64,000 nt of DNA from an uncultured SAR86 cluster bacterium (GTDB lineage Bacteria; Pseudomonadota; Gammaproteobacteria; Magnimaribacterales; D2472). The position numbers and the translations under genes are program-made. The stretch covers positions 155,681 through 219,680 of the forward strand of contig CACELG010000001.1 in the NCBI GenBank assembly GCA_902560315.1, written 5' to 3'. This document shows, piece by piece, positions 1-64,000 of the stretch (within the stretch, counting starts at the first letter, position 1; each line of letters starts with the position of its first letter). The notes beneath the pieces were generated by a model, which worked only from the letters and a program-made list of their open reading frames with translations, did no database searches and had not been told where the DNA came from.

Positions 1-1286
1 GTCCCTTTATTTGATATAATTGCTGAAACTCCATCATTTGTTGATCTTATTGTCCATTTATTATTTTCTATAGCTCTTACTCTAGCAATGCTTAAATGTT
101 GATAAGGTCCTATTGAATTTCCAAACCATGTATCATTTGATATATTAATCATCAATAAGGAACTTTTGTTCATTTTTCTTACTGTATTTGGAAATGCTAT
201 ATCAAAACAAATTGGGGATGAAACTTCTATACCATCAAGAATACGTATAGTTTGCTGATTTTTGTTGCCATGAGAAACATTTGACATAGGTAAATCAAAA
301 AAGTTTATCAACCCTCTAAGTCCATCTATAAAAGGAATGTACTCTCCAAATGGAACTAAATGGCTTTTTTTATACAATTCATTATATTTTGGGCTGTATA
401 TTGAGTTGTAAAGCTTATTATCCTCATACACCCATGCACCAATTAACATTTTTTTTGAAATAGAGGTCTTATTAATTAAATTATTAAATCTTGGGCTTTC
501 AAGTGGATATGGCAACTCTGCTTCTGGAATAACTATTAATTTTGTATCTTCTGAAACTTTAGTAATTAATTTGTTTAAGTTTTCTTCTATTTGATAATAA
601 TAATTACTTTCATACTTTAAAAAAGGATCTGATGCTGGCTGAATTATTGAAATTTTAATACCTTTATCAATGTCAAAAGATTTATATTCTGGTATCAAAC
701 TTAAAACAATTAGTATTAAGGCTAAATAAGATAAATTTTTATTTCTATAAACAATAAATAAGGAGCATAAAAAATATATTAATAAAGATGCTGCTGTGAC
801 CCCAAATATTGGATAAATATTTTGTACATAAGTGTCTAAATAAATATTGCCAGGAATTAACCAAGGAACGCCGTTTAAAAAATAATATCTACTTAATTCA
901 CTAATTATTAATATGGATGATATAAATAAAACTCGTATTAAATTATTTTTAGTATTTATGAATTTTAATAACGGCTTTAATAACAAAAGAGGGAGTGTAA
1001 ATACCAAAGTTAATATAGTTATTAATAAAGTGTATATTAACAAAGATATCGCTATTGTTGTCTCTCCGTAATAGTAAACACTTACTATTATCCAAGACAT
1101 CCCAAATCCCCAATGACCTAAACCCCAGGCAAAAACATTCCAAAAAGAATTACTATTTTTAAACAGTAATAGATTTATAAGGTAAGCATATGAAATAAAT
1201 ATAAATAATTTAATTGAGAAGGGCGCAAAGGAAAAAATTCCAATTAGACCAAATAAAAATGGTGTAATTAGTCTAATTATTTTCAT
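1..1286 (-). CDS. lnt: Apolipoprotein N-acyltransferase (3' end runs off the window)
   Basis: Not in the ORF track because it is truncated. Translated by hand from ATG at 1286 (overlaps the corC stop): hydrophobic N-half with GVPW, then IPEAE, KSHLVPFGEYIP, SPICFDIAFP, NISNDTWFG, RAIEN, RSTNDGVSAII. Sits after corC as usual. Confidence 0.95.
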   Translation of the reverse strand, partial: MKIIRLITPFLFGLIGIFSFAPFSIKLFIFISYAYLINLLLFKNSNSFWNVFAWGLGHWGFGMSWIIVSVYYYGETTIAISLLIYTLLITILTLVFTLPLLLLKPLLKFINTKNNLIRVLFISSILIISELSRYYFLNGVPWLIPGNIYLDTYVQNIYPIFGVTAASLLIYFLCSLFIVYRNKNLSYLALILIVLSLIPEYKSFDIDKGIKISIIQPASDPFLKYESNYYYQIEENLNKLITKVSEDTKLIVIPEAELPYPLESPRFNNLINKTSISKKMLIGAWVYEDNKLYNSIYSPKYNELYKKSHLVPFGEYIPFIDGLRGLINFFDLPMSNVSHGNKNQQTIRILDGIEVSSPICFDIAFPNTVRKMNKSSLLMINISNDTWFGNSIGPYQHLSIARVRAIENNKWTIRSTNDGVSAIISNKG

Positions 1287-2140
1287 TTATTTTTTGAAAC
1301 AGTAAATCTCTTTATTCTTCTATTATCTGTATCAGATACTTCAATATAGATGTCTTCAATTTTAATCTTGTCTCCAATATTTGGAAGGACTCCAAATTCA
1401 GATATAAATAAACCTCCAAGAGTCTCAGCATCTACTGACAAAGGATCTAAATCCAGCTCAAAGAATCCAATAAACTCTTCTAATTCAATCTTTGCATCTA
1501 CTCTATATTTATTTGAGTCAATTTCAATTATCTCTTCTTCGTCAACATCATGCTCATCTTCGATTTCCCCAACTAACTCCTCTAAAATATCTTCAATAGT
1601 AATTAACCCGCAGATTTCTCCATATTCATCTATTACAACTGCTAAGTGAGATCTGTCTTGTTTGAACTCTTCAAGTAAAGAATCAGCCTTTTTAGTCTCT
1701 GGCACAACATTAGGGTCTCTTAGCATTTCATTTATATCAAAATCAGTCGTTCCCTTAAATAATTTAGGCAAGATATCTTTTGCAAGAAGTATGCCTGCTA
1801 CTTCATTTCTTTCATTTCCTAAAACTGGGTATCTTGAATGACCAGAATCAATTATTTTTTTAATTATATCTTTAGTATTTTCTCCAATTTGGATATTCAC
1901 CATGTCAACCTTGGGTATCATTATTTCTTTAACAGTAATATCACCAAGTCTAATTGCTTTAATTGCTATTGACTCAGCTTCTTTATCTATAACGTTTCTA
2001 TCAACGGCATCTTTTAAGAAATCAGTAACTTCTGTGACACTCTGAGTTTTTATAAAAAATGGGTTTCTAAAAAATTTCTTTAATTTTTCAATAGCGCTCG
2101 AGGGAGGCTGGCTTTCTTCCTGATTGTTTTTTTCGTTCAT
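1283..2140 (-). CDS. corC: Mg/Co transport-associated CBS-domain protein CorC/YbeX
   Basis: GHSRYPV, HLAVVIDEYG, ITIEDILEELVGEIEDEHD; CBS pair plus CorC domain; ybeY-corC-lnt order. Confidence 0.93.
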   Translation of the reverse strand: MNEKNNQEESQPPSSAIEKLKKFFRNPFFIKTQSVTEVTDFLKDAVDRNVIDKEAESIAIKAIRLGDITVKEIMIPKVDMVNIQIGENTKDIIKKIIDSGHSRYPVLGNERNEVAGILLAKDILPKLFKGTTDFDINEMLRDPNVVPETKKADSLLEEFKQDRSHLAVVIDEYGEICGLITIEDILEELVGEIEDEHDVDEEEIIEIDSNKYRVDAKIELEEFIGFFELDLDPLSVDAETLGGLFISEFGVLPNIGDKIKIEDIYIEVSDTDNRRIKRFTVSKNK

Positions 2141-2143
2141 ATA

Positions 2144-2590
2144 TTAATAAGGGTTTCTAATATTAAGTTTTTTTAAAAGCTTGATTTCTTTATTTTCCAT
2201 TACTTCAGCCATTTTATTATTATTGTGATCAAACCCTAATATATGATATACCCCATGAATTAACATGTGAATCATATGATCATCAAATTCTATATCGAGT
2301 TCGACTGATTCTCTCTTAACAAATTGATAACTTATTGCAATATCACCTAAATTTCCTGTTATTGTTTTAGAGATATCTTCATTAGTAAATGATAGAACAT
2401 TTGTTGAAGTATCTTTACTTCTATACTTTTTATTAAGCTTTTGCATGGACTTATCGCTTATTACTTTCAAGTTTATTGAACATTCTTTAATTTTTTCTTC
2501 ATCACAAATTAATTTGAAAGCATCATTCATTTTAATTTTTAAATCATTATCAACATGAAAATCTTTATCAGATGAAATAAATATACTCAC
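2144..2590 (-). CDS. ybeY: rRNA maturation endoribonuclease YbeY
   Basis: LNKKYR..D.STNVLSF and HGVYHILGFDH zinc motif; GTG start. Confidence 0.95.
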   Translation of the reverse strand: MSIFISSDKDFHVDNDLKIKMNDAFKLICDEEKIKECSINLKVISDKSMQKLNKKYRSKDTSTNVLSFTNEDISKTITGNLGDIAISYQFVKRESVELDIEFDDHMIHMLIHGVYHILGFDHNNNKMAEVMENKEIKLLKKLNIRNPY

Positions 2591-3553
2591 TTAAGTACCG
2601 ATTTTTTCTTCAAAAAATTTATAGGCATCAATAATCTTTTTAACAAGAGGATGCCTTACAACATCTGATGATGAGAATCTTGTAAAACCAATTCCTTCAG
2701 TGCCTTCAACTACTTCTATCGCATGAGACAAACCTGACTTAATGTTTTTTGGAAGATCTATTTGGGTTAGATCGCCATTAATGACTAAACATGATCCAAA
2801 ACCCATCCTTGTTAAGACCATCTTCATTTGCTCCTTTGTGGTATTTTGACTTTCATCAACAATAATAAATGAATTATTCAGGGTTCTGCCTCGCATATAT
2901 GCTAATGGAGCAATCTCAACAATACCTTTATTAATGAGCTTGTCTGTTTTTTCTGTTCCTAGCATCTCGTATAGAGCATCATAAAGAGGGCGCAAATATG
3001 GATCTACTTTTTGTGATAAATCTCCTGGAAGAAATCCAAGCTTTTCGCCCGCCTCAACTGCAGGCCTTATAAGAATAATTCTATCTACTTTTTCATTTAA
3101 AAGCGCATCAATAGAGGCTGCAACTGCTAAGTAAGTTTTTCCAGTTCCTGCAGGACCAATACCAAAATTTATTTCATTTGATTGAATGTTATTTATATAT
3201 GTTTTTTGATTTTTCCCTCTTGGAATAATACTTTTTTTTGGAGTTTTAATATTTATTTCTCTTTGAGTGGTACTTTTATCTGGTTCTTGAATGCATAAAT
3301 GCAATATTTCGTTTGTAATTTCTATGCCTTTTCCTGCAGCTTCATATAATCTTTTAAGAGCATCGACAGACAAACTAACATCTGAACTACTTCCTTGGAT
3401 TTTTAGAATGTTTCCATTTTGAAAAATCTTTACATTGAAATTTTTTTCAACAAATTTGAGGTTCTCATTGAGTTCTCCAACAAATCTAACCATGACATTT
3501 GCGTCAGGCGGTGTGAGCTCAAGATTGGTTAGAGCAGAATCTTTTGGCATCAA
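2591..3553 (-). CDS. ybeZ: PhoH-like ATPase YbeZ
   Basis: [46 protein letters not shown]; lies between miaB and ybeY. Confidence 0.95.
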
Positions 3554-4875
3554 TTTTGCAAATTACCTCTTAAACAATTTGGAAGTGCTTCATTTATTTG
3601 AATATTAACTAATTGTCCAACTAAATCAATATCATTTGAAGAGAAATTAACAATTCGATTGCATATTGTTCTTCCTTGAAGCTGACCTGGATCTCTTTTT
3701 GATTGTCCATGAATAAGACAATTTTGAACAGTTCCAACTTTCTTTCTACTAAATCCAAATGAAAGTTGATTGAGCCTGTCTTGAAGAATATTTAATCTTT
3801 CTTTTTTTTCTTCTTGTGTAACATCATCAGGCATATCTGATGCAGTTGTATTCGGTCTTGAACTGTAAATAAAACTAAATGATTCATCAAATCTTACTTC
3901 ATTGATTACATCCATAGTGCCCATAAAATCATCTTTTGTTTCGCCAGGAAAACCAACAATAAAATCAGAAGAAAAGCTCATATCTGGTCTTACCTGCTTA
4001 ATTTTTTCTATGAGAAGTAAATACTTTTCAACGTTATATCTTCTTCTCATAAGTTTTAAAATTCTGTCGGAGCCACTTTGAATTGGCAAATGAACATGGC
4101 TTACTAGTTCAGGAACCTTATCGTAAACTTCAACCAAGTCATCTCTAAATTCATGAGGATGGCTGGTTGTATACCTAATTCTTTCGATATTTTCTATCTT
4201 TGCGGTAAGCTCAATTAGCCTAGCTAGTGATGACTTTTCACCCTTATATGTTCCTTTGAAGTTATTAACATTTTGTCCCAATAAATGTATTTCTCTTGTG
4301 CCTTCTTCTGCGAGTGCAGATATTTCATTTAATATATCTTCTATTGTTCTCGATACTTCATGACCCCTAGTCTTAGGGACAACACAAAATGAACAATATT
4401 TATTACAGCCTTCAATTATTGATACAAATGCTGAAGGTTCTCCTGTTCCATGGACTGGCAAGTGATTAAATTTTTCCAATTTTGGAAATGATATATCAAC
4501 TTGATTAATATTGGTTTCATCTTTCTTTTTATATAATTCAGGGAGCTTATGAAGCGTTTGTGGGCCAAAAACAATATCGACTGCAGGAGCTCTCTTGATA
4601 ATCTTTTCACCTTCTTGTGAAGCGACACAGCCACCAATTGCAATTTTTAGATCTGGTTTTTTATCTTTTATCTTTCTCCATCTACCTATTTGATGGAAGA
4701 CTTTTTCCTGAGCCTTTTCCCTTATCGAGCAAGTATTTAATACAAGTAAATCTGCATCCTCTTCTGTTTCTGCTAGCTCAAAATTTTCTTTTTCTTCAAG
4801 TAAATCAAACATTTTTGCAGAATCATACTCGTTCATCTGACAGCCATGCGTTTTTATAAATAATTTTTTCGTCAT
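3550..4875 (-). CDS. miaB: tRNA-2-methylthio-N6-dimethylallyladenosine synthase
   Basis: [23 protein letters not shown], radical [12 protein letters not shown]-terminal TRAM domain. Confidence 0.97.
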
Positions 4876-4934
4876 ATTTAATTATTCATCGATAACTTTA
4901 ATTCTCAAACTTTATTCCCATATAATTAAGTATT

Positions 4935-5261
4935 ATGAAAACTAAAAGTGTTTACAAGATAATTTTCATTCAACTTGGTGAAATTTACGAAGTTTTTGCA
5001 AAGCAAATATACCAAAGTGATATGTACGGTTTTATCGAGGTGGAAGAGTATATCTTCAATAAAGATAAACAGCTAGTGGTTGACCCAAGTTCTGAAAAGT
5101 TAAAAAATGAGTTTTCTAAAGTTGAAAGAAGCTATATACCAATTAACTCAGTAATTAGAATAGATGAGGTTAATGAATCAGGTGAGGCTAAAATAAAAGA
5201 AAATAAAGGCCAAGTAAGCCCATTTCCCTTAAACATTCAACCATCAAATAAAAAAGATTAG
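4935..5261 (+). CDS. DUF1820 family protein
   Basis: YKIIF...GEIYEVFA..IYQSDMYGFIEVEE..F...LVVDPSSEKLKNEF..V.RSYIP pattern; divergent from miaB as in other gammaproteobacteria. Confidence 0.8.
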   Translation: MKTKSVYKIIFIQLGEIYEVFAKQIYQSDMYGFIEVEEYIFNKDKQLVVDPSSEKLKNEFSKVERSYIPINSVIRIDEVNESGEAKIKENKGQVSPFPLNIQPSNKKD

Positions 5262-5262
5262 A

Positions 5263-5811
5263 TTATTCGGGCATAAATAGTTTTTTATAGAATCTTAATT
5301 CCTCTACAGATTCTTTAATGTCTCCGAGCGCTCTATGAGAACCCTTCTTCTCATAAACCTGAGCTTCGTTCATCCATCTAACAGCTACTTCTTTAAATGA
5401 TGAAACATCTATATGTCTATAATTAAAATAAGCTTCTAATCTAGGCATATATTTAGATAAAAATCTTCTATCATGAGAAACGGTGTTACCACACATAGGA
5501 GAGGCTTTTTCTCCAACATACTTAGAAATAAAATCTAATGTTTCAATTTCTGCTATTTGTTCAGTTATATCACTCTTAATTACTTCCTGAATTAAGCCAG
5601 ATGAGCCATGCTGATTTTGGTTCCATTCATCCATTGAATCTAGAAGTTCTTTAGATTGAGAAATAATTAAATTAGGTCCTTCAGCAATAAGATTAAGATC
5701 AGAATCAGTAACCAATGTTGCTACTTCAATAATCCTTTCCGTCTCTGGATCTAAACCGGTCATTTCTAAGTCAATCCAGATAAGGTTATCTCTTGATTTT
5801 AAAGTCTTCAT
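5263..5811 (-). CDS. orn: Oligoribonuclease
   Basis: LIWIDLEMTGLDP, CGNTVSHDRRFL, YRHIDVSS, HRALGDIKES (DEDDh). Confidence 0.97.
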   Translation of the reverse strand: MKTLKSRDNLIWIDLEMTGLDPETERIIEVATLVTDSDLNLIAEGPNLIISQSKELLDSMDEWNQNQHGSSGLIQEVIKSDITEQIAEIETLDFISKYVGEKASPMCGNTVSHDRRFLSKYMPRLEAYFNYRHIDVSSFKEVAVRWMNEAQVYEKKGSHRALGDIKESVEELRFYKKLFMPE

Positions 5812-5852
5812 ATCTTTTTATAATTGCTTCTTTAGTGTATTTTGTTCCTATT

Positions 5853-6713
5853 ATGAAAAAAGTTCAAACTGGGCAAGTTATAGAGTTTTATTCAAATAGC
5901 TGTTTGGTAAAGACAGAATTTGGAAAATTCTCGACCTTGGCAATAAAAAATATCGTCGTTGGTGACTATGTCGAATTAGAAATTATCCAAGATAGCAAAA
6001 AAATTACAGGTAAAATTCTAAATATTCTAAATAGAGAAACAAAGCTTTCTAAGACACTGGGTAGCAAAAGAAAATTATTTGCAGCCAACATAAGTCATGT
6101 TGGTATCATTGTTACGCCTAAACCGAAAACCTCCACAGAATTTATTGATAAATGGATATTAAAATCAAAATTATCAAAGATTGAACCTTTCATTATAAAT
6201 AACAAAATTGATATCGATTCTAATAGGGAATATAAAGATAAACTGGATATTTATAAAAAAATTAATATTAAAGTCATTAATTGTTCTGCAAAGAATGGGG
6301 ATAATATTGGAGAGCTTTTAAGTTTTTTAAAAGATAAATGTTCTCTTTTTGTTGGTAATTCAGGTGCTGGTAAATCCACTCTCACATCTAGGCTTATTGG
6401 AGAAAATCTAAAAACAAATACCCTATCTAATGATCAAGGAGTCCATACAACTTCCATATCTTCTCTTTATGAGATTGAGGATAATATAAAAATTATTGAT
6501 TCACCCGGAATGCGTGACATTGAAATAACTGATTATCCAAAAGAACAAATTATTAATGGATTTGAAGAAATTCTGGATGCTGCAAAATATTGTAAATTTT
6601 CAGATTGTAATCATATTAATAATGAAGGATGTTTTGTCCTTGAAAGCTTGGCTAATGGTCAAATTAATCAAAGCAGATACAATAACTTTATTAAATTTAG
6701 AGATCACGGGTAA
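5853..6713 (+). CDS. rsgA: Small ribosomal subunit-dependent GTPase A
   Basis: Circularly permuted GTPase (NKID, GNSGAGKST, HTT, DSPG) with zinc finger CKFSDCNH..EGC. Start placed at ATG 5853; divergent from orn. Confidence 0.93.
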   Translation: MKKVQTGQVIEFYSNSCLVKTEFGKFSTLAIKNIVVGDYVELEIIQDSKKITGKILNILNRETKLSKTLGSKRKLFAANISHVGIIVTPKPKTSTEFIDKWILKSKLSKIEPFIINNKIDIDSNREYKDKLDIYKKINIKVINCSAKNGDNIGELLSFLKDKCSLFVGNSGAGKSTLTSRLIGENLKTNTLSNDQGVHTTSISSLYEIEDNIKIIDSPGMRDIEITDYPKEQIINGFEEILDAAKYCKFSDCNHINNEGCFVLESLANGQINQSRYNNFIKFRDHG

Positions 6714-6714
6714 T

Positions 6715-7455
6715 ATGAATAAAAAGACTCATTTTGGATATCGCCAAGTTGATAAGGCTAAAAAAAGTAACTATGTTGGTGATGTGTTTACTTCTGTAGC
6801 TAAGAATTATGACATTATGAATGATGCGATGTCTTTTGGAATGCACAGGCTATGGAAGAAGATTTTAGTTGAGCTTGCTGCAATTGGAGAAAAAGACATT
6901 ATTTTGGATATTGCAAGTGGCACAGGAGATATTTCAAAATTAATATCAAAAGAATACCCTAATACAACCATTTATATGAGTGATATCAACTATGACATGC
7001 TTAATGAGGGTAGAAATAGGGCAATTGACGAGACCTTTGATTCTAATTGCTCTTTCTGCCAATTAAGTGGTGAAAATTTGCCTTTTAAAGATCGATCTTT
7101 TGATTTAATTACAGTTGGATTTGGGCTAAGAAATTTCACAGATAAAAAAAAGGGACTTTCAGAAATGAGAAGATGTCTTTCTAAAAATGGAAAGCTAATG
7201 GTGTTAGAATTTTCTAAGCCAATCAATCCTGTATTCTCAAAAATATATGATTGGTATTCTTTTAATATACTTCCAAAACTTGGATCAATGCTTGCAAATG
7301 ACTCAGAAAGCTATCAATATCTTGCTGAGTCGATAAGAATGCATCCTGACCAAGAATCGCTAAAAAAAATAATCATTGAGTCCGGATTTAATGAATGTAA
7401 ATTTTATAATCTTTTAAATGGGATAGTGGCTATACATATTGCTTATAATGATTAA
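6715..7455 (+). CDS. ubiE: Ubiquinone/menaquinone C-methyltransferase
   Basis: THFGY, VF.SVA..YD.MND.MS.G.HRLWK, DIASGTGD, GFGLRN, YLAESIR.HP. Start placed at ATG 6715. Confidence 0.96.
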   Translation: MNKKTHFGYRQVDKAKKSNYVGDVFTSVAKNYDIMNDAMSFGMHRLWKKILVELAAIGEKDIILDIASGTGDISKLISKEYPNTTIYMSDINYDMLNEGRNRAIDETFDSNCSFCQLSGENLPFKDRSFDLITVGFGLRNFTDKKKGLSEMRRCLSKNGKLMVLEFSKPINPVFSKIYDWYSFNILPKLGSMLANDSESYQYLAESIRMHPDQESLKKIIIESGFNECKFYNLLNGIVAIHIAYND

Positions 7456-7945
7456 TTTAAATAAATTATTTGTACAATTTCTTAAAGACTTTAAAGAATC
7501 ATCTCCTAATCTTAAAAAGTCTTTAGAAGAAATTTCCCCAATAGAGTTCTGCATAAATATCAAAGGGCATAAAAAAATCTTCATCAAGATTGACGATGAA
7601 GATTCTGATATTTCTTTTTCAAAAAATAATTATCAATTTGAGGTAAAGGGATCTCTAATTGAATTATTGAGCCTATTAGCAACAAAAAAATTAAATAAAA
7701 ATTTAATTTACGGGGATGCAGAACTGGCTATCATTTTTGTTAATATTATTCTTAAGTCAAATGTTGATGTTGTTTACTTGATTGATAAATATTTTGGAGA
7801 TGTACCAGCTGTTCTTGCATACAGTGTTTTAAAGATATTTAATTCATCTGATGATAATTCAGATATCGAATATAAAAACATTAGAAAGCGACTTAGAGAT
7901 ATTTCAATTAGACTAGATAGACTCGAAGCACTTAAGATAATATGA
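7448..7945 (+). CDS. ubiJ: Ubiquinone biosynthesis accessory factor UbiJ (divergent, SCP2-like)
   Basis: Between ubiE and ubiB; I.GDAELA and ..FGDV motifs; C-terminal coiled coil RLDRLEA. Confidence 0.75.
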   Translation: MINLNKLFVQFLKDFKESSPNLKKSLEEISPIEFCINIKGHKKIFIKIDDEDSDISFSKNNYQFEVKGSLIELLSLLATKKLNKNLIYGDAELAIIFVNIILKSNVDVVYLIDKYFGDVPAVLAYSVLKIFNSSDDNSDIEYKNIRKRLRDISIRLDRLEALKII

Positions 7946-9423
7946 ATTTTATAGTTGTCATTTATGAATTATTGAGGATGTCTATCATTGGCGTCCAAAA
8001 AGGAATATTTTATAACCCTAATGGAAGTAAGCTTGCCTCATATTTAGAGTCTTTAGGTCCAATATTTACAAAATTTGGACAACTGCTTTCTACTAGAACA
8101 GATATACTTGACGCAGAAACGGCAAAAGAATTAGAAAGTTTAACAGATAGCTGTAAGCCATTTAATGTTGAAAAACTTATAAATATAGTCGAGTCAGAAC
8201 TTGGCGATTCAATTGAAAATATCTTTGAGTCATTCGATAAAGAGCCCTTAGCAGCTGCGTCATTAGCACAAGTTCATTCTGCAAAACTTAAAAATGGTGA
8301 CCAAGTTGTTATCAAAGTTCTTAGGCCAAACATAGAAAAAAAGGTTAAAAAGAATCTCAGATTACTTAAAGCAGCTGCAAAAATATTTTCTTATGTTTAT
8401 AAAGACAGTTATCGGTTAAAGCCGAATGAGGTTGTTCTAGATTATGAATCTACAATAAGAAAAGAATTAGATTTAAAACTAGAAGCTTCTAATACAAATC
8501 TCACTAGAAAAAATTTTTTAAATTCGAGTGAACTATATATACCAGAAGTATATTGGGATCTAACAACTTCTAAAGTTATGGTTCTTGAAAAAATAGATGG
8601 CATTCCATGTACGGATATTAAGCAAATAGAAAAATATGGCATAAATAAAAAATTGCTCGCTGAAAATGGGGTAATGATATTTCTTAATCAAGTATTTAGA
8701 GATAACTTCTTTCATGCAGATATGCATCCTGGAAATATTTTTGTTTCAAAGACAAATGTTGAAAACCCAGGATATATTGCGGTCGATTGCGCAATAACAG
8801 GATCCTTGTCAAATGAGGAAAGATATATTCTGGCAAGGATGTTGCAGTCTGTTCTGAAACAGAACTATAAAACTCTAGCTAATTTATTTATAAGTTCAGG
8901 ATGGGTTGATGTAAATACTAATAATATTGAACTTGAAAATACTTTAAGAGCTTGTTGTGAACCTATATTTGAAAAACCCTTGTCAGAAATTGAGTTTGGT
9001 AAGTTGCTTTTATATCTCTTTCAAAGCACAAGGCAATATGGATTATCGCTACAGACTTCTCTTGTGTTATTGCAAAAAACACTGATTCATATCGAGGGCA
9101 TGGGAAGGCAAATATATCCTGATCTTGATTTTTGGGGTATTGCAGAGCCTTATCTTGATAATTGGTTAAATGAACAATTTAGTCCATTAAAATTGAAGGA
9201 TTATATTATTGAAAATAAAGAAGATATTTTGCTCAAGGCATCAGAAATTCCAACTATTATTTTTGAAACTCTTGATGAGATAAGAAGCTATTCTAATAAT
9301 AAGTATGTAAATAATGACAGAGTTAAAGATTTGGAAAAGCAATTATCTAAACAAAAATATCTTAATAGAGTATTTGGTTTAGGTATAATTGTAGTTATAG
9401 CTATTATAGTAATAGTTACTTAG
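7942..9423 (+). CDS. ubiB: Ubiquinone biosynthesis kinase-like protein
   Basis: [47 protein letters not shown]. Confidence 0.96.
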
Positions 9424-9431
9424 GAGTTTTT

Positions 9432-9596
9432 ATGGGTTTTGGCGGAATAAGTATATGGCAATTATTAATAATCTTAGTTGTCGTGCTTCTTATATTTGGT
9501 AGTGGAAAACTTAAGTCTCTTGGATCAGACTTGGGTTCTAGCATAAAAGGCTTTAAAAAAGCAGTAAAAGAAGATTCTAAAAAAGAAGAAGACTAA
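9432..9596 (+). CDS. tatA: Twin-arginine translocase subunit TatA (54 aa)
   Basis: Below the ORF-track cutoff. Translation: [54 protein letters not shown]; AGGAG RBS upstream. Confidence 0.95.
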
Positions 9597-9598
9597 AA

Positions 9599-9844
9599 TT
9601 GTTTCAAATTGGCTTTCTTGAAATTCTAATTATTTTTATATTAGGGCTCATAATTATTGGTCCTAAAAGATTGCCTGAGGTTATCAAAACACTAATTAAG
9701 TTTTATAAAAGAATTGAAAGTAAGCTAGGTGCCTTCAAAAAAGACATTGAAAAAGATATTGGAACTGATGAACTCAAAAAAGATGTTTTTAATGAATTAA
9801 GAATGGAAGAGCTTGAAAACAATAAAGATTCAAAAAATGACTAA
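9599..9844 (+). CDS. tatB: Twin-arginine translocase subunit TatB
   Basis: MFQIGFLE...GPKRLP motif; TTG start; between tatA and tatC. Confidence 0.92.
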   Translation: MFQIGFLEILIIFILGLIIIGPKRLPEVIKTLIKFYKRIESKLGAFKKDIEKDIGTDELKKDVFNELRMEELENNKDSKND

Positions 9845-10538
9845 AGAGTCTGTCTCAAATCACTTGCTTGAACTCAGAGCTCGATTGCTAAAATTTATAA
9901 TCCTATTTGGTTTTTTTGTAATCATAGGTATTCCATTTGCGGGTGAAATATATTCATTTGTTGCAGCTCCTTTAATAAGCTTGCTCCCTGATGGAAGCTC
10001 TATGATTGCAACTGAAGTTGCTTCACCATTCATGGCGCCAATTAAGTTAGTTATATATGTGGCTCTTTTGTTTTCAATGCCATGGCTGTTTTACCAAACG
10101 TGGATGTTTATATCTCCTGGGTTGTATAAAAACGAAAAAAAATTTACTGCGCCATTAATGCTTTCAACTGTAATTTTATTTTTTAGTGGTGTTAGCTTTG
10201 CTTTTTTTATAGTTTGTCCAATTATCTTTAAATTCTTTATTGGGATGGCACCAGATTCCATTCAAGTGATGACAGACATAAGTCAATATTTAAGCTTTAT
10301 TTTTAAACTTGTTTTTGCTTTTGGCATAGCTTTTGAAATTCCAATAGCAACTATTCTTCTAGTAAATAGTGGTATAACTTCAAAAGCATCTTTAGTTAAA
10401 GCAAGACCATATATGATTGTACTTTTCTTGGTTATTGGAATGCTATTAACTCCACCTGACGTATTCTCACAATTATTTCTTGCAATTCCTATGTGGGCTT
10501 TATTTGAAATTGGAATTCTTTTCTCTAAAGAGAAATAA
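9837..10538 (+). CDS. tatC: Twin-arginine translocase subunit TatC
   Basis: HLLELRARL, ATEVASPF.APIKL, W.FISPGLY..E, FEIP, LTPPD. Start placed at ATG 9837. Confidence 0.96.
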   Translation: MTKESVSNHLLELRARLLKFIILFGFFVIIGIPFAGEIYSFVAAPLISLLPDGSSMIATEVASPFMAPIKLVIYVALLFSMPWLFYQTWMFISPGLYKNEKKFTAPLMLSTVILFFSGVSFAFFIVCPIIFKFFIGMAPDSIQVMTDISQYLSFIFKLVFAFGIAFEIPIATILLVNSGITSKASLVKARPYMIVLFLVIGMLLTPPDVFSQLFLAIPMWALFEIGILFSKEK

Positions 10539-11129
10539 TTATTTATTAAGATTTATTAAAGTTCGGTAAAAAAACCATGGCAATATTAACCAAGGCATTT
10601 GAGATTGGAGCATGATTGTTCGATCGTTAAATTCAAAAAGTATGGGATTAAAGTATGGTCCAAGTGGTGATAGGGGAGCCCATGATAAAGGCTTACCATC
10701 TGCTAATTGATCATGATACAAAAACATCTCAACTAGAATATTTTGACCAACGCACCAGAACATTAAAACGCTGAAGGCACTCCATTTCCATTTCTTAAAA
10801 ACTATTGAATCTTTTCTGTGAGATATCCACATAAGCCATGTACCGCCTAATAAAACAGTTCCAGCATCTCCCATAGAGTTCATTAGCCAATTCGCATTCT
10901 TTGGTAACCACTTATTTAAAGCTTCGGATCTTCTTATATCTACTGAATCTCCGTCTATCCAACCATAGGTAAACCAAAGTTCCCAACTTAGTGCACAAAC
11001 TGCTACGCCAATAATATAAAAAGTTGGAATCCAATTAGGTAATTTAGTTTTATTTTTAAAATAAATTATAAGTGGTAAAAAAACTGCTAAGTAAACAACA
11101 ATTATTACTCTGATCTCTTCATGAGACAT
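10539..11129 (-). CDS. Trp-rich multi-pass membrane protein of unknown function
   Basis: 196-aa ORF with about five hydrophobic segments, directly downstream of the LOG gene; no family recognised with certainty. Confidence 0.75.
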   Translation of the reverse strand: MSHEEIRVIIVVYLAVFLPLIIYFKNKTKLPNWIPTFYIIGVAVCALSWELWFTYGWIDGDSVDIRRSEALNKWLPKNANWLMNSMGDAGTVLLGGTWLMWISHRKDSIVFKKWKWSAFSVLMFWCVGQNILVEMFLYHDQLADGKPLSWAPLSPLGPYFNPILFEFNDRTIMLQSQMPWLILPWFFYRTLINLNK

Positions 11130-11132
11130 TAA

Positions 11133-11714
11133 TTATAAGCCAAGTCTTTTTGTCCAATTGTCATCTGAAGGTTTCTGATGATTTACAACCATCTCTACTA
11201 GCTCATCTGGGCAGTCAGAAATTAATAATTCTTTTAAATTTTCAGATGAAATAAACCCCTCATCAACTGCTTTATGAAACCATTTAATTAGATAATCATA
11301 ATATCCATCAGTATTAAGAATGCCAACAGGTTTATTTATGATTCCTAATTGGTTGCTTGCCATAATCTCTGCAAGCTCATCCAGCGATCCCACACCGCCA
11401 GGTAAAACAATAAATGCGTCTGATCTAGACATAAACTCATCTTTTCTATCAAGTAAAGTCTTTGATACAACTATCTCGTTTAATCTCGGATTAGCAAGCT
11501 CTAACGCATGCAGTGATTCAAGAGATATTCCTAAAACTTCAACTCCATTATCCAAAGCAGTATCAGAAATAATTTTCATAAGGCCAACATTACCTCCTCC
11601 AAAAACTACGTTGATTCCTTTTTTAGCAATTAATTCTGCAATAGACTTAGCTGCTTTAGCATATTCTGGATTTTTGCCCTCGTGCGCTCCACAAAAAATT
11701 GAAATATTCTTCAT
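11133..11714 (-). CDS. LOG-family nucleotide 5'-monophosphate nucleosidase (TIGR00730-like)
   Basis: FCG, FGGGNVGLM, RK, LPGGVGSLDE, KPVG.LN..GYY. Confidence 0.9.
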   Translation of the reverse strand: MKNISIFCGAHEGKNPEYAKAAKSIAELIAKKGINVVFGGGNVGLMKIISDTALDNGVEVLGISLESLHALELANPRLNEIVVSKTLLDRKDEFMSRSDAFIVLPGGVGSLDELAEIMASNQLGIINKPVGILNTDGYYDYLIKWFHKAVDEGFISSENLKELLISDCPDELVEMVVNHQKPSDDNWTKRLGL

Positions 11715-11721
11715 AAATTAT

Positions 11722-12159
11722 TTAAGTTTTAAAGTTAAAAGTTACTGGTCCTTTGTTGACCAAATTAATTTCCATAAATGCCCCAAACTTTCCTTCTTTA
11801 ACTTTAGGAAATGAGTTTCTAAACTCTGTTAGAAATTTATCATACAATAATTTTGCCTCATCAGGTTTAGCAGCTTTGTGAAAACTTGGCTTGGTGCCTT
11901 TGTTAGTGATTGCAGCTAAAGTAAATTGGCTAACAATCAAAACCTCTTCATTAGAATCTTTTAAAGATTTTGATGATATGCCTTTTGGGCCATCAAGCAT
12001 TCTGAAATTTATTATCTTGTTAGTCATTTCTTTAACTTTCTCAAAAGAATCGCTTTCTTCAATACATACAAAGAGCAAGCAGCCGCTTCCGATAGAAGAA
12101 AAAGTTTTATCATCAATGATAATTTCAGCACTTGAAACTATTTGAGCGGTTGCTAACAA
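11722..12159 (-). CDS. dtd: D-aminoacyl-tRNA deacylase
   Basis: SQFTL and N.GPVT signature motifs; G.FGA.M. Confidence 0.93.
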   Translation of the reverse strand: MLATAQIVSSAEIIIDDKTFSSIGSGCLLFVCIEESDSFEKVKEMTNKIINFRMLDGPKGISSKSLKDSNEEVLIVSQFTLAAITNKGTKPSFHKAAKPDEAKLLYDKFLTEFRNSFPKVKEGKFGAFMEINLVNKGPVTFNFKT

Positions 12160-12162
12160 ATT

Positions 12163-13179
12163 TTATCTGTCTTCAAGTTCTTCTTCCCATTGGCCAAGAG
12201 AAGCAAGTTTGTTCATCTCTGCCCTATGAGATAATTCATCCTGAGAAATGAATACATTTTCTGGTTTTCCACTCCAAGCTTTTAAAGCTGCCGCTTGAAG
12301 AGCTCTTCCATAAGAAAAACTTAACTTCCACGAAAAACCTCCAATTTTATTCATAGCATCTAGATGAGCTGTTGCAAGAACATCTGACTGACCTCCAGAA
12401 AGAAAAGTTATCCCTGGAAGTTCTACAGGAACATTTTTAATTAGGCATTCCAAGGTTTTTGTTGCCACTTCATCAATCCCTGCTTGATCATTAGAATCTT
12501 TTCCAGAAGTAACCATATTAGGCTTTAAAAGTGTTCCTTTGATATTAATGTCATTTTTTTCTAAATGAGCAAATAGAGATTTTAATGACCGATCGGTTGC
12601 TGCATAACAATCGTCGATAGAATGTTCTCCATCCATTAACACTTCAGGCTCAACTATTGGAACCATTCCGTTATCTTGGGCACATTTTGCATAATTAGCT
12701 AAGGCCTGCATATTTGCATCAATACATTTATCTGTTGGGATTCCATCGCCAATATTGATAACAGCTCTCCATTTTGTGAATTTTGCTTCCATTGATGCAT
12801 ACTCTTTTAGTCTTTCGTCCAAGCCATCTAGTCCGATAGTTACCGTCTCGCCTGGGCAATCTTCAATTGGTTGCAATCCCTTATCGACTTTAATTCCAGG
12901 AAGGGCGCCTTGATTCAAAATTAAATCTCTAAGCAGCGTTCCATCTTCTGATGTCTGTCTTATGGTTTCATCGAAAAGTATTACGCCGCCAATATTGCCA
13001 TTCATGCCTTTTGATCTAAAAAGCATTTCTCTATAGTCTCTTCTATTTTCTTCTGTTGATTCAACACCTATAGAATCAAATCTTTTCCCACAGGTTGGAT
13101 TGCTCTCATCCGCTGCAAGAATACCTTTTCCATCTTCAACTATAAAGCTAGCTATTTCTTCAATATTATTAAGTGTCAT
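12163..13179 (-). CDS. fba: Fructose-bisphosphate aldolase, class I (Schiff-base, eukaryote-like type)
   Basis: GKGILAADES, GIKVDKG, KWRAV, VPIVEPEVL, LLKPNMV (Schiff-base Lys), FLSGGQ, FSYGRALQ. Confidence 0.96.
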   Translation of the reverse strand: MTLNNIEEIASFIVEDGKGILAADESNPTCGKRFDSIGVESTEENRRDYREMLFRSKGMNGNIGGVILFDETIRQTSEDGTLLRDLILNQGALPGIKVDKGLQPIEDCPGETVTIGLDGLDERLKEYASMEAKFTKWRAVINIGDGIPTDKCIDANMQALANYAKCAQDNGMVPIVEPEVLMDGEHSIDDCYAATDRSLKSLFAHLEKNDINIKGTLLKPNMVTSGKDSNDQAGIDEVATKTLECLIKNVPVELPGITFLSGGQSDVLATAHLDAMNKIGGFSWKLSFSYGRALQAAALKAWSGKPENVFISQDELSHRAEMNKLASLGQWEEELEDR

Positions 13180-13185
13180 TTTTAT

Positions 13186-14340
13186 TTAGCCCCCTGTAAC
13201 CTTTGAATTCAAAACATCTATTGATGGTAATATCTTGCCTTCCATAAATTCTAAAAAGGCTCCTCCACCTGTTGAACAATATGATACATCATCTGATTTA
13301 ATATATTTATTAATTGCCGACAACGTTTCACCACCGCCTGCTAAAGAAAATGCTTTGGATTTTGCTATTACTTCTGACAGATTCTTAGTACCTTTTGAAA
13401 AAGCTTCATTTTCAAACACGCCCATTGGACCATTCCATAAAATGGTTTTAGCTTGATCTATCAAAGCAACTGTTTCGTCACTTAAATAAACATCTAAAAT
13501 CATTTCTTCATCTAAAACTTTATTAATAGGAATTTCTTTTATATCCTCGCCCTCAAATGTTTTAGATGTTATTACTGTATTTGGTAAAACTATTTTTCCT
13601 TTACCAAGTATTTCTTTTGCAATATCTATCATCGAATCTTCAGCAAGAGATTTCCCAATATTTAAACCAGAAGCCTTCAAGAAAGTATTTGCAATGCCGC
13701 CTCCAACAATTATGTAATCAGCGACTGAACTAATGTGTTTTAATAATTCAAGTTTGGTAGAAACTTTTGCTCCTCCAATTATTGCTACGTATGGACTTTC
13801 ATAGTTATTTAACGTTTGAGATAAAAATTCATTTTCTCTTTCTAAAAGAAGGCCCGCACATGCTATAGGCGCATTTTTAATTGCTGAGTGGGTTGAAGCC
13901 TGCTCTCTGTGAGCCGTCCCAAAAGCATCAAAAACATATATATCTCCTAGACTAGCCAGTTTATTTCCTAGTTCTTGGCAATTTTCTTTTTCTCCTTTAA
14001 AAAATCTTATATTTTCTAAAAATTGAATATCTGTTTCACCATTAAAAATTTCATCAGATTCCAAGCTAGCAATTAACTCACAAGGCCTATTAATAATTGT
14101 TCCTAAATATTCTGTAACTGGCTTTAATGAAAATTTTTCATCAAAATTTCCTTCAATTGGTCTACCGAGATGACTTACCAATAAAACTTTTGCATTGTTT
14201 TCCAAAACATAATTAATTGTAGGTATACAAGATTCTATTCTTGTAGCATCTAAAATATTGCCGTCTTTTATTGGCACATTCATATCAACTCGTATTACAA
14301 GATTTTTATTTGCTATATCTATGGAAGATAGATTAATCAT
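13186..14340 (-). CDS. pgk: Phosphoglycerate kinase
   Basis: RVDMNVP, SHLGRP, ENIRF, DAFGTAHR, GGAKVSTK, WNGPMGVFE, STGGGAFLE. Confidence 0.97.
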   Translation of the reverse strand: MINLSSIDIANKNLVIRVDMNVPIKDGNILDATRIESCIPTINYVLENNAKVLLVSHLGRPIEGNFDEKFSLKPVTEYLGTIINRPCELIASLESDEIFNGETDIQFLENIRFFKGEKENCQELGNKLASLGDIYVFDAFGTAHREQASTHSAIKNAPIACAGLLLERENEFLSQTLNNYESPYVAIIGGAKVSTKLELLKHISSVADYIIVGGGIANTFLKASGLNIGKSLAEDSMIDIAKEILGKGKIVLPNTVITSKTFEGEDIKEIPINKVLDEEMILDVYLSDETVALIDQAKTILWNGPMGVFENEAFSKGTKNLSEVIAKSKAFSLAGGGETLSAINKYIKSDDVSYCSTGGGAFLEFMEGKILPSIDVLNSKVTGG

Positions 14341-16321
14341 TGATTAGTGATTTTGCTGCCTGTATTACATTGTCTTTATTAAATCCAAAGTGTTCAAGCA
14401 ATTCACTTCCCGGCGCAGATTCTCCAAATGTTTCCATACCGATTACTTTATCGTTTCTATTTAAAATCTTATACCAAGAGTTAGGGTGCGCACATTCTAT
14501 AACAAGGACTGGTTTGTTAGGGTTAATAACTTTATCTTGTAATTTATTGCTTTGTTTTAAAAAGACATCCAAACATGGCATTGAAACAACATTCGCATTA
14601 ATTGATTCATTCTTTAACTCTTTCGCAGCATCTATAGCTAGCTGAACCTCACTTCCAGAAGCAACTATAGTTATATTTGGGTCTTCGTGTTCTTCAAGAA
14701 GATATCCGCCTATATTAATAGAAGAAAGTTGTTCAGGCGTTCGCTCTATTGCTGAGGTTCCCTGTCTGCTAAAAATAAGACACGTGGGGGTTGTTGCTGA
14801 ACTCACAGCATTATTCCAAGCAACAGCTGTCTCAACGAGATCAGCAGGTCTCCAACTATTCAAGTTAGGAGTTGATCTTAAAGTAACTAAATGTTCAATA
14901 GGTTGATGAGTTGGTCCATCTTCGCCCAAAGCTACTGAGTCATGTGTGTAAACAAATATATTTGGCAAACCCATTAGCGCTGATAATCTGACTGCATTCC
15001 TTGCATAGTCAGTAAAAACTAAGAAAGTTGCCCCGTAAGGCTTAATGCCTCCATGAAGAACCATGCCATTCATAATTGCTGACATTCCAAATTCTCTAAC
15101 ACCATAATTAATATGATTTCCTGATGGATTCTCATTAGAAAATGTTGAACTTGAAGCTGAAAAGGTATTGTTAGAAGGAGTTAGATCAGCTGAGCCGCCA
15201 ACAAGCTCAGGCATCTCTTTTACAAAAAAATCTAAACAAGCTTTAGAAGCTTTTCTTGTTGCCATAGATGAATTATTTGAGTTGCAATCATTAAGAAAAT
15301 TAAGGAAGCTCTGTTGAAAGTTTTCTGGTAAATCGCCTTTTATTCTTCTTTCTAATTCCAATGACTCGTTAGGATATTTTTCTTTATAATTTTTTATTAA
15401 ATCATCCCAAATAGAATTTATACCAGCTCCTGACTTTTTAGAGTCCCAAAAATCATATACCTCTTTTGGAACTTCAAAAGCCGAATAATTCCAACCTAGA
15501 GCCTCTCTTGTTTTTTCAATTTCTTCATCTCCTAGAGGTGCTCCATGAACATCAGCTGTTCCGGATTTATTTGGCGAACCAAAACCAATTGTCGTCTTGC
15601 AAAAAATCATTGTTGGTTTATTAGGTTCTTCTTTTGCTTTGGAAATAGCATCGCTGACCTCTTCAACATTATGACCATCTACGCAAATTGTTTGCCAACC
15701 ATAACTATCAAACCTCTTAACAGAGTCATCTGTGAACCAATTATCTATTTCTCCATCAATTGAAATTCCATTTTGATCATAAAAACAAATCAATTTCCCA
15801 AGATTGTGAGTTGCTGCAAAAGAGCATGCTTCATGAGAAACACCTTCCATTAGACAGCCATCTCCCAAAAAAACATATGTGTAATGATCAATGGGTTTTA
15901 TGTCATCTTTATTAAACTCTGCTGCCAAAATCTTTTCTGAGATTGCCATACCAACAGCATTTGCAATCCCCTGACCTAGTGGACCTGTAGTTGTTTCAAC
16001 ACCAATATCTATATCGTATTCAGGATGTCCTGGTGTTTTTGATTTAAGCTGTCTAAAGTCTTTAATATCTTCAATTGAGAGATCATAACCAGTCAAATGC
16101 AACAAGCTATACAAAAGCATAGAGCCGTGACCATTTGAAAGCACAAATCTATCTCTATCAAACCAAGTTGGATTTGAAGGGTTATGTTTTAAATGTTTGC
16201 TCCATAAAGCGGTAGCGATTTCTGCCATCCCCATTGGCATTCCAGGGTGACCAGAATTTGCTTTTTGAACAGCATCAGCAGATAAAAATCTTAGAGCATT
16301 TATTGGTTCTGATTTTTGCAA
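14333..16321 (-). CDS. tkt: Transketolase
   Basis: SGHPGMPMG, RDRFVLSNGH, GDGCLMEG, GVREFGM, THDS..LGEDGPTHQP; TTG start. Confidence 0.97.
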   Translation of the reverse strand: MQKSEPINALRFLSADAVQKANSGHPGMPMGMAEIATALWSKHLKHNPSNPTWFDRDRFVLSNGHGSMLLYSLLHLTGYDLSIEDIKDFRQLKSKTPGHPEYDIDIGVETTTGPLGQGIANAVGMAISEKILAAEFNKDDIKPIDHYTYVFLGDGCLMEGVSHEACSFAATHNLGKLICFYDQNGISIDGEIDNWFTDDSVKRFDSYGWQTICVDGHNVEEVSDAISKAKEEPNKPTMIFCKTTIGFGSPNKSGTADVHGAPLGDEEIEKTREALGWNYSAFEVPKEVYDFWDSKKSGAGINSIWDDLIKNYKEKYPNESLELERRIKGDLPENFQQSFLNFLNDCNSNNSSMATRKASKACLDFFVKEMPELVGGSADLTPSNNTFSASSSTFSNENPSGNHINYGVREFGMSAIMNGMVLHGGIKPYGATFLVFTDYARNAVRLSALMGLPNIFVYTHDSVALGEDGPTHQPIEHLVTLRSTPNLNSWRPADLVETAVAWNNAVSSATTPTCLIFSRQGTSAIERTPEQLSSINIGGYLLEEHEDPNITIVASGSEVQLAIDAAKELKNESINANVVSMPCLDVFLKQSNKLQDKVINPNKPVLVIECAHPNSWYKILNRNDKVIGMETFGESAPGSELLEHFGFNKDNVIQAAKSLIND

Positions 16322-16474
16322 ATTATTTTCCCCTTTTGCTTAGTTGGATAATAATGTTTTTGAGATGAAATGCATAGATAAAATTGAATTTTTTCATATA
16401 AAGTAGTTAAATTGTATCTCGAATTCTTTTTTTAAAGAGTATCGTCATATTCAAAAGTTTCAGGGAGAGCAAAT

Positions 16475-17629
16475 ATGAGTTATATTTTTACGTCAGAATC
16501 TGTTTCCGCAGGACACCCAGATAAAGTCTGTGATCAAATTTCAGATGCAGTTTTAGACGCATACCTAGCCGAAGATCCAAACAGTAGAGTTGCATGTGAA
16601 ACAATGATCAAAAATAACATGGTTTATATTGCCGGTGAAATAACATCATTAGGCAGCCCAGATTTAGAGCCTGTTGTTAGAAAAACCATTAATGATATTG
16701 GTTACGATACTGACGAATATGGTTTTAATGGCGATACTTGTGAATTTACTAATCTTGTTTTTGAACAATCACCAGATATATCTCAAGGTGTAACTGAGGG
16801 TGAAGGAGAAAATCTTGAGCAAGGGGCTGGAGATCAAGGATTAATGTTTGGCTATGCTTGTACTGAAACTGATTCATTAATGCCTCTTCCAATTGATCTT
16901 TCTCATAGACTAGTAAAAAAACAAGCTGATGTAATGAAAAGTAATGAATTATCTTGGTTAAGACCAGATGCAAAAAGCCAAGTTAGTGCAATTTATTCAG
17001 ATGATGGTAAATCTATTGAAGGTTTATCAGCAATTGTACTTTCAACACAACATGATGAAGATGTAACCCAAGAAGAAATTAAAGAAGGGGTTATGGAAAA
17101 AATTATCAAGCCCATAGTTCCTGAAGAGTGGATCTTAGATTCTACAAAAATCTATATTAACCCAACTGGTAAATTTGTGATTGGAGGGCCTGTTGGAGAT
17201 TGTGGCCTAACTGGAAGAAAAATAATTGTGGATACATATGGCGGAATGGCTAGACATGGTGGAGGAGCCTTTTCTGGGAAAGATCCATCAAAAGTGGATC
17301 GTTCTGCTGCTTACGCTGCAAGATATGTTGCAAAGAATATTGTTGCTGCTGGCTTAGCCGATTATTGTGAAATACAAGTTTCTTACGCCATCGGTGTAGC
17401 AAAGCCTACATCAATAAATGTTAATACTTTTAATAGCGAAAAGATATCTAAAGAAGCAATTGAAAAAATTGTTGAAGAGAAGTTTGATTTACGACCAAAG
17501 AGTCTTATCAACATGCTTGATCTAAAAAGACCTATTTACCTTCCAACAGCTGCATATGGACACTTTGGAAGAACAGATATTGATCTTTCATGGGAGAGAA
17601 CTGATAAGGCTTCAGAAATTTCACAATAA
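16475..17629 (+). CDS. metK: S-adenosylmethionine synthase
   Basis: [32 protein letters not shown]. Confidence 0.98.
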
Positions 17630-17654
17630 ATATTAATTAAAATAAGGAAATAAA

Positions 17655-19049
17655 ATGGAAAATGACTATAAAGTTGCCGATATAAATCTTGCTGAATTTG
17701 GAAGAAGAGAAATTTCTCTTGCTGAGAATGAAATGCCAGCGTTAATGGCTTTAAGAGATAAATACAGAGCAGAACAGCCTCTTGCTGGAGCTAAAATCAT
17801 GGGCTGCATTCACATGACAATTCAAACTGCTGTTTTAATGGAAACATTAATAGATCTGGGAGCAGAATTGAGATGGTCTTCTTGTAATATTTTTTCAACC
17901 CAAGATCATGCTGCTGCAGCTATGGCGGCAAAAGGTATTCCTGTTTTTGCCTGGAAAGGTGAAACTGATGAAGAATATGAATGGTGTATTGAACAAACAA
18001 TATGCAAAGATGGAAATCCATGGGATGCAAATATGATTCTTGATGATGGGAGTGATCTTACATCAATGGTTCATGCAAAATTTCCAGATATGTTAGAAAC
18101 TATTCATGGTGTATCTGAAGAGACTACTACAGGGGTTCATAGGTTAAAAGAAATGCTTGAGAAAGGTGAGCTAAAGGTTCCTGCAATTAATGTAAATGAT
18201 TCAGTTACAAAAGCAAAAAATGATAATAAGTATGGTTGTAGGCATAGTCTTAATGATGCACTTAAAAGAGGAACTGACATGCTTCTTTCTGGAAAGAAAG
18301 GGCTTGTAATTGGTTACGGTGATGTTGGCAAAGGTTCTGCCGCGAGTTTAGCTCAAGAAGGAATGATCGTGAGTGTTGTTGAATCTGATCCCATCTGTGC
18401 AATGCAAGCTTGTATGGATGGTTTTTCAGTTGTTTCTTGCTATAAAGATGGAGTTGTTACAAGAGACCCTAAAGACATAAATATGACTGTTATGGGCGAT
18501 ACTGATCTAGTAGTAACAACAACTGGTAATGTGAATGTTTGTGATTCTGCAATGATTAGTACTCTTAAAAATACTGCGGTGGTATGCAATATTGGTCATT
18601 TTGATAATGAAATAGATACAGCCTTTATGAGAGAGAATTACTATTGGGATGAAATTAAGCCACAAGTTCATAGAGTATTTAGAGATACTGCACCAGATGG
18701 AACTCCTGATCTTTCGAGCAAAAACTACATAATCTTACTTGCTGAAGGAAGGCTGGTTAATTTGGGAAATGCGACAGGGCATCCAAGTAGAATTATGGAT
18801 GGTTCTTTTGCTAATCAGGTTCTTGCACAAATACATTTATATAAACAAGGCTTTGCTAATGTAAATGATGCCGATAAAAGAGCTGAAATGATAACTGTTG
18901 AAGTGCTTCCGAAAAAATTAGATGAAGAGGTTGCGAGTTTAATGGTTGAAGGTTTTGGTGGGACTGTAACAAAGCTTACTCAGGATCAAGCAGACTATAT
19001 TAATGTTCCTCAAGATGGGCCCTTCAAAGAAGAAAGTTATAAATATTAA
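17655..19049 (+). CDS. ahcY: Adenosylhomocysteinase
   Basis: [47 protein letters not shown]. Confidence 0.98.
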
Positions 19050-19094
19050 AATATAAAGTTCAAATTATGAGTATTTATGCTCATAATATGGACT

Positions 19095-19181
19095 GTGAAT
19101 ATCTATAAAAAAATCTTTGTCTTTTCTATTTTGATTATTCTCTATGGTTGTGGAGTTAAAGGACCCATAATCTTTTACTAG
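19095..19181 (+). CDS. lptM: Ultra-short LptM/YifL/LppL-family lipoprotein (28 aa)
   Basis: Hand translation from GTG: MNIYKKIFVFSILIILYG-CGVKGPIIFY* (alternative in-frame ATG at 19077). It has a lipobox, the CGxKGP family motif and the canonical position upstream of lysA-dapF. Confidence 0.82.
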   Translation: MNIYKKIFVFSILIILYGCGVKGPIIFY

Positions 19182-19193
19182 TCTGAGATAAAA

Positions 19194-20432
19194 ATGGACT
19201 ATTTTGCATACAAAAATAAGAATCTTTATTGTGAGGACGTTAATCTTCAAGAAATAGTTGAAGAATATGGAACTCCAACCTATGTCTATTCAAAAAAAAC
19301 TATAGAGAGGCATGTAGATGTATATAAAAATGCTTTTAAACTGCATAAAAACCTTATTTGTTTTTCAGTTAAATCTTTAAGCAATATTTCAATACTTGAT
19401 CTAATTAACAAAAAAGGTTGCGGTTTTGATGTTGTTTCAGGAGGGGAGCTGAAAAGATCGTTGCATGCGGGAGCTGATCCTAAAAAAATAATTTTTAGTG
19501 GAGTTGGTAAATCTTATGATGAAATTCTTTTGGGCATTAAATATGAAATTCTATCTTTTAACATTGAATCAGAATCAGAAGTAAACAGAATTGAAGAAAT
19601 AGCGTCATCTCAAAATAAAATTGCAAATGTTGCCATAAGGTTTAATCCAGAAGTTGATTCTGGCGGTCATGAATATATAAAAACTGGAAGAAAAGGAGAT
19701 AAATTTGGAATATCCTCGGAAGAGTCTGTATTAAAAATAGCTGAATATATTTATAAATCAAATCATCTAAAGCTTGTTGGTTTAGCATGTCATATTGGAT
19801 CTCAAATATTAGATCTTCAGAGTTACAAACTAACTGCAAAAAATATTAAAGACCTCTCATTTAAAATTAAAGATTTAGGTAATGAATTAGATTTTCTAGA
19901 TTTAGGTGGAGGACTTGGAATTCCATATGAACAAGATGAGACCCCATCACCTCAAGATTTAATTTCAATAATTGAAGAAGAATTAAAAGACATGGAAGAA
20001 AGAATTATCCTTGAACCAGGTAGAAGTATTTCTGGAAATGCTGGAATATTACTTACAAAAGTTGAATACATAAAAGATGACTTCCTTATAGTGGATGCTG
20101 CTATGAATGATCTTTTAAGGCCCGCATTATATAAAGCTAAGCATGATGTATGGAGCTTAAAAAAAGATGATACTAACTCTAAAGCTATGACAATAGCTGG
20201 TCCAGTATGTGAATCATCAGATATTATTGCAAAAGACATACATACTAACGCTGGAGAGGGAGATATTCTTGCAATTAAAACAGCTGGTGCTTATGGATTT
20301 GTAATGTCTTCGAACTATAACTCTAGAATGCGTTCAGCTGAGGTACTCGTAGACCAAAAAGAATTTAATATAGTACGAACAAGAGAAACATTTGAAGATC
20401 TAATTAAAAATGAGATAGGTCTATATGATTGA
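19194..20432 (+). CDS. lysA: Diaminopimelate decarboxylase
   Basis: FSVKS (PLP Lys), FDVVSGGE, KFG, HIGSQ, EPGRSI, GPVCESSD, GAYG..MSSNYNSR. Confidence 0.97.
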   Translation: MDYFAYKNKNLYCEDVNLQEIVEEYGTPTYVYSKKTIERHVDVYKNAFKLHKNLICFSVKSLSNISILDLINKKGCGFDVVSGGELKRSLHAGADPKKIIFSGVGKSYDEILLGIKYEILSFNIESESEVNRIEEIASSQNKIANVAIRFNPEVDSGGHEYIKTGRKGDKFGISSEESVLKIAEYIYKSNHLKLVGLACHIGSQILDLQSYKLTAKNIKDLSFKIKDLGNELDFLDLGGGLGIPYEQDETPSPQDLISIIEEELKDMEERIILEPGRSISGNAGILLTKVEYIKDDFLIVDAAMNDLLRPALYKAKHDVWSLKKDDTNSKAMTIAGPVCESSDIIAKDIHTNAGEGDILAIKTAGAYGFVMSSNYNSRMRSAEVLVDQKEFNIVRTRETFEDLIKNEIGLYD

Positions 20433-21207
20433 TTTCGAAAAATGGCATGGCAATGGAAATGATTTTGTAATTGTTAATTCAATTGAAACCAAAACGAAGA
20501 TAAGTAAAAACTTAATAAAAAGAATATCCGATCGAAATAAAGGAATTGGTTTTGATCAGCTTATAAATATCTGCCTTCCAACAAAGGATGATAAAGATTT
20601 TTTTATTAAATTCTTTAATTCTGATGGTTCTGAAGCTGGGATGTGTCTTAATGGTATTAGATGTGCATCAAGTTATATATGGAATAATGAATTTGCTCCA
20701 AAGAAAGCAATTAATATACAGACAAAATCTAAAAATCTTATGTGTACTCCTGAAAAAAATAATATGGTCAGAGTTGCAATAGATTTTCCAGCAACTTTTG
20801 AAGGAAATAATCTTGCTACTAAAATTAAAAATAAGATTAATGATGATTTTTTTATGTTGAACATTGGGAATAATCATCTTTGTATAAAAAAAGAGTCTAT
20901 AGAAAAAGTTAATTTAAATAAAATATATAAAAAACTAGAAGCAATCATTAAAAAATCAGATATAAATTTATCAATTTATAAAAAAAAAGGTGCTCTGATT
21001 AATATTAGAACATATGAAAATGGTGTTGGAGAAACTTTGTCATGTGGCTCAGCCTCATTATGTGTAGCTTCAAATTTCTTGACTGAGGATGGTTCATCCG
21101 TGAAGACTAAGTCAATGGGTGGAGAATTAGTTTTTAAAAAAGATGAAAATGTTATATTAATGTCAGGTCCAGCAAGTTTTATATATAAGGGTAATATCAA
21201 TGAGTAA
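20425..21207 (+). CDS. dapF: Diaminopimelate epimerase
   Basis: KWHGNGNDF, GIGFDQ, NSDGSEA.MCLNG.RC, E.GVGETLSCGS. Confidence 0.94.
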   Translation: MIDFEKWHGNGNDFVIVNSIETKTKISKNLIKRISDRNKGIGFDQLINICLPTKDDKDFFIKFFNSDGSEAGMCLNGIRCASSYIWNNEFAPKKAINIQTKSKNLMCTPEKNNMVRVAIDFPATFEGNNLATKIKNKINDDFFMLNIGNNHLCIKKESIEKVNLNKIYKKLEAIIKKSDINLSIYKKKGALINIRTYENGVGETLSCGSASLCVASNFLTEDGSSVKTKSMGGELVFKKDENVILMSGPASFIYKGNINE

Positions 21208-21820
21208 AAAGTTAGATTCTAAAGAAGTAGAGCTATTCTTATTAGATAATCTAGATTTTTTTGAGACTAGAGAGTCTTTAGTAAGTGAAATGAGTTTCAA
21301 ACACTCATCAAGTTCCGCTTCATCTATTCTTGAAAGACAGGTCAATAAATTAAGAGAAGATCATAAAAGTCTTATAAATATGCTTACTTCTTTTATGGAA
21401 ACTGCATCTATTAATGAAGATCTTTTTAATAAGTCAAAAAATTTAACCCTTCAAATACTTGAATCAAACACAAGAAAACAAATTATTAATAAGGTAGAAA
21501 ATAGTTTTAGCAAAGACTTTAAGGTAGATAAGCCTTTGCTTAAATTCCACAAAAATAAAAAAATTGATGAACTTGAAAAATTAACTGGGCTCTCTTTACA
21601 TAAAGGGGCTATTCATTGTGGTTCTTTATCATCTGAAAAGATGAATATTCTTTTTAATGATAAGAAAATTGGATCAATGGTCGTTGCTGTTATAGTCGTT
21701 GGTGACGAAATAGGCCTACTAATGCTTGGTAGTTTTGATAGATCAAAATATCTTGGAGATGAAGATACTACTTTTATTGAATATATTAGAGATGTTTTGG
21801 AGAAAAAATTAGCAAAATAA
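21200..21820 (+). CDS. DUF484 (YigA) family protein
   Basis: SILERQV..LR motif, C-terminal GS......DT.F; position between dapF and xerC. Confidence 0.85.
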   Translation: MSKKLDSKEVELFLLDNLDFFETRESLVSEMSFKHSSSSASSILERQVNKLREDHKSLINMLTSFMETASINEDLFNKSKNLTLQILESNTRKQIINKVENSFSKDFKVDKPLLKFHKNKKIDELEKLTGLSLHKGAIHCGSLSSEKMNILFNDKKIGSMVVAVIVVGDEIGLLMLGSFDRSKYLGDEDTTFIEYIRDVLEKKLAK

Positions 21821-21823
21821 TTT

Positions 21824-22720
21824 ATGAACAATAATTCATTTATTCTTAACGATATAAAAGAATACTTGGTATTTGTGTCACAGGTTAAAAATCTTTCTGA
21901 AAATACTTCTAAGTCTTATGAAAGGGACTTAAAAAAACTTGATTCATTTCTAAAAGATATAAATATTTCAAATTATTCACAAATTAATGTTGAAACCTGC
22001 TCTGCATGGATAGGAAGTCTTTATTCTCAGAATAATAATCCTAGGAGTATTCAAAGACACTTATCATCAGCAAAAGGTTTTTTTAGATTTTTAAAAAAGA
22101 ATAATCTAATAGATTCCTCGCCTTTTGATTTAGTTACAGCTCCTAAATCTTCTAGCACCCTTCCTGAAGTTTTGTCACCAGAGGATGTTGAGCAACTCTT
22201 AAATTTTAAGCCAACAAATATGATAGAGATTAGGGATATGGCAATTGTAGAACTTATGTATTCATCAGGATTAAGAGTTTCAGAAACAGTAAATATAAAT
22301 ATAAATGATTTTGAAGAGAATAAATCTTTCTTACGTGTTCTTGGAAAAGGTGCAAAAACTAGATTGGTTCCAATGGGAAGGTTTGCAATAAATGCAATTG
22401 ATGATTGGTTAAAAGAAAGGGATAAAATCCAAAACAATACGGATGCTCTTTTTTTAAATACTAAAGGAACAAGATTAACTGTAAGGAGTATTCAATTAAG
22501 GCTTAAAAAAATGGCTGTTAAACAGGGACTTCCTCCAATTCATCCTCATATGCTAAGACATAGTTTTGCAACTCACATGCTAGAATCAAGTGGTGACCTC
22601 AGAACAATCCAAGAACTATTAGGTCACAGCTCTTTATCCACAACACAAATTTATACTAAGTTAGATTATCAACATCTGGCAAAGATTTATGATCAATCTC
22701 ACCCTAGAGCTAAAAAATGA
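21824..22720 (+). CDS. xerC: Tyrosine recombinase XerC
   Basis: YSSGLRVSE, GKG.K.R, HPHMLRHSFATH, LLGHSSLSTTQIY, HPRA; dapF-yigA-xerC-yigB order. Confidence 0.95.
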   Translation: MNNNSFILNDIKEYLVFVSQVKNLSENTSKSYERDLKKLDSFLKDINISNYSQINVETCSAWIGSLYSQNNNPRSIQRHLSSAKGFFRFLKKNNLIDSSPFDLVTAPKSSSTLPEVLSPEDVEQLLNFKPTNMIEIRDMAIVELMYSSGLRVSETVNININDFEENKSFLRVLGKGAKTRLVPMGRFAINAIDDWLKERDKIQNNTDALFLNTKGTRLTVRSIQLRLKKMAVKQGLPPIHPHMLRHSFATHMLESSGDLRTIQELLGHSSLSTTQIYTKLDYQHLAKIYDQSHPRAKK

Positions 22721-23424
22721 TTAAGCAAATCAAAATGATAACTTTTGATCTTGATGATACCCTTTGGGACAACCATCCAACCATCATGAAAGCTGAAGTT
22801 GATACTAGAAAATGGATTGAGAATAAAGTTGGAGAAGTTGAATGGGGAGATTTTAATGACTTCATAAATCTTCGTGCTGATCTAATTAGAGAAGATGAGA
22901 CTATAGAATGGGATATAAGCAAACTTAGAAAAGAGATTTTTAGAAAAAAACTTAGTCATGTCACTCCAGAGAATCTTAGAAACGAAATTGTAGATAAAGC
23001 TTTCGACATCTTCATTGAAAAAAGGCATGAAATCAAATTGTTTGATGGAGTTAAAGAGTCTATAAAGAACTTGTCAGAAAAATATATTTTAGGGGTTCTA
23101 ACTAATGGCAATGCAGATGTGTATAAGTTTGATATAGGTAAGTATTTTAGGTTTTCTATAAGTTCTCTTGAGGCAAAAAATAGCAAGCCAAATCGTGCTC
23201 ACTTTGATATGGCAATTTCGCGAGTGAGTAATATTTCATTCGATAATATTCTTCATATTGGCGACCATCAAATTAATGATATTTTTTGTGCATATAATCT
23301 TGGTATAGATACACTATGGTTTAATAATAATAATGTTAGTTGGGCTCAAGATTTTAAGAAACCTGATGAATTTTCTTCTTGGCATGATTTGGAACAGACT
23401 ATAAGAAATAAATATGAACGATAA
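22717..23424 (+). CDS. HAD-family phosphatase (YigB-like)
   Basis: FDLDDTLW, TNGNAD, KP, HIGDH..ND; follows xerC. Confidence 0.88.
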   Translation: MIKQIKMITFDLDDTLWDNHPTIMKAEVDTRKWIENKVGEVEWGDFNDFINLRADLIREDETIEWDISKLRKEIFRKKLSHVTPENLRNEIVDKAFDIFIEKRHEIKLFDGVKESIKNLSEKYILGVLTNGNADVYKFDIGKYFRFSISSLEAKNSKPNRAHFDMAISRVSNISFDNILHIGDHQINDIFCAYNLGIDTLWFNNNNVSWAQDFKKPDEFSSWHDLEQTIRNKYER

Positions 23425-23644
23425 AAATCTTTCGGAAGCGATCAAAAATATTATTGAAAAAGAACTTAAAGCTATTAGTAAATTATTACCTAAAGAAGTT
23501 ATATCTAATATAGAAAGTAAAATATCACCACAAGTTGAAAAAATAATTGATCAAAGTGGGTATATAAAGAAATCAAAATATAAAAACTTTGAGAAAATAA
23601 TTAATGAGCTTGAGAGTAGAATTTCTGAACTAGAAAAGAACTAA
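23414..23644 (+). CDS. Probable UbiK/YqiC (BMFP family) small coiled-coil protein
   Basis: 76 aa with C-terminal LESRISELE coiled coil; length and pattern fit the family. Confidence 0.6.
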   Translation: MNDKNLSEAIKNIIEKELKAISKLLPKEVISNIESKISPQVEKIIDQSGYIKKSKYKNFEKIINELESRISELEKN

Positions 23645-24228
23645 AGTTGGCTTAAGTAAGTGTCGATTCTTTCAGGGTTCATTACAAAACTTGGTTTAAG
23701 CTTAGTTGATGCTTCTTTAATTTCATCTAGGTTTACAGCTTCGCCAACCTGAATAACCCCAATCATTGCCATCATTACGTGAGGATCACATTGATAAACA
23801 TATATGCCTTCTGTATCAAGGGTGACGCTAATATCCATATTCATTTGACCAGCCCAATTTTCAGCTCCTTCTGGAACCATTCCATCAATGGATGCAGAAT
23901 TATGAGACATATCTACAGCCTTAAAATTAATTGTATCTCCTACAGAAACTTTTATTACAGCTGGTTCAAATATCATTTGTCCGCCTTCGCCTGAATTCAA
24001 CATTTTTATAGTATGTTCAGAACCTTGAGATAACTCTACTTTTTTAACCTCAATCGGAGCTGAGGCCATAACTTGAGTCGCTTGAGCGGCACTTCCACAA
24101 TCTTGTCCTTCCAAACATAGTTTTACAGGTACAGATAATCTATCTATAACTGCTTCTTCATACTTCTTTCCATTAAAAAGAACTAAGAAAAATAAAGGAA
24201 GTATTAGTAAAAATTTTCTATCAATCAT
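23641..24228 (-). CDS. Exported pseudoazurin-type blue copper protein with a cytochrome c5-like N-terminal leader
   Basis: Signal or anchor segment, then DRLSVPVKLCLEGQDC, an Ala-rich linker, and a pseudoazurin domain (KMLN.G..G.M.FEPA, HN, YQCDPHVMMAM giving the His/Cys/His/Met type-1 Cu ligands). No CxxCH. Confidence 0.88.
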   Translation of the reverse strand: MIDRKFLLILPLFFLVLFNGKKYEEAVIDRLSVPVKLCLEGQDCGSAAQATQVMASAPIEVKKVELSQGSEHTIKMLNSGEGGQMIFEPAVIKVSVGDTINFKAVDMSHNSASIDGMVPEGAENWAGQMNMDISVTLDTEGIYVYQCDPHVMMAMIGVIQVGEAVNLDEIKEASTKLKPSFVMNPERIDTYLSQL

Positions 24229-24232
24229 ATTT

Positions 24233-24856
24233 TTAAGAATTAGGTCTTTGCAGCTCTACGACGTGATCTACAACTTTTAATAACTTTTCGTAAGAACCTT
24301 TTGGTTCAATTATATATTTACCGTCAACAATTATCATTGGTACTGATGAAACTTTAAGCTGCCTTGCATGCTTGATTGCTCTATTAACTTGCTGTTTAAC
24401 AGTAAAGGAATTTAGATATTGCGATGAAACCTCTGGAGCTACTCCAAATTTTTCTAAAAAATCTTGAATAGTATTTGGGTTTTGTAAAAAATTACCTTCT
24501 TTATGAATGGTTACAAAAACAGCATTATGTGTGGATGGATCTAGTTTTAATGCCTCAATGGTGAAATACAAAGAAGCGTGGAGTTGATGAATGCCTCCCC
24601 ACGTAACGGGTATTTTGGATAGCTTTACATCATCTGTTTGTCTTGATTCCCATGCGTTAATTACAGGATCAAATTGATAGCAAGCATTGCATCCATACCA
24701 AAACGTTTCAGAAACCTCAACAACACCATCTCTTTTGACAGGTAAAGGATTGTCGACAATCCGATAATCTACGCCAAGCCTGAATTCAGCATTAGTAAGT
24801 GCTGTAAAAGATATGATAAATATGAAAATTAAACTATTCTTTATGTATTTTTTCAT
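24233..24856 (-). CDS. dsbA: Thiol:disulfide interchange protein DsbA
   Basis: Signal peptide, E.FWYGCNAC..F, cis-Pro loop SVP.IIV.GKY; downstream of cytochrome c4 as in Pseudomonadales. Confidence 0.88.
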   Translation of the reverse strand: MKKYIKNSLIFIFIISFTALTNAEFRLGVDYRIVDNPLPVKRDGVVEVSETFWYGCNACYQFDPVINAWESRQTDDVKLSKIPVTWGGIHQLHASLYFTIEALKLDPSTHNAVFVTIHKEGNFLQNPNTIQDFLEKFGVAPEVSSQYLNSFTVKQQVNRAIKHARQLKVSSVPMIIVDGKYIIEPKGSYEKLLKVVDHVVELQRPNS

Positions 24857-25518
24857 TGATATAACCCATGCATATAATTGGCCAAAGCATCTATTTCATA
24901 ATCAGAAAGGTTTTCAGAAATTGACTGCATAATATTTGAAGATTCTCCAGCATTTCTTTCTTTAGATCTATAAGCTTTCAGCGTTGATGTTAAATACCCA
25001 ACTTGTTGTCCTGCTATAGAGGGATAGCCAGCTAAACTATTCCCTTCTCCGTAGACAGAATGGCAGGATGTACAAGCAGGTATTTGTTTTTTCATATTTC
25101 CAAATCTATATAGCTGTGTACCTAGTGCTAATAGCTCCTCATCATTTTTTGCCTGGCCTACGGTTGAATTATATTGAGAATAAAAAGCAGCAATATCTTT
25201 TAAGTCATCATCACTTAATGTCTGAAGGTAGGGAGTAACTGACATCATAAGAACGTTCATCCTATCTCCATCTCTAAAATATTTTAGTTGCTCATAAAGA
25301 TATCTTTGATTCTGGCCTGAAAGTTTTGGCCAATCAGTACTAATACTATTTCCATCTACTCCATGACATGCAGCGCATGTTTCAACCAACAAAGATCCTT
25401 TATTTGCATTGCCTGAAATAAAAGACTCTGGCATTTCTATTTCTTTAGTTTTATCATCAGCAGCACTTAATACGCCAGTAAAGCTAAAGAAAATATAGAA
25501 TATTAGAAAATACTTCAT
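24853..25518 (-). CDS. Diheme cytochrome c4
   Basis: CAACH and CTSCH heme motifs, P.L.GQ repeats, distal Met residues, signal peptide. Start placed at ATG 25518. Confidence 0.93.
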   Translation of the reverse strand: MKYFLIFYIFFSFTGVLSAADDKTKEIEMPESFISGNANKGSLLVETCAACHGVDGNSISTDWPKLSGQNQRYLYEQLKYFRDGDRMNVLMMSVTPYLQTLSDDDLKDIAAFYSQYNSTVGQAKNDEELLALGTQLYRFGNMKKQIPACTSCHSVYGEGNSLAGYPSIAGQQVGYLTSTLKAYRSKERNAGESSNIMQSISENLSDYEIDALANYMHGLYQ

Positions 25519-25585
25519 TGAATATAAATTGTGTGTCTTGTAGGTGTGTATTATAAACATAGGTTGATATGATATAAACGGTTAA

Positions 25586-26167
25586 ATGAAAAACCTTTTT
25601 AAAAATACAGAGTTTGTTTTTGGCGTTACAAGCTATAGAAATCTTCCAGAAGATATTGGAAGCGAGGTTTTGCTTGCTGGTAGATCTAATGCTGGTAAAT
25701 CTAGTGCACTTAATATACTGACTGATAATCCAAAGCTAGCAAGAATCAGTAAAACTCCAGGCAGGACAACAGAAATTAATTTCTTTAAAGTAAATGAAGG
25801 GCTTATGCTGTTAGACCTTCCTGGATATGGCTTTGCAAAATCTAGTAAAGCAAAAAAGAAAGATTGGGGCCCATTATTAGGAGAATATTTTCAAAAAAGA
25901 AGAGCTTTAACTGCTGTGGTAATATTTATGGATATTCGTCATCCGCTTAAAGAAAGTGATTGGGAGATGATTCACCTTTGTAGGAATTTTAATGTTCCTT
26001 TTATACCGGCTCTTACAAAAAGCGACAAACTATCAAATAATAATATAAACAAGGCAATTACCTTCATTAAAGATAAGATTCCTGAATCAAATCCCATTGC
26101 TATATCTACTAAAGATAAAAATGGTTTTGACAAGCTTTCCAAAGAAATAATAAACTTTGTAAAGTAA
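25586..26167 (+). CDS. engB: Ribosome biogenesis GTPase YihA/EngB
   Basis: GRSNAGKSS, SKTPGRT, DLPGYG, TKSD. Confidence 0.96.
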   Translation: MKNLFKNTEFVFGVTSYRNLPEDIGSEVLLAGRSNAGKSSALNILTDNPKLARISKTPGRTTEINFFKVNEGLMLLDLPGYGFAKSSKAKKKDWGPLLGEYFQKRRALTAVVIFMDIRHPLKESDWEMIHLCRNFNVPFIPALTKSDKLSNNNINKAITFIKDKIPESNPIAISTKDKNGFDKLSKEIINFVK

Positions 26168-26670
26168 TGCTTGAATATCAAAAACAAAACTGTGATCTTA
26201 CCTTGCAAGAAGGATTAGAGTGTTACTACAACTCTTTTCCTGAGACCACAGAAATATTTGGAGATAATAATGAGTCTGGAACCCTTCTCAGAGACCATGA
26301 CTGTACACATGTAATTTTTGGGCTAGATATTTCTATTGAGCAAGAGTCTATTCTTGATAGTTGGGTATTATGGGGAAGCAAATGGGAATTAAAATATTTA
26401 TTAGGCTATCAAAAACTTCCCCAGATAAAAAAACTTTATAAAGACTTAGTAAATGAAATAGGATATTTTGGATTCATTAAAATTCTATGGAAGCTTAGTG
26501 GTATTAAAAGAAAGGTCATATTTAGAACCTTTAAGATGAAGAAGAAATGGCCATTTAAAATGCCCGAAGAGTATCTCTCAATGAAAATTTCGGATCTAAG
26601 AGAAATGCATGGTATTAAAGTTCTTCTTCCTGAAGAAATGATTTATATTCCATTAGAGAGAGTTCATTAA
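26167..26670 (+). CDS. Coq4-motif protein of unknown function
   Basis: HDCTH-VIFGLDISIEQ-E equals HDxxH-x11-E, the Coq4 metal motif; start overlaps the engB stop. Confidence 0.6.
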   Translation: MLEYQKQNCDLTLQEGLECYYNSFPETTEIFGDNNESGTLLRDHDCTHVIFGLDISIEQESILDSWVLWGSKWELKYLLGYQKLPQIKKLYKDLVNEIGYFGFIKILWKLSGIKRKVIFRTFKMKKKWPFKMPEEYLSMKISDLREMHGIKVLLPEEMIYIPLERVH

Positions 26671-27612
26671 TTGAAAAGGGTTCTCTTCCTTATCTCAATA
26701 TTGATTATTATTCCAGGTTGCTTATATCTCGCTCTAAACAGGGAAAATATTGATATAAATGAATTTAGGTTAAATTCTGGATACGAAGAAGTTAAGTTAA
26801 GTGATGGTATAACTTCTTATAAAGATATTGGAGATAAAAATAACAAAGTTATTGTTTTAGTTCATGGCGCCACTTTTGGATCACTTGCATATGAAGAATA
26901 TGTAAATGTCTTTATTGAAAATAACTATAGAGTAATAACCTATGACCAATATGGCAGAGGATATTCAGATAGAATACACAGTAACGTAAGTATTGAACTT
27001 ATGGAAAAACAACTAAAAGAACTGATTGAGCATTGTGAAGTTGAAGATGTAATATTATATGGTGTATCTTTTGGTGCTGCAGTTGTAGCTAAATATGCAT
27101 CAAATAACCCAAAAAACATTAGTTTTATAGGCTATCAAGTTCCAGTTATTAATTCTGCAAATGTTCCTCTATTATCAATAGTAAAAATTCCTTTATACGG
27201 TGACTTATTATCTAGAGGTTTTTTAGTTCCTGGTGTTTTAAAAAGAATAGAAGAATATGAGGATTTAATGAGTAAAAAGCTATTAGATCATTACATTGGG
27301 CAATTTGAGGTCAAAGGAACTGAAAAATTTTTTAAAAAATTCTTTTTAGGAAATGCTATGGGGAATAGGCTTAAAGACCATAGCATTATCGGAAATAATT
27401 ATATACCAAGCTATTTTGCCTATGCAGAAGATGATATAGAAATAGATTCAAAACTTGTTGATGAAGCAATTAAAAAATACCACAACCCAACAGTTAAAAA
27501 ATATTCTGGCGGTCATTTTTTTTCCACTGGGATAGAAAGAGAAGTAGCTCAGGAATTCATTGATAGTATGAAAAATAAAATACCTTCGCAAATAGAAAGG
27601 CATATAAATTAA
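26671..27612 (+). CDS. Membrane-anchored or exported alpha/beta hydrolase
   Basis: N-terminal hydrophobic segment, LVHG oxyanion loop, YDQYGRGYS, GVSFG nucleophile, candidate Asp (EDD) and His (GGH); TTG start. Confidence 0.85.
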   Translation: MKRVLFLISILIIIPGCLYLALNRENIDINEFRLNSGYEEVKLSDGITSYKDIGDKNNKVIVLVHGATFGSLAYEEYVNVFIENNYRVITYDQYGRGYSDRIHSNVSIELMEKQLKELIEHCEVEDVILYGVSFGAAVVAKYASNNPKNISFIGYQVPVINSANVPLLSIVKIPLYGDLLSRGFLVPGVLKRIEEYEDLMSKKLLDHYIGQFEVKGTEKFFKKFFLGNAMGNRLKDHSIIGNNYIPSYFAYAEDDIEIDSKLVDEAIKKYHNPTVKKYSGGHFFSTGIEREVAQEFIDSMKNKIPSQIERHIN

Positions 27613-27615
27613 CTA

Positions 27616-29208
27616 GTGTATTCAAGAAGAACTTTCTTAAAAATTACAGCAGGAATAATTGGCTTGTTTAGTGGAGGGTTCATATTACGAAACTCTAATA
27701 ATCAAAAAGTAAAACACATATTGGCCTCAGCCAGTCATGAGAAATTAGCGCTTAGTGTATCTTTGTCTAAAAAAACTTCGAGGTTAGAGTTGGTATTGGA
27801 TGATAGGGTTGTTATTAAAGGGATTCAAACAGATAGGATAGGAACAAACTGGAAATTCATATCGAACAAGCTTCTATCGAATAACACATATAAACTTCGA
27901 TTGATGTCAGAAGGTGAAGGTATTTATAAGTCATGGAACCTTAAGACCTTCCCTAGTCCAGATGCTAAAGTTGAAAATGTTTCAATAATGTCTTTCACTT
28001 GTGCTGGTGGTCCGGAGGGATTTAAAATCTCAGGTAAAGAGTTCTTTAAACCTTTTAGATTTCGACAAAAAGTCTTTGATGAAGGATTGTCTATGAACCC
28101 AGATTTTGCAATTTCTATAGGTGATCACATTTACTGGGATCTTAGAGGTCAAAATGCTCCTCAGATTGGTCGTAGAAATAAGTTAATAAAATTTTTTTTA
28201 GGAAGTTATATTGGTCTTGTCTATGGTTCTTTTAATAGATCTGAAAAAGCGAATAGCTCAAAAAATGAAAAAGTTCTTAAGAATATTGGTAATGAACAAA
28301 TAGCATCTCTTTATGGGACAAGATTTAAGAGTACGCCGATTTTCTTTATTCCTGATGATCATGATTATTTTGAAAATGATGATGCTGAAAAAGAACTTGT
28401 GACATTCCCTGCAGATAACTTCAGTAAAGATATTTTTAAAAAAATGGCTGACTTATTTTATCCTCCTTTATTAGATACTCCAGATGGAAAGCCCGGTAGA
28501 AAAATTGGCAGGATTAGATATGGAAATGTTTTTGAGGGTTTGATGGCAGATTGTGCAGGTGATATGACCTTAGGCGATAAAAACGCTGTATTAATTTCTA
28601 AGCAAAATGAAGAATGGCTCTTATCTAGAATAAAAGATTCTCAAGTCAAGCATTTAGCATTTATTCCCTCGCATCCTTTTGGATACACTGCCGGCAAATG
28701 GCGAGAGTGGTATCCGGATGTAGTAGCTGAAGAAGGAGCTACTGGAACTATATCTAATGAGCTGCTCTCTGAAGTAAAAGGATCTCTTACGACTGATGTA
28801 AGTAAATATCTTTGGCAGGAGGGATGGTTTCTTCAGCACCAAAGGTTGATCAAATCTATTTCTAAAAGAAAAGGCTCAAGATTAATATTTTCCGGTGATA
28901 TACATGCAATTGGTGCTGCTTCAATAATGCAATCAGGTGATATTAAATTAAAAAATGAAGTAAGAACTTTCTTAGTAGGGCCTGTCGGAAGCTCTAGTGC
29001 CGGGTGGCCATCCTTTGCAAGAGGCATAACAGCAGACAATCCTAAATCCTTGATATGTAATCCGGTCTTCAAAACTATAGAAGAAAACGGGTTTACTTTT
29101 TTTAAATTTGGCAAGGAATCTGTAGCAGAGATTATATCCTGTGGAGGTCATGATTCAGAAAATGAAGATACTGGAGAAATAGTTTCTAATAACAAGGTTT
29201 ATTTATAA
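27616..29208 (+). CDS. Tat-exported PhoD-like metallophosphoesterase
   Basis: SRRTFLK Tat motif; FTC, GDHIYWD, PDDHDY..ND and SGDIH motifs match the PhoD ligand pattern; GTG start. Confidence 0.78.
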   Translation: MYSRRTFLKITAGIIGLFSGGFILRNSNNQKVKHILASASHEKLALSVSLSKKTSRLELVLDDRVVIKGIQTDRIGTNWKFISNKLLSNNTYKLRLMSEGEGIYKSWNLKTFPSPDAKVENVSIMSFTCAGGPEGFKISGKEFFKPFRFRQKVFDEGLSMNPDFAISIGDHIYWDLRGQNAPQIGRRNKLIKFFLGSYIGLVYGSFNRSEKANSSKNEKVLKNIGNEQIASLYGTRFKSTPIFFIPDDHDYFENDDAEKELVTFPADNFSKDIFKKMADLFYPPLLDTPDGKPGRKIGRIRYGNVFEGLMADCAGDMTLGDKNAVLISKQNEEWLLSRIKDSQVKHLAFIPSHPFGYTAGKWREWYPDVVAEEGATGTISNELLSEVKGSLTTDVSKYLWQEGWFLQHQRLIKSISKRKGSRLIFSGDIHAIGAASIMQSGDIKLKNEVRTFLVGPVGSSSAGWPSFARGITADNPKSLICNPVFKTIEENGFTFFKFGKESVAEIISCGGHDSENEDTGEIVSNNKVYL

Positions 29209-29228
29209 ATAATTTGAGGCATTATTTA
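29206..29228. terminator. Possible weak bidirectional terminator between the phoD-like gene and polA
   Basis: TAAATAAT-ttgaggc-ATTATTTA: an 8-bp all-AT stem at the convergent junction; thermodynamically weak. Confidence 0.25.
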
Positions 29229-29237
29229 ATATGTTAT

Positions 29238-31910
29238 TTAGTGAGCTTCATTCCAATTATTTCCAATAGCAGCTTCTGCAATCAATGGAATATTTAATTC
29301 TACTGTTTGCTCCATAGTATCTTTCATCATTTTCATAACTTTATCAGCATTTTCCTTTGGGCATTCAAAAACTAATTCATCGTGAACCTGCATAATCATT
29401 TTTACTTCTTGCATTTCATTTAATAAAAGCTGATCAATGTCGAGCATAGCCTTCTTGATAATATCTGCTGCTGAACCCTGAAGCGGAGCATTAATGGCAG
29501 CTCTTTCCGCTGCTTGTCTTCTCAAACCATTAGCTGCGTTAATTTCATTTAAATAAAGTCGTCTACCCATAATAGTTTCAACAAACTTATCTTCTTTTGC
29601 CTTAGCTTTTATATTATCCATATAGTCTCTAACACCAGTGTATCTAGCAAAATAAGTATCGAGGTATTCTTGTGCTTCTGCTCTAGGAATGCCAAGCTGC
29701 CTTGTTAAACCAAAAGCTGACATCCCATACATTAGACCAAAGTTAATTGCTTTTGCGCTTCTTCTTTGATCTTGACTTACATCGTCTATTGAAACACCAA
29801 AAACTTCTGCGGCAGTTGACGAGTGAACATCAATATTGTTGTTGAAGGCATGAGTCAGATTTTTATCATTAGATAAATGAGCCATAATTCTTAATTCAAT
29901 TTGAGAATAATCTGCTGATATAAGAGTATTGCCTTTCTCTGGAACAAAAGCCTCTCTAATTCTTCTACCTTCTGCAGTCTTAATTGGAATATTTTGAAGA
30001 TTGGGTTCGGTGGATGAAAGCCTTCCAGTTGAAGTTACAGCCTGCTGGTAAGAGGTATGAATTCTTTCTGTTTTTGGATTCTCTATGTTTATCAGGCTAT
30101 CGGTATAAGTAGATTTTAGTTTTGCTAACGTTCTATATTGCAAAATAATCTTTGGTAGCTCATATTCTTCTGAAAGCCTTTTAAGAGTATCTTCATTTGT
30201 TGAGGGTTGTCCTTTTGGAGTCTTTTTTAGAACAGGAAGTTTTTGTTTCTCATATAAAATTTCTAGTAATTGCTTTGGAGAATCTAGATTAAACTCTTCA
30301 CCAGCAATCTTATATGCTTGAGATGAAAGGTCGTCTATTTTTAAACCAAGTTCTTTCGAATGTTTGGCTAATTTTTTCTTATCTATCTTTGCTCCATTTT
30401 GTTCTACTCTAGATAAAACATGAACAAGTGGATATTCAATGTCATGTAATAGCTTTTCTTGATTTGGCTTTTCTTTGAGCATTGGTGCTAAAACGTTATA
30501 AAGTCTCAAAGTTATATCGGCATCTTCAGCAGCATAATCAGATGCAACATCTAGTTTAACTTCTGAAAAGCTTATTTGTTTTGATGCTGTTCCAGTCACA
30601 TCAGTATATTTAGTAGTTGTATAATTTAAATAATAGTCTGCAAGCCTATCCATTCCATGACGAGTTGCTGTGCTATTTAATACATATGACATAAGCATAG
30701 TGTCAGCAAGAAATTTTGTGATTTTAATTCCATGTCTAGCTAAGATAGGTATATCAAATTTTAAATTTTGTCCTATTGCCTTATCCTGATTTTTTTCTAT
30801 TATTGGTCCTAGGTTATCTACCACATAATCCATACTCAATTGTTTTGGACAATCTTCATAAGAGTGAGCTATTGGGATATAGCATGCCTCGTTCTCAGAA
30901 ATAGAAAGAGATATACCTATTAAGTTGGCTGACACTGTATCTACAGAATCGGTCTCTGTATCAATTGCAAAAGCTTTAGACTTATTAATCTTTGTAATCC
31001 AGTCTCTTAGGCTTTTTTCATCCAGTACTGTTTCATAATTTGAATCCTTCTTTGAATCTTCTTTTTGTTTGCCTTTATTGACTGATTTAAATTCCAAGTT
31101 TGAAAAAATTTTATCTAATTCTTCATCATTAGGATTAAAAACCAAAAGATCTTCAAATTTTTGATTCAAATCAACATCAGTTTTTAACGATACCAATTCA
31201 ATATTCCTATCAATGTCATCAAGTGCATTTCTAAGATTTTCTCCAACAACACCTGTTATTGAATCAGCGTTATCTTTAATACCTTGTATATCACCATATT
31301 CATTTAACCATTTGGCTGCTGTTTTTTGTCCAACTTTTGGAACTCCAGGAATATTATCTGAGGCATCACCTACTAGTGCGAGCATATCTCTTATTTGGTT
31401 AGGCTTTACGCCAAACTTTTCAAGTACGCTCTCTTCATTGAAGATTTTGTGCTTCATAGTGTCCATAATTGTTGTGTGGGGATCTTCAACAAGCTGCATC
31501 AAATCTTTATCCAATGAAGATATAACACATTTATATTTGGCATCTTTTGCCATCCGTGAAATGGTTGCTATGACATCATCAGCTTCAACTCCTTCAATTT
31601 CAATTAAAGGGAATCCTATTGCACGGCATATTGATTTAACAGGAATAAGTTGATCTCTTAATTCATCTGGCATAGGCGGTCTGTTGGCTTTATATTCTGA
31701 ATAAATATCGCTTCTAAAAGTTTTACCTTTTGCATCAAACACAACAATTATTGGAGAGCCTTCGCTATCCTTTTTAAGATTCATTAGCATATTTGTTACT
31801 CCCTTTACTGCGCCTGTAGGTTTGCCAGAGGAAGTGCTCAGGGGTGGCATTGCATGAAATGCCCTATATAAATATGAGGATCCGTCTATTACAAAAATTC
31901 TATCTTTCAT
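29238..31910 (-). CDS. polA: DNA polymerase I
   Basis: DGSSYLYRAFHA, EADD, DTET exonuclease motif, TGRLSS..PNLQNIP, ADYSQIELR, K..NFG..YG, QVHDEL. Confidence 0.98.
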   Translation of the reverse strand: MKDRIFVIDGSSYLYRAFHAMPPLSTSSGKPTGAVKGVTNMLMNLKKDSEGSPIIVVFDAKGKTFRSDIYSEYKANRPPMPDELRDQLIPVKSICRAIGFPLIEIEGVEADDVIATISRMAKDAKYKCVISSLDKDLMQLVEDPHTTIMDTMKHKIFNEESVLEKFGVKPNQIRDMLALVGDASDNIPGVPKVGQKTAAKWLNEYGDIQGIKDNADSITGVVGENLRNALDDIDRNIELVSLKTDVDLNQKFEDLLVFNPNDEELDKIFSNLEFKSVNKGKQKEDSKKDSNYETVLDEKSLRDWITKINKSKAFAIDTETDSVDTVSANLIGISLSISENEACYIPIAHSYEDCPKQLSMDYVVDNLGPIIEKNQDKAIGQNLKFDIPILARHGIKITKFLADTMLMSYVLNSTATRHGMDRLADYYLNYTTTKYTDVTGTASKQISFSEVKLDVASDYAAEDADITLRLYNVLAPMLKEKPNQEKLLHDIEYPLVHVLSRVEQNGAKIDKKKLAKHSKELGLKIDDLSSQAYKIAGEEFNLDSPKQLLEILYEKQKLPVLKKTPKGQPSTNEDTLKRLSEEYELPKIILQYRTLAKLKSTYTDSLINIENPKTERIHTSYQQAVTSTGRLSSTEPNLQNIPIKTAEGRRIREAFVPEKGNTLISADYSQIELRIMAHLSNDKNLTHAFNNNIDVHSSTAAEVFGVSIDDVSQDQRRSAKAINFGLMYGMSAFGLTRQLGIPRAEAQEYLDTYFARYTGVRDYMDNIKAKAKEDKFVETIMGRRLYLNEINAANGLRRQAAERAAINAPLQGSAADIIKKAMLDIDQLLLNEMQEVKMIMQVHDELVFECPKENADKVMKMMKDTMEQTVELNIPLIAEAAIGNNWNEAH

Positions 31911-31973
31911 GTTTGTCTTTTATATAATGTATTATGACTCCTGTTTTTCTATAATGGAAAAAATTAAATAAAA

Positions 31974-32483
31974 ATGTACAAAACAATTTCAATCTTAATA
32001 AAAAAGATATTTCAAGATTATTTTGAATGGGCTATAGCAATTTCAGCTATTTTAATAATCTTGATAGCTGTTGCAATGGATAAGTTTTTATATTTACAGG
32101 CTTGTCCGTTATGCATACTAACTAGATACGTTTTTGGGCTAATTGGTATCTCAGCATTAATCGGACTTTTAATTAAGAAAAAACTTTTTGGTGGAATTTT
32201 GATTATGCTCTCATCAGTAATTGGTTTATTCGTTACCTCAAGGCAGATATATATTCAGAATATGTCGATTGATGAAATTGCTCAACTTTCAGGATGCAGT
32301 ATGCCTTTTAACACTCAAGTAGAATATTTTGGTCTCATTGAAGCAATAAATAGGACTCTTGCAGGTGGACCTAGTTGTGCAGAGGATGGATGGAGATTTG
32401 TGTTTAATTTTGCAGAATGGGGATTTCTATTTTTTGCTATGTATCTAATTAGTAGTATATATAAGTATAGAAAATGGTATTGA
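31974..32483 (+). CDS. dsbB: Disulfide bond formation protein DsbB
   Basis: Four TM segments, ACPLC..R, second periplasmic Cys pair (GCS...SCA). Confidence 0.88.
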   Translation: MYKTISILIKKIFQDYFEWAIAISAILIILIAVAMDKFLYLQACPLCILTRYVFGLIGISALIGLLIKKKLFGGILIMLSSVIGLFVTSRQIYIQNMSIDEIAQLSGCSMPFNTQVEYFGLIEAINRTLAGGPSCAEDGWRFVFNFAEWGFLFFAMYLISSIYKYRKWY

Positions 32484-32491
32484 TTCATTAA

Positions 32492-32512
32492 ATATGTAGC
32501 AAAACTACATAT
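32492..32512. promoter_or_regulatory. Palindromic operator upstream of pckA (HexR-like)
   Basis: ATATGTAG-CAAAA-CTACATAT is a perfect 8-bp inverted repeat; the core TGTA-N7-TACA fits the HexR pattern. Confidence 0.5.
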
Positions 32513-32556
32513 AAAATCTCTTAAAAATACTATATCTAAAGTGTTTTAATAATTTA

Positions 32557-32585
32557 TTGACTTTTGTATACATATATTTTTTAAT
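32557..32585 (+). promoter_or_regulatory. Putative sigma70 promoter of pckA
   Basis: TTGACT-N17-TTTAAT, with a TGTATACA palindrome in the spacer. The AT-rich background lowers specificity. Confidence 0.4.
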
Positions 32586-32699
32586 TCACTACATAATAAC
32601 TCACTTTATTAATAGCAAAGAAAATATTATAGGTACATAATTATTTCCTCTATATATATAATTATTCCCCCCAAGTACCTATAATATTTGTTATTAATC

Positions 32700-34244
32700 A
32701 TGAGTAATCAACCACAAAAATCTATTTGTATGAGCATCGATCAATTAATTGATGCTGCTGTTGCTAATAAAGAAGGCATTATTGCAAGTAATGGTGCATT
32801 TTCTACAACTACTGGAGAGAGGAGTTCAAGAAGCCCTGAAGATAGATTTATTGTAAAAGAAGCTCACACAGAGGATTTAATTGAATGGGGTGAAGTAAAT
32901 AGGCCTTTTGACAGAGAAAAATTCAATAGTTTGTGGGATAAAGTTGAATCTTATTTGGCCAAACAAAGTAGTTATATATCAAATGTTCATGTAGGAGCGC
33001 ATCCAGAATATTATTTACCTGTTCAGGTTACTACCGAAACGGCATGGCATTCATTGTTTGCTAGATTAATTTTTATAAATCCAGATAATTTTAATCCACT
33101 TAATAAAATAAAGTGGGAAATTTTAAGCGCTGCAAACTATGAATGTATTCCTGAAGAAGATGGGACTAATTCAGAAAGTTGTATAGTGATTAACTTTTCT
33201 GAAAGAAAGGTCTTAATTGCAGGCATGAAATATGCAGGCGAGTTAAAAAAATCGATGTTCTCTGTTCAAAATTTTTTATTAACTGACGACGACGTGTTGC
33301 CAATGCACTGCTCAGCAAATATAAATAAAGATAGTAATGTGACTCTGTTTTTTGGTCTATCAGGAACAGGTAAAACAACACTCTCAGCAGATCTTAAATG
33401 TTCACTCATAGGCGATGACGAACATGGTTGGAGTAAAGGAGCTGTTTTTAATTTTGAGGGTGGTTGTTATGCAAAAACTGTTAATTTGTCAAAAGAAAAC
33501 GAGCCAGTAATTTACAACGCTATAAAGCATGGAAGTGTAATTGAGAATGTTTACATAGGTGACAATAATAAACCTGATTATTCTAATATTTCGATTTCAG
33601 AGAACGGAAGATGTTGTTACCCAAGATCACACATCGAGAATGCTGTTAAAGAAAATGCAGCAGGAGAACCAAAGACCATTATATTCTTAACATGTGACCT
33701 TACTGGTGTAATACCTCCAGTCTCAATATTATCCAGAGAAAGTGCAGCCTATCATTTCTTAAGTGGCTATACTGCAAAGCTTGGCTCGACAGAAAGAGGA
33801 GCTGGGGCTCCTATTCAATCTACTTTTTCTACATGTTTCGGCGCTCCTTTTTTCCCAAGGCCAGCAAGCGTATATGCAGATCTTTTAATGAAGCGTGTTG
33901 AAGAATTTGATTCTAAGGTGTTTCTTGTAAATACTGGTTGGACAGGCGGTCCTTATGGAGTCGGATCTAGGTTTGATATTCCAATTACTAGAAGAATAGT
34001 AACTGCAATTCAGGATGGAGAGTTAAATAACGTAGAAACATTAAAAATTCCTGGTTTAAACTTGAGCATACCCAAATCTGTAAATGGAGTGGACTCAAAA
34101 TTATTGAATCCAATTGAAAATTGGGATGATAAAGATAAATATCAAAAAAAGTTAGAAGACTTAGTATCACAATTCCAAGAAAATTTTAAAAAATATGATG
34201 TAAATCAAGAAATAGTGTCAGCCGGTCCAGGATTTGATGGCTAA
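32700..34244 (+). CDS. pckA: Phosphoenolpyruvate carboxykinase (ATP)
   Basis: [52 protein letters not shown]. Start placed at ATG 32700. Confidence 0.97.
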
Positions 34245-35742
34245 TGAATTGTTAAAAAACAAACTAAGTAAATTAAAGGACAATGGGTTTTTTAATAATT
34301 TAGTTATAAAAAGAGGTATTGAAAAAGAATTCTTTAGAGTTAGTAATAATGGATATTTATCAAAAAAACCTCATCCTGAGTCTCTTGGTTCTGCCTTAAC
34401 AAATAAGTATATAACGACTGACTTTGCTGAAGCTCAACTAGAGCTTGTTACCCCAGTCTTTGAAGATGTAAATAATCTTTATGATTTTCTATACTCTCTT
34501 CATTTATTTGTTGCTCAAAATATAGACAAAAATGAAGTGTTGTGGCCATTTTCAATGCCTCCTAGAATTAAAAAAGAGTCTGATATACATCTTGGTTATT
34601 ATCATCAAAGTAATATTGGGTTACTTAAACATGTTTATAGAAGAGGTTTAAAAGTAAGATATGGCCCAACAATGCAATGTGTTTCTGGCATGCATTATAA
34701 CTTTTCAATAAAGCCAAGTTCATTGGCTATATTTACTGAATCAAGTGATCAAAAAGATATTGATAACGCATATCTTGGACTAATAAGAAACTTTAAAAGA
34801 TTGTTTTGGTTCGTTTTAACAGAATTTGGACAAACAAATGTTGTTGACAAAACATTTGTAAAAAACAGAGATCATATTCTTAAAGAGTTGAATGATGAAG
34901 ATATGTATCTTAAGAATGCTACATCTCTCAGAATGAGTGAGATAGGCTATCAAAGCAAGGCACAAAAAGATTTAGGTATTAAATATAACTCTCTACCGGA
35001 TTTTCTTAAGAAAATTAAGGATGCAATCACCATACCCTACCCAGAGTTTGAAAAAAAAGGACTTAGAGAGTCTAACGGAGATTTACATCAAATTTCTAAT
35101 GGAATAATTCAAATTGAAAACGAATATTATGATTCCATAAGACCAAAAAGGTCCTCATCTAATAATATGAGGCCCTATGAGCTTCTAAAGAATTTTGGTA
35201 TCGAATATGTGGAAATACGTGGCATTGATATTTCACCATATGATTTAACAGGTATGTCGATTCATCAAATACATTTTTTAGATTTGATTCTTCTTTATTG
35301 TTTAATAAATCCAAGCCCAGAAATATCAAATGATGAAAAGAATGAAATTGATTCAAATGACTTCAAAGCCATCTATGAAGGTAGAGATAAAAGCACTGAA
35401 ATATCTATAAATGGTATAAAAACAGATATTGGAAGTGCTAAAGAAAAAGTTATAAAAGACCTAATGCTTATTGCAGAGTATCTTAAAGAATATGATAAAG
35501 CTCAAGATTCAATAGAACATGTTTTAAAAACAAGAAAGGGAATTATTTCAGATAATGCTTTTCATGATGAAGGTCTAGAAAAAGCAAAAAATAATACTAA
35601 AATTTTAAGATCAGATGATTCAAAAAATATTGATGGTATAAAAAAAGAAGCAGAGTTATCATTAGAAGAACTTAGCAAAATCCAGAAAAATTCTGATGAA
35701 GAAATGGATGAATATGTCAAAAGTTACAATTTAAACTTATAG
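34237..35742 (+). CDS. gshA: Glutamate--cysteine ligase
   Basis: [58 protein letters not shown]. Confidence 0.95.
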
Positions 35743-35752
35743 GGGGGACATT

Positions 35753-36751
35753 ATGAAAGCTTTACAATGTGTTGAACTTGGCATGCCAGATAAATTGCAG
35801 GTTAATGAAATACCTGATCCTGAGGTTCTTCCTGGGCATGTTTTGATTGATAACAAAGCAGCTAGTGTTAACTTTCCTGATGTCTTAATGATTCAAGGCT
35901 TATATCAATTTCAACCGGAACTGCCTTTTTCACCAGGAGGTGAATCTGCTGGAATTGTTTCTTCTCTTGGAGAGGGAGTGAAAAACATCTCTGTTGGAGA
36001 TAGAGTATTTGCAATGACAGGGCTGGGAGCTTTTGCTGAAAAAATAGTTGCCCCGGAACATGCTGTTGTAAAAATTCCTGAAAGCATGGATTTTGAGACT
36101 GCAGCAGCGCTTCCAATGACCTATGGAACATCTTTGTATGCTCTTAAACAAAGAGCTGAATTGAAAGAAGGAGAAACGCTTCTTGTTTTAGGTGCTGCAG
36201 GTGGTGTTGGGCTGGCAACAGTTGAGCTTGGAAAAGCAATGGGTGCAAAAGTTATAGCAGCAGCATCAACTCAAGAAAAAGTAGATTTATGCATACAGCA
36301 TGGTGCTGATGAAGGCTTTATATACCCTACTGGCAAACTTGATAGAGATCAGCAAAAAGAACTCTCTTCAAAGATTAAAGAATTAACTGGGGGAATGGGA
36401 GCAAATGTTGTTTATGACCCTGTTGGAGATGACTATTCTGAACCATGCATTAGGGCAACAGCATGGGATGGAAGATATTTAGTAATTGGCTTTGCAGCAG
36501 GTGAAATCCCAAAAATACCCATTAATCTTGCCCTGTTAAAAGGCATGAAGATTGTCGGCGTGTTTTGGGGTGCTTGGGTTGGCATGTTTCCTGAAGAAAA
36601 TAAAAAAAATTTCCAGGAACTTTTTCAGCTTCACTCTGATGGTAAAATTAATCCAGAGGTTTCTGATTCATTTTCTTTAGATAAAGGCGCTCAAGCAATT
36701 GCTCATTTAAAAGATAGAAAAGCTAAAGGTAAAGTAATCATCAAAATATAA
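35753..36751 (+). CDS. NADPH:quinone oxidoreductase (zeta-crystallin/MDR family)
   Basis: VNFPD...QG.YQ, PG.E.AG, LGAAGGVG, DPVG, GFAAG.IP; no zinc ligands. Confidence 0.9.
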   Translation: MKALQCVELGMPDKLQVNEIPDPEVLPGHVLIDNKAASVNFPDVLMIQGLYQFQPELPFSPGGESAGIVSSLGEGVKNISVGDRVFAMTGLGAFAEKIVAPEHAVVKIPESMDFETAAALPMTYGTSLYALKQRAELKEGETLLVLGAAGGVGLATVELGKAMGAKVIAAASTQEKVDLCIQHGADEGFIYPTGKLDRDQQKELSSKIKELTGGMGANVVYDPVGDDYSEPCIRATAWDGRYLVIGFAAGEIPKIPINLALLKGMKIVGVFWGAWVGMFPEENKKNFQELFQLHSDGKINPEVSDSFSLDKGAQAIAHLKDRKAKGKVIIKI

Positions 36752-36753
36752 AT

Positions 36754-37392
36754 TTAGTCTTGAGTTACTGATTGATAAGTTAATGATAATCTTGAAATAT
36801 CAAATGGCGGTCTAAAAAAACCTGCAAACTCCGCATCAGGGTTTAATAAAATAATATTATTAACATGATTATCTAGGTGAGAATGATCTGTATTGTCATT
36901 GCTTGGCATAACATTATTAACAGATAATTGTGTTGCAAGGCTTAAAAGCATTGGCCTTGTATTAGATATTCCAATAAAAGAAGTATCAAATCCTTTGGCA
37001 TATTTATTTATGTCTTCAGGTGAATCTCTTTCAGGATCTATAGAAACTAAAACCCATTGTTTATTATCTAAAGGAAATTCCTTTTCTTTCAATACTTTTA
37101 TAAGCTTAGAAAGTTGATACATGGTGGTTGGACATTCATCCGGACATCTTGTAAATCCAAAATACATTAGTGTCCATTTTCCCATAAGATTTGATTTATT
37201 AAATTCGCCACCATCAGCAGTAAAAAAACTAAAATCAGAAATCTTTTTGGGAGCTTCAAACAAGAAGAGTCCATTGATTAAGAGCTCATTCGTGCTAAGA
37301 GTTCTTGGGGTTGTTAACTTGTTTATAAAAAGGACTAGAACAGTCAGAATGAAAATTGCAATTATTAATAAATTCTTCTTTATTGTCATCAA
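36754..37392 (-). CDS. SCO1/SenC copper chaperone
   Basis: FGFTRCPDECP (CxxxC), SIDPERD, conserved His (DNH). Confidence 0.93.
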   Translation of the reverse strand: MMTIKKNLLIIAIFILTVLVLFINKLTTPRTLSTNELLINGLFLFEAPKKISDFSFFTADGGEFNKSNLMGKWTLMYFGFTRCPDECPTTMYQLSKLIKVLKEKEFPLDNKQWVLVSIDPERDSPEDINKYAKGFDTSFIGISNTRPMLLSLATQLSVNNVMPSNDNTDHSHLDNHVNNIILLNPDAEFAGFFRPPFDISRLSLTYQSVTQD

Positions 37393-38255
37393 CTAATAAT
37401 TATAAAGTGGTCTAGCAACAAAGCTAAAAAAATTAAGAAAATATAATAAATAGAAAACTGGAAAGTTTTCATAGCATCTTCATCATCATTACTGTAATAA
37501 AGATTTATTGAGTAGTATAAAAATAGTGTGCTTAAGGCCAATGCAGAAAATAAATATATCTCTCCAGACATTAGAACAACATATGGCAAGAGGCTTACTA
37601 TAAAAAGAATAATTGTATATAAGACTATTTGTAATTTAGTAAAAATAACTCCATGGGTTACAGGTAACATAGGGATAGATTCTTTTGCATATTCATCTTT
37701 TCGATAAATTGCTAAGGCCCAAAAATGTGGTGGCGTCCATACAAAAATTATTAAAACTAACAACAAAGCATAAGGCTCGATGGTATTTGATACAGATGCC
37801 CAGCCCAATAAAGGCGGTGCCGCGCCTGCCAATCCACCTATTACTATATTTTGTGGCGTAGCTCTTTTTAAATAAACGGTGTATATAAATGCATACCCTA
37901 TTAAAGATGCTAAAGTGAGAATCATTGTGAGAGTATTAACGTATAGGTATAAAATTAATGCTCCTAGAATTCCTATCACTAGTGCAAAGATTGAGGCATG
38001 CGTGGCTGAAAGCTCTCCTTGTGGTAGAGGTCTTTGATCAGTCCTTGTCATCGAGGCGTCAGTATTCCTATCAATTACTTGATTAATTGCTGCCGCAGAT
38101 GCAGCACAAAATGCTATACCAGATAAAGATACAAAGAGATACCAAAATGAACTTACTGATTCCTCCGCTAATAACATTCCTACAAAAGCACAAATTAGCA
38201 TCATGTAAACAACATTTGGTTTACAAAGCTCATAATAGCTTTTGAGAAGTGTCAT
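37389..38255 (-). CDS. cyoE: Heme O synthase (protoheme IX farnesyltransferase)
   Basis: L.KP, D..M.RT..RP, LKR.TPQNIVIGG, WTPPHFWAL. Start placed at ATG 38255. Confidence 0.95.
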   Translation of the reverse strand: MTLLKSYYELCKPNVVYMMLICAFVGMLLAEESVSSFWYLFVSLSGIAFCAASAAAINQVIDRNTDASMTRTDQRPLPQGELSATHASIFALVIGILGALILYLYVNTLTMILTLASLIGYAFIYTVYLKRATPQNIVIGGLAGAAPPLLGWASVSNTIEPYALLLVLIIFVWTPPHFWALAIYRKDEYAKESIPMLPVTHGVIFTKLQIVLYTIILFIVSLLPYVVLMSGEIYLFSALALSTLFLYYSINLYYSNDDEDAMKTFQFSIYYIFLIFLALLLDHFIIIS

Positions 38256-39226
38256 TTTTTCCAAGCGAGATAATTAACAGTGAATGTTGCTAAAAGTAAG
38301 CAAGCTGCAACTAGATTATGTGCAATAGCAACATATAAAGGCAGAACATACACAACATTAATAATTCCTAGTGTGATCTGAGTTAATAATAATATTCCAA
38401 GAGTTGAAGCAAGAGGGGCTGCTTCTGAAAACCATAGCCTAGACATAAGTGTTAAGAATATAAAAGTTACAAGAAGAGCTGATATTCTATGAGAGTAATG
38501 AATTGCAACTCGAGCAGGATTATCTAATAACCCATATAAGTAATTTGGGCCAACTTCTTGATTTAAATTAAACCCATTTTTAAAATCCATTTCTGGCAAA
38601 TATGAGCCTTGGCATGTTGGAAAGTCAGCACATGCCAGAGAAGCATAATTAGTGCTAGTCCATACACCCAAAAAAATCTGGAATATTAAAACAGCCAAAG
38701 CAATACCTGAAATTACTTTTAAATTAGAGATATTTATTTGGTTAAATATTTCAAAATTACGGGATTTTAAATAGATAAAGTAAAGCAATAATAGAGTCGT
38801 GAAACCACCAAATAAATGAATCGTAACAATTATTGGTAATAACTTTAAACTAACTGTTAAATATCCAAAAGTGCCTTGGAGACAAATAAAAATTAATAAA
38901 AAACAAGACCAGCCTTGAATAGATTTATCATTTGTCTTTCTAAATGATAGGTAAACTAAAAAAATTGCTAGAAGCCCTAGAGCAGCAGCAAAGTATCTAT
39001 GAACAACTTCAGGTATTGCTTTATTTATATCATAAGGAAAGGTTGGATATCTGCTTTCAGCAATAGCAATTTCAGCTTCATTTATTGGGAAAACAACAAA
39101 ACCATAACATCCTGGCCAATCTGGACAACCAAGACCGGCATCTACAAGCCGAGTCCATGCCCCTAATGCAATTACAACAAATGCCATACATATTCCAAAT
39201 AGTGATAAGTTTTTAATTTGGTTCAT
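38252..39226 (-). CDS. ctaA: Heme A synthase (COX15/CtaA)
   Basis: GLGCPDWPGC, E..HR, H...G, CADFPTC, HR, AHN. Confidence 0.94.
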   Translation of the reverse strand: MNQIKNLSLFGICMAFVVIALGAWTRLVDAGLGCPDWPGCYGFVVFPINEAEIAIAESRYPTFPYDINKAIPEVVHRYFAAALGLLAIFLVYLSFRKTNDKSIQGWSCFLLIFICLQGTFGYLTVSLKLLPIIVTIHLFGGFTTLLLLYFIYLKSRNFEIFNQINISNLKVISGIALAVLIFQIFLGVWTSTNYASLACADFPTCQGSYLPEMDFKNGFNLNQEVGPNYLYGLLDNPARVAIHYSHRISALLVTFIFLTLMSRLWFSEAAPLASTLGILLLTQITLGIINVVYVLPLYVAIAHNLVAACLLLATFTVNYLAWKK

Positions 39227-39777
39227 TAAATTAATACCTTTAAGTCTTTTAAAATTAATTTAGGGTCTGTATCAGGTAAAAAATACATAACCGCCCTTCC
39301 ATATGGATCTATCACAAAAATTGGGTTCTCCGCATTAAAATCCAGTAATGAGTTTCTTTGTAAGACATTTAACAACACTCCATTTTTGTCTTCAACAACC
39401 TCAATTCGTGGATACTGCAATTTGATATCCTTTAAATTAGGTTCGAGCAATTTATTTGAATAAAATAAAACTCGTTTTAATTTATTTATGTCTCTGTTTA
39501 AAGCAACGTTTAATTGTCTTGCTAAGTAAATCGATTGTTCGCTAGTTTCGATGTTTGTAACATATACAGACAAAACCCATTTTCCATCTTCAAAACTTAT
39601 TAAATCTTGTTTTCCTTCACCATTTTTAAAGTCATTTAAATCGAAATAACTTTTGAAAAAAACTCCATTGTTTTTTGTTCCCTCTGGTGACATTCCTTTT
39701 AGAAAATAAAGAGTTGAAAATGTAACAACCAGTATTGGCGTAAGTAGTAATACCGCTAAAAAAAATTTATTTCTCAT
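39226..39777 (-). CDS. cox-cluster membrane-anchored thioredoxin-fold hypothetical protein
   Basis: One TM, N.G, GKW, IDP.G...Y, L.KDLK.L; the usual conserved gene between surf1 and ctaA. Start placed at 39777. Confidence 0.7.
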   Translation of the reverse strand: MRNKFFLAVLLLTPILVVTFSTLYFLKGMSPEGTKNNGVFFKSYFDLNDFKNGEGKQDLISFEDGKWVLSVYVTNIETSEQSIYLARQLNVALNRDINKLKRVLFYSNKLLEPNLKDIKLQYPRIEVVEDKNGVLLNVLQRNSLLDFNAENPIFVIDPYGRAVMYFLPDTDPKLILKDLKVLI

Positions 39778-40468
39778 TTCTTTTGAATCCATACCAAATA
39801 TACATAACACATAAAACTATAAACATTAAAAACCATTGTGCAGAATAACCATAATGTTTTATTGGTGTCATATTTGTTGGGTTAATTTTAATATATTCAA
39901 GACTATTTCTGCTTATTGGATCTGCTAATAGAATAAATGGATATATTAGATCACTATATTCTTTTGAAATTACTTCTAAATTTTTGGTTTGTGAAACTTT
40001 TGGCCATACATCTGTAACAAGTTCATCTGAAAGGATGAGACCTAGCTCAGGAGACTCTAAGATTCCACTAACTCTTTCATTTGAATTTATCAGATCAATA
40101 TTTGGAAGGACTTCTATGTTTCTATTTCTTGGTATCCAGCCCCTGTCGATAAGAATAATCTCATTAGTATTTATTAGTTTAAAGGGTGTTAAAACTTTGT
40201 ATCCGGCAATGCCTTTTCTAATAACATTATCGATTAATAATTGATTAGAGCCGTCCCATGATCCTTCAACATAAACTCTGTCCCATTTTTTTGAATCTTT
40301 ACTTATATATTCTGGACTTTTAAGTGAATTTTTTTCAAACTCATCTAATAAGACTGTCTTTGCTTGCCCTCTATCAATCTGCCATAGTCCTAAAGAAAAA
40401 AATAATACGGCAAAAAAAACAAAAAATATTGTGATTTTTATTCCAGGATTAAATTTATTTTTTTTCAT
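39767..40468 (-). CDS. SURF1-family cytochrome oxidase assembly protein
   Basis: LG.WQ..R, GY.VLTP, DRGW, H.GY..QW. Confidence 0.92.
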   Translation of the reverse strand: MKKNKFNPGIKITIFFVFFAVLFFSLGLWQIDRGQAKTVLLDEFEKNSLKSPEYISKDSKKWDRVYVEGSWDGSNQLLIDNVIRKGIAGYKVLTPFKLINTNEIILIDRGWIPRNRNIEVLPNIDLINSNERVSGILESPELGLILSDELVTDVWPKVSQTKNLEVISKEYSDLIYPFILLADPISRNSLEYIKINPTNMTPIKHYGYSAQWFLMFIVLCVMYIWYGFKRNEK

Positions 40469-40502
40469 ATCTATTGAAGTATATATGCTTTAAAATTTTA
40501 AT

Positions 40503-40721
40503 ATGATTACTACTTTAATTTATATAGTTTTACCATTATTGCTTCTTTCTCTTGCTGGCGGTCTTTTCTTTTTGCTTGTTGATAAAGGCGATACTGGAAG
40601 AAAAAGAACGGTTTACTTGCTTGGCCTTAGAGTTTTCTTTGCTGCAGTTTTAATCATATTAATTGCTATAGGGCTTTACACTGGTGAACTTGGAAATAGT
40701 GTTCCCTGGGAAGCTTCGTAA
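40503..40721 (+). CDS. Twin transmembrane helix small protein (DUF2909-like)
   Basis: SL..GLFFL..D.G...R.V..L..RV pattern; opposite strand between coxC and surf1, as conserved. Confidence 0.85.
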   Translation: MITTLIYIVLPLLLLSLAGGLFFLLVDKGDTGRKRTVYLLGLRVFFAAVLIILIAIGLYTGELGNSVPWEAS

Positions 40722-41636
40722 TTAAAGAATATATACAAACAAAAAAAGCATAACCCATACAACATCAACAAAATGCCAATACCATGAGGCTGCCTCAAAT
40801 CCAAAGTGGTCATGTTCTTCAAAGTGGCCTGCAAAAACAGACCTGCCTAGCATAATTGCCAACATGAAACCTCCCATCATTACATGGAAGCCGTGAAAAC
40901 CTGTTAACATGAAAAAAGTTGACCCATATATTCCAGAGTTTAACGTTAGACCATAATGAGCGTAAGCTTCGTAATATTCTGCAGCTTGTAATCCAACAAA
41001 AATTAAAGCTAAGAATACTGTTATTCCTAAAAAAGTGTTAAATCTTTTCCTATTGCCTTTTTTTAGTCCGAGATGAGCTATGTGGACTGTTACAGATGAG
41101 CTTAAGAGCACAATCGTATTCCAAAGAGGTAACCACTTTAGAGCATGGTCCCATCCTGGCCATGCCATACTCTTATCAGCCAAATCATACTCAGTTCCTT
41201 GGTCTGGAGTTGTCATAACAGGCCATGAAGACTCAAAAGCAGGCCATAGCTCAATAGCAGAAATGTAAGCACCTTTTGAACCTTCACCTGCTAACCACGG
41301 AACGGCTAAGGTTCTTACATAAAATAAAGCTCCGAAAAATGCTGCGAAAAACATGACTTCAGAAAAAATGAACCAAGCCATACCATAAACATAAGATTGT
41401 TTTAATTGATTTGAATCTAAGCCTGCAAGGTGCTCTTTAATAACCTGTCTAAACCAAAAAAACATTGTTAAAAAAAGACATCCAAAACCGAAATACAATA
41501 TGTAAACTGAGTTACTAGAAGGATCGTCTAAGTTATTTATTGTGCTAGAGGCACCCATTACGAGCAGAAATAAGGAGACCGCCATAAATATGGGAAACCT
41601 GCTTTGATCAGGTACGTAGTAACTTCCTCCACTCAT
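40722..41636 (-). CDS. coxC: Cytochrome c oxidase subunit III
   Basis: FIFSEVMFF, NT..LLSSS, FFMLTGFHG.HV, WYWHFVDVVW. Confidence 0.97.
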   Translation of the reverse strand: MSGGSYYVPDQSRFPIFMAVSLFLLVMGASSTINNLDDPSSNSVYILYFGFGCLFLTMFFWFRQVIKEHLAGLDSNQLKQSYVYGMAWFIFSEVMFFAAFFGALFYVRTLAVPWLAGEGSKGAYISAIELWPAFESSWPVMTTPDQGTEYDLADKSMAWPGWDHALKWLPLWNTIVLLSSSVTVHIAHLGLKKGNRKRFNTFLGITVFLALIFVGLQAAEYYEAYAHYGLTLNSGIYGSTFFMLTGFHGFHVMMGGFMLAIMLGRSVFAGHFEEHDHFGFEAASWYWHFVDVVWVMLFLFVYIL

Positions 41637-41643
41637 TTCCTGC

Positions 41644-42201
41644 TTACTCCGCTGCCATTTGGTGATGTGCTAAAACTTCATCATTATAGTCAGTAATATC
41701 AAAAATTGTGTATGACAAAATTATATTTTTTATGTTCGATGGAAGTTCATTTGAAACTAATAATTTAACTGGAAGAAGAGCTTCTTCACCAGGCATTAGT
41801 TCTTGTTGCTCGAAACAAAAACATTCTAGCTTTTTTAAATGTGCTGCAGCGTTTGATGGGGCAACACTTGGAACTGCCTGAGCAGTCATTTTTCTATTTG
41901 TTGTATTTTTTACATAGAAAGTAGCGCCATGATATTTACCAGTTTCAATTTTCATTACTTGCTCTGAAGGTTTAAAAGTCCAGGGCATGTTTTCGTTATT
42001 AGTAGATATAAACTGAATAGCAATAGTTCTTCCATCATCCGTGATAAGGTCTTCTGAATACTCTGATTGAAAAACTTTTCCGTTAATGCCAGTTACTTCA
42101 CAAAAGACATCATACAAAGGCACAAGCGCAAAACCAAAAGCAAACATTAATGGAACAGCAACTACTAATTTAATTAATGTTTTCTTAGCACCTTTTTTCA
42201 T
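41644..42201 (-). CDS. ctaG: Cytochrome c oxidase assembly protein CtaG/Cox11
   Basis: VPLY..FC..TG, CFCF. Confidence 0.95.
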   Translation of the reverse strand: MKKGAKKTLIKLVVAVPLMFAFGFALVPLYDVFCEVTGINGKVFQSEYSEDLITDDGRTIAIQFISTNNENMPWTFKPSEQVMKIETGKYHGATFYVKNTTNRKMTAQAVPSVAPSNAAAHLKKLECFCFEQQELMPGEEALLPVKLLVSNELPSNIKNIILSYTIFDITDYNDEVLAHHQMAAE

Positions 42202-43784
42202 TAATCAACCTTCGGTGGTGTTGAGAAGGTGTGATAAGGAGCTGGAGAAGCTACTGTCCACTCAAGACCTTTTGCCCCTTCCCAAACTTGATCAGTTGCT
42301 TTTTTGCCACCCATCACAGTTTTAATAACAATAAATAAAAACAGCAGTTGTGAAAAACCAAATAAAAATGCTCCAACGCTCGAAACCATATTCCAATCAG
42401 CAAATATTAAAGAATAATCAGGATATCTTCTTGGCATTCCTGCTAAGCCAATAAAGTGTTGAGGAAAAAAGGTTACATTAACTCCGATAAATGACAACCA
42501 AAAGTGTAGTTTTCCCAATCTTTCGTCATACATATTGCCGCACCATTTTGGAATCCAATAATAAACAGCAGCCATAATAGAGAATATTGCTCCTGGCACA
42601 AGAACATAATGAAAGTGCGCAACAACAAAGTAAGTATCGTGATATTGAAAATCAGCCGGAACAATTGCAAGCATTAAACCAGACAATCCTCCGATTGTGA
42701 AAAGAACAACAAAAGAAATAGCGAATAACATAGGCGTTTCAAAAGTAAGCGAGCCTCTAAACATTGTTGCTACCCAATTAAAGACTTTTACGCCTGTTGG
42801 AACAGCTATCAACATGGTTGCCCACATAAAGAATATTTCTGCAGCTAAAGGCAGTCCAACTGTAAACATGTGATGTGCCCAAACTACAAAAGAGAGTATG
42901 GCAATTGAAAGCATTGCCCAGACCATTGATGAATATCCAAAGAGCTGTTTCCTAGAAAATGTTTCAATTATATGAGAAACAATACCAAAGGCGGGCAAAA
43001 TCATTATATATACCTCTGGGTGACCAAAGAACCAAAATATATGCTGAAATAAAACTGGATCTCCGCCTCCAGCTGCATTAAAGAAACTTGTTCCAAAATG
43101 AATATCCATTAACATCATTGTTACAGCACCGGCAAGAACTGGCATCACTGCAATTAATAAATACGCGGTAATTAACCATGACCATACAAACAAAGGCATT
43201 TTCATTAAGTCTACGCCAGGAGCTCTCATATTCATAATAGTGACAACAACATTAATTGAGCCCATTATTGAAGATGCTCCCATTATATGAACAGAAAATA
43301 TAAAAAAGGTAACACTTGGGGGAGCATAGGTTGTTGATAGTGGAGCGTAAAAAGTCCATCCAAAGTTTGGAGCTCCGCCCTCCATAAATAATGATGATAA
43401 TAAAATAAAGAATGCAAAAGGCAGTATCCAGAAACTTAAATTATTCATTCTGGGTAAAGCCATATCAGGTGCTCCAATCATCATTGGAACTAACCAGTTT
43501 GCTAATCCAACAAAAGCAGGCATTACCCCTCCAAAAATCATTATCAGTCCATGCAGCGTAATCATTTGATTATAAAATTCAGGTTCAACTATTTGCATTC
43601 CAGGCTGGAAAAGCTCTGCTCTAATAACCATTGCCATTGCACCACCAATCAAGAACATGGCAAAACTAAACCATAAATAAAGAGTTCCTATATCCTTATG
43701 GTTTGTTGTATACAACCATCTTGTTATGCCCTTAGCAGGCCCATGATGATGGTCGTCATGATGATTTTCTATTACTGCGCTCAT
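42201..43784 (-). CDS. coxA: Cytochrome c oxidase subunit I (A1-type)
   Basis: HKDIG, GHPEVY, WAHH, HDT..VVAHFH, GMPRR. Confidence 0.98.
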   Translation of the reverse strand: MSAVIENHHDDHHHGPAKGITRWLYTTNHKDIGTLYLWFSFAMFLIGGAMAMVIRAELFQPGMQIVEPEFYNQMITLHGLIMIFGGVMPAFVGLANWLVPMMIGAPDMALPRMNNLSFWILPFAFFILLSSLFMEGGAPNFGWTFYAPLSTTYAPPSVTFFIFSVHIMGASSIMGSINVVVTIMNMRAPGVDLMKMPLFVWSWLITAYLLIAVMPVLAGAVTMMLMDIHFGTSFFNAAGGGDPVLFQHIFWFFGHPEVYIMILPAFGIVSHIIETFSRKQLFGYSSMVWAMLSIAILSFVVWAHHMFTVGLPLAAEIFFMWATMLIAVPTGVKVFNWVATMFRGSLTFETPMLFAISFVVLFTIGGLSGLMLAIVPADFQYHDTYFVVAHFHYVLVPGAIFSIMAAVYYWIPKWCGNMYDERLGKLHFWLSFIGVNVTFFPQHFIGLAGMPRRYPDYSLIFADWNMVSSVGAFLFGFSQLLFLFIVIKTVMGGKKATDQVWEGAKGLEWTVASPAPYHTFSTPPKVD

Positions 43785-43798
43785 AATATTTTCCTATC

Positions 43799-44947
43799 TT
43801 AAATCTTTGGTTCTTTATAATCTACGATGTCTTTTGGAATTACTATTTCTCCATCCCCTTTTTCTGCATTACCCCATGATTGTCTTGTGTATGTAATCAC
43901 TGCCGCCAATTCAACTTCTGATAAGTAACTAAAAGAATTCATGGCTGCACCCTGAACTCCTTCCATTAGGATTTCAATATTCCTATCCTTATTGTTCATA
44001 ACAATATCACTACCGGCTAAAGCAGGGAATATTCCTGTGATTCCTTCTCCTGAAGTTTGATGACACGCAACACAGTTAACTTGATAGATGCCTTCGCCTC
44101 GCTCCATTAATTCTCCGGTTGTCCATTCTTTGGTAGTTAGCTCAGCAAGTTTTATTGCTTCTTGTTTCTTGCCATAGACCCAATCGTCATACTCAGACTG
44201 CTCGACTACTTTTACAACAATAGGCATAAAGCCATGGTTTTTGCCACATAGTTCGGTGCATTTTCCTCTATAGATTCCTGGCTTGTCCACCACCGTCCAT
44301 GCTGTATTCACAAATCCAGGTATGGCATCTTGTTTAATAGCGAATGCCGGCAACCACCATGAATGAATAACATCATTTGCAGTTATTAAGAATCTAATTT
44401 TTTTACCAGCAGGTATAACAACCATTTCGTCAACTTCTTGTAAATAATTTTCGCCTTTTGGAACTAGGTTATAAATTTCATCGAGATCTGTTGAAAGATT
44501 AGAGAAAAAACTAACATCATCTTCCAGGTAATTATACTGCCATTTCCATTGGTATCCTGTAACTTGAATATTTATATCTCCCGCTTCATCATCGTAAATC
44601 TTTACTAGTGTTTTAGAAGCTGGAACTGCCATCGCTATAAGAATAAGAAATGGTATTATGGTCCAAGCTATTTCAAGCTTGTGATTTTCATGAAATTTTG
44701 CAGGGACTGGATTTTTTTTCTTTGTATGTGCCCACATTGAGTAAAACATTACCCCAAAAACAAGAACACCGATTGCAACACATATCCAAAAAATTAACAT
44801 GTGCAGTTCAAAAACTTCATTGCTAATGTCGGTGCTTCCTCTAGTCATGTTTAGAGCAAACCAATCAGCTTTAATTAGCGGTGAAGCAACAAAAAATAAA
44901 AATATAGATATATTCTTCTTAGATAGATTAAAAAGTTTATAAATCAT
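43799..44947 (-). CDS. coxB: Cytochrome c oxidase subunit II with fused C-terminal cytochrome c
   Basis: DVIHSW and CTELCGKNHGFM CuA site; C-terminal CVACH with distal Met. Confidence 0.97.
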   Translation of the reverse strand: MIYKLFNLSKKNISIFLFFVASPLIKADWFALNMTRGSTDISNEVFELHMLIFWICVAIGVLVFGVMFYSMWAHTKKKNPVPAKFHENHKLEIAWTIIPFLILIAMAVPASKTLVKIYDDEAGDINIQVTGYQWKWQYNYLEDDVSFFSNLSTDLDEIYNLVPKGENYLQEVDEMVVIPAGKKIRFLITANDVIHSWWLPAFAIKQDAIPGFVNTAWTVVDKPGIYRGKCTELCGKNHGFMPIVVKVVEQSEYDDWVYGKKQEAIKLAELTTKEWTTGELMERGEGIYQVNCVACHQTSGEGITGIFPALAGSDIVMNNKDRNIEILMEGVQGAAMNSFSYLSEVELAAVITYTRQSWGNAEKGDGEIVIPKDIVDYKEPKI

Positions 44948-45085
44948 TATTCGCCCAAAAGTAAGTGTGCCTTTTATAATAAAAAATAGTTATATTATAT
45001 TATAAGCTATTTATATAAATACAACAAAGCAAAAATACACATTTTTTATGCTAGGTATGATATATGTTTGGAACTTTAATTTCTA

Positions 45086-45295
45086 TTAGTTTTTGCTTCT
45101 GTTATTCTTGAAATCATCTAAGTTAATAACCTTAATTTCTTCATTATCAAGAGTGTTTTTTTCTTTAGGTCTTTTTTCAACAAAATCGCACTTTACACAA
45201 TATATTTCATCATCAGAAGGGTTCAATGCAATAGTGTCTTGAGATTTACAATTTGGACATATAGCTCCTGCAATAAATTGGACAAATTTCTTCAT
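45086..45295 (-). CDS. YheV-family zinc-ribbon protein
   Basis: FIAGAICPNC...D...CVKC. Confidence 0.8.
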   Translation of the reverse strand: MKKFVQFIAGAICPNCKSQDTIALNPSDDEIYCVKCDFVEKRPKEKNTLDNEEIKVINLDDFKNNRSKN

Positions 45296-46107
45296 TCTCT
45301 TAGCTCTTCTAGATCCTTAATAACTGTCAAAGCTTCAGGAAAAACATTAAACCATTTTTCAAATGAATGTGCAGCCTGGTAAACCAACATGCCAGTTCCA
45401 TCAAAAACATTTTCTGATGTTTCTTTTGCCCACTTACAAAAAGGAGTAACAGTTAAAGAGTAATTTAAGTCATAAAAATAAGTTTTTGAGTTAACAGGCA
45501 AGTCGTTTATTGGCTTAAAATTACCAGTCAATCCAGCCGAAGATCCATTTATCACCAAATCATATTTAGCATCACCACTATGGCCAGCTTTTATTGGGGC
45601 CATATTTGAAAATTTTCGTATTAGCCTGTTTGCCTTTTCTTGAGTTCTATTAATTAGAGAGATTTCTTTGGGGCTACTCTTTGCAACTCTATATAAAATG
45701 CTTTCTATTGCTGCTCCAGCACCAATTATTAAGATATTCTTATCTTCTAATTCAAAACCCCTATTATCTATATCATTTATAAACCCTATACCATCAGTAG
45801 AAGATAGAGAAAGTAAATTTCCATCCTTATAAATAGTATTTACAGCATTAATGTATTTTGCTTCTTCAGAAATATTGCCTTCGATCTTTGCAGCTCTTTT
45901 CTTATGAGGCAATGTTATATTCAAACCTTTGGCGAGTTTGTCAGAAAAAAATTCTTTTATGAATTGATCAAAATCAACTTCATTAACTCTATAGGGTAGA
46001 TATTCAATATTAATGTTTTCATTTCTTGCAAACCTAGAATGTATAAAAGGAGATAGTGAGTGTTCTATTGGATCACCCAAAACTCCTAATCTGTATTTTT
46101 TAGACAT
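45292..46107 (-). CDS. aroE: Shikimate dehydrogenase
   Basis: HSLSP.IH, N.T.PHK, AVNT, TDG.G, GAGAA, NRT, G.GMLV.QA. Confidence 0.95.
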   Translation of the reverse strand: MSKKYRLGVLGDPIEHSLSPFIHSRFARNENINIEYLPYRVNEVDFDQFIKEFFSDKLAKGLNITLPHKKRAAKIEGNISEEAKYINAVNTIYKDGNLLSLSSTDGIGFINDIDNRGFELEDKNILIIGAGAAIESILYRVAKSSPKEISLINRTQEKANRLIRKFSNMAPIKAGHSGDAKYDLVINGSSAGLTGNFKPINDLPVNSKTYFYDLNYSLTVTPFCKWAKETSENVFDGTGMLVYQAAHSFEKWFNVFPEALTVIKDLEELRE

Positions 46108-47005
46108 TCCAATCTCTATTAATGACTTTCAATAACTTTTTTTCTAGATCTTTATATTTTGGGCTTTTTTTGTAAGACCATTTTACATGTGATGGCAAAG
46201 AAGCCAATATTGATTCAATTCTTCCATTAGATTTTAGACCAAACGCAGTGCCTCTATCATAGATTAGATTAAATTCAGCATATCTCCCCCTTCTAACTAG
46301 CTGGAATTCTTTTTCTTCTTTGGTAAATTTAATTGATTTTCTTTTGTTTAATATACTCATATATGAATTGATATAAGAAGAAGCAACTGATTCAAGCATT
46401 TTTAAGCTGTTTTTGAGGCTCAAATCTGATAAATTGTCAAAAAATATGCCGCCAACACCCCTTCTTTCATTTCTGTGCGGTATAAAAAAGTATTCGTTGC
46501 AGTTTTCAGAGAACTGTTTATAAAAACTACCGCTAAATGGCTCTAATGAAGCTTTCGCTTCTTTGTGCCAATTAACGATATCTTTTTCAAAGGGTATATA
46601 TGGTGTTAAATCATATCCTCCACCAATCCACCAGTTATCAATTGCGCCTTTTTTATCCAAAATAGCAAATAAACGAACATTCATATGGCTTGAGGGTATA
46701 TTAGGGTTTTTTGGATGAGATATTACAGAAATGCCCATTGCATGATAGCCGTTTTTAATAGTTTTCTTTAAAGAGCTTGGAAGAGCAGAATCTGGTAATT
46801 GGTTTCCATATATTGAAGAAAAATTAACCGCGCAATTATCGAACAAGCTTCCGTTTGCAATAATGAAAGTTTTACCGCCCCCGCCTTCTTCTCTTTTCCA
46901 TGAGTCATAACTTATTTCTGAGTTTTTTGATGTCTCTAAATTTTCAAATTCCTTACGTATTTGAGATTGGATATTCTTAAATGTATGTTCTAATTCTTTT
47001 ATCAT
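46100..47005 (-). CDS. hemF: Oxygen-dependent coproporphyrinogen III oxidase
   Basis: HP.NP..P..H.N.R, WW.GGG.DLTP, RGVGGIFFD, RRGRY.EFNL.YDRGT.FG. Confidence 0.96.
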   Translation of the reverse strand: MIKELEHTFKNIQSQIRKEFENLETSKNSEISYDSWKREEGGGGKTFIIANGSLFDNCAVNFSSIYGNQLPDSALPSSLKKTIKNGYHAMGISVISHPKNPNIPSSHMNVRLFAILDKKGAIDNWWIGGGYDLTPYIPFEKDIVNWHKEAKASLEPFSGSFYKQFSENCNEYFFIPHRNERRGVGGIFFDNLSDLSLKNSLKMLESVASSYINSYMSILNKRKSIKFTKEEKEFQLVRRGRYAEFNLIYDRGTAFGLKSNGRIESILASLPSHVKWSYKKSPKYKDLEKKLLKVINRDWNV

Positions 47006-47006
47006 T

Positions 47007-47567
47007 CTATTCTCTAATAATAGCCTTTGTTTCTAAATCAATTATCTTTGATGGGGAGGTGTTTTTACCAAGAGGCTCATCATAATATGCCAAATCTTCA
47101 TATTCAAAAAAATTAATTATATCGATAGGATTATTCATATTTTTTTCTCCAGAGATATTTGCTGATGTAGATACCATGAAACCTGAAAATGCTTTTATTA
47201 ATGTGTTTATAGGTAAGTGATTACTTACTCTTATAGCTATTTTTCCACTTTCATTATGTAAATGTATTGGCAGTTTATTATTATATTTAATTAAAAAGGT
47301 GTATGCGCCTGGCCAGTATTTCATCAGATAATTTTGATCATCTATATTAATTTTCTGCAAATAGTTTTCAATAGCATCTAGTGACTCTACTAACAAAATA
47401 AAACTTTTATTTTTATTTCTTTTCTTTAATTTAAAAATTTTTTCAACAGCATCTTTATTAAAAGCATCGCAACCTATTCCCCAAATTGATTCTGTGGGAT
47501 GAATTAAAGTTTTTCCGGAATTAAGCCACTCTATAGCTGAGTCAAGATTTAATGAAACTTTATTCAA
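47007..47567 (-). CDS. tsaC: Threonylcarbamoyl-AMP synthase (YrdC/Sua5 family)
   Basis: PTESIWGIGC, K.R, WPG, STSAN.SG, PS.I; TTG start. Confidence 0.92.
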   Translation of the reverse strand: MNKVSLNLDSAIEWLNSGKTLIHPTESIWGIGCDAFNKDAVEKIFKLKKRNKNKSFILLVESLDAIENYLQKINIDDQNYLMKYWPGAYTFLIKYNNKLPIHLHNESGKIAIRVSNHLPINTLIKAFSGFMVSTSANISGEKNMNNPIDIINFFEYEDLAYYDEPLGKNTSPSKIIDLETKAIIRE

Positions 47568-48068
47568 TTATGAGTTAAGTTTTTTATCTTTTTCTAAAAC
47601 TTCTTTCCTCATATTTTCTTTGTACTCTACTAATTTTTTGGCTAAGTCTTCATTTCCTGTTGCAAGAATTTGAACTGCTAGAATTGCGCTATTTTTGGCA
47701 CCGCTTTTTCCTACAGCAACAGTAGCAACTGGAACGCCAGGTGGCATCATAGCCGTTGAGAGCAAAGAATCTATTCCACCCATACCACCAGATTCAATTG
47801 GGATGCCAATAACAGGCTTTGTTGAGTGCGCTGCTACTGCTCCAGCAAGGTGGGCTGCCATACCTGCTGCAGCAATAAATACTTTACAACCATTTTTTTC
47901 TGAATCTGAGATCAATTTCATAACATCATGCGGAGTTCTATGTGCAGACATAACATTTTTAGTAAATTTAACTCCAAATGACTCTAAAATAGGGAAAATT
48001 GCCTCTACTACAGGCAAATCTGAGTCAGAACCCATTATTATTGCTACTTGAACTGTTTCGTTTGTCAT
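47568..48068 (-). CDS. purE: PurE (N5-CAIR mutase / AIR carboxylase family)
   Basis: MGSDSD, SAHRTP, AG.AAHL.G, PVIGIP, MP.GVPVATV. Confidence 0.95.
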   Translation of the reverse strand: MTNETVQVAIIMGSDSDLPVVEAIFPILESFGVKFTKNVMSAHRTPHDVMKLISDSEKNGCKVFIAAAGMAAHLAGAVAAHSTKPVIGIPIESGGMGGIDSLLSTAMMPPGVPVATVAVGKSGAKNSAILAVQILATGNEDLAKKLVEYKENMRKEVLEKDKKLNS

Positions 48069-48132
48069 TTTTATATACTCTTAAATTGTTAACTGGATTA
48101 TAATCTCGGAATTATAATAAAAAATACCAAAA

Positions 48133-48636
48133 ATGGCTAAAAAATTGAAAATTTTAATATTTCCTGACCCTAGATTACGAAAAGTTGCAAAAAAAGTAAC
48201 AAAATTCGACAAAAGTCTAGAAAATTTAGCAAATGATATGCTAGAAACAATGTATATTGCCAATGGAATAGGTCTTGCTGCAACTCAAGTTGATCGTCAT
48301 ATTAGACTAATTGTGATGGATTTATCAGAAGAACGAGATGATCCTAGAATTTTTATCAATCCAACATTCAAAGTACTTAAAAATCATAAATTATTTGAGT
48401 TTGAAGAGGGCTGCCTTTCAATTCCCGGCTTTAATGAAACCATTGCTCGTCCTGATAAAATAGAGCTGACATGGCAAGATATTAAGGGCAATCAGCATAT
48501 AGACAATCCTGAGGGGCTTTTAACTGTATGTATTCAACACGAAATCGATCATTTAGATGGAAGATTAATGGTTGACTATATTAGCTCACTCAAAAGAGAT
48601 CGAATAAGAAGTAAGCTTTTAAAAGAAAATAAATGA
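48133..48636 (+). CDS. def: Peptide deformylase
   Basis: GIGLAATQ, EGCLS, QHEIDHL. Confidence 0.97.
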   Translation: MAKKLKILIFPDPRLRKVAKKVTKFDKSLENLANDMLETMYIANGIGLAATQVDRHIRLIVMDLSEERDDPRIFINPTFKVLKNHKLFEFEEGCLSIPGFNETIARPDKIELTWQDIKGNQHIDNPEGLLTVCIQHEIDHLDGRLMVDYISSLKRDRIRSKLLKENK

Positions 48637-48660
48637 AATTACAGGTAATTAAACGAAATT

Positions 48661-49581
48661 ATGAATATCTTATATGCTGGAACACCATCTAACTCAGCCA
48701 AAATACTCCGCTATCTTGCCAAACTTAAGCCTTTTAATATTAAAGGTGTCTTAACGCAACCTGATAAAAAAGGTAAAAGAGGTAATAACCTATTAGAGTC
48801 TCCAGTTGCTATTGCAGCTAAAGATTTAAAATTGGAAGTTTTCAAGCCTGAAAACCTTAATTCAAATGAAATCATAAGTAATTTAGGTTTATTAGATATT
48901 GATTTCCTTGTTGTGATTGCATATGGAAAAATTATTCCACCTTGGCTTCTTGAATTACCAAGCAAGTCATCAATTAATGTACATTTCTCAATATTGCCTA
49001 AATATAGAGGAGCGTCTCCAATTCAGTCAGCTTTATTAAATGGTGATGATAGTAGTGGGATATCAATTATTGAGATGTCAGAAGCTTTAGATGCTGGAGA
49101 TATATTTTCATCATTCATTGTAAAGATTAATCCAGAGGATAATAAATCAACACTTGAAAATAAATTAACCAACAAATGCATTACTGAGTTGCCAACAACA
49201 TTAGATTTAGTTAAAGCTAATAAGATAGAAGCAAAAAAACAAGATAATTCCAGCGCTTCTTATTGTAAAAAAATTACAAAGTCAGACTCTATTATTGATT
49301 TTAATGAAACAACTAGAAGTATTATTAATAAATTTAGAGCTTTTTATGGATGGCCTGGAACATCTTTTATCTACAAAGATATACAAATTAAAATACACAA
49401 TATGTTAGAAACCAAAATAATTAATGGGGGTAAACCAGGCACAATTTATAGGTTAGATAATGAAGGTTTGTATATAAATACAAATGATTCAATGATAGTG
49501 ATCACTCACTTACAGTTCCCAAACAAGAACATAATCTCATCTAATGACGTGTTCAACTCATATAAAGAGTTTTTTTCATAA
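48661..49581 (+). CDS. fmt: Methionyl-tRNA formyltransferase
   Basis: GTP, TQPD, AYG, NVHFS.LP.YRGASP, LDAGD; follows def. Confidence 0.96.
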   Translation: MNILYAGTPSNSAKILRYLAKLKPFNIKGVLTQPDKKGKRGNNLLESPVAIAAKDLKLEVFKPENLNSNEIISNLGLLDIDFLVVIAYGKIIPPWLLELPSKSSINVHFSILPKYRGASPIQSALLNGDDSSGISIIEMSEALDAGDIFSSFIVKINPEDNKSTLENKLTNKCITELPTTLDLVKANKIEAKKQDNSSASYCKKITKSDSIIDFNETTRSIINKFRAFYGWPGTSFIYKDIQIKIHNMLETKIINGGKPGTIYRLDNEGLYINTNDSMIVITHLQFPNKNIISSNDVFNSYKEFFS

Positions 49582-49638
49582 AGATAAATTTTTACAATAA
49601 GTCTTGCTTTATTTAAAAAGAGGTTTAATTTACACAAT

Positions 49639-50994
49639 ATGAAAGTGCTAATTTTAGGTGCTGGTCGTGTTGGTGGAAGTCTTGCCAGGGCTTTGGTTAA
49701 TAATAACTATGACGTGTCTATTATAGATCTAAACAAAAATGTCCTTGAGTCCTTGGAAGATAAATTAGATATATTAACTGTTGAAGGTCATGCTTCACAT
49801 CCTATTTCTATAAAAAAAGCTGGTGCTGATAATGAAACAACTTTAATAGCTGTAACATCTGATGATGAGGTCAATTTAATTGCCTGTCAGATTGCAAAGA
49901 AACAATTTGATGTAAAAAAAACAATTTGCAGACTTTCAGAGAAATCATATACAAAAAATCTTGATATTTTTGGTGAAAATATTATTGATATTGTAATAAA
50001 TCCTGAAAAAGAAGTTATGAAGCATCTTAAAGAGTTGATTATTCATCCAGGGGCTGAGCAAATTGAACAGTTTGCTGAAGGGAAAGTAAATCTAGTTAGT
50101 GTTAAAGCCAAGAAGAAAGCAAAACTTGTTGGAAGAGAGCTAAAAGGTATTAAAGATGATATGCCAGATACAGATGCCTTTGTCGCATCAATTTATAGAA
50201 AAGGAAAGCCCTTTATTCCTTCTGGAGATACAGTTATAAAAGAATCAGATGAAATATATTTTATTTCTTCGGCTTCAAACATTGATCAAATTGTAAATGA
50301 ATTCAGAGATCAAGATGATATTTACTCAAGAGTAATGATTGTTGGAGGTGGTAAAATTGGTAATTCCTTGGCAAAAGAACTTGAAGATGATTACAAAATC
50401 AAGTTAATTGATTCTAATAAAGATAAGTGTAAGAAATTATCTAAAAATCTAGATAAAACAATTGTTCTTCATGGTTCAGCTACAGATGAAGATCTTTTAA
50501 AAAGTGAAAATATTTCTAATATAGATATTTTTTGTGCATTAACTGACGACGATGAAACAAACTTGATGTCTTCCTTGCTTGCAAAAAAAATGGGAGCAAA
50601 GAAAACTATGATAATTTTAAATAACCCTTCTTACTTGGGATTGGTTCCGGGCTTTATTGATACTTATATAGCTCCTTATAGATTAACGGTCTCTTCTGTT
50701 CTTCAAGATTTAAGAGAGGGTGATGTTACTCAAGATGTCTTACTAAAAATGGATACAGGGGCTGAAGCGATCGAAGGTATTGTTCATGCTAATGAATTTA
50801 CATCTAATTTATTTGGAAAATCGTTAAAGGAAATCCCATTGCCCGAAGGTGCTTCTATTGGAGCAGTGGTTAGACATGGAGATCTATTAATGCCTAACTC
50901 TGATGTAGAGCTTTGTTTAAATGATCATCTAATTGTTTTTTTAGCAGATAAAAAAATGGTATCAGAAGTTGAGGTTTTATTTAAAACAAGCTGA
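49639..50994 (+). CDS. trkA: Trk potassium uptake NAD-binding subunit
   Basis: Two RCK units (GAGRVG, GGGKIG), DE.N motifs, 451 aa. Confidence 0.95.
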   Translation: MKVLILGAGRVGGSLARALVNNNYDVSIIDLNKNVLESLEDKLDILTVEGHASHPISIKKAGADNETTLIAVTSDDEVNLIACQIAKKQFDVKKTICRLSEKSYTKNLDIFGENIIDIVINPEKEVMKHLKELIIHPGAEQIEQFAEGKVNLVSVKAKKKAKLVGRELKGIKDDMPDTDAFVASIYRKGKPFIPSGDTVIKESDEIYFISSASNIDQIVNEFRDQDDIYSRVMIVGGGKIGNSLAKELEDDYKIKLIDSNKDKCKKLSKNLDKTIVLHGSATDEDLLKSENISNIDIFCALTDDDETNLMSSLLAKKMGAKKTMIILNNPSYLGLVPGFIDTYIAPYRLTVSSVLQDLREGDVTQDVLLKMDTGAEAIEGIVHANEFTSNLFGKSLKEIPLPEGASIGAVVRHGDLLMPNSDVELCLNDHLIVFLADKKMVSEVEVLFKTS

Positions 50995-52430
50995 TGAACC
51001 CAAAATCAATAGTAAACTTATTTAGCATATTAGTTTTATTCTTTAGCTTTTCTTACGTATTCCCTATTATTGTTTCAATCATATTTGAGGATGGAGCGCT
51101 TGATATATTTATAAAAACATTGATTGGTGTCAGTTCTCTAGGAATATTGGGCTTGCTTTTAACAAGGAATATTGAGAATGATCTTTCTCAAAAAGATGGG
51201 TTTGTAATAATTGTAATGTTTTGGATAGTATTATCCATTGCTGGATCAGTTCCGTTTTATCTTAGCGGAATGAGCATGATTGATTCTTTTTTTGAGTCTA
51301 TGTCAGGTATCACTACAACAGGGGCTTCTGTAATTTCGAATATTGATGTCTTGCCTGAGTCTTTGTTATTTTATAGACAGTTATTACAGTGGATGGGAGG
51401 AATGGGATTAATAGTTCTAGCGATTGCTGTAATGCCTTTATTAGGAATTGGTGGGGGTCAAATATATAAAACTGAAATTCCTGGTGCAATGGGTGAACAA
51501 AAACTTACGCCCAGGATAAAAGAAACTGCTCAAGCTTTGTGGTCAATATACTTAGGTTTAACTGTTATTTGTGCTCTGTTGTATTACATCAGTGGTATGT
51601 CTATGTTTGACGCTGTATCACATTCTATGTCTACAGTTGCTATTGGTGGCTTCTCAACCCACAATGAAAGCATTGGATTCTATAACAGCTTTTCTATAGA
51701 ACTTATCTGTATGGTCTTTATGCTTTTATCTGCTTTTAGTTTCACACTTCATTACTTTGCATTATATAAAAGAAAACCTCTTAAATATTTATATGATCCT
51801 GAATTAAGGTTTTTTGTTGGAATAATTTTTATTATTTTTGCTTTAGCAGTAATTATTAGTGTGGTATCGAATAATATAACTACAAATGAAATAAAAAATA
51901 TTGCATTTCATACTGTTTCCATGGTCACCACTACAGGCTTTACTGTTTCAAATTCTTCAGATTGGCCTTTTTCATTATCTTTCTTATTATTAATGGGTGC
52001 TTTCATTGGAGCTTGTTCTGGATCTGTTGGGGGAGGTATTAAATCTTGGAGGGTTATGATTATGATTAATCATGCCTATTTAAATATAATGAAGATAATA
52101 CATCCTAACTCAATAGTATCATTAAAAATTGGAACAAGAAGTGTTGATGACCAAGCAGCCACATCCGTGTGGGGATTTTTTTCTATTTATGTAATTTCTT
52201 TTATGGTGCTGCTGCTGGCTATATTAGTCTCTGGATTAGATCTGGAATCAGCGTTCTCAGCGGTTGGGGCATGCTTAAATAATTTGGGTCCGGGTTTAGG
52301 AGTTGTTTCTGAAAATTACTCAAGTATAAGTTCATACTCAAAAGGGATTTTAGCATTTGCAATGTTGTTGGGAAGGTTAGAAATCTTCACTTTGCTTGTA
52401 ATACTAACTCCAATGTTTTGGGCTAAATAA
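50994..52430 (+). CDS. trkH: Trk potassium uptake membrane subunit
   Basis: FESMSG.TTTGA, QW.GGMG, GGFS, TTTG, GGG.K, NNLGPG, LGRLE. Confidence 0.96.
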   Translation: MNPKSIVNLFSILVLFFSFSYVFPIIVSIIFEDGALDIFIKTLIGVSSLGILGLLLTRNIENDLSQKDGFVIIVMFWIVLSIAGSVPFYLSGMSMIDSFFESMSGITTTGASVISNIDVLPESLLFYRQLLQWMGGMGLIVLAIAVMPLLGIGGGQIYKTEIPGAMGEQKLTPRIKETAQALWSIYLGLTVICALLYYISGMSMFDAVSHSMSTVAIGGFSTHNESIGFYNSFSIELICMVFMLLSAFSFTLHYFALYKRKPLKYLYDPELRFFVGIIFIIFALAVIISVVSNNITTNEIKNIAFHTVSMVTTTGFTVSNSSDWPFSLSFLLLMGAFIGACSGSVGGGIKSWRVMIMINHAYLNIMKIIHPNSIVSLKIGTRSVDDQAATSVWGFFSIYVISFMVLLLAILVSGLDLESAFSAVGACLNNLGPGLGVVSENYSSISSYSKGILAFAMLLGRLEIFTLLVILTPMFWAK

Positions 52431-53300
52431 CTAAATTCCTGAATATGGATCTTGTTGATCCGATTTGCTTTTTTTAAACCTTTTGTATTCCCATGAATAA
52501 TCTATCGGCCTTTTATTAATAATTTCTTCAATCCCTTTATTGATAATTTGTGAGTGCTTACTATCATTATAGATGCTTTTATTAGTCATTTCTAACGTAA
52601 CAGTTAAATAATTGTCTTTATTGGAGTTAATGTAAAAATAAACTATAGGGCATCCTGTTTTTAAAGCCAGACTTTGAACTAAAGTTGTCGAATATGCATC
52701 CCTATTGAAAAACTTAATGTATTCTCCCATTCCTCTTTGTGGAACTTGGTCTGCCGCAAAACATATAACCTTATTTTGTTTTAATGCTTTATATATTTTC
52801 CTTACGCCTGTAATAGAAGTTTCTACACAAATAGATCCATCTGATTCTCTTTTATTTTTAACAAACATATCAAGGGCTTTATTTTTTATTTTTTTATATA
52901 AACTTACAGTTACTGTTTGGGAGCAGATCCAGGCAAGTAACATATCAACACTTCTATTATGGAGCGCAACTAGAATCATGCCCTTTCCTTGAAGTATATA
53001 ATTGTTCAGTAGAAAGTTGTTTTCGATTCTGAAGATCATCTCATTTGAATCGTGAGTATTACTTCCCCATGTGTAAATAGTTTCATATCCCGAAATTAAA
53101 GATTCGCGAATACTTAGTTTTGCTAATAATTCAATGTTTAAATTATTTAGGTCAGGATAAGCGATTTTAAGGTTAATTTTTGTGATTTTATATGAGACAA
53201 ATAGTTTGTAAATTCGTGTATACAAATAAATATCTATTAAGATTACAAAAAAAGCTCTTGGTAGCCTAGAAAGTATGTAAAATAATGTTTTTATCATCAA
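52431..53300 (-). CDS. Lipid A late acyltransferase (LpxL/HtrB family)
   Basis: HxxxxD (HNRSVD), DQ, FF, P..Y.W.YKRFK; same position as htrB near GlyRS in Pseudomonadales. Confidence 0.82.
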   Translation of the reverse strand: MMIKTLFYILSRLPRAFFVILIDIYLYTRIYKLFVSYKITKINLKIAYPDLNNLNIELLAKLSIRESLISGYETIYTWGSNTHDSNEMIFRIENNFLLNNYILQGKGMILVALHNRSVDMLLAWICSQTVTVSLYKKIKNKALDMFVKNKRESDGSICVETSITGVRKIYKALKQNKVICFAADQVPQRGMGEYIKFFNRDAYSTTLVQSLALKTGCPIVYFYINSNKDNYLTVTLEMTNKSIYNDSKHSQIINKGIEEIINKRPIDYSWEYKRFKKSKSDQQDPYSGI

Positions 53301-53413
53301 CTTTATGATTTAGCATGATATATAATCATAAATAGATAAAATATACAAAAATTATTTATTTAATTGAAAAAAAGTAAAAAATAGACATTTGTTGATAAAA
53401 GGAGTTAAATAAA

Positions 53414-54760
53414 GTGCCAGCTAAAAATATGGATGAAATTGTTGCTTTATGTAAAAGAAGAGGCTTTATATTTCAATCAAGCGAAATATATGGCGGTCTT
53501 CAAGGCACATATGATTTTGGTCCTCTTGGTGTTGAGTTAAAAAATAATCTTAAAAATGCATGGTGGGAGGCTATGGTCTATGAAAATGATAATATTGAGG
53601 GCCTAGATTCATCAATTTTAACAAATCCCCTAGTCTTAAAGTATTCAGGCCACGAAGAAACCTTCTCTGATCCTATGGTCGACTGCAAATCATGCAATTT
53701 AAGGTTTAGAGAGGATCAAGTTCCAGATCATTGCAAAAAAGAGGATTTAACTGAACCTAGACAGTTTAATCTTATGTTTAAAACAAGTGTTGGACCATTA
53801 GAGGATGGATCTAATTATGCATATCTTAGGCCAGAAACAGCGCAACAAATATTTACAAATTTTAAGAATGTATTAGATTCTACTTCTAAACCAATACCAT
53901 TTGGTATAGCTCAAATTGGTAAAGCATTTAGAAATGAAATAACACCAAGAAATTTTATATTTAGGGTTAGAGAGTTTGAACAAATGGAATTAGAATACTT
54001 TGTAATGCCAGGTGAAGATGAAGATGCTCATGATCTATGGGTACAAAAAAGAATAGATTGGTGGAGTAATCAAGGTGTACCCATAGAAAGTATTGAGTTG
54101 TACGATGTACCCACTGATGAATTAGCACATTATTCTAAAAAGACAGTTGATTTAATGTATAAGTTTCCTCATGGATTAGAAGAACTTGAGGGCATTGCTA
54201 ACAGAACAGATTTTGATCTAGGCTCGCACTCTAAAAAACAGGATGAACTTAAAATATCTTCAAATGTAATGAAAAACAAACACTCTAATAGCAAGATGGC
54301 TGTTCAAAACGATTCAGGTGATTGGATTGTTCCTTATGTAATTGAGCCATCTGCGGGTGTTGAAAGAGGGTTTCTAGCAATTTTAAATGAAGCGTATACA
54401 AATGAGGAATTAGAGGATGGAAAAAATAGGATAGTATTAAGACTTAAACCTCATTTATCACCGATAAAAGCTGCAGTTATACCACTAAAGAAGAATGATA
54501 AGAATATTGTTAATAATGCGAAGAAAATAAAAAATGATCTTCAAAAAATGGGTTTAGGTAGAATAATTCTTGAAAATACTGGCAATATAGGAAAAAGTTA
54601 TAGAAAACATGATGAAATAGGAACACCTTTATGTATAACTGTTGACTTTGATACTCTTGAGGATAATTCAGTAACCTTAAGAGACAGGGACACAATGGTC
54701 CAAACAAGGCTTCAAATTAGTGAGTTAGCTATGTATATAATGGATTTGGTTAAGAAATAA
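53414..54760 (+). CDS. glyQS: Glycine--tRNA ligase, homodimeric (alpha2) type
   Basis: [56 protein letters not shown]...DEIGTP anticodon domain; GTG start. Confidence 0.95.
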
Positions 54761-54762
54761 TA

Positions 54763-58464
<3,702 letters not shown>

Positions 58465-58465
58465 T

Positions 58466-59569
58466 TTAAATAAGAAGTGGCATTACAACATATTTTAAAT
58501 CACTAGAATTAGGATCAGTAATTAGGCAGCTTTTTTCTGAACCAAAGAAATTAATCTCGATTTTCTCAGAATCTAGTGTAGATAAAATTTCTTGTAAATA
58601 ATTAACGTTGAATGCTATATCGATTTCTTCTCCCTTATATTCGCATTCAACATTTTCTTCGCCCTGTTCTTTTTCTGGATTATTTGCAGAAATGTTTAAA
58701 GAATTTTCTTTTGTTAAAATTCTCACTCCTTTGTATTTTTCACTCGATAACACGCTAACCCTGCTTAGGCTTTCAGAGAAGTTTTTTCTATCCACAACCA
58801 ATAAAGAGCTTTCACCCGATGGAATGACTTGTTCGTAATCAGGAAATTTACCTTCTATTAATTTGCTAACAAATGTGGTGCCAGAAACATTTGCTGCGAT
58901 AGATGTCTGTCCAAGTTTAATAACAACATTTTCAGAACCTTCTCCAACTAATTTTCCTATTTCATTAATTGACTTCCTGGGAACAATTCCATTTGTTGAT
59001 TCAGAAACAGCTTCATTTAAAGAAGAGTGTGCTAAAGCCAATCGATGAGCATCTGTTGCAACAGTTGTTATAGTTTTATCATCTATCAATAAAAAAAGTC
59101 CGTTTAAATAATGTCTCCAATCTTGGTTTCCCATAGCAAATGCTGTTTTAGAGATTAACGTCTTAAGATTTTGTGATGAGATATTGATTTGAGATTGGGT
59201 TTCTTCTGTTTCAAATACAGGAAAATCTTCGCTTGGTAGTGTTGAAAGGTTATATTTTCCTGATTCGGTTTCGATTCTAAGATTGTCTCCATCCAAAAAA
59301 AAGTGTATTTCAGTCATATCTGGTAATAATCTACATAAATCACTCAGTTTTCTTGCAGGAGCTGTTGTTTTTCCACCACTTTTAAAGTTGGATATAGTTG
59401 ATGTTGTTGAAATTTCGCTTTCTAAGTCAGTTGCGGTTAACTTTAGGGATGATTCATCTACCTCAAATAAAACGTTTGATAAAATTGGTAATGTTTGTCT
59501 TTTTTCAACGACTCCCAGGGTTTGATTTAAAGACTTAACAACCTCTTCTTTTGTGATATAAAAATCCAT
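58466..59569 (-). CDS. dnaN: DNA polymerase III beta clamp
   Basis: R.TLPIL.N, ATDLE, ATD.HRLA, G.FPDY, FN..Y, VVMP. Confidence 0.97.
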   Translation of the reverse strand: MDFYITKEEVVKSLNQTLGVVEKRQTLPILSNVLFEVDESSLKLTATDLESEISTTSTISNFKSGGKTTAPARKLSDLCRLLPDMTEIHFFLDGDNLRIETESGKYNLSTLPSEDFPVFETEETQSQINISSQNLKTLISKTAFAMGNQDWRHYLNGLFLLIDDKTITTVATDAHRLALAHSSLNEAVSESTNGIVPRKSINEIGKLVGEGSENVVIKLGQTSIAANVSGTTFVSKLIEGKFPDYEQVIPSGESSLLVVDRKNFSESLSRVSVLSSEKYKGVRILTKENSLNISANNPEKEQGEENVECEYKGEEIDIAFNVNYLQEILSTLDSEKIEINFFGSEKSCLITDPNSSDLKYVVMPLLI

Positions 59570-60861
59570 TAGTTTGTTAGTGCTCTATTGAGATTTCTGT
59601 AATCTTCTTCGTGGGATGGGTTCTCTTTTCTAAGCTCTTTAATTTTTTTACATGCGTGCAAAACTGTGGTGTGATCCCTTCCATTATAAGCCTCACCAAT
59701 TTCTGGTAGGCTATGATTTGTAAGCTCTTTTGTTAGAGCCATTGCCATTTGTCTTGGTCTTGTTATGGATCTACTTCTACGTTTAGATAATAAATCTGAT
59801 AACTTAATGTTGTAATATTCTGCAACTGTTTTTTGGATGTTTTCTACACTTACCATTTTTGCAGAAATTACAAAAAGATCTTTAAGCGCATCCTTAACAA
59901 GAGCTAAATCAACCTCTTGGTTAGTAAACCTTGCGTTGGCGACAACTCTTTTAAGGGCTCCTTCTAATTCTCTAATGTTCGATCTGATTCTTTGTGCAAT
60001 GTAAATCGCACAGTCATTCGGAAGAGAGACCCCCATTGAAGAAGCCTTTTTTAACAAAACTGCGGCTCTAGTCTCAAGCTCTGGGGGATCAATCACAACC
60101 GGTAGACCCCAACCAAGTCTTGATTTTAATCTTTCCTCTAGTCCATCAATTTCTTTTGGGTATTTGTCGCAAGTCAATATCATTTGATTGTTTCTATCTA
60201 ATAATGCATTAAATGTGTGAAAAAACTCTTCTTGGGATTGTTCTTTTCCAGCAAAAAACTGTATGTCATCGATTAAAAGAGCGTCGGCATTTCTATAAAA
60301 AGATTTAAACTCACTCATCGCGCCAAGCTGGAGTGCTTTTACCATATCTGAAACAAACTTTTCTGAGTGAACATAAACGATTCTTTTTTTGGGCTCGTTC
60401 TTTAAAATTTCATTTCCAACTGCGTGCATAAGGTGGGTTTTTCCCAGGCCTACGCCCCCATAAATAAACAACGGGTTATAGTCTCCCTTTGGGTTAGCGG
60501 CAACCTGTTTTGCTGCTGCTAAAGCCAAGTGGTTGGATTTGCCCTCAACAAAACTTGAAAATGTATAGCCCTCAACAAGCTTAACTCCAGAGCTTTGTTT
60601 GTTTTTGTATTTATCAACAAATGTTTCTTTTGTGTGAGTTTTAAAAACTAAATTTATATTTTTCTTAGCTTCGGTTTTTAAAATAGACTTTATATCTTTT
60701 GCATAATTTTTTTCTATGTAATCTAATATAAAATCGTTTGGAGCGACTAGCTCCAAAGTGTTTTTATCAATGTTAGCCTTAAGGGGCCTAATCCAAGTAT
60801 TGAAATCTTCTTGCGATAGTGTGTTTTCAAGCTTTTCTGAGCACTTATTCCAAAGTTCCAA
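59569..60861 (-). CDS. dnaA: Chromosomal replication initiator DnaA
   Basis: [40 protein letters not shown]; TTG start. Confidence 0.98.
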
Positions 60862-61040
60862 TTCTTTCTCCTATTAGACTAGATAGTCTATTAAAAAACT
60901 CACAAGATATCTACAGAATAAATATAGGAATTTTCTGTGGATAAGTTGTATATAAAAAAAGTTATCTTTTATAGTCTATTTTCTGGCTTTCAAAAATTAA
61001 TGCGCTATAATTCTCATCACTTTTTGACCTTAAATTTATT
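60862..61040. promoter_or_regulatory. dnaA-rpmH intergenic region with DnaA boxes (candidate oriC or dnaA autoregulatory region)
   Basis: Perfect box TGTGGATAA (reverse complement of TTATCCACA) at 60936-60944, a one-mismatch box TGTATATAA at 60947-60955, AT-rich flanks, and TATAAT at 61006-61011 ahead of rpmH. Confidence 0.65.
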
Positions 61041-61175
61041 ATGAAAAGAACTTTCCAACCAAGCAACCTTAAAAGAAAAAGAACTCATGGGTTTCGAGCA
61101 AGAATGGCCACCAAGGCAGGAAGGGCTGTTTTATCTAATAGAAGAAAAAAAGGCAGGAAAGTTCTTAGCGCATAA
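61041..61175 (+). CDS. rpmH: 50S ribosomal protein L34
   Basis: Below the ORF-track cutoff. Translation: [44 protein letters not shown]. Confidence 0.98.
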
Positions 61176-61176
61176 T

Positions 61177-61494
61177 TTGTCTGGTTCAAATCAAAAATTT
61201 AATTCTTTTAATTGTATTTATTCAAGTAAAAATTTCAGGCTTTTTTATAAATCATCATCAAAAAGCGGTTTAGAGATTTCAATATCAAAAAAATATTTTA
61301 GGTTGGCTGTAAAAAGAAATAAAATAAAAAGACAGGTAAAAGAAATTTTTCGTTCGCTTAATATTGTTATTCCAAGAGATGTGGTTGTTATTTTTTCTGT
61401 ATTTAGGCCTTTTGGAGAGTTATCATATGAAAAAGCTTTGTTAGAGATTGATGAAGCAGCAAAGTCATTGTCGGGTGATTTAAGTTTAAAATGA
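61177..61494 (+). CDS. rnpA: Ribonuclease P protein component (divergent)
   Basis: ISKK...AVKRNKIKR..KE corresponds to the RNR motif; lies between rpmH and yidC. Start uncertain (TTG 61177). Confidence 0.8.
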   Translation: MSGSNQKFNSFNCIYSSKNFRLFYKSSSKSGLEISISKKYFRLAVKRNKIKRQVKEIFRSLNIVIPRDVVVIFSVFRPFGELSYEKALLEIDEAAKSLSGDLSLK

Positions 61495-63035
61495 ATATTA
61501 GAAGCCTTTATTTAATTGTTATTGTTCTATCATCGCTTGGTCTTTTGTATGAGTGGAACTCAGATCAAAAAAACCAGTCCATTGAAGATCATTTGTCATC
61601 TGTTAAATCGTCTGAATATATAGAAAATTCTGATTATGTTTCAATAGAAAATGATTTGCTTTCTTTGGTTATTTCTATTTCTGGTGGGTCTATTGTTGAA
61701 TCGAGATTGAAGAAATATCCTGTAGAAAATGTTGACGATTCTGTTGGTTTTAGGGTGTTTGGTTCTTCTGAAAGCACTTCTTTTAAGTATTATTTTAAAA
61801 GTGGTTTTACTGGGATTGTTCCAGAATATCGGCTATATGATCTTGGGGATGGGTATGTTGAGTTATTGGACGAGGGTCTGGGTGTTTCAAAAAGAATATC
61901 TTTTTCAGACTCACCTTATGAGGTTTCTATTTATGACTCCTCGTCTACAGGAATAAAGGGCAAGTCTTATGCTGGTCTTTACAGGTCAGATGGTAGGGCG
62001 CTTGACTTAAAAAGAGGTGCTCTTGAGGGTGGGATGATGAACAACAGCTCTTACGAAGGTGTTGCTATTAGCTCTGAGTCAGACCCCTATACAACATTAA
62101 GGTTGAGCAGAATAGATGAGCCTGTTGAGGTGTTATCAAGGTCGGGGTGGATTGGTTTTATTCAAAAATATTTCTTCGCTGCTCTTTTGGGTTCAGATGA
62201 GTATATATATAACTATTATGTTTTACCAAAGGAGTCTGGATTTTTTAGAATGGGTTACACTGTTGAAGGGTCGTCAGCCTCTAATGTGGTTTATGGTCAT
62301 GAGCACAGACTTTTTGTTGGGCCTAAAATAAGGAAAGATTTGATGCAACGGGCGGATAATTTGGAGCTTGCTATTGATATGGGTTGGTTTTGGTTTTTAG
62401 CACAACCAATGGTTTTTGTGATGGATTTTATAAATGGTTATGTTAATAGCTGGGGTCTAACAATTATTATTTTTACTCTTTTTATTAAGCTTTTGTTTTG
62501 GCCTGTGACTGCAAAGAGCTTTAAGTCTATGGCCGCACTGAGAAAAATAACGCCGGAATTAAACGAAATAAAAGAAAGGTTTAAAAACGATCGCCAAAGC
62601 CAGGGCACTGAAACCATGAAGTTGATGAAGAAACACGGAGCAAATCCTTTGGGTGGCTGTTTGCCATTGTTAATTCAAATGCCGTTTTTTATTGGTTTCT
62701 TTTTTGCGTTGAGGGAGATGGTTGAGCTTAGGTTTAGCACTTTGGGTTTTTGGACGGATCTTTCGGCACCAGACCCGTATTTTGTTTTACCTGCCACTTT
62801 CGGTTTGTTAATGGTTTTAACTCAAAGGTTAAATCCGCAGCCGGCCGGTATGGATCCGACACAGGCCCAGGTTATGAAATATATGCCTGTTATGTTTTCT
62901 GTTTTCTTTTTGTTTTTTCCGGCCGCTCTTTGTTTGTATACGGTTGTAAACACCGGAGTACAGCTTGCACAGCAAGGCTACTTATATAAGAAACATGGTG
63001 CTTTGGGAATGGGTCATGGGCCTGGTGCAGGTTAG
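61491..63035 (+). CDS. yidC: Membrane protein insertase YidC
   Basis: Periplasmic domain, D.GW, WG..II, NPLGGCLP.LIQMP.F, DLSAPDPY..LP, Q..M..MP. Confidence 0.96.
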   Translation: MNIRSLYLIVIVLSSLGLLYEWNSDQKNQSIEDHLSSVKSSEYIENSDYVSIENDLLSLVISISGGSIVESRLKKYPVENVDDSVGFRVFGSSESTSFKYYFKSGFTGIVPEYRLYDLGDGYVELLDEGLGVSKRISFSDSPYEVSIYDSSSTGIKGKSYAGLYRSDGRALDLKRGALEGGMMNNSSYEGVAISSESDPYTTLRLSRIDEPVEVLSRSGWIGFIQKYFFAALLGSDEYIYNYYVLPKESGFFRMGYTVEGSSASNVVYGHEHRLFVGPKIRKDLMQRADNLELAIDMGWFWFLAQPMVFVMDFINGYVNSWGLTIIIFTLFIKLLFWPVTAKSFKSMAALRKITPELNEIKERFKNDRQSQGTETMKLMKKHGANPLGGCLPLLIQMPFFIGFFFALREMVELRFSTLGFWTDLSAPDPYFVLPATFGLLMVLTQRLNPQPAGMDPTQAQVMKYMPVMFSVFFLFFPAALCLYTVVNTGVQLAQQGYLYKKHGALGMGHGPGAG

Positions 63036-63037
63036 TT

Positions 63038-64000
63038 GTGTCAACGGTATTTGCTTTAGCTACTCCGCCAGCTAAATCAGCAATATGTGTTTTTAGGGTT
63101 TCGGGTCCTGGATGCCACAAATATCTTAAAAAGTTAATTAAAAATAAAGGTTTCGATGTTGGTCGGTTTCATGTCCGGGGTTTTTTTTATAATGATGTTT
63201 TGATTGATAAGGCTGGTTTGGTCGTTTTTAAGGGGCCTAACAGCTATACAGGCGAAGACTCTTTTGAGGTCTACGCTCATGGAAGCTTGGGGGTTATGTC
63301 TTCTTTTATTAAGTCTTTCAAAGGTGTGGGGTTTGAGGAGGCGGTTGGTGGGGAGTTTACTAAGCGTGCTTTTTTAAACAACAAAATTAGTTTAAATGAG
63401 GCTGAATCTGTTGCAGATTTGATTGATTCTGTGGATGAGATTGGTGTTACTTTGTCTGGTGGCTCTTTGTTTGGTGAGATGTCTAAGAATATTGTTGCTT
63501 TTGCTGATGAGTTGGATCAGATAAGAGTAAGGGTTGAAGCGGAAATAGATTTTTCTGATGAAGGCCAAGAGTATATGGATGAGTCTGTGGTTGGTGATGT
63601 AAACAAATTAAAAAATAAATTTGATCTTTTTGTGGGTGGTTGTGTAAATAAAAAAGTTTGTTCCCAAAAAAACAATGTCTTGTTGGTTGGTCCAGTTAAT
63701 TCCGGTAAATCGTCTGTTTTCAATCGCTTGCTTGGTTTTGAGAGGGCGTTGGTTTCCAGTGTTCCTGGAACGACTAGGGATATTGTCAGTAGTGAATTAT
63801 TTTATGAGTCATCTTCATTTTCAATTTTCGACTCTGCTGGTTTGAGGGACACCTCAGATGTTGTTGAAAAAGCTGGTATAGAGCTTTCTTTGTCTGAAAT
63901 TAATCAGGCTGATTTGGTGGTTGGTGTTTTTGATGAAAATGATGTTGTTTTAATAAAAAAATTTAAGGATTTGTGTTGTGATGTGCCTTTTATTTCTGTT
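63038..64000 (+). CDS. mnmE: tRNA modification GTPase MnmE (3' end runs off the window)
   Basis: From GTG 63038: ALATPP...RVSG, GPNSYTGED..E...HG, GEFTKRAFLNNK, EAEIDFSDE, GPVNSGKSS, PGTTRD, DSAGLR. Confidence 0.95.
   Translation, partial: MSTVFALATPPAKSAICVFRVSGPGCHKYLKKLIKNKGFDVGRFHVRGFFYNDVLIDKAGLVVFKGPNSYTGEDSFEVYAHGSLGVMSSFIKSFKGVGFEEAVGGEFTKRAFLNNKISLNEAESVADLIDSVDEIGVTLSGGSLFGEMSKNIVAFADELDQIRVRVEAEIDFSDEGQEYMDESVVGDVNKLKNKFDLFVGGCVNKKVCSQKNNVLLVGPVNSGKSSVFNRLLGFERALVSSVPGTTRDIVSSELFYESSSFSIFDSAGLRDTSDVVEKAGIELSLSEINQADLVVGVFDENDVVLIKKFKDLCCDVPFISV

What the first reader, a model, noticed from the sequence alone, without database searches (positions are those of the whole stretch)
23641..24228. 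Cytochrome c5 leader fused to a copper pseudoazurin: apparent heme-to-copper domain swap
Seen: after the signal or anchor segment comes EAVIDRLSVPVKLCLEGQDC and an Ala-rich linker. A complete pseudoazurin domain follows, with type-1 Cu ligands (HN; C-x2-H-x4-M in CDPHVMMAM). The protein has no CxxCH. Established, from recollection: Pseudomonadales cytochrome c5 (CycB type) starts with a very similar segment (..I..RL.PVG.VC..G..C plus an Ala-rich linker) ahead of its heme domain, whereas ordinary pseudoazurins lack it. cycB also lies downstream of the xerC-yigB-ubiK block in those genomes. Inference: the heme domain of c5 was replaced in place by a blue-copper domain while the leader (possibly a docking or tethering module with a C-x5-C disulfide) was kept. 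The result would be an iron-free carrier for the aerobic respiratory chain of an oligotrophic marine heterotroph, analogous to plastocyanin replacing cytochrome c6. No denitrification genes, the usual pseudoazurin partners, are in the window.
Basis: partly seen in the sequence, partly recalled or inferred. Interest (0 to 1): 0.85.

Follow-up and report, generated by a model that had tools for sequence, protein, structure and literature searches.

The report
Pseudoazurin riding cytochrome c5's docking tail
In a tiny-genome marine bacterium the haem-carrying head of a respiratory electron carrier (cytochrome c5) has been replaced, at the same spot in the genome, by a copper protein that keeps c5's docking tail, which would make one link of the respiratory chain iron-free.

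Summary
Window 23641..24228 (-) encodes a 195-aa protein. It has a signal/anchor segment, a 25-residue conserved tail with C-x5-C, a low-confidence linker, and a complete pseudoazurin (TIGR02375 134 bits, cut-off 110). The four copper ligands are invariant in 26 of 26 relatives. There is no CxxCH.

The tail is homologous to the N-terminal tail of cytochrome c5. It hits c5 genes of sister genera at E 1.5e-15. A profile built from pseudoazurin-borne tails alone finds a single significant PDB chain, Pseudomonas aeruginosa c5 (8SMR). In that structure the tail docks c5 onto cytochromes c4 and c1.

In sister genera the same slot (engB | c4-dsbA-[X] | 76-aa ORF-yigB-xerC) holds tail-c5, tail-pseudoazurin followed by a tail-less c5, or tail plus a small cytochrome c. 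Of 151 genomes of the order, 68 carry tail-pseudoazurin and 67 tail-c5. None carries both. Within one genus the two states differ by one clean indel of about 510 bp.

The own genome (90% complete) showed no c5, nirK, nirS, nosZ, CCP or cbb3. It has bc1, c4 and a caa3-type oxidase.

Untested: copper binding, docking, electron transfer and any link to iron scarcity.

The parts
23641..24228 (-). Whole gene for the tail-bearing pseudoazurin (195 aa plus stop)
24169..24228 (-). Residues 1-20: hydrophobic signal or signal-anchor segment. Cleavage is uncertain because there is no clear A-x-A site.
   Evidence: sequence; AF2 helix 5-31 at pLDDT about 60
24094..24168 (-). Residues 21-45: conserved c5-type docking tail (KKYEEAVIDRLSVPVKLCLEGQDCG) with C38-x5-C44
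   Evidence: predicted contacts with c1 and c4 at residues 24, 27-28, 30-42 and 44-45
24025..24093 (-). Residues 46-68: Ala/Ser-rich linker. Variable in length and sequence; predicted disordered.
   Evidence: pLDDT below 50 for residues 45-58; alignment
23644..24024 (-). Residues 69-195: pseudoazurin domain. Copper ligands H109, C147, H150, M155, followed by two C-terminal helices.
24233..24856 (-). dsbA, directly upstream in the same orientation. It ends 4 nt before the pseudoazurin start.
24853..25560 (-). Dihaem cytochrome c4 (likely start at 25518), first gene of the c4-dsbA-pseudoazurin string. It is the predicted docking partner of the tail.
25586..26167 (+). engB/yihA GTPase, divergent from c4. 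It marks one border of the conserved slot.
23414..23644 (+). 76-aa coiled-coil ORF convergent with the pseudoazurin; the two stop codons overlap. It had no family hit at E<0.001 here.
21824..23424 (+). xerC and a HAD hydrolase (yigB-like). They form the other border of the slot and are conserved across the order.
40722..44947 (-). coxB (COX2 with a fused C-terminal cytochrome c domain), coxA, ctaG, coxC. This is the only cytochrome-c-dependent terminal oxidase found, and the likely electron acceptor.
   Evidence: ccoN not found

Best explanation
The gene encodes a copper electron carrier built on the chassis of cytochrome c5.

Shown:
- It is a bona fide pseudoazurin domain joined by a flexible linker to the N-terminal tail that cytochrome c5 proteins of Gammaproteobacteria carry.
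- It occupies the very slot where sister lineages have tail-c5.
- The two forms exclude each other.

Inferred mechanism:
- As in the solved P. aeruginosa bc1-c4-c5 complex, the tail (residues about 21-45) docks onto cytochrome c4 and cytochrome c1. c4 is encoded two genes upstream.
- The pseudoazurin head swings on the linker, takes electrons from c4, and delivers them to the caa3-type oxidase encoded in the same window.
- This replaces one haem iron per carrier with copper.

Inferred history:
- Tail-c5 is ancestral, because it is the form found outside the order.
- A cassette (pseudoazurin domain, stop codon, spacer, new signal peptide) came to lie in the c5 linker. This gave tail-pseudoazurin plus a separate tail-less c5.
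- In the window's genus the tail-less c5 was then lost.
For: Domain identity.

Tail homology:
- E 1.5e-15 to 5.9e-8 against c5 frames of the same family.
- c5 of genome G477 aligns with PDB 8smr_L, tail included, at E 3.9e-19.
- The pseudoazurin-only tail profile hits 8smr_L alone, at E 9.4e-6.
- Named Vreelandella and Halomonas c5 carry the tail.

Same slot:
- In the window's family, engB | c4-dsbA-[X] | 76-aa ORF-yigB-xerC holds tail-c5 in L046, L047 and L048.
- It holds tail-pseudoazurin plus short c5 in L045 and L093.
- It holds tail-pseudoazurin alone in L052-L054; in L055 likewise, but with no c4 at the locus.
- 12 of 12 c5 loci of a second family lie convergent with yigB-xerC.

Exclusion, by my classification, tallied. 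Of 151 genomes of the order:
- 68 have tail-pseudoazurin.
- 67 have tail-c5.
- 10 have the tail on a small cytochrome c.
- None has two kinds; 6 have none found.

All 20 tail-less c5 genes lie directly downstream of a tail-pseudoazurin (coordinates).

Indel: within one genus, DNA of a tail-c5 genome and of a tandem genome aligns on both flanks and differs by one insertion of about 510 bp (901 versus 1411 bases). In a second genus, homology runs through promoter, signal and tail, and stops just after the second Cys.

Tails cluster by lineage, not by head.

Pseudoazurin heads of the long form: 29 of 30 fall in one group that follows the family structure.

Docking:
- The paper's passages say the 16-residue c5 tail contacts both c4 and c1 while the head is mobile.
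- Complex model of own c1, own c4 and the tail: score 0.82 in three runs, best of 3 controls 0.53. That mark was reached by 58 of 80 solved complexes and 2 of 110 mismatched pairs. Runs agree in at least 65% of contacts. Partner pLDDT is 57-58. Own alignments and haems rode along, so the calibration holds only roughly. A like complex is solved, so the pass may reflect memory.

The three genomes of genus g329, where c4 was not found, have a degenerate tail.

Partners in the own genome: bc1 c1, c4, and caa3-type cox. No c5, nirK, nirS, nosZ, CCP or ccoN. Only one tail in the genome.
Against: - Nothing biochemical is known. Copper binding, tail docking, the C38-C44 disulfide and electron transfer are all unmeasured.
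- P. aeruginosa c5 serves a cbb3 oxidase. This genome shows only a caa3-type oxidase, so the acceptor side has no precedent.
- In the complex model, replacing c1 still gave 0.53. Part of the signal is therefore c4 alone or generic, and the solved 8SMR may have been memorised.
- It is unclear whether the first 20 residues are cleaved. If not, membrane anchoring could matter as much as docking.
- The genome is 90% complete, so a c5 or another partner could lie in the missing tenth.
- A second, ordinary pseudoazurin exists, so copper carriers are not unique to this gene.
- The polarity of the indel is not resolved. The c5-head tree is short (81 columns) and weakly supported.
- Within-genus polymorphism requires repeated loss, reversion or recombination, and I did not sort these out.
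- The iron-sparing rationale was not tested against any environmental data.
Confidence: 0.72

Rival explanations
1. Membrane-tethered pseudoazurin. The N-terminal hydrophobic segment is not cleaved and simply anchors the copper domain to the inner membrane, as in cytochrome cy or lipid-modified azurin. The conserved tail is a spacer and does no specific docking.
For: The window's family has ...LFNGKKY... with no clear A-x-A cleavage site. AF2 draws one helix over residues 5-31. One distant relative (L064) has a lipobox-like LLGC before the tail.
Against: Other families have ordinary cleavage-type signals (for example ...LSLGASEA......ATFAQD...) before the same tail. The tail is the best-conserved part outside the copper domain, with R30, C38 and C44 invariant in 26 of 26. 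The homologous tail in P. aeruginosa follows a cleaved signal: 16 + 102 residues out of a 136-aa precursor (my arithmetic). That tail binds c4 and c1. Anchoring and docking do not exclude each other.
Confidence: 0.15
2. Ordinary soluble pseudoazurin. The c5-derived leader is an evolutionary leftover with no present function, and the protein diffuses freely in the periplasm like the second pseudoazurin.
For: Pseudoazurins normally work as free carriers (established knowledge, recalled). A short paralogue exists in the same genome.
Against: The tail is kept under constraint across at least three families and on three different heads. It decays only in the one genus where c4 was not found. The complex model places it on c4 and c1.
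Confidence: 0.08
3. The protein serves a partner other than the aerobic chain, such as a nitrite, nitrous-oxide or peroxide reductase, as pseudoazurins do in denitrifiers.
For: This is the usual role of pseudoazurin (established knowledge, recalled). The genome is 10% incomplete.
Against: No nirK, nirS, nosZ or CCP_MauG family match in the own genome. The gene sits in a string with c4 and replaces c5.
Confidence: 0.04
4. Artefact: a chimeric assembly or a mis-called ORF.
For: None found.
Against: The same architecture appears in 68 of 151 genomes of the order, in 1419 metagenome proteins, and in RNA-library contigs of three studies.
Confidence: 0.01

Closest known systems
Cytochrome c5 of the Pseudomonas aeruginosa bc1-c4-c5-cbb3 supercomplex (PDB 8SMR/8SNH; PMC10556555)
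   Same: Same N-terminal tail: chain residues 20-42 align to the window's tail. Same tail-linker-head layout. c4 and bc1 are present in both organisms. The predicted docking of the window's tail onto c4 plus c1 matches what the paper describes.
   Different: The head is a type-1 copper pseudoazurin instead of a class-I haem domain, and there is no CxxCH. The likely acceptor is a caa3-type oxidase, not cbb3.
Pseudoazurin (TIGR02375; solved examples 3TU6, 1BQK, 1PAZ)
   Same: The domain scores above the equivalog cut-off. Copper ligands H, C, H, M are in the C-x2-H-x4-M arrangement. The two C-terminal helices are present.
   Different: It carries about 48 extra residues (c5 tail plus linker) between the signal segment and the domain. 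It sits in a respiratory c4 gene string in a genome without denitrification enzymes. The solved pseudoazurins matched only from residue 71 onward.
Plastocyanin / cytochrome c6 and pseudoazurin / cytochrome c550 interchange (recalled, from no call)
   Same: A copper carrier and a haem carrier do the same job.
   Different: In those cases two separate genes are switched by regulation within one genome. Here the heads are exchanged on one shared docking tail at one locus, and the two forms are alternatives between genomes (0 of 151 with both).
Tethered carriers: Rhodobacter cytochrome cy (abstract listing) and the lipid-modified azurin of Neisseria (recalled)
   Same: A small redox head held near its partners by an N-terminal anchor and a flexible linker.
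   Different: Those use a membrane helix or a lipid. Here the conserved element is a protein-docking tail inherited from c5.

Membership tests
Pseudoazurin (TIGR02375 equivalog) | Whole-protein score above the curated cut-off | tested here: met
   134.2 bits against 109.85, residues 76-194
Pseudoazurin (TIGR02375 equivalog) | Type-1 copper ligand set: His, then Cys-x2-His-x4-Met | tested here: met
   H109, C147, H150, M155; invariant in 26 of 26 rows; aligned with 3tu6_A
Pseudoazurin (TIGR02375 equivalog) | Cupredoxin beta-sandwich followed by a two-helix C-terminal extension | tested here: met
   AF2 model: strands within residues 71-161, helices 167-180 and 187-194, pLDDT above 90. No structure search was run.
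Pseudoazurin (TIGR02375 equivalog) | Blue-copper spectrum and redox activity | not testable with these tools
   Needs purified protein.
Cytochrome c5 (class-I c-type cytochrome, PF13442) | CxxCH haem-binding motif and the c5 head with its C-x2-C pair | tested here: not met
   No CxxCH in the protein. The only Pfam hit is PF00127. It is therefore not a cytochrome c5.
Cytochrome c5 (class-I c-type cytochrome, PF13442) | N-terminal tail ...R-x7-C-x5-C... followed by an Ala/Ser/Gly-rich linker | tested here: met
bc1-c4-c5 type docked carrier (as in 8SMR) | Tail homologous to the 16-residue segment that binds c4 and c1 | tested here: met
   The profile of pseudoazurin tails hits 8smr_L residues 20-42 at E 9.4e-6. 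Which 16 residues were built I infer to be the mature N-terminus; the SI figure was not seen.
bc1-c4-c5 type docked carrier (as in 8SMR) | Cytochromes c4 and c1 present in the same genome | tested here: met
   c4 at window 24853..25560; c1 at L096 711..1538 beside cytochrome b
bc1-c4-c5 type docked carrier (as in 8SMR) | Physical docking of the tail on c4 and c1 | tested here: inconclusive
   The model supports binding (0.82 against best control 0.53; mark reached by 58 of 80 solved complexes and 2 of 110 mismatched pairs). A like complex is solved, so this shows likeness, not binding.
bc1-c4-c5 type docked carrier (as in 8SMR) | cbb3 oxidase as the acceptor | tested here: not met
   ccoN TIGR00780 was not found in the 90%-complete genome. 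A caa3-type cox operon is present.
Lipid-anchored cupredoxin (Laz-like) | Lipobox cysteine at the end of the signal peptide | tested here: not met
   No Cys in residues 1-37. Only the distant relative L064 has LLGC.

The most novel reading that the evidence does not exclude
One docking tail with interchangeable redox heads. Across an abundant clade of streamlined marine Gammaproteobacteria, a single respiratory slot is filled by alternative heads mounted on the same c4/c1-docking tail: haem c5, a small c-type cytochrome, or copper pseudoazurin. The alternatives persist as alleles within genera and move by cassette-like indels or recombination. Local iron and copper supply would select among them, so the respiratory chain's metal demand would be tuned by swapping a plug-in head rather than by regulation.
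Probability: 0.35. Interest if true: 0.88.

Novelty: new variant of a known kind. Interest (0 to 1): 0.78.

Why it matters
Haem-copper interchange of soluble carriers is textbook for photosynthesis, but it has been seen as two genes under regulation. This would be a natural domain graft. The docking tail was only shown in 2023 to fix c5 onto the bc1-c4 complex, and here it is reused to hold a copper head. This occurs in a lineage that is very common in ocean metagenomes (1419 close relatives in the protein collection).

It offers three things:
- A natural test of how much of a carrier's function lies in its tether and how much in its redox head.
- A locus-level marker, copper head versus haem head, that could be read in ocean metagenomes against dissolved iron.
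- A clean example of how a gene is split and re-headed by one indel.

Three full-text searches found no paper linking pseudoazurin with SAR86, with cytochrome c5 in this sense, or with marine iron limitation. Subscription journals and supplements were not covered.

Tried and rejected
Single-sequence search with the 54-residue leader in 400 genomes of the class. It gave 6 genomes at E<=0.1.
- Two were the protein itself and a congener.
- One (G161, E 0.017) was a true tail-bearing c5 and gave the lead.
- Three (G367, G435, G239) were chance frames.
- The query was too weak on its own; profiles and near relatives were needed.

Word-indexed search with the G161 c5. It gave 12 hits, too few to use, and was set aside in favour of genome searches.

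Promoter and terminator scan. It found 7 promoter-like sites against 11.5 expected, which is uninformative. That c4, dsbA and the pseudoazurin are co-transcribed rests only on the 4-nt overlap and the 4-nt gap.

RNA-library contigs.
- Contigs of 4 runs from 3 studies cover parts of the gene at 95% or better.
- One 1713-nt contig runs from 23759 to 25471.
- Contigs cannot show strand, ends or level, and DNA may be present in such libraries. I therefore take this only as compatible with expression.
- Bins without cover mean nothing.

c5-head tree. It has 35 rows and 81 columns, with 15 of 31 inner branches below 80. It is good only for the placement within genus g330 (93). It does not settle whether the tail-less c5 genes have one origin.

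Polarity of the 510-bp indel, and the number of switches within genera: not resolved.

Organism name. Record titles say only 'Gammaproteobacteria bacterium'. That this is SAR86-like is my guess from genome size, G+C content and habitat; it was not tested.

Link to low-iron water: not tested. The run list is coded and carries no chemistry.

Supplements of PMC10556555 could not be seen. These include SI Fig. S1E, which shows the modelled tail.
Full report
WHAT IS THERE

Window 23641..24228 on the minus strand is an open frame of 195 codons. Pfam sees one domain, PF00127 (E 5.2e-17). NCBIfam places residues 76-194 in the pseudoazurin equivalog TIGR02375 at 134.2 bits, above its cut-off of 109.85. 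Solved pseudoazurins match from residue 71 on; the best is 3tu6_A at E 2.1e-30.

In an alignment of 26 full-length relatives, the four copper ligands H109, C147, H150 and M155 never vary.

An AlphaFold2 model built on that alignment gives:
- pLDDT above 90 for residues 61-195, with the cupredoxin strands and the two C-terminal helices typical of pseudoazurin.
- A helix over residues 5-31 at pLDDT about 60.
- pLDDT below 50 for residues 45-58.

The protein has three cysteines (38, 44, 147) and no CxxCH.

THE LEADER IS THE CYTOCHROME c5 TAIL

Searching the whole protein against 151 genomes of the same order gave the full-length relatives. It also gave 21 listed rows in which only residues 3 to about 57 match, at E 1.5e-15 to 5.9e-8, in frames of 134-159 aa. 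The cytochrome c5 query (P0123) matched 11 of these frames over their full length and 9 only weakly; these 9 are the small-cytochrome form described below. One (G465) it did not match.

Reading them shows the same signal segment and the same tail as in the window, followed by a linker and a c5 haem domain. In the window's family the tail reads ...FNGKKY[DE]..V..R......C.EG..CG. The c5 domain has CxxCH and a later C-x2-C.

A c5 of this kind (G477) aligns with PDB chain 8smr_L, 'Cytochrome C5' of Pseudomonas aeruginosa, at E 3.9e-19, tail included.

A 31-column profile made only from 18 pseudoazurin-borne tails finds that chain and nothing else in the PDB: E 9.4e-6 over chain residues 20-42, with the next hit at E 0.35.

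Tail-bearing c5 genes also occur in named Vreelandella massiliensis and Halomonas caseinilytica and in Pseudomonadales MAGs.

A search of 1.84 billion representative proteins with a mixed tail profile gave 127 hits at E<=0.001. By motif I sorted them as follows:
- 51 with one CxxCH (6 of them of the small-cytochrome kind).
- 3 with two CxxCH.
- 1 full pseudoazurin and 9 pseudoazurin fragments.
- 63 with the leader only or another content. Most of these are fragments under 100 aa; one is an obvious false positive of 1746 aa.

So the tail normally carries haem heads. The copper head is the exception.

THE SAME SLOT HOLDS c5 IN RELATIVES

In the window the order is engB (+) | c4, dsbA, tail-pseudoazurin (all -) | 76-aa ORF, HAD hydrolase (yigB-like), xerC, DUF484, dapF, lysA read from the other side.

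In genomes of the same family the identical slot between dsbA and the 76-aa ORF holds one of four things:
- Tail-c5: L046, L047, L048.
- Tail-pseudoazurin followed by a separate tail-less c5 with its own signal peptide: L045, L093.
- Tail-pseudoazurin alone: L052, L053, L054 and L055. In L055 c4 is missing from the locus and dsbA abuts engB.
- The tail on a small c4-half-like cytochrome c: L040, L041, L042. Pfam PF00034 hit.

In a fourth family the slot holds tail-c5 (L049, L050). In a second family the gene is not next to dsbA/c4, but it is still convergent with yigB-xerC. That holds for 12 of 12 c5 loci (L028-L039) and for the pseudoazurin loci L017, L018, L063 and L095.

COUNTS

I classified the match rows by the part of the query covered. 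I checked the classes by reading 31 pseudoazurin sequences and more than 20 c5 sequences, and tallied them. Of 151 genomes of the order:
- 68 have tail-pseudoazurin.
- 67 have tail-c5. This is 61 plus 6 of a form with a longer linker, two of which I read in L043 and L044.
- 10 have the tail on the small cytochrome c.
- No genome has two of these.
- 6 have none found.

Twenty of the 68 also have a tail-less c5. In all 20 it lies directly downstream on the same strand.

Several genera are mixed:
- g7: 12 pseudoazurin, 7 c5.
- g332: 3 and 5.
- g330: 2 tandem, 1 c5.
- g336: 1 and 3.
- g337: 2 and 1.
- g328: 2 pseudoazurin, 9 small cytochrome.

In the window's genus the long pseudoazurin is in 22 of 24 other genomes; the two without it are 80% and 70% complete. 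c5 was found in 0 of 7.

These genomes are relatives, so the counts are not independent events.

HOW THE SWAP LOOKS IN DNA

Within genus g330, a tail-c5 genome and a tandem genome align at about 85-90% identity through the end of dsbA, the signal and the tail. They align again from the c5 haem domain through the 76-aa ORF.

Between those flanks the tandem genome has one extra block: 1411 against 901 bases, about 510 more. The block comprises the end of the linker, the pseudoazurin domain, a stop codon, a short spacer, and the start and signal peptide of the now separate c5.

In genus g7, a pseudoazurin-only genome and a c5 genome align through the upstream region, signal and tail. Likeness is lost just after the second tail cysteine.

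Tails group by lineage and not by what they carry.

In a quick maximum-likelihood tree of 48 pseudoazurin domains, 29 of 30 long-form heads fall in one group (SH-aLRT 80).
- Its subgroups follow the three families.
- It is separate from most short paralogues.
- The thirtieth long-form head is a long branch of uncertain place.
- I left out duplicate rows L002, L004, L007, L010, L011, L012, L022 and L062 before the tree.

In the shorter c5-head tree (35 rows; L011, L012, L022, L034, L037 and L066 left out), the tail-less c5 of g330 are sister to the tail-c5 of the same genus (93). Little else is resolved.

My reading of the history:
- Tail-c5 is ancestral, because it is what occurs outside the order.
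- The pseudoazurin head was grafted once, probably from a resident short pseudoazurin, producing the tandem form.
- The tail-less c5 was then lost in several lines, including the window's genus. There the pseudoazurin stop codon now overlaps that of the neighbouring 76-aa ORF.
- The mixed genera require reversion by deletion, long-lived polymorphism, or recombination between species. I could not tell these apart.

WHAT THE TAIL DOES

The paper on the P. aeruginosa bc1-cbb3 supercomplex (PMC10556555; I read the passages returned, not the whole text or the supplement) makes the following points:
- Each bc1 monomer carries cytochrome c4 and cytochrome c5.
- Density accommodates the 16-residue N-terminal tail of c5, which contacts both c4 and c1.
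- The remaining 102 residues, linker and haem head, are mobile.
- Sub-classes show the head either above c4 or next to CcoP.

The authors conclude that the head shuttles electrons from c4 to the oxidase.

The window's tail is homologous to that segment.

I folded the own c1 (periplasmic part), the own c4 (alignment of 25), three haems and residues 20-72 of the pseudoazurin (alignment of 26). Results:
- Score 0.82 in all three runs.
- Controls 0.00, 0.00 and 0.53.
- The mark was reached by 58 of 80 solved complexes and 2 of 110 mismatched pairs.
- Runs agree in at least 65% of contacts; partner pLDDT is 57-58.

The confident contacts are tail residues 24, 27-28, 30-42 and 44-45. They touch c1 residues 52-94 and c4 residues 120-125, 155-156 and 215-221.

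Because 8SMR exists, this may be recall of a known interface. It shows likeness, not binding.

A small natural control points the same way. In the three genomes of genus g329, c4 was not found; the only hit was the cytochrome domain of CoxB. In that genus the tail has lost the usual V.C.EG..CG pattern.

THE REST OF THE CHAIN

The own assembly (1.08 Mb, 19 contigs, 90% complete) has four credible c-type cytochrome genes:
- c4.
- c1, next to cytochrome b.
- CoxB with a fused cytochrome c domain.
- A 350-aa protein with two CxxCH.

The cox operon (coxB, coxA, ctaG, coxC) lies in the window at 40722..44947.

Family searches of the genome found:
- No nirK, nirS, CCP_MauG or ccoN.
- No nosZ of the TAT type.
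- For the Sec-type nosZ, only a 16-bit match on the CuA domain of CoxB.

The tail profile finds one place in the genome, this gene. A second, ordinary pseudoazurin lies on contig 12.

The likely path is therefore bc1 to c4 to the docked pseudoazurin to the caa3-type oxidase. The last step is inference, and it has no structural precedent.

WHAT IS KNOWN AND WHAT IS NEW

Already known:
- Pseudoazurins.
- The c5 tail.
- Tethered carriers.
- Haem/copper carrier pairs.

I did not find in print a pseudoazurin mounted on the c5 tail, or such a swap in marine bacteria. The searches were:
- 'pseudoazurin' with 'SAR86': 0 papers.
- 'cytochrome c5' with 'pseudoazurin': 34 papers, of which 20 were listed. 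By title and abstract all concern denitrification or general physiology.
- 'pseudoazurin', 'iron limitation', 'marine', 'metagenom': only one listed paper holds 'pseudoazurin', and it is on P. aeruginosa.

These searches cover open full texts only.

I therefore rate this a new variant of a known kind.

Open points:
- Copper binding, docking, the disulfide and the acceptor.
- Whether the signal segment is cleaved.
- The polarity and number of the swaps.
- The proposed link to iron scarcity.

RNA-library contigs from three studies contain the gene. That is compatible with expression but does not prove it.

Noticed in passing
L040 4792-5226 (-), L041 5027-5428 (+), L042 5035-5478 (+): A third head on the same tail at the same locus, in genera g327 and g328. 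It is a small c-type cytochrome (one CxxCH, PF00034) most like one half of c4. It is present in 10 of 151 genomes of the order, and none of these 10 has c5 or the long pseudoazurin.
   Followed up: partly
L055 5017-5598 (-); genomes G441, G481, G489: In genus g329, c4 was not found in 3 of 3 genomes (90-93% complete); dsbA abuts engB at the one locus read (L055). The pseudoazurin's tail has a deviant C-x4-C and lacks the usual EG..CG. This may be co-loss of the tail motif with its partner.
   Followed up: partly
G000:C12:32-406 (L076): A second, ordinary short pseudoazurin in the same genome, 52% identical to the long form's domain. Such a paralogue is present in many genomes of the order, including some that carry tail-c5. 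Its partner is unknown.
   Followed up: partly
L064 2998-3615 (+), MAG SP171: A distant tail-pseudoazurin (48% identity) whose signal ends in a lipobox-like LLGC. It is possibly a lipid-anchored version. Its neighbours differ from those at the usual locus.
   Followed up: no
G475:C5:57374-57586 and like rows of G529, G510, G030, G443: A c5-like domain inside a 591-aa open frame in five genomes of family f4. The rest of the protein was not examined.
   Followed up: no
P0161 (298 aa), P0190 (301 aa), P0244 (276 aa), P0188 (234 aa): Among the representative proteins, three have the tail followed by two haem domains and one has two tails in tandem before one c5 head. The tail-linker-head scheme is elaborated in several ways.
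   Followed up: no
G000 contig C1, + strand, from about base 245870 (outside the window): A 350-aa ORF with two CxxCH motifs and no obvious family name from my reading. It is the only other candidate c-type cytochrome in the genome.
   Followed up: no
window 26167..26670 (+): A 167-aa ORF directly after engB, conserved at 47-90% identity at this position in the loci of the family where it was seen. No family was looked up.
   Followed up: no
window 43799..44947 (-): CoxB carries a C-terminal cytochrome c domain (PF13442/PF00034, residues 281-356), so the oxidase is of the caa3 kind. This domain is a plausible landing site for the docked carrier.
   Followed up: partly
L019, L020, L021, L023, L043, L044: In family f3 the linker after the tail contains a conserved ...SGPG[YW]KV... 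stretch, whichever head follows. It may be an extra contact element.
   Followed up: no
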